Positions 1-10,619 of a stretch of 10,619 bases of DNA are shown piece after piece. How positions within the stretch are numbered: position 1 is the first letter of the stretch; the number at the start of each line of letters is the position of its first letter. This stretch comes from Candidatus Wukongarchaeum yapensis (GTDB lineage Archaea; Asgardarchaeota; Wukongarchaeia; Wukongarchaeales; Wukongarchaeaceae): assembly GCA_016840425.1 (NCBI GenBank), contig JAEOSI010000059.1, positions 1-10,619 of the forward strand. The letters run 5' to 3'. The notes under the pieces were generated by a model, which made no database searches, was not told the DNA's origin, and saw only the letters and a program-made list of their open reading frames with translations. The position numbers were made by a program, and so were the translations under genes.

Positions 1-294
1 AGTCTATCCGCTATAGAAATCGTGTCCGCTATAATGATGGATGCTGTCCTTAAAATTGTTCATAGAAAAAATGGAGAATGGATTCGTGGAAAACCTTCAA
101 ACGTATATACTTTCGATCTAGCGGGGAATTTCAGTCAAAATACGCATAAAAAAGATGAAGAATGCATTCTATGTAATAAATTAGTAAAAGAGTATTTGAA
201 ATTAGGACCTTCAAGAAGCTTATTTCCATTCTTTGTGAAACAGGGAAGCTTTGGCTTTAAAAGTCCTTACATCCCTAAAAACCAGGACCTTTAA
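1..294 (+). CDS. C-terminal part (5'-truncated) of a probable ThiF/MoeB/E1-like activating enzyme
   Basis: Frame 1 is open from base 1. SAIEIVSAIMMDAVLKIVH resembles the ThiF C-terminal helix, and ...YTFDL...KKDEECILC resembles the terminal R/K-x-x-x-CxxC zinc motif. The nucleotide-binding GxGxxG region is outside the window. The last ~25 codons are read through repeat A. Confidence 0.5.
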   Translation, partial: SLSAIEIVSAIMMDAVLKIVHRKNGEWIRGKPSNVYTFDLAGNFSQNTHKKDEECILCNKLVKEYLKLGPSRSLFPFFVKQGSFGFKSPYIPKNQDL

Positions 295-298
295 GAAA
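221..298 (+). repeat. Direct repeat A, copy 1 (78 bp)
   Basis: Ungapped match to 1776-1853 with 7 mismatches (71/78). Contains the inverted repeat TTAAAAGTCC...GGACCTTTAA with one mismatch. Confidence 0.95.
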
Positions 299-380
299 GG
301 TTTTTTCAGATTTTTTCAATGAAGACCTAAAAGCAACCTAGTTTTGCAATGGATTTAATTTAAGTATAACCCTAGTATTT

Positions 381-487
381 TCATCTTTTCCCCTTGATAT
401 CTCCAACAACTATTTGAAGAGTTTCTCTTTCAATTTCAGGTCGAATAAAGTGGCACAGATTTGGAGGAGTAAGAATCCTCGCCCCAC
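381..487 (-). pseudogene. Frameshifted, truncated copy of the small gene at 1103-1273
   Basis: GGAGGT RBS (498-493) lies 5 nt before GTG (487). After a 1-nt deletion near codon 3 the frame reads RILTPPNLCHFIRPEIERETLQIVVGDIKGKR*, aligning with KVFIPLNVCQFIQYEGDIEVLQIVVGDIRQEE. 397-467 vs 1182-1252 is 57/71 nt identical without gaps. Confidence 0.7.
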
Positions 488-879
488 CTTTTACCTCCTG
501 AAGCGCTACATACATCAGTAACTTTAATTTTTATGACGCCAGCGCACTCCAGATCCCATTTTTTAAGCTCATCTGTATATCTATCAAATAACGGGCCAGA
601 AGTTACATATTCCTCAAAGGTTCCATGAACTCTACAAGCAGTCATAGGCGGCTTATAAACGATTATACACGCATTCTTAGTTGTTTCAAGGTTCTTTTTT
701 GTGGTTGAAGCCCAGATAATTCCGAAAGCAAGAGTTTCTTCATCTATCGCCATAAGAGGTCCCAAAATTATCGCGTGAGGTACCCCTTTATCGTCGGCTG
801 TGGCCAAAACTTTAACAACCTCCTTTTGTGTTTCTCCAGGCTTCAATAAATCCATAATTTCTTTCGGTATATACACCAA
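436..879 (-). CDS. Pyridoxamine 5'-phosphate oxidase-like FMN-binding split-barrel protein
   Basis: VLATADDKGVPH and TTKKNLE motifs and ~140 aa length fit the family. GGAGG RBS precedes TTG/GTG start. The C-terminal ~17 codons overlap the pseudogene at 381-487. Confidence 0.8.
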   Translation of the reverse strand: MVYIPKEIMDLLKPGETQKEVVKVLATADDKGVPHAIILGPLMAIDEETLAFGIIWASTTKKNLETTKNACIIVYKPPMTACRVHGTFEEYVTSGPLFDRYTDELKKWDLECAGVIKIKVTDVCSASGGKRWGEDSYSSKSVPLYST

Positions 880-978
880 AATTTTTAATCCTCCTTAAAA
901 ATAATCCAAAAACAGGACAACCCTGCCATTAAGCATATAGCTCAAGAACCTGTTTTATTAGAGTATAAAAAACTGGGA

Positions 979-992
979 TATTTAAGGGTTTC
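979..992 (-). promoter_or_regulatory. BRE/TATA promoter of the PNPOx-like gene
   Basis: Minus strand reads GAAACCC-TTAAATA, a purine-rich BRE-like element followed by an archaeal TATA box, 100 nt upstream of the start codon. Confidence 0.55.
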
Positions 993-1102
993 TAGCTATC
1001 ATATCCCCCCTTCGGATGGAGTCTTCTTGCTCACATAGATAAAAAAATAATCATGATCACATCCTCAAAAACTATCTATTAAGTAAAAGCAGTTTTAAGC
1101 GT

Positions 1103-1273
1103 CTAAAACGGTTTTTCACAACTTTCTCTCGAGGGGCATTGGTCACACGAAAACTTATCCTTTTCAATCTCTTCTTGTCTAATATCCCCAACAACTATTT
1201 GAAGAACTTCTATATCGCCTTCATATTGAATAAACTGGCACACATTTAGAGGGATAAAAACTTTCCTCCCCAC
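1103..1273 (-). CDS. Small hypothetical protein (~56 aa) with C-terminal C-x2-C-x5-C motif
   Basis: GTG start with GAGGGG upstream (in-frame ATG at 1285 is an alternative). Coding status is supported by conservative amino-acid similarity with the copy at 381-487. CDQCPSRESC is a possible metal or Fe-S motif. Confidence 0.5.
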   Translation of the reverse strand: MGRKVFIPLNVCQFIQYEGDIEVLQIVVGDIRQEEIEKDKFSCDQCPSRESCEKPF

Positions 1274-1507
1274 TTTTCCCCTCATAAAGCTTAAACTCCC
1301 CTTTTTCCTTTACATTTTTTTAAAAAATTTGGAACGAAAATCTACTACAATATATCTCTAAACCTGATTTTTATAATAATGCGGTTTCTCATCCTTAGAA
1401 TTCTCTCTGCAAGCTATCGAAAACTGTAACCACGCAGACTCCATCACACTCCTCCCGTCACTTTTCCAAAAAACACCTTGAACCTCCTCCTCACCAACCT
1501 CCTTCAA
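1274..1507 (-). pseudogene. Possible decayed ORF upstream of the small Cys-motif gene
   Basis: Purine-rich minus strand with RBS-like AAGGAG/GGAGG before TTG 1507 and ATG 1444. Reads ...MESAWLQFSIACRENSKDEKPHYYKNQV*RYIVVDFRSKFFKK with an internal TAG and an apparent frameshift in an A-run. No family recognised. Confidence 0.25.
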
Positions 1508-1775
1508 AACTCTACTCCTTGTTTTTTTTAAAGTTTTTACACAAACCTAAATTTCAGAGTTGTGAATTCACCCCTTTAGAAACAGTAAAACGGGCAAAAT
1601 CCGCTAAAAGGACAAAAAACTAGAAAATTAAAAATAAACAGAAAAATCACCCCCAAAAAAAGAGGACAAAAACACTCAATAAGTCCTTTCGGACTCATAT
1701 CTGTGGCCAAGTTTTTTTGAAAAGTTAAAAAAATTAAAAACATAAAAATAAATAAGTTTTACAATAGGTTCAGCC

Positions 1776-1853
1776 TATTTCCCTACTTTGTGAAACCGGG
1801 AAGCTTTGACTTTAAAGGTCCCTACATCCCTAAAAACTAGGACCTTTAAGAAA
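1776..1853 (+). repeat. Direct repeat A, copy 2 (78 bp) with perfect 10-bp inverted repeat
   Basis: 71/78 identical to 221-298. TTAAAGGTCC (1812-1821) and GGACCTTTAA (1840-1849) are perfectly complementary. Confidence 0.95.
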
Positions 1854-1890
1854 ATGCCTTCTTAAGGAATTAAAAGGGGGTACTTAACTT

Positions 1891-2907
1891 ATGGGCGAAG
1901 TTTTCGAAAATCATTTTGAAGAGTTAGAAAATTGTTGTTTGTGCGAGTGGAAATGTGGCGTAAACAGGCTTAAAGGGGAAAAAGGTGTTTGCAGGCTCGG
2001 AAAGCCTGAAATTGCTTCTACTCAACTTCATCCTGCTCCTCCTCAAAGTTACACCGTGTTTTTTGTGGGTTGTAATTACAAATGTTTAGGATGCCAAAAT
2101 TATCAGATTGCCCATTTTCCTGACCAAAACCGAGCTTCTCACTGGTTTATGGATCCAAAATTTGCTGCAGAAGATGCGATTATGATGATTAATTCTCCCT
2201 TTGGCAGATCCATAAGGGCTGATAGAATCTTCTTTTCAGGGGGGGAAGCTACCTGTTCTCTACCTTATGCTGAGAAAATTGTAGAAGAAGCAAGAAAGAT
2301 AGATCCTAGAATAAAGGTTAATTTTGATACGAACGGTTTTTTAACCGAGGAATCTTTGGAAAGGGTTTTACGTTTTTCAAACTCGATAACATACGATATT
2401 AAGGCTTATCATGATGATGTTCACAGGGCGTTAACCGGGGCTCCCGTTGGACCTGTTTTAAGGAATGTCGAAGTGATTGGGAAGGAGGCTAAGGATAAAC
2501 TTTGGGAGTTCAGGGTATTAGTAATACCAGGATTAAATGAGGGTGAAATCAAACCAATATGTGATTTTATAGCTAGCATAGATCCTTCTTTACCCTTGAA
2601 TTTTCTTGCTTTTAGGCCAAATTTTGTTCTAGATCGTTATTATGGTGCACCGCGTGATTTGATGAGAAAAGCTGTTAAAATTGGGCGAATGGCAGGCTTG
2701 GAGCATGTTGATTGGTGTGGTAGTTCTGGAATAAAAGGTCTGGATTATGTTATAGAAAAAATAGATGTTTACATGCGAGAAGAGTCTAAAATAGCTGGGG
2801 GTTTTGCATTTTTAGCTGGGTGTAAAACCCATCCTAGAGATTGCGGAAGATGCAAAAACAATCAAAACTGTTCTTTAAAGAAGTATCAGCCGATAAGGAG
2901 AACATAG
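1891..2907 (+). CDS. Radical SAM protein, PflX / glycyl-radical activating enzyme-like, with N- and C-terminal Cys clusters
   Basis: GCNYKCLGCQN is the CxxxCxxC motif; FSGGEAT is the GGE motif; DTNG strand. N-terminal CCLCEWKCGVNR...GVC is PflX-like. C-terminal CKTHPRDCGRCKNNQNC. AGGGGG RBS upstream. Confidence 0.88.
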   Translation: MGEVFENHFEELENCCLCEWKCGVNRLKGEKGVCRLGKPEIASTQLHPAPPQSYTVFFVGCNYKCLGCQNYQIAHFPDQNRASHWFMDPKFAAEDAIMMINSPFGRSIRADRIFFSGGEATCSLPYAEKIVEEARKIDPRIKVNFDTNGFLTEESLERVLRFSNSITYDIKAYHDDVHRALTGAPVGPVLRNVEVIGKEAKDKLWEFRVLVIPGLNEGEIKPICDFIASIDPSLPLNFLAFRPNFVLDRYYGAPRDLMRKAVKIGRMAGLEHVDWCGSSGIKGLDYVIEKIDVYMREESKIAGGFAFLAGCKTHPRDCGRCKNNQNCSLKKYQPIRRT

Positions 2908-2912
2908 CCTGC

Positions 2913-3956
2913 TTAATTGTTGTTTTTTGTTTTTATCCGTTTTTTAAATATTGTGATTATGTCTGTTAGTACGGCGCTTGCTGTTTCTCTACCCCCTGCT
3001 CCCTCGCCAATTATGGTGATTTCTCCTGCTAAGTCGCTTTTAAAAGTGATGGAGTTTAAGGTACTGCTTACTGCGAGGGGAGAGGTTTTTGGAAGCAATT
3101 TCGGTCCTACTTCTAATTTTCCTTCTTTTGCTGATGCAACATGTTTTATCACAAGGTTATTTTCTTCTGCAAGTTCCACGGCCTCTTGAGTTATGTTTCT
3201 TATGCTCTCTATTTTTATCTCATCAAATTTTACAAATCTTTCTTCTGGTCTTCTTAGAATGGTGTTTGTGAGAATTAAGAGTTTGCCCGCTGCATCTATC
3301 CCGTCTATGTCATAGCTTGGATCCCTTTCAGCGTATCCTAGCTCTTGGGCTTCTTTTAGCGCTATTTCAAAAGGTATCTTTTCCGAGACCATTCTTGAAA
3401 GGATAAAGTTTGTTGTTCCGTTTAATATGCCTTCAATACTGATTATTTTGCTACTTTTTAGGTTTTCTCTGGCTAAGGAAAAAACAGGAATGGCACCGCC
3501 TACAGCTCCTTCATAATGAAGAAATCGTTTGTTTTCTTCAGCAAGAGTGATAAGTTCTTGGAAAGCAACAACCAAGGGTCCTTTGTTGGCCGTAACTACG
3601 TCTTTTCCCGATTTTAATGCTTGTCTTATATGTCCTAATCCCGGTTCACCGTCCCCGATATTTGTAGGTGTGAGTTCAACAACAATATCGGCTTCCATTT
3701 CTGGGATTTTGTCATAGGCTTTTACATCTTTGACCCATTGGGGATGTTCCTTATAATCTTTTATTGAGAGGAGGCTTTGTATATCAAGGCCCGTGTTTGT
3801 GTTTGATATAAAGCCCCCATCACTCTTAAAAACAGCGTTAATATGCAAGTTTAACCCGTAAATTTCTTTTAAGAAGCTTTTTTTCTCAATAACTACGTTT
3901 AAAAAGCCTTTTCCTACGGTTCCAAATCCTACTAAAATTATGCGAACGTCAGCCAA
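2913..3956 (-). CDS. hom: Homoserine dehydrogenase
   Basis: VGFGTVG Rossmann motif, VVTANKGP, YEGAVGGAIP, GILNGTTNFIL, EAQELGYAERDPSYDIDGIDAAGK, GEGAGGRETASAV. TTG start with GAGGAG RBS. Confidence 0.96.
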   Translation of the reverse strand: MADVRIILVGFGTVGKGFLNVVIEKKSFLKEIYGLNLHINAVFKSDGGFISNTNTGLDIQSLLSIKDYKEHPQWVKDVKAYDKIPEMEADIVVELTPTNIGDGEPGLGHIRQALKSGKDVVTANKGPLVVAFQELITLAEENKRFLHYEGAVGGAIPVFSLARENLKSSKIISIEGILNGTTNFILSRMVSEKIPFEIALKEAQELGYAERDPSYDIDGIDAAGKLLILTNTILRRPEERFVKFDEIKIESIRNITQEAVELAEENNLVIKHVASAKEGKLEVGPKLLPKTSPLAVSSTLNSITFKSDLAGEITIIGEGAGGRETASAVLTDIITIFKKRIKTKNNN

Positions 3957-3990
3957 CTTTCTTTCTCCTCGGACAGCAAAACAACTATCA

Positions 3991-4485
3991 CTAAGATTTG
4001 ATCAGCATTAGGTTTTTTTCCTCACATATTTTTTCAAGCTCTTCCATAGTGATATCGAGCTTTTTCTGTTCATCTGCTTCAATGAAAAGTTTAACAGTTG
4101 AAGGATCCTCAGGCCTATTTATCATGGCATATACCTCCCTAACCCTCACACCGCAGGCCATTATTCTATCAAGGGTATCCAAGATATTTGTAGCGAAAAC
4201 ATGCCCTATCAGGAGAACTATCTTTTTAAAAATCTCAGCGTCTTTCAAAAACTTAATAACTTTTATTCCTTTATCTTCAAGGGCGGTCTTTATACGGGAG
4301 AGGTTTTTTAGATCTTCAAGTTCAAAAAGGAAAACAACAGGTAAACTGTCCACCTCCTTTCTCTCCCGTTCATGATATATCCCCCTAATATTACCTCCAA
4401 ACCTTGCTATTGGCTCCAAAGCCATCAAAAGTTGCCCAGGCGTATCTTTTAACTCCAACTCTAATCGAATATTATAGGAGCCCAT
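3991..4485 (-). CDS. Double ACT-domain protein, putative allosteric regulator of homoserine dehydrogenase (COG2061-like)
   Basis: LELKDTPGQL...GGNIRGIYHER ACT signature, second ACT-like repeat LIGHVFATNILDTLDRI, 164 aa, 34 bp upstream of hom on the same strand. Confidence 0.88.
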   Translation of the reverse strand: MGSYNIRLELELKDTPGQLLMALEPIARFGGNIRGIYHERERKEVDSLPVVFLFELEDLKNLSRIKTALEDKGIKVIKFLKDAEIFKKIVLLIGHVFATNILDTLDRIMACGVRVREVYAMINRPEDPSTVKLFIEADEQKKLDITMEELEKICEEKNLMLIKS

Positions 4486-4556
4486 AAATTATATTCTCCT
4501 GTAAAATAAGCTCTAGTTTTTTCAATCTTTTAGAAAAAAACATTCTTTTTAACTTT

Positions 4557-4599
4557 GTCGCGAGGATCCCCTTCAAAAAGGGATGAAATGAATCGCGGT
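4557..4599. other. GC-rich imperfect nested hairpin, possibly an IS200/IS605-type end remnant
   Basis: Outer stem CGCGA (4559-4563)/TCGCG (4593-4597); inner stem ATCCC (4566-4570)/GGGAT (4580-4584), embedded in otherwise very AT-rich spacer. No transposase nearby. Confidence 0.35.
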
Positions 4600-4720
4600 G
4601 TTTATAAATTTCAAGGTAAGGATAAGATAAGAAATAAAAAATAAGACTAACTGAGAAGATTAATGGTTATAGACCAATTTGGTAATCTTCCCAGCCACGT
4701 CTTTGATCATTAACTTTTTA

Positions 4721-4933
4721 TTAGCGTTTCCATTGAGCGTATGCTAATTTGACATCTTCTGCTATAACCGTTTTTCTTCCCGCATGTCTTGATAGTTCTA
4801 TTGCCCTCTGGGAAATGTCACGGCCAATGTCTTCTAAAGATTCCCTTAAAGCTTTCGCCGCACCAATTGACACTCTCTCTGCCCCTGCTTTTCTAACTAT
4901 CCTATCAAGGGGAGCTAGTGGTATTTCAGTCAT
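4721..4933 (-). CDS. Archaeal histone (HMfA/HMfB type), downstream copy
   Basis: ELP/IPxAP..RI..KAGAERVS...RHAGRKTV.AEDVKLA histone-fold signature, 70 aa, GAGGTG RBS. Confidence 0.97.
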   Translation of the reverse strand: MTEIPLAPLDRIVRKAGAERVSIGAAKALRESLEDIGRDISQRAIELSRHAGRKTVIAEDVKLAYAQWKR

Positions 4934-4972
4934 TTTAACACCTCAAACTCTTTATCTTATTTACACAATTTA

Positions 4973-5185
4973 TTACCGTTTCCATTGATTGTATGCTAGT
5001 TTGACATCTTCTGCTATAACCGTTTTTCTTCCCGCATGTTTTGATAGTTCTATTGCCCTCTGGGAAATGTCACGGCCAATGTCTTCTAAAGCTTCCCTTA
5101 AAGCTTTCGCCGCACTAATTGACACTCTCTCTGCCCCTGCTCTTCTAACTATCCTATCAAGGGGAGCTAATGGTATTTCAGTCAT
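4973..5185 (-). CDS. Archaeal histone (HMfA/HMfB type), upstream copy
   Basis: Same signature; 65/70 aa identical to the downstream copy; GAGGTG RBS. Confidence 0.97.
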   Translation of the reverse strand: MTEIPLAPLDRIVRRAGAERVSISAAKALREALEDIGRDISQRAIELSKHAGRKTVIAEDVKLAYNQWKR

Positions 5186-5320
5186 TTTAACACCTCAAAC
5201 TCTTTATCTTATTTACACGATTTTTCTTTCACTAATCTCACTAAAAAAGCTTTTCTACTATTTTTTGAAATAGTAAACACCTTAGAGTTATTATTTCTCA
5301 TTAAAAGATAAGTAAAAACC

Positions 5321-5335
5321 TTTTTAAATTTTCCC
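5321..5335 (-). promoter_or_regulatory. Candidate BRE/TATA promoter for the histone pair
   Basis: Minus strand reads GGGAAAA-TTTAAAAA. The region is AT-rich, so other candidates exist. Confidence 0.4.
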
Positions 5336-5634
5336 TATAACCTTTACCTTTTACGCAAAATTATTCTTTTTAAAAAAAGTCACGTATAAATTTAATTTCT
5401 ATTTTCTAACATGAAGGTTACTATATCCAATTATACACCAACTAAAAGTTTAATTATGAAAAATTATTTAATATAACAACTCTTCTAGGGCTTATCTCAA
5501 AGAAATAGGGTTATCACTTTTCTGTATCTTTTCATCATAATAATTTCTTATGAGGGCTGAGGATGAACTTTAATTGGAAACGATTAAAACTGCTTCCAAC
5601 CATATTTTTTCTCATGAATGGAAAAAACAGCATT

Positions 5635-5913
5635 ATGGTAAAAGTTAGGGCTGTAGCGTCTTTGTCAGATATTTTTGGAAATGAAGTTTGTGAGCTCGTA
5701 ATTTCAAGAAGAGCTACTTTAAAAGATGTTTTTGATAGAATTTCTTCTGATAATTCAAGGTTCTCAAAGATTGTTTTTTCTGAAAAAGGGACCGTAAATC
5801 CCACTATAATGGTTCTTTTAAATGGTAAAGAGGTTTCTTCTTTTGATCCGGAAAAAATAAAGATAAAAGAGGGGGAAGAAATAGTTTTCATCCCTTTAAT
5901 TCATGGCGGTTGA
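5635..5913 (+). CDS. Ubiquitin-like MoaD/ThiS/Urm1 (SAMP) family protein
   Basis: 92 aa from ATG 5635 (MVKVRAVASLSDIFG); IMVLLNG; LKEGEEIVFIP-like strand; C-terminal IHGG. Upstream in-frame ATGs (5563, 5614) would add an atypical extension. Confidence 0.9.
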   Translation: MVKVRAVASLSDIFGNEVCELVISRRATLKDVFDRISSDNSRFSKIVFSEKGTVNPTIMVLLNGKEVSSFDPEKIKIKEGEEIVFIPLIHGG

Positions 5914-6050
5914 AGGTTTAAACTTGGTTTTTGTGAAGAAAGGGCTCTATTTTATAACAGTAAGGGAGAGCAAGAGTTTCCATAATCTTATTAAAAGGCG
6001 AAAAACATAATCATAAAAGAAAGACTTAGGAGTAGAAATGGGGTTCTGAA

Positions 6051-6713
6051 GTGCAGAAGTGGTTGAATAAACCCTTAGTCGTTGCAACAACGGATATTCA
6101 GGCATATTATTGCTTAGTCAATTTGTTAAAAAAAGCAGGTTTTAGTGATTTTATGAGTTTATTACCTGAATCAGAACTGCCTCCTAATGCGATTATTCTT
6201 ACGACGAAGGTTGAAGGTAAAAAGATAGCGCGTAGGAAGGAGGGCAACTTTAGGGTTATAAGTTTTAATTTTAATGGAAGGGATAAAACGGTCGAAGACC
6301 TTGATTTAATTGTTAAAATTCTGGAACAGGAAAAGGGTAAAAAAGTTTTTGAAAAAAGTGTTATAGGGATAGATCCTGGTTCTAAATATACGGGGCTTGC
6401 TTTGTTAGTTGAAGATCAGGTGGTTTATACCTGTAGGCGCCAAGGGATTGAAGAGGTTGAAAAAACTCTTTCTAAGATTCTTAGATTAGTTAAAGCACGA
6501 AGAAGAGTGGTAAAGTTAGGGGAAGGGTGGGGAAGAGAAGCAAAGAAATGGATTGAACATTTTAAGAATTTTGTTAAACGTAAAAAAAACGTCGAGTTTT
6601 ATGTAGTTCCTGAACATGGAACTACTAAAAAGAAGTCCAAAAATTTTGGAAAAGACCAGGCTGCAGCTATTCAAATTGCCTATCGTCCTGAAAATTTTGA
6701 GCGTGATGGTTGA
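6051..6713 (+). CDS. YqgF/RuvX-like RNase H-fold nuclease with an extra N-terminal domain
   Basis: IGIDPGSKYTGLA, VPEHGTT and KDQAAAIQIA match the three acidic-residue motifs of YqgF-type nucleases, after an ~100-aa N-terminal alpha/beta region. GTG start. Confidence 0.72.
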   Translation: MQKWLNKPLVVATTDIQAYYCLVNLLKKAGFSDFMSLLPESELPPNAIILTTKVEGKKIARRKEGNFRVISFNFNGRDKTVEDLDLIVKILEQEKGKKVFEKSVIGIDPGSKYTGLALLVEDQVVYTCRRQGIEEVEKTLSKILRLVKARRRVVKLGEGWGREAKKWIEHFKNFVKRKKNVEFYVVPEHGTTKKKSKNFGKDQAAAIQIAYRPENFERDG

Positions 6714-6764
6714 AGATTTATGGAAAAGCCAAAGATTTTTGAGAAGAGCGTGATGGTTGAAGAT
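6699..6764 (+). repeat. Exact 19-bp direct repeat, 47-bp period, across a gene junction
   Basis: GAGCGTGATGGTTGAAGAT at 6699-6717 and 6746-6764; flanks extend the match imperfectly. Confidence 0.9.
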
Positions 6765-7067
6765 CTAAAAATTAACTGTTTTACAGTGGTTTTTGAGAAT
6801 GGTGTTTTTGTGTCAATATTTGGGGAAAAAGCGAAGATTGGGAGTCTTGTTTTAGCCGTTCCGATGACGATCGATGGTGAAACGCAATCTATAGTCATTT
6901 CTGGTAAAGAAGACCTGTTGCCGAGGGCGTTTTCAGAAAAGGTTGCTCATGTTTTAAATAAGTTTGTTCTGTTATCATTAAGTGCTGATGTTGCCGCTGA
7001 AGCTAATAAAAAGGAAATATTTGAGTTACTAAATTCTGTGATGGTGGAGATAAAAAAGGAGAGCTAA
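6720..7067 (+). CDS. Proteasome assembly chaperone 4 (PAC4)-like / LpdD-like small alpha/beta protein
   Basis: Pattern VFVSIFG..KIGSLVLAVP...SIVISG...AFSEKVAHVLNKFVLLS plus a terminal helix resembles the PAC4-type consensus (lG.La.a.P...s..l.G...a..lA..l.k.v.vS). 6 nt after the nuclease gene and 2 nt before ubiX. Confidence 0.55.
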   Translation: MEKPKIFEKSVMVEDLKINCFTVVFENGVFVSIFGEKAKIGSLVLAVPMTIDGETQSIVISGKEDLLPRAFSEKVAHVLNKFVLLSLSADVAAEANKKEIFELLNSVMVEIKKES

Positions 7068-7069
7068 AA

Positions 7070-7651
7070 GTGGGCACAAGAAAAAGGATGATTGTGGCTA
7101 TTACGGGGGCAAGTGGTGTAAATTATGGTATAAAGTTTCTTGAAGTCCTTAAAAATTTAGGCTTGGAAACCCATCTTATACTATCTAATGCTGGAAAAAA
7201 GATAATATCTATTGAAGGACGACTTAGTGTTTCTGAAGTTGAAAAGTTGGCTTCATACACGTATCATGAAGACGATATAGGTTCTGCTTTGGCTAGCGGT
7301 TCTTTTATCGTTGATTCTATGGTGGTAGTTCCTTGTAGCATGGGAACCCTTTCTGCCATTGCGCATGATTTCGAGAACAATCTTATAACGAGGGCCGCTG
7401 GATGCGTATTAAAACAAGGAAAAAAGTTAGTTCTAGTACCTCGCGAAACTCCCTTAAGCATTATCCAGCTAGAGAACATGGTGAAAGTTGCAAAATCTGG
7501 GGCAATTATTCTTCCAGCAATGCCCGCATTTTACCCCCAACCAAAGACCATCAAAGATTTAGAGGATTTCATTTGCGGCAAAATCCTTGACCTTTTAGGT
7601 ATAGATCACCAACTTTACAAAAGATGGGAAGGAGAAAATAAGAAGATTTGA
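7070..7651 (+). CDS. ubiX: Flavin prenyltransferase UbiX
   Basis: ITGASG, LASGSF, VVVPCSMGTLSAIA, NLITRAA, LVLVPRETPLS, PAMPAFY motifs; 193 aa. Confidence 0.96.
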   Translation: MGTRKRMIVAITGASGVNYGIKFLEVLKNLGLETHLILSNAGKKIISIEGRLSVSEVEKLASYTYHEDDIGSALASGSFIVDSMVVVPCSMGTLSAIAHDFENNLITRAAGCVLKQGKKLVLVPRETPLSIIQLENMVKVAKSGAIILPAMPAFYPQPKTIKDLEDFICGKILDLLGIDHQLYKRWEGENKKI

Positions 7652-7730
7652 AAGGGATAGGAATCATCGCAAATCATAGAATCCAAAAATCCTGTTTTCG
7701 GACAAAAAATCGTCTACTGTCTATTATTTA

Positions 7731-7757
7731 TTTTTTTATGTTTGAGCGAATTTTTTT
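7731..7757 (+). terminator. Oligo-T tracts, possible terminator of the ubiX operon
   Basis: T7 runs at 7731-7737 and 7751-7757 between convergent genes; archaeal intrinsic termination uses oligo-U tracts. Confidence 0.35.
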
Positions 7758-7824
7758 GAGGTTTTTAGGATTATTATGCATATCACGGCTTAAGTTATTA
7801 ATACTACTAATAGTTGCCAGAAGT

Positions 7825-8439
7825 TCATGTTGAAGCGGATTTGAAGAGAAAGTCTTTCAATTTTCCATCATAATATTTGGTAGCCGGGCAGCCTAAACAA
7901 TGTTTTTTTTGAAACTTCTCGCATTCTTTACAGTTAAGGTTGCAAGGCGTTACCTCTTTGTTTGTTTGTGTGAGCTGTAATCGTATGGGCATGAAAGGCG
8001 GGAAAAGCTGTGTTCCGACATGGAGAACGTTGCTCCTACGGATTCCGGGGAATGTTCTTATAACACATGAGGTAAGTATTGTTTCAAGGGTTTGTTTGTT
8101 CTCTGCGTACACGATTGCCATAAGGTCGTATTCACCGATAATGCTTGTAAGCTGAATGATTCGTGGACAGTTCTTGAAAGTGTTGACAATTTCTTGTTTC
8201 TTTTCAGAATTTTCAGTTTCAATCAAAACTACCACGATTTCTAGGTTCAATTTGGAAGGGTTTACGCCTATGTAAGGCTTTATGAACTGTTCTTCCTTGA
8301 GTTTTAGTAAGCGTTCTCTTACGGTTACGTGGGATAATCCGACTTTTCTGCCGAGCTCGGAAAGAGAAATTCGAGCGTTTTCTGCTAAAAGCGCCATGAT
8401 ATGAATGTCAACATCGTCAAGCTTTTTTTCTCGAGCCAT
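7825..8439 (-). CDS. Lrp/AsnC family regulator with C-terminal Cys-rich extension
   Basis: LDDVDIHIMALLAENARISLSELGRKVGLSHVTVRERLLKL HTH; TSIIGEYDLMAIV RAM-domain motif; tail CNLNCKECEKFQKKHCLGC. ATG 8439 preferred over TTG 8448. Confidence 0.93.
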   Translation of the reverse strand: MAREKKLDDVDIHIMALLAENARISLSELGRKVGLSHVTVRERLLKLKEEQFIKPYIGVNPSKLNLEIVVVLIETENSEKKQEIVNTFKNCPRIIQLTSIIGEYDLMAIVYAENKQTLETILTSCVIRTFPGIRRSNVLHVGTQLFPPFMPIRLQLTQTNKEVTPCNLNCKECEKFQKKHCLGCPATKYYDGKLKDFLFKSAST

Positions 8440-8450
8440 TTTAATCAACT

Positions 8451-8476
8451 TACAATTTGTAGGATAAAACTTATAA
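8451..8476 (-). promoter_or_regulatory. TATA box and palindromic operator candidate of the Lrp gene
   Basis: Minus-strand TTATAAGT at 8476-8469 and perfect palindrome TACAA-T-TTGTA at 8451-8461 between TATA and start codon. Confidence 0.45.
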
Positions 8477-8616
8477 TTATCTACATATTAAAAGATTTCG
8501 TATAAGTTTTATTAAAAAATAAAAAATTGAGACAAATATCGGTGTTATTTTGCTTATTTGCCCATAAATATGGAGCCGATAAATCGAATAGTTAAAGAGA
8601 AGGTTTGTGGGTAGAG

Positions 8617-9447
8617 ATGGAGCCCATATATATTATTGCTCTAATAATAACGGGCATAGCAGTAGGTTTCTTTGGTGGAATGCTTGGGGTTGGTGGATGT
8701 TTCATAATGGTTCCGGTGATGATCGCTGTTTATTCCGCTGCTTATCCAAGCGCATCTACAGACACTATAGTGAGATTAGCCTTCGGAACAAACCTTTTAG
8801 TAGTGTTTCCAACAGCGATGATGGGCGCATATAACCACGATAAGAAGGGCGCTGTTTGGTGGAGAGCAGGATTGTACATCGGAGCGTTCACAGCGATCGG
8901 CGTTGTAGTTGGGGCGATACTTGCAGCACATACCCCTGGAGCTACGTTAAAGGCTATTTTCGGTGCAGCAGTTCTTATTGGCGCTGTTAGAATGATCACC
9001 GCAAAGCCGCCTAAAGTTGGAGAAGAACCCATCAAAGATCTTCGAATTTGGTTGGCTGTAGGCGTTCCTATGGGCGTAGTTATCGGCCTAATAGGAATAG
9101 GCGGCGGTTTACTCATGGTACCCCTTATGGCGATAATACTACACTTTAAGATACATAACGCGGTGGGGACTTCTACAGCGATTATGATGATAACATCGAT
9201 CATAGGCGCGATCGCTTACGCTTTAAACGGCTTGAACGTTTCTGATCTACCGGAGTACTCAATAGGATACGTGAACTTGTTGGCTTGGATATGTTTAGCG
9301 GCAACGAGTGTCCCGATGGCAATAGTCGGGGTCAAAGCTGCACACAAAACAAAACCAAAAGAACTAAAGAATATATTCGCCATAGTTCTGTTCTATGTCG
9401 GCTTAAAAATGATCGGCGTATTTAAAGTATTAGGCTTGCCTTTGTAG
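8617..9447 (+). CDS. TauE/SafE family sulfite/sulfur-compound exporter
   Basis: Two GxxGxGGG repeats (GGMLGVGGCFIMVP; GLIGIGGGLLMVP), AVGTS motif, about eight hydrophobic segments. ATG 8617 preferred over GTG 8605. Confidence 0.92.
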   Translation: MEPIYIIALIITGIAVGFFGGMLGVGGCFIMVPVMIAVYSAAYPSASTDTIVRLAFGTNLLVVFPTAMMGAYNHDKKGAVWWRAGLYIGAFTAIGVVVGAILAAHTPGATLKAIFGAAVLIGAVRMITAKPPKVGEEPIKDLRIWLAVGVPMGVVIGLIGIGGGLLMVPLMAIILHFKIHNAVGTSTAIMMITSIIGAIAYALNGLNVSDLPEYSIGYVNLLAWICLAATSVPMAIVGVKAAHKTKPKELKNIFAIVLFYVGLKMIGVFKVLGLPL

Positions 9448-9737
9448 CTGTGCGTTAACTAAATTTCCCATAATCTCGGGGTTGTCGTTTCAACCAGGAA
9501 GCTCTTTCGAAATTGAGTAAAAGTGAAATGAGCATTAAAAGGGTTTAAGAATGGCCTAGGTACAATGTTTTCCCTCACGAGACAGAAGAAACTTTTGATA
9601 AATTTGTAATTATTTCGAACATTATCAGCATAATTATCATTGATAACATGGGTTTAACAAACATTTTTAAAAAATAAAAAGAAACAAAAATTTCTCAAAT
9701 ATCTCAAAAAACGAAAGAAAGGAAACATTTCCCTCTG

Positions 9738-10439
9738 CTAAAAATTGCTATTTCCACCATCTTTTACCATCGTTTTGGAAAGTTTTTTAGCTATCTTTAA
9801 GCTCTCCAAGATATCGTTTATAAGCACCTCTATTTCCCCTTTTATCTCTTTCATTTGTATCTCATTTTTAATCAGTCGACCTCCAAACATGATTTTCACC
9901 TTCTCCCTTACACTCTCTTTTTTCAAAGTTTCAAGTACTTCCTTTATTGTAGGTATTGTTTTTGCCTGAGTTGCTGAGAATACTAAGATCCCGCCACCGC
10001 TCTCTTTAACCTTATTAGCGATGGTTTCTGGAGTAGCTGGTTTTCTAAAATTGTGGACTTTGAACCCTTCTGCTTTGAATATTAGTGAAAGTATATCCTT
10101 TATTATTGAGTGTCCTTCCCCTTTAACACAAGCAAAAATCGCCACACCAATAGGTTCAGATGCTTTTATATGTTTATCTAAAGCTCCAAAGAGGCTGTAA
10201 ACTGTTAAAGTGATCTCGGTGAAGTTCCTCATGGTCTCTATCCCCTCTTTAGTTCGGCCATCTACGGATGAAATACTTTCCCCGTACTCAACAACAGCCC
10301 TTAAAATGCCTTTCATTAAAATATCTTTTACAGAATATCCTTACACACTCATTAAAGATTCAGCGATAGATAAGGCCTTTCTGGTATCGCCCTTTTTAAT
10401 TGTGGTAACCAGTTTTTCTAATCCTTCATCTCTCATCAT
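9738..10439 (-). pseudogene. Divergent corrinoid (B12-binding) protein with an in-frame TAA at 10343-10341
   Basis: The frame upstream of the 192-aa ORF continues as MMRDEGLEKLVTTIKKGDTRKALSIAESLMSV*GYSVKDILMKGIL, matching the B12 cap domain. C-terminal Rossmann domain has GEGHSIIK, SAT and MFGG. AGGTG RBS before ATG 10439. Confidence 0.8.
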
Positions 10440-10510
10440 TCTAACCACCTTTCCTTCTTTCATCCTCTTTTAATCATTTTATTTTACATTTTGTTATCCT
10501 TGTTCCTCTC

Positions 10511-10580
10511 TTTCAAAATTTGAAAAAATAGGGTAATAAAAAGGAAAGCGAAGTAAGCCCTACTTTTATAAATTTTTACC
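10511..10580 (-). promoter_or_regulatory. Candidate promoter (TTTATAAA 10566-10573) and 15-bp palindrome upstream of the corrinoid gene
   Basis: Minus strand GTAAAAA-TTTATAAA; palindrome TTTCAAA-A-TTTGAAA at 10511-10525. Confidence 0.4.
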
Positions 10581-10619
10581 GTTTTTAATCCTTCTACTTT
10601 TCCTTATTCTGGGTTTGGG

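Follow-up and report, generated by a model that had tools for sequence, protein, structure and literature searches.

A 115-aa protein encoded directly 5' of ubiX in Candidatus Wukongarchaeum yapensis is predicted to share the fold of eukaryotic PAC3/PAC4 and bacterial LpdD, and genes of its family are linked to ubiX, to the mevalonate-type ubiD, or to both in two archaeal phyla. Because this UbiX/UbiD pairing recurs across both phyla, the protein probably acts in the archaeal lipid-precursor pathway, as a helper so far undescribed, and not as a proteasome factor. More specifically, we think on balance that it serves the prFMN-dependent mevalonate decarboxylase as an accessory or maturation factor. 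Under this scheme, prFMNH2 would be made by UbiX, the product of the adjoining gene, and would be used by the UbiD-type trans-anhydromevalonate-5-phosphate decarboxylase, while the 115-aa protein would most likely help to load or mature the cofactor in the decarboxylase in the manner of bacterial LpdD, a physical role that we infer.

The genes lie on the forward strand of the window, which is the whole 10,619-nt stretch of DNA that was analyzed, and are given here with two candidate signals:

5951..5957, + strand: TATA-like box TTTATAA, a weak candidate archaeal promoter element from a pattern scan alone
6051..6713, + strand: YqgF/RuvX/RuvC-like gene with a putative RNase-H fold, 220 aa, GTG start, its product beginning with an alpha/beta domain of roughly 100 aa
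6720..7067, + strand: PAC3/PAC4/LpdD-fold gene, 115 aa, ATG start, of the archaeal PAC4-like branch; candidate UbiX/UbiD (prFMN) accessory factor
7070..7651, + strand: UbiX flavin prenyltransferase gene (prFMNH2 synthesis), 193 aa, GTG start
7731..7757, + strand: two T7 runs (7731-7737 and 7751-7757), a putative oligo-T terminator 3' of ubiX

The ORF coordinates agree with an earlier note on this DNA, which described three co-oriented genes with gaps of 6 nt (nuclease-like gene to 115-aa gene) and 2 nt (115-aa gene to ubiX). The GTG of ubiX is preceded, at a distance of 8-13 nt, by a strong AAGGAG ribosome-binding site. The TTTATAA element is found about 100 nt 5' of the first gene, inside the 137-nt spacer downstream of a SAMP/Urm1-like gene that, together with an E1-like/JAB gene, lies upstream in the window. 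A pattern scan of the + strand from 5500 to 7900 finds T-runs of at least seven only 3' of ubiX. Three short, low-depth contigs from one metatranscriptome run (95-99% alike) cover 7081-7886, and the PAC4-like and nuclease-like genes had zero cover in this same single low-depth run, in which DNA carry-over is possible. RNA cover reached only ubiX and its 3' flank, and the three genes may be co-transcribed. The arrangement itself goes beyond chance, as the same order is found again in many distantly related genomes.

The fold model of the 115-aa protein was built on a 51-sequence alignment; a single-sequence AF2 attempt gave a pLDDT of 50 and was unusable. Structural matches of the model are all PAC3, PAC4, Pba3/4, or LpdD, which bears out the PAC4/LpdD fold that had been proposed for the protein, and the match with the highest TM-score is human PAC4 within a 20S assembly intermediate (8qyj_M; TM 0.81/0.83, rmsd 2.3). 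By this model, the protein has the PAC3/PAC4/LpdD fold. A phmmer search against PDB sequences returned chance matches only. At the profile level, HHalign relates the archaeal PAC4-like branch to LpdD-type proteins (97.1%, E 5.4e-11) and pairs the columns F-E-N-G with G-x-D, K/R-x-G with H-I-G, and E64 with D72, an alignment by which the branch is homologous to LpdD. Within the wider PAC4-like family, 43 of 51 members match PF16093 (best E 2.3e-11), and the family profile matches human PAC4 at E 0.0055 and leaves LpdD unmatched; as judged from these profile matches, the branch is closer to eukaryotic PAC4 than to LpdD. The expectation that the protein would be auto-annotated as PAC4 did not hold, as members of its 90%-identity cluster are labeled 'hypothetical protein' at NCBI; a whole-genome search with PF16093 at E <= 0.01 gave no match, but the controls gave none either, so the search carries little weight on absence. 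Our literature search found no paper on the archaeal PAC4-like family.

The identity of the third gene as UbiX, claimed from the first, is secure, with full-length matches above the curated NCBIfam/TIGRFAM cut-offs (NF004685, 237.5 bits against 188; TIGR00421, 232.7 bits against 108.9, residues 6-186 on profile positions 1-181) and a Pfam Flavoprotein match at 1.2e-42. The single UbiD of the genome (G000 contig C59; TIGR00148, 301.8 bits) is followed by a DUF126+AcnX ORF, and this UbiD-AcnX order also occurs in genome G056 and in Promethearchaeota. Because it adjoins a gene for an AcnX-type phosphomevalonate dehydratase, this UbiD can be taken as the mevalonate-pathway decarboxylase, which supports the client that the earlier note had named. 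That note had also placed the client in trans, a statement that falls with the longer contigs; on near-identical ones, ubiD follows ubiX in the same orientation after about 5.7 kb, and in the sister species the distance is 1.5 kb. A complex prediction for the UbiD of this genome with the 115-aa protein scored 0.00 and weighs neither way.

Conserved linkage supports a role in the UbiD system. We surveyed 61 Asgard and 61 Thermoproteota genomes, among which genomes of the same family are non-independent counts. The PAC4-like gene lies within two genes of ubiX or ubiD in 21 of about 38 Asgard carriers, representing 8 families: it immediately precedes ubiX in 14 genomes, lies within 600 nt in 3, immediately precedes ubiD in 2, and stands two genes away from ubiD in another 2. 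The order in Promethearchaeota is PAC4-like gene, ubiX, ubiD, acnX large, and acnX small. Of the 23 Thermoproteota carriers, 13 have the gene directly 5' of ubiD, and in Nitrosopumilus the end of the PAC4-like gene overlaps the beginning of ubiD. Its partner is the mevalonate-type UbiD paralog and not the other one. Eight Asgard families and Nitrososphaeria thus share this adjacency, as the proposal of an archaeal prFMN chaperone had called for. The PAC4-like gene is also found beside ubiD where no UbiX was found (Asgard families f4 and f5; Thermoproteota G077, G085, and G117), and because it tracks UbiD in these genomes, the protein may act on the decarboxylase itself and not on UbiX. Counting against the helper role, about 45% of carriers are without ubiX/ubiD linkage, and Asgard families f2, f12, and f13 have a gene for an HD-domain protein next to the PAC4-like gene. 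Both PAC4-like and LpdD-type genes are absent from 10 of 56 UbiD-containing Asgard genomes, so the PAC4-like factor is not obligatory.

The closest known system is LpdD of Lactiplantibacillus plantarum (PDB 8PO5/8PZO/8PZH/8P4W; PF21758 PAC_bac, which is LpdD_chaperone in Pfam 38.1). LpdD is a prFMNH2-binding protein whose gene is cotranscribed with ubiX, and it both pulls down with and activates UbiD; its metal site of His35, His61, and Asp63 is strictly conserved, and the H35A change abolishes prFMNH2 binding in vitro (PMC10865409). The statement on which the proposal had drawn, that LpdD binds reduced prFMN and shares the proteasome-chaperone fold, is correct. Like LpdD, the 115-aa protein has a PAC3/PAC4-like alpha/beta fold and is encoded beside ubiX and/or ubiD, but it lacks the G-I-H motif and the His35/His61/Asp63 site, its gene stands 5' of ubiX in an order reversed from that of LpdD, and its proposed client is the mevalonate-pathway decarboxylase whereas that of LpdD is an aromatic acid decarboxylase. 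By HHalign, the His35 column holds Lys39 here and K/R in 51 of 51 members of the PAC4-like branch, the second His of the metal site is a variable residue, and the Asp is replaced by Glu64; 24 of the 51 members have no His at all. Against PF21758, the protein scores 19.3 bits, under the cut-off of 27. A separate LpdD-type paralog (PF21758, 102.3 bits) is encoded on contig C159 of the same genome, and this true LpdD-type gene rules out the 115-aa protein as the LpdD orthologue of the organism. The coexistence of the paralog counts against the helper role. As the His/His/Asp site is replaced, any cofactor binding by the 115-aa protein would require other chemistry, perhaps a direct contact to the phosphate. 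One idea is that the two proteins could form a heterodimer in the style of PAC3-PAC4. The original archaeal prFMN-system proposal is partly supported: the background on LpdD, the fold, the conserved ubiX/ubiD adjacency, and the mevalonate-pathway UbiD stand, while identity with LpdD in the strict sense, the PAC4 auto-annotation, and a client in trans do not.

Other small proteins encoded with ubiX/ubiD aid UbiD activation, namely the PhdC/YclD maturases and the VdcD/BsdD small subunits (PMC13040415, PMC10865409). None of the fold matches of the 115-aa protein is a PhdC-, YclD-, or VdcD-like structure. PhdC carries out catalytic oxidation of the prFMN radical, whereas nothing points to catalysis by the 115-aa protein. 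A role, though not a fold, like that of VdcD/BsdD would make the protein a structural or regulatory UbiD subunit that stabilizes or gates the enzyme without binding prFMN on its own. The overlap with ubiD in Nitrosopumilus, the retention beside ubiD where UbiX was not found, the lost LpdD cofactor/metal site, and the precedent of VdcD as a small integral subunit, as cited in PMC10865409, all agree with this possibility. We nevertheless regard it as unlikely, given that most Asgard operons place the gene 5' of ubiX and not of ubiD, that the protein is homologous to a proven prFMNH2 binder, and that the 10 UbiD-bearing Asgard genomes noted above do without both chaperone-like families.

The protein could also be an archaeal PAC4 orthologue and genuine proteasome chaperone whose position by ubiX/ubiD is a neutral, inherited order. 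Its sequence affinity to PAC4, its best structural match to PAC4 in an assembly intermediate (TM 0.81), and its host, which belongs to the Hodarchaeota group of Asgard archaea, fit this explanation, as do one MAG in which the PAC4-like gene adjoins a PAN-type proteasome ATPase gene, the SAMP/Urm1-like and E1-like/JAB genes upstream in the window, and the retention of the family in lineages without UbiX. However, the ubiX/ubiD linkage spans family- and phylum-level divergence while the flanks change, which would be rare under neutral synteny, and no proteasome alpha or beta gene adjoins the PAC4-like gene in any locus examined. The SAMP/Urm1 neighbor is absent from every other locus and was dropped as a proteasome tie. 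In the 3 genomes of Asgard family f17, proteasome genes are present and PAC4-like, LpdD-type, UbiD, and UbiX genes are all missing. Since the 20S particles of archaea contain just one or two kinds of alpha subunit and assemble by themselves, it is not obvious what an ordering function like that of PAC3/PAC4 would act on. Eukaryotic PAC4/PSMG4 (Pba4/Poc4) and PAC3/PSMG3 (Pba3) are alpha-ring assembly chaperones (PDB 8QYJ, 5WTQ, 2Z5E, 2Z5B; PF16093, PF10178), and they differ in that the 115-aa locus has no PAC3-like partner or proteasome gene nearby; to our knowledge, they never occur in a ubiX/ubiD context. With these points, a proteasome role appears quite improbable. We consider it very unlikely that the protein instead partners the YqgF/RuvC-like protein in RNA or DNA processing, with ubiX merely co-transcribed. 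The first gene matches RRXRR weakly (PF14239, 27.1 bits; cut-off 25), and GIDPG (D108), E188, T191, and D202 are invariant in its alignment with Asgard and Nitrosopumilus homologs, consistent with the acidic-residue pattern of an RNase-H fold (G-x-D-x-G close to the domain start, E and D close to its end). The RuvX match is under its cut-off (PF03652, 21.5 bits against 29.2); the family profile found no match among PDB sequences. Homologs of this gene adjoin the PAC4-like gene in Asgard families f1 and f15, in the latter directly 5' of PAC4-like-ubiX-ubiD, and one lies two genes 5' of PAC4-like-ubiD in Nitrosopumilus. Most PAC4-like-ubiX/ubiD clusters are nevertheless without it (f3, f8, f16, f20, f4, and f5), every cluster with it contains ubiX or ubiD, and the PAC fold has no evident nucleic-acid-binding features.

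A maturation role in the UbiD system would bear on both lipid synthesis and the eukaryotic proteasome chaperones. All membrane lipids of archaea derive from a precursor made by the UbiD-type decarboxylase of their mevalonate pathway, and UbiD enzymes are notoriously difficult to activate outside their native hosts. If the proposed role is true, a conserved helper encoded with ubiX/ubiD would bear on reconstituting the mevalonate route and other prFMN enzymes. We know of no prokaryotic relatives of eukaryotic PAC3/PAC4 except for the structural likeness to LpdD. It is conceivable, though we offer it only tentatively, that eukaryotic PAC4 and perhaps PAC3 descend from an archaeal prFMN/UbiD accessory protein that was re-used for alpha-ring assembly after the eukaryotic lineage dropped the UbiD-dependent mevalonate route. 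The ancestor would still sit beside ubiX/ubiD in Hodarchaeota-group Asgard archaea, and the archaeal branch, devoid of metal-binding His residues, would bridge the LpdD-type cofactor chaperone and the protein-assembly chaperone. PAC3/PAC4 would, if the proposed role is true, gain an archaeal sister family with a different and testable job, one that resides in a relative of the lineage ancestral to eukaryotes.

The 115-aa protein encoded in front of ubiX belongs to a PAC4-like family that we class as a putative helper of UbiD enzymes within the LpdD superfamily, and gene neighbourhood is the strongest evidence on this family. In the source MAG (2.16 Mb, 277 contigs, 92% complete), of which the window is contig C17, the three co-oriented ORFs described in the earlier note, with their short gaps, were borne out. 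NCBI names members of the matching 90%-identity protein clusters as Candidatus Hodarchaeota or Asgard group archaeon, and three genomes placed in the same phylum are MAGs of Promethearchaeota or Hodarchaeota, which identifies the organism as an Asgard archaeon.

5951: TATA-like box within the 137-nt spacer upstream of the unit
6051-6713 (+): YqgF-like nuclease ORF, 220 aa
6720-7067 (+): PAC4-like ORF, 115 aa, 6-nt gap after the nuclease-like ORF
7070-7651 (+): ubiX ORF with GTG start, 193 aa, 2-nt gap after the PAC4-like ORF
7731-7757: T-runs of 7 or more after ubiX, the sole such runs on the + strand between 5500 and 7900

A strong AAGGAG ribosome-binding site stands in front of the ubiX GTG, and the gene layout fits a single, putatively co-transcribed unit. 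The one metatranscriptome contributed three short contigs only, all over ubiX. Metagenomes from marine sediment, mangrove, and marsh contain DNA near-identical to the window. The third gene is unambiguously UbiX flavin prenyltransferase (NF004685, 237.5 bits vs 188; TIGR00421, 232.7 vs 108.9). The label of YqgF-like nuclease is fair for the first gene, as residues 76-199 weakly match RRXRR/RuvC (27.1 bits, barely above cut-off) and RuvX/YqgF (21.5 bits, below cut-off), and alignment with Asgard and Nitrosopumilus homologs leaves GIDPG (D108), E188, T191, and D202 invariant, the predicted acidic set of an RNase-H-fold nuclease. A ~100-aa N-terminal alpha/beta domain precedes this region.

Elsewhere in the window, a SAMP/Urm1/MoaD-like small modifier gene (5563-5913, +) lies 137 nt 5' of the operon, and positions 1-294 (+) hold the 3' end of a gene for a fused ThiF-E1 + JAB protein, which is complete in L062, a near-identical 27-kb contig; the two belong to a ubiquitin-like system, a neighbourhood not kept in other lineages. 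A PNPOx-like flavin-binding protein (436-879, -; PF01243, 27.6 bits vs a cut-off of 28.1) is encoded 5 kb from ubiX, and two tandem 70-aa archaeal histone genes (CBFD_NFYB_HMF; 4721-5185, -) recur in near-identical contigs.

What the earlier note states of bacterial LpdD is accurate according to Gahloth et al. (PMC10865409). LpdD binds reduced prFMN only, is recovered with E. coli UbiD in pull-downs and contributes to the activation of that enzyme, and has strictly conserved His35 and His61 that bind a metal together with Asp63; the H35A substitution abolishes prFMNH2 binding in vitro (PMC10865409). Profile-profile comparison shows homology between the PAC4-like and LpdD-type families (97.1%, E 5.4e-11), with their conserved motifs in shared columns. 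However, an invariant basic residue replaces His35 in the PAC4-like family and the metal site is absent, and thus any cofactor binding by the PAC4-like protein would differ from that of LpdD. The column of LpdD His37 holds Lys39 in the 115-aa protein and Lys or Arg in 51/51 members, that of His70 is variable, that of Asp72 holds Glu64, and the G-I-H histidine is without counterpart. The only histidine of the 115-aa protein is not conserved, and 24 of the 51 members have none whatever. Despite the homology, the chemistry of the two families differs.

In sequence terms, the PAC4-like branch leans toward eukaryotic PAC4: 43/51 members match PF16093 and 8/51 match PF21758, and among PDB sequences the family profile found human PAC4 (E 0.0055) and not LpdD. 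The expected automatic annotation as PAC4 holds for Nitrosopumilus members but not for the window's own protein, which has no PF16093 match at E <= 0.01 and whose 90%-identity cluster has members annotated 'hypothetical protein'.

On another contig of the same genome, the family profile also matches a further protein, less strongly.

C159 (L032), 265-666 (+): LpdD-type paralog, 133 aa, PF21758 102 bits

This protein directly matches L. plantarum LpdD (E 3e-8) and retains P-H-I-G, H-K-D, and G-I-H, by which we take it as a bona fide LpdD-type paralog. Its gene adjoins a DUF4443 regulator and the RFC large subunit, with no linkage to ubiX or ubiD. By analogy with PAC3 and PAC4, this paralog and the 115-aa protein might form a pair. 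The 115-aa protein as LpdD sensu stricto was rejected, given the loss of the metal-site histidine and the true LpdD-type gene on C159. LpdD-type genes occur in 17/61 Asgard genomes beside varying neighbours (glycine-cleavage P protein, aldehyde:ferredoxin oxidoreductase, seryl-tRNA synthetase); ubiX adjoins only one, in G056, where ubiD-acnX lie on one strand and ubiX-lpdD on the opposite strand. All 18 LpdD-type proteins match PF21758, and 5 of these match PAC4 too.

Adjacency to ubiX and/or ubiD, which the earlier proposal of an archaeal prFMN chaperone calls for, is conserved in both phyla surveyed. Among 61 Asgard genomes of 20 families (f numbers), the PAC4-like gene is carried by ~38, UbiD by 56 (single copy each), and UbiX, above cut-off, by 44; linkage to ubiX/ubiD was found in 21 of the ~38 carriers, across 8 families. 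In 14 genomes (f1, f3, f8, f15, f16) the gene immediately precedes ubiX in the same orientation, at a distance of <30 nt; in the three f20 genomes it lies 250-560 nt upstream of ubiX. Downstream of ubiX comes ubiD in f3, f8, f15, and f20. The PAC4-like gene is directly 5' of ubiD in G005 (f5) and G025 (f4), and two genes away in the remaining two f4 genomes. The outer flanks of linked clusters differ (PEP carboxylase, FolD/SHMT, nuclease-like gene, or VWA protein); the nuclease-like gene accompanies the cluster in f1 and f15 and lies two genes upstream in Nitrosopumilus. Promethearchaeota contigs carry the order PAC4-like, ubiX, ubiD, acnX large, acnX small, which is the entire UbiD branch of the archaeal mevalonate pathway. 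Counting against the linkage reading, an HD-domain protein adjoins the PAC4-like gene in f2, f12, and f13. About 20 kb separate the gene from ubiD in f6, one Heimdall contig has no link to ubiX/ubiD, and 10/56 UbiD-bearing genomes have neither the PAC4-like nor the LpdD-type family. The ~430-aa HD + HD_assoc_2 protein is a second recurrent neighbour (f2, f12, f13, and one other MAG), beside or near the PAC4-like gene at loci L015, L020, L022, L023, L025, L027-L029, L031, and L039.

The family occurs in 23 of 61 Thermoproteota genomes; the gene is directly 5' of ubiD in 13 of these and beside ubiX in none (0/23). The two genes overlap, stop to start, in Nitrosopumilus, which has two UbiD paralogs: the linked copy shares 32-41% identity with AcnX-linked Asgard enzymes, the other 25-28%. 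In G116 (C1:197266-197597, -) the PAC4-like gene that precedes ubiD runs over two reading frames, possibly because of a frameshift or sequencing error.

UbiX at E <= 1e-20 is absent from 21/61 Thermoproteota genomes, with UbiD in 58/61. UbiD without detected UbiX was found in Asgard G004, G025, G044 (f4), and G005 (f5), and in Thermoproteota G073, G077, G081, G085, G089, G097, G105, G113, G117, G121, and others; in f4/f5, which include a single-contig genome, the only Flavoprotein-family match is a CoaBC-sized gene. Since the PAC4-like gene accompanies ubiD even in such genomes (f4, f5, G077, G085, G117), its constant partner is the decarboxylase and not UbiX.

In the genome under study, the sole UbiD lies on contig C59 (L033), followed by a DUF126+AcnX ORF, and is a mevalonate-type decarboxylase with its dehydratase. 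L062 keeps the window's full gene order and continues through a B12-binding protein, SBF transporter, DGC, and ArsR regulator into ubiD; C17 and C59 are therefore probably neighbouring pieces split by assembly. The earlier statement that the client acts in trans overstated the distance, as ubiD follows the co-oriented ubiX at ~5.7 kb in L062 and at only 1.5 kb in a sister species, which is without the ~4-kb Lrp-TauE-B12-SBF-DGC block and has the ArsR gene inverted.

The PAC3/PAC4/LpdD fold, the homology with a proven prFMNH2 chaperone, the surface motifs conserved at matching loops, and the lasting operon linkage with the prFMNH2-making and/or prFMNH2-needing enzyme are established here. With this, the 115-aa protein probably assists prFMN delivery or maturation in the mevalonate decarboxylase. 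The main rival is a purely structural subunit. A true proteasome factor is less likely. The sole proteasome-related neighbour seen, which also counts against the linkage reading, is a PAN-type proteasome-activating ATPase followed, after a 400-nt gap, by the PAC4-like gene in one MAG (L038, GCA_016294945.1 contig, 1894-3872). In f17, three MAGs of 78-83% completeness contain proteasome genes and lack UbiD, UbiX, PAC4-like, and LpdD-type genes, a pattern only suggestive in a single lineage of incomplete genomes.

Among the papers searched, the LpdD paper alone combines 'UbiD' with 'proteasome assembly chaperone'; it describes LpdD as rare and does not mention archaea (PMC10865409). New here are the coexistence of a true LpdD-type paralog and a PAC4-like protein in one genome, the account of which residues take the place of the metal site, the PAC4-like/ubiX locus in a Hodarchaeota-group archaeon, the co-travelling nuclease-like gene, the specificity of the PAC4-like gene for the mevalonate-type UbiD paralog, and a proteasome-positive, UbiD-negative lineage without it. 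If confirmed, the evolutionary link of the PAC4-like family to eukaryotic PAC4 would be of wide interest.

Follow-up and report, generated by a model that had tools for sequence, protein, structure and literature searches.

A cysteine-tailed Lrp/AsnC regulator divergent from a TauE/SafE permease gene in an Asgard archaeon, with an invariant six-cysteine module that probably binds metal

In Candidatus Wukongarchaeum yapensis, a TauE/SafE permease gene lies head-to-head with the gene of an Lrp/AsnC regulator whose RAM (AsnC ligand-binding) domain and C-terminal tail of about 30 residues jointly form an invariant six-cysteine module (C91, C166, C170, C173, C181 and C184), which is probably metal-binding. 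The main family of transcription factors in archaea is that of the Lrp proteins, which are regarded as amino-acid sensors. The Cys-tailed subfamily, to which this regulator belongs, is large and almost purely archaeal and appears to be undescribed. From the sequence comparisons we give about an even chance to the regulator being a local, autoregulated regulator of tauE, with a Cys6 centre that binds a metal or an Fe-S cluster. The window, that is, the whole stretch of DNA analysed, comprises 10,619 nucleotides, and the features on which the argument depends are the following.

7825..8439, minus strand: gene of the Cys-tailed Lrp/AsnC regulator, 204 aa, start ATG 8439, stop 7825-7827 (Pfam, AF2, Foldseek)
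7828..7869, minus strand: extra C-terminal helix KLKDFLFKSAST, absent from most homologues (alignment, AF2)
7870..7947, minus strand: Cys tail, residues 165-190, PCNLNCKECEKFQKKHCLGCPATKYYDG, with five Cys conserved in 56/56 homologues and an hhalign match to the DUF3795 N-terminus
8026..8229, minus strand: RAM domain, residues 71-138, containing Cys91 and Cys125 (PF01037)
8296..8421, minus strand: AsnC-type winged HTH, residues 7-48, recognition helix SHVTVRERL (PF13404)
8450..8462, unstranded: candidate operator TTACAATTTGTAG, a 13-bp TACA-N3-TGTA palindrome 11 nt upstream of the regulator ATG
8470..8477, minus strand: putative TATA-like element of the regulator promoter (sequence reading)
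8564..8571, plus strand: putative TATA-like element ATAAATAT, which precedes the tauE ATG by about 46 nt (sequence reading)
8617..9447, plus strand: TauE/SafE (TSUP family) membrane permease, 276 aa (PF01925)

Two reading frames are present, 7825-8448 on the minus strand and 8605-9447 on the plus strand. With the probable start codons at ATG 8439 (regulator) and ATG 8617 (tauE), the divergent genes are separated by 8440-8616, which is exactly the 177-bp spacer that the sequence-only reading had reported.

The regulator is a full-length Lrp/AsnC protein with both an HTH and a RAM domain. Its N-terminus matches PF13404 (HTH_AsnC) with E 7.9e-14 (51.6 bits, cut-off 27), a match that was also recovered at 8296-8421 of contig C17 in the whole-genome search, and its RAM domain matches PF01037 with E 1e-7 (31.9 bits, cut-off 25). 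The AF2 model of the monomer reaches a pLDDT of 90.9 and gives the RAM domain the secondary structure E67-75, H78-88, E94-99, E106-112, H115-125, E133-140. Moreover, the best Foldseek matches of this model are all Lrp/AsnC proteins (7fby, 2dbb, 2cyy and 2cg4; TM 0.80-0.88 by target), and in the search with the full model nothing matched beyond the Lrp core.

Behind this core stands the tail with the five cysteines first read from the letters, C166 NLN C170 KE C173 EKFQKKH C181 LG C184, or C-x3-C-x2-C-x7-C-x2-C, which, like C91, are identical in all 56 homologues, a set that spans several archaeal phyla. The two further RAM cysteines of that reading are likewise real: C91 (codon 8167-8169, motif CPRI), a position without Cys in two tail-less Lrps, and C125, retained in 48 of the 56. 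Every one of the seven Cys of the regulator falls in a conserved column, and the Cys pattern is far beyond chance. The family consensus of the tail is APCGxxCxxCxRY-x4-CLGCPATKYYRG; most homologues end some 10 residues past CLGCPATKYY, and the helix at the C-terminus of the regulator (194-202) is predicted by AF2 with low confidence.

The idea of a sensor grafted onto Lrp as an independent domain did not hold, because the invariant C91 accompanies the tail and a good model is obtained only in the RAM context: the tail has a pLDDT of 88-91 inside the full model, against 64.5 when modelled by itself. Database comparisons of the tail gave little. Pfam searched at E<=10 with the tail alone returned noise only, namely ribosomal protein L32 at E 0.06; PDB sequence searches with the tail and its profile had no match below E 0.08; the tail-only model compared with 48,161 chains (VIA-align) had none with Z>=2; and the ESM Atlas feature search provided no usable match.

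At the level of the family, the tail profile matches at least 203 clusters at 50% identity, nearly all of them archaeal, and in this survey the tail is located solely behind an Lrp core. Ten matches of odd length were scanned with Pfam (nine with matches, one without), and no other domain was found beside the tail; they keep the Lrp core and carry additional N-terminal parts. The same tail fold occurs in 7 archaeal Lrp clusters of the ESM Atlas. Full-text literature searches on DUF3795, on Cys-extended Lrp proteins and on sulfite sensors of archaea did not uncover any description of a Cys-tailed Lrp family. Within the Wukongarchaeum genome, six of the seven AsnC-type HTH regulators bear the tail, and these paralogues adjoin unrelated genes, such as those of a corrinoid methyltransferase, an MFS protein and NifX/MinD, a distribution equally compatible with a structural module and with a sensor.

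The partner gene encodes a permease that matches PF01925 over its full length (E 4e-51, 174.5 bits, cut-off 32.6, profile positions 1-237 of 237), with no equivalog match in NCBIfam; transport of sulfite or an organosulfonate is suggested only by the name of the family. It is one of three TauE paralogues in the genome and is 49-52% identical to the TauEs adjoining Cys-tailed Lrps in Archaeoglobi and Methanomassiliicoccales. To our knowledge, substrates have been established for very few members of the TauE family. Release of sulfite through TauE has been proposed as one element of an Asgard-bacterium syntrophy (bioRxiv 10.1101/2025.07.22.663070), and for this reason a regulator of TauE is of interest.

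A survey of gene neighbourhoods, as had been suggested, showed the pairing to be recurrent. TauE is the commonest neighbour of Cys-tailed Lrps: it accompanies them at 14 of the 41 full-length loci, spread over at least four clades of the regulator tree, against roughly 1% expected, that is, about 30 times above chance; it is directly adjacent in nine loci, five of these divergent. The nearest Asgard TauE orthologues (56, 43 and 40% identity) are not paired with a Cys-tailed Lrp, nor is the nearest Asgard regulator orthologue (50% identity) paired with TauE. Elsewhere the regulators stand beside ACR3, an ArsP-type permease with thioredoxin, TehA-type, ABC-2 and MFS transporters, AOR and NifX/MinD, and the tail is thus specific neither to TauE nor to sulfur. 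The proposed control of sulfur-compound transport is supported in part: the recurrent pairing and a conserved operator-like palindrome in the spacer speak for it, and the occurrence of the tail on six of seven paralogues with diverse neighbours speaks against a sulfur-specific role.

As regards the nature of the centre, the six cysteines could have a structural role only, as a Zn site that joins the C-terminus to the RAM domain in the manner of a zinc-ribbon-like CxxC-x7-CxxC clasp. The signal would in that case be a small molecule in the RAM pocket, as it is for classical feast/famine regulators, and the tail would be uninformative on sulfur or redox. The zinc-ribbon spacing of the last four Cys, with the weak L32 match (E 0.06-0.08), agrees with such a clasp, as do the invariance of the Cys irrespective of the neighbouring gene, the presence of the tail on most AsnC-type regulators of the genome beside unrelated genes, and the fact that the tail was never seen separate from the RAM domain. 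However, the invariant Cys number six rather than four, the first three have the CxxxCxxC spacing and resemble the very Cys-rich DUF3795, and the neighbours are strongly enriched in transporters of thiophilic anions (TauE, ACR3, ArsP-type, TehA-type) and in thiol-redox proteins, so that we consider a structural site somewhat unlikely. CxxxCxxC spacing is typical of cubane Fe-S ligation. A tentative and rather unlikely version of the metal-centre reading is that the Cys6 module ligates an Fe-S cluster, would serve widely among archaea to sense sulfur, redox or thiol-reactive anions, and would here turn on the TauE exporter.

The spacer offers a candidate for the site of control. The TACA-N3-TGTA box at 8450-8462 lies between the TATA-like element and the start codon of the regulator; it occurs once in the window and 12 times in the whole 2.16-Mb genome, the copy in the window being the sole one located in a promoter, and a genome-wide scan for further promoter targets of this box found none. 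The same box is found 9-29 nt upstream of the regulator in five Bathyarchaeia loci (L009, L010, L012, L013 and L017), and with one mismatch at the corresponding position in a Hadarchaeota locus (L011). In the clade sharing the recognition helix of the window's regulator, 5 of the 9 TACA-N3-TGTA sites in 454 kb are within 100 nt upstream of a regulator, namely those of the five Bathyarchaeia loci. The Archaeoglobi/Culexarchaeota clade has instead a GTTTA-N5-TAAAC box, with 33 sites in 454 kb, of which 15 are within 150 nt upstream of a regulator and nine directly past a regulator stop, before TauE, CMD-TauE-ACR3 or TDT genes. What argues for the candidate operator is solely this conserved position across loci. 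The perfect TTACA-N3-TGTAA is absent from the entire Wukongarchaeum genome, and its one-mismatch form occurs twice in the window against 0.6 expected, which alone is not significant. A 12-nt perfect inverted repeat in the spacer (8464-8475 / 8501-8512) was discarded and not used, because its frequency is about that of chance in so AT-rich a spacer, and a sigma-70 promoter scan was set aside as inapplicable to an archaeon.

Roughly 100 nt separate the candidate box from the presumed TATA element of tauE, which makes control of tauE less certain than autoregulation. The regulator might solely regulate itself or act elsewhere, tauE being a mere neighbour with its own constitutive promoter: the box adjoins the regulator start and is about 155 nt away from the ATG of tauE, the orthologues closest to either gene in Asgard genomes are unpaired, and high, constitutive expression is reported for AF1562, the tauE homologue of A. 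fulgidus (PMC3949148). We hold this to be improbable, given the repetition of the pairing in at least four clades far above chance, the family box that directly precedes TauE in the tandem loci, and the absence of the window's box from every other promoter of the genome.

For a local regulator of tauE, the following mechanism can be envisaged. The Cys6 module would hold a metal, as a Zn site or as an Fe-S cluster, and the regulator would repress itself by occupying the palindrome that lies between the TATA box and the start codon of its own gene; P. furiosus LrpA is described as repressing itself at its own promoter (cited in PMC7830388). An Lrp oligomer wrapping the DNA could in addition control the divergent tauE from the common 177-bp spacer. 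The state of the Cys/metal centre would govern oligomerisation or DNA binding, replacing or supplementing an amino-acid ligand, and may shift when thiol-reactive species attack it, for example sulfite, polysulfide, thiophilic metalloids or oxidants; a build-up of such a compound would then lead to production of the anion exporter. It is very improbable that free thiolates in the tail directly capture a soft metalloid or metal, for instance As(III), Sb(III), Cd or Cu(I), as in ArsR/CadC or CopR, with the adjacent permeases serving metalloid efflux. In favour of this are the Archaeoglobi and Bathyarchaeia regulators found in or beside clusters that contain ACR3 (TIGR00832, above cut-off), ArsC-like, ArsR and an ArsP_1 permease with thioredoxin, the single-strand order regulator-CMD-TauE-ACR3 at locus L022 and the CopR precedent. 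Against it, no ars gene lies near the window, S3 metalloid sites, which need three Cys, tend to differ between paralogues, in contrast to the six Cys kept here in every context, and the same ars clusters already contain ArsR-type regulators.

Lrps with six invariant cysteines beside exporters of sulfite-, arsenite- and tellurite-type anions suggest an unstudied form of sulfur, metal or redox sensing by anaerobic archaea, for which the window, with a single regulator, a single 13-bp box and a single divergent permease, is a compact test system. If the Fe-S reading were true, it would represent the first Fe-S-dependent branch of Lrp, a counterpart of the bacterial Rrf2/FNR-type sensors, and a first candidate archaeal sensor of sulfite-type stress; in some Asgard archaea, regulators of this kind would moreover make up most of the Lrp repertoire.

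Among known systems, SurR and MsvR are archaeal redox-switch regulators of ArsR-type or V4R architecture with simple CxxC disulfide switches; they are archaeal transcription factors with Cys responsive to sulfur or oxidant status, as those of the present regulator would be, but are not known to have homology to its RAM domain or Cys tail. The classical archaeal FFRPs (LrpA, 1i1g; FL11/PH1519, 2cyy and 2e1c; PH0140, 7fby; PH0061, 2dbb) share the two-domain fold over about 145 residues and a palindromic box of 13-15 bp overlapping the regulator's own promoter, but are proteins of about 140-155 aa that lack the tail and the conserved Cys and have amino acids as effectors.

The resemblance of the Cys spacing to DUF3795 (PF12675), small Cys-rich proteins of anaerobes present in 50 of the 81 genomes of the same phylum (Asgard) searched, stood for the first half of the tail and failed for the domain as a whole. 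Both have an N-terminal (A)PCGxxCxxCxxY element and a later CxGC, and the tail profile aligns with 29 Asgard DUF3795 proteins with a probability of 94% (hhalign, E 1e-7, 18-19 columns), against 5% for reversed and 0.2-13% for shuffled controls. DUF3795 differs, however, in its 83 profile positions, about 12 Cys, a stretch of some 30 residues that separates the two elements, and two additional groups of Cys (C..C.IR.C and C..C..F/YPC) that are missing from the tail, and its proteins lack HTH and RAM domains. The tail does not match the PF12675 model (cut-off 22.6 bits) even at E<=10, and a whole-genome search at E<=0.1 returned contig C61 only and no Lrp tail; the tail was thus rejected as a DUF3795 domain.

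Finally, a close parallel in layout is CopR (PF0739) of Pyrococcus furiosus and other Thermococcales, a copper sensor of the Lrp/AsnC family with a C-terminal TRASH domain, which forms an octameric Lrp assembly and is both repressor and activator (PMC7830388). The TRASH motif C-x19-22-C-x3-C and the His stretch of CopR are absent from the present regulator, whose tail gave no TRASH or YHS match in Pfam at E<=10 and which has instead the C-x3-C-x2-C-x7-C-x2-C tail and the invariant RAM Cys; the partner is also different, the CopA ATPase there and a TauE permease here. In both, an Lrp-type HTH and oligomerisation core is followed by a short Cys-containing C-terminal part, metal-binding in CopR and predicted to be so in the regulator, and the gene is divergent from that of an exporter, in CopR the one that it controls; for the 177-bp arrangement with tauE this is an analogy of layout only. 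CopR is in this sense the precedent for an Lrp protein with a metal-sensing Cys C-terminus facing an exporter (PMC7830388).

The regulator gene and tauE are transcribed away from one another across a short spacer; the two open reading frames and the features between them are:

7825-8448, minus strand, ORF of the regulator
8450-8462, candidate operator box TTACAATTTGTAG, 11 nt upstream of the regulator ATG and downstream of the TATA-like element
8470-8477, TATA-like TTATAA on the regulator side
8605-9447, plus strand, ORF of tauE

Homologue alignment favours ATG 8439 (MAREKK...) as the regulator start and ATG 8617 (MEPIYII...) as the tauE start and, given these starts, the spacer is 8440-8616, the 177 bp originally read. 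According to Pfam, residues 7-48 of the regulator form an AsnC-type HTH and residues 71-138 an AsnC/RAM domain, while the tauE product is a full-length TauE/SafE permease (174.5 bits); the regulator's NCBIfam matches to named Lrp equivalogs, LysM, ChrS and LrpA among them, all fall below threshold. Both genes look monocistronic, the UbiX gene being convergent with the regulator gene and the corrinoid-protein gene with tauE. A 20-nt direct repeat, 80% identical (8565-8584 and 8612-8631), copies the tauE start (ATGGAGCC, MEPI); its upstream copy (8565-8584) starts a 14-codon uORF, ending 2 nt before the tauE ATG, which overlaps the presumed TATA element and so may not be transcribed.

The five-Cys tail is present (C166-NLN-C170-KE-C173-EKFQKKH-C181-LG-C184), as are the two RAM-domain Cys, C91 and C125, the sole Cys outside it. 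A word-indexed search returned 53 relatives, most of 182-204 aa with 92% query coverage, from Archaeoglobi (including P0038 of A. fulgidus), Bathyarchaeia, Asgard lineages and others, and 7/7 Cys are invariant in their alignment. The family motif is APCGxxCxxCxRY-x4-CLGCPATK(Y/F)YRG, and most proteins stop two residues past it. In a wider alignment of 56 sequences, to which 50 loci from GTDB genomes, this genome's own paralogues and further Asgard relatives were added, C91 and the five tail Cys are found in 100% and C125 in 48 of the 56; the position of C91 is without Cys in two Lrps that have no tail, P0055 and one encoded on contig C232 of this genome. Moreover, at least 203 clusters at 50% identity match the tail profile (exhaustive HMMER search, E<=1e-3), nearly all of them proteins of 180-210 aa whose extreme C-terminus is the tail. 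The longer matches scanned retain the Lrp HTH and have extra N-terminal parts (KaiC-like ATPase, receiver domain, others); P0062 and P0102 (454-455 aa) and P0196 (362 aa) have an N-terminal KaiC-like ATPase or response-regulator receiver fused to a Cys-tailed Lrp core, and no domain type other than this core was found beside the tail in the ten odd-length matches scanned. In the ESM Atlas, seven archaeal Lrp clusters of 50 to 481 members share the tail fold, the largest from Thorarchaeota.

Of the seven AsnC-type HTH matches in this genome, six bear the Cys tail, with NifX/MinD-like genes, an MFS gene and a corrinoid methyltransferase pair among the neighbours of these Lrps. One paralogue (L093, C167:1984-5303) lies between two NifX-like (Nitro_FeMo-Co) genes, together with two further genes whose N-termini look like those of MinD/Mrp-type P-loop ATPases. 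On contigs C217 (13351-14120, L095) and C95 (3-1040, L094), successive Cys-tailed Lrp units, near-identical to one another, share an open frame that no stop interrupts, in the order tail, ~37-aa linker and next MDNTDG... unit, with CVGCW in place of CLGCP; the end of C217 and the start of C95 both fall within a unit, and the units probably represent a single tandem array that the assembly has split, or else a multi-Lrp fusion. Finally, a 65-aa ORF (C23:9819-10016; L098:4820-5017, minus strand) holds only a degenerate tail (APCGANCQEYPLREEYDCNGCPATVHY) with the third Cys missing, being a remnant or else a mini-protein in its own right.

The sequence-only reading had likened the spacing of the tail to DUF3795-type Cys domains. 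Of the 81 Asgard genomes searched, 50 encode this family, in as many as 12 copies. The Asgard proteins start with (A)PCGLxCxxCxxY and have CxGC ~30 residues further on; some copies, in open frames of 313-374 aa, may be fused forms. The Pfam DUF3795 model does not match the tail, but comparison of the tail profile with 29 Asgard DUF3795 proteins (hhalign) gave a probability of 94% (E ~1e-7, 18-19 columns), against 5% for a reversed control and 0.2-13% for eight shuffled ones. The likeness therefore holds for the N-terminal DUF3795 element, which the tail has without the remainder of the domain. The literature search found nothing on DUF3795 chemistry. Furthermore, the last four tail Cys are spaced as in a zinc ribbon and give a weak match to L32, and the first three follow the CxxxCxxC pattern often seen in cubane ligation; judged from its sequence, the regulator is an Lrp with a candidate metal-type C-terminal module, which may be of the Zn or of the Fe-S kind.

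The AF2 model of the regulator (38-sequence alignment) has a pLDDT of 90.9, and of 88-91 in the tail, where coil predominates and a single short helix is formed. Foldseek returned Lrp/AsnC structures exclusively, aligned over ~145 columns, and none of these solved structures has the tail. Modelled alone, the tail falls to a pLDDT of 64.5, and comparison with 48,161 chains (Z>=2) found no structural neighbour for it. The invariance of C91, the lack of any tail without an Lrp core in the scanned set and the good model obtained only beside RAM point to RAM and tail forming a single integrated Cys6 module, rather than to an independent domain "grafted" on Lrp.

The pairing with tauE is recurrent. 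No other neighbour family comes near TauE in frequency at the 50 loci from other genomes, and TauE lies within 3.5 kb at 14 of the 41 loci holding a full-length regulator; with three TauE genes in this 2.16-Mb genome, chance adjacency would be ~1%. At L014, L018, L028, L035 and L046 TauE is the immediate divergent neighbour; at L020, L021 and L034 it directly follows the regulator on the same strand, and at L042 it lies directly upstream. TauE-paired regulators occupy at least four places in the maximum-likelihood tree: the window's own long branch, the Culexarchaeota/Nitrososphaerota clade (3/3), Methanomassiliicoccales and Archaeoglobi (9/21). The window TauE is 49-52% identical to the regulator-paired TauE of Archaeoglobi and Methanomassiliicoccales. 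Its closest orthologues in a sample of 60 other Asgard genomes (56, 43 and 40% identity) have no Cys-tailed regulator within 1.5 kb, and opposite the closest regulator orthologue (50% identity, genome G020) stands a multi-wHTH protein instead of TauE.

Other neighbours also recur: ACR3 arsenite efflux (8 loci, above the TIGR00832 cut-off), an ArsP_1-type permease with a thioredoxin-like protein (7 loci), ABC-2 exporters (11 loci), TehA/SLAC1-type (TDT) channels, MFS, ArsR, ArsC-like, AhpD/CMD, Usp, PF04060 Fe-S and NifX-like proteins and, in Methanocella, AOR with ferredoxin. In Archaeoglobi, TauE is clustered with ACR3, ArsC-like, AhpD/CMD, Usp and an AbrB/MazE-like small protein (L020, L022, L027, L031, L043), a clustering which suggests that this TauE subgroup is part of a metalloid or thiol-stress island; L022 has the order regulator-CMD-TauE-ACR3 on one strand. 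The common theme is thiophilic-anion export with thiol or Fe-S chemistry; as it is not exclusive, both the sensor and the structural-module readings are kept.

As regards the operator, the window recognition helix (SHVxVRxRL) is common to the Bathyarchaeia/Hadarchaeota clade. At five Bathyarchaeia loci (G)TTACA-N3-TGTAA(C) precedes the regulator start by 9-29 nt, and the Hadarchaeota locus L011 has a copy with one mismatch; the window shares the core TACAAATTGTA unchanged with L013 and L017. These five are among only nine TACA-N3-TGTA sites in 454 kb of loci, two more lying in neighbouring promoter regions, and the window's is the sole promoter-located site of 12 in the 2.16-Mb genome, where no perfect TTACA-N3-TGTAA occurs. 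One-mismatch matches in the window (2 against 0.6 expected) are alone not significant; the second, TTACATTTTGTTA at 10484-10496, just upstream of the extended frame of the corrinoid-protein gene (ATG 10463/10439), may be chance or a weak second site. In the Archaeoglobi/Culexarchaeota clade both the recognition helix and the box differ. The box there is GTTTA-N5-TAAAC, with 33 sites in 454 kb, of which 15 are no more than 150 nt upstream of the regulator and nine come directly past its stop; it stands ahead of TauE (L020, L021, L034), CMD-TauE-ACR3 (L022) or other neighbours, and within short spacers common to regulator and divergent TauE (L014, L028, L035, L046). There is thus good comparative evidence that family members bind beside their own gene and ahead of the adjacent transporter, and autoregulation by the window regulator is well supported by these sequence comparisons. 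Control of tauE, whose presumed TATA element is ~100 nt from the box, would follow by analogy from Lrp-type DNA wrapping and the CopR model of divergent activation (PMC7830388).

The sequence-only reading of a Cys-tailed Lrp divergent from tauE was correct in its ORFs, HTH and RAM domains and tail Cys; of its sulfur/redox interpretation, the TauE pairing stands, but the neighbours are not exclusively sulfur-related and the tail is probably not an independent domain. An Lrp with such a tail was not found described in the literature. In a transcriptome study of A. fulgidus a tauE homologue is mentioned only as constitutively expressed (PMC3949148), and a study of an Asgard culture has proposed TauE as a sulfite exporter in syntrophy (bioRxiv 10.1101/2025.07.22.663070). 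The closest functional precedent is CopR, an Lrp core with a C-terminal TRASH Cys domain sensing copper, divergent from copA (PMC7830388); since its tail motif differs and Pfam finds no TRASH in it, the regulator falls outside the CopR group.
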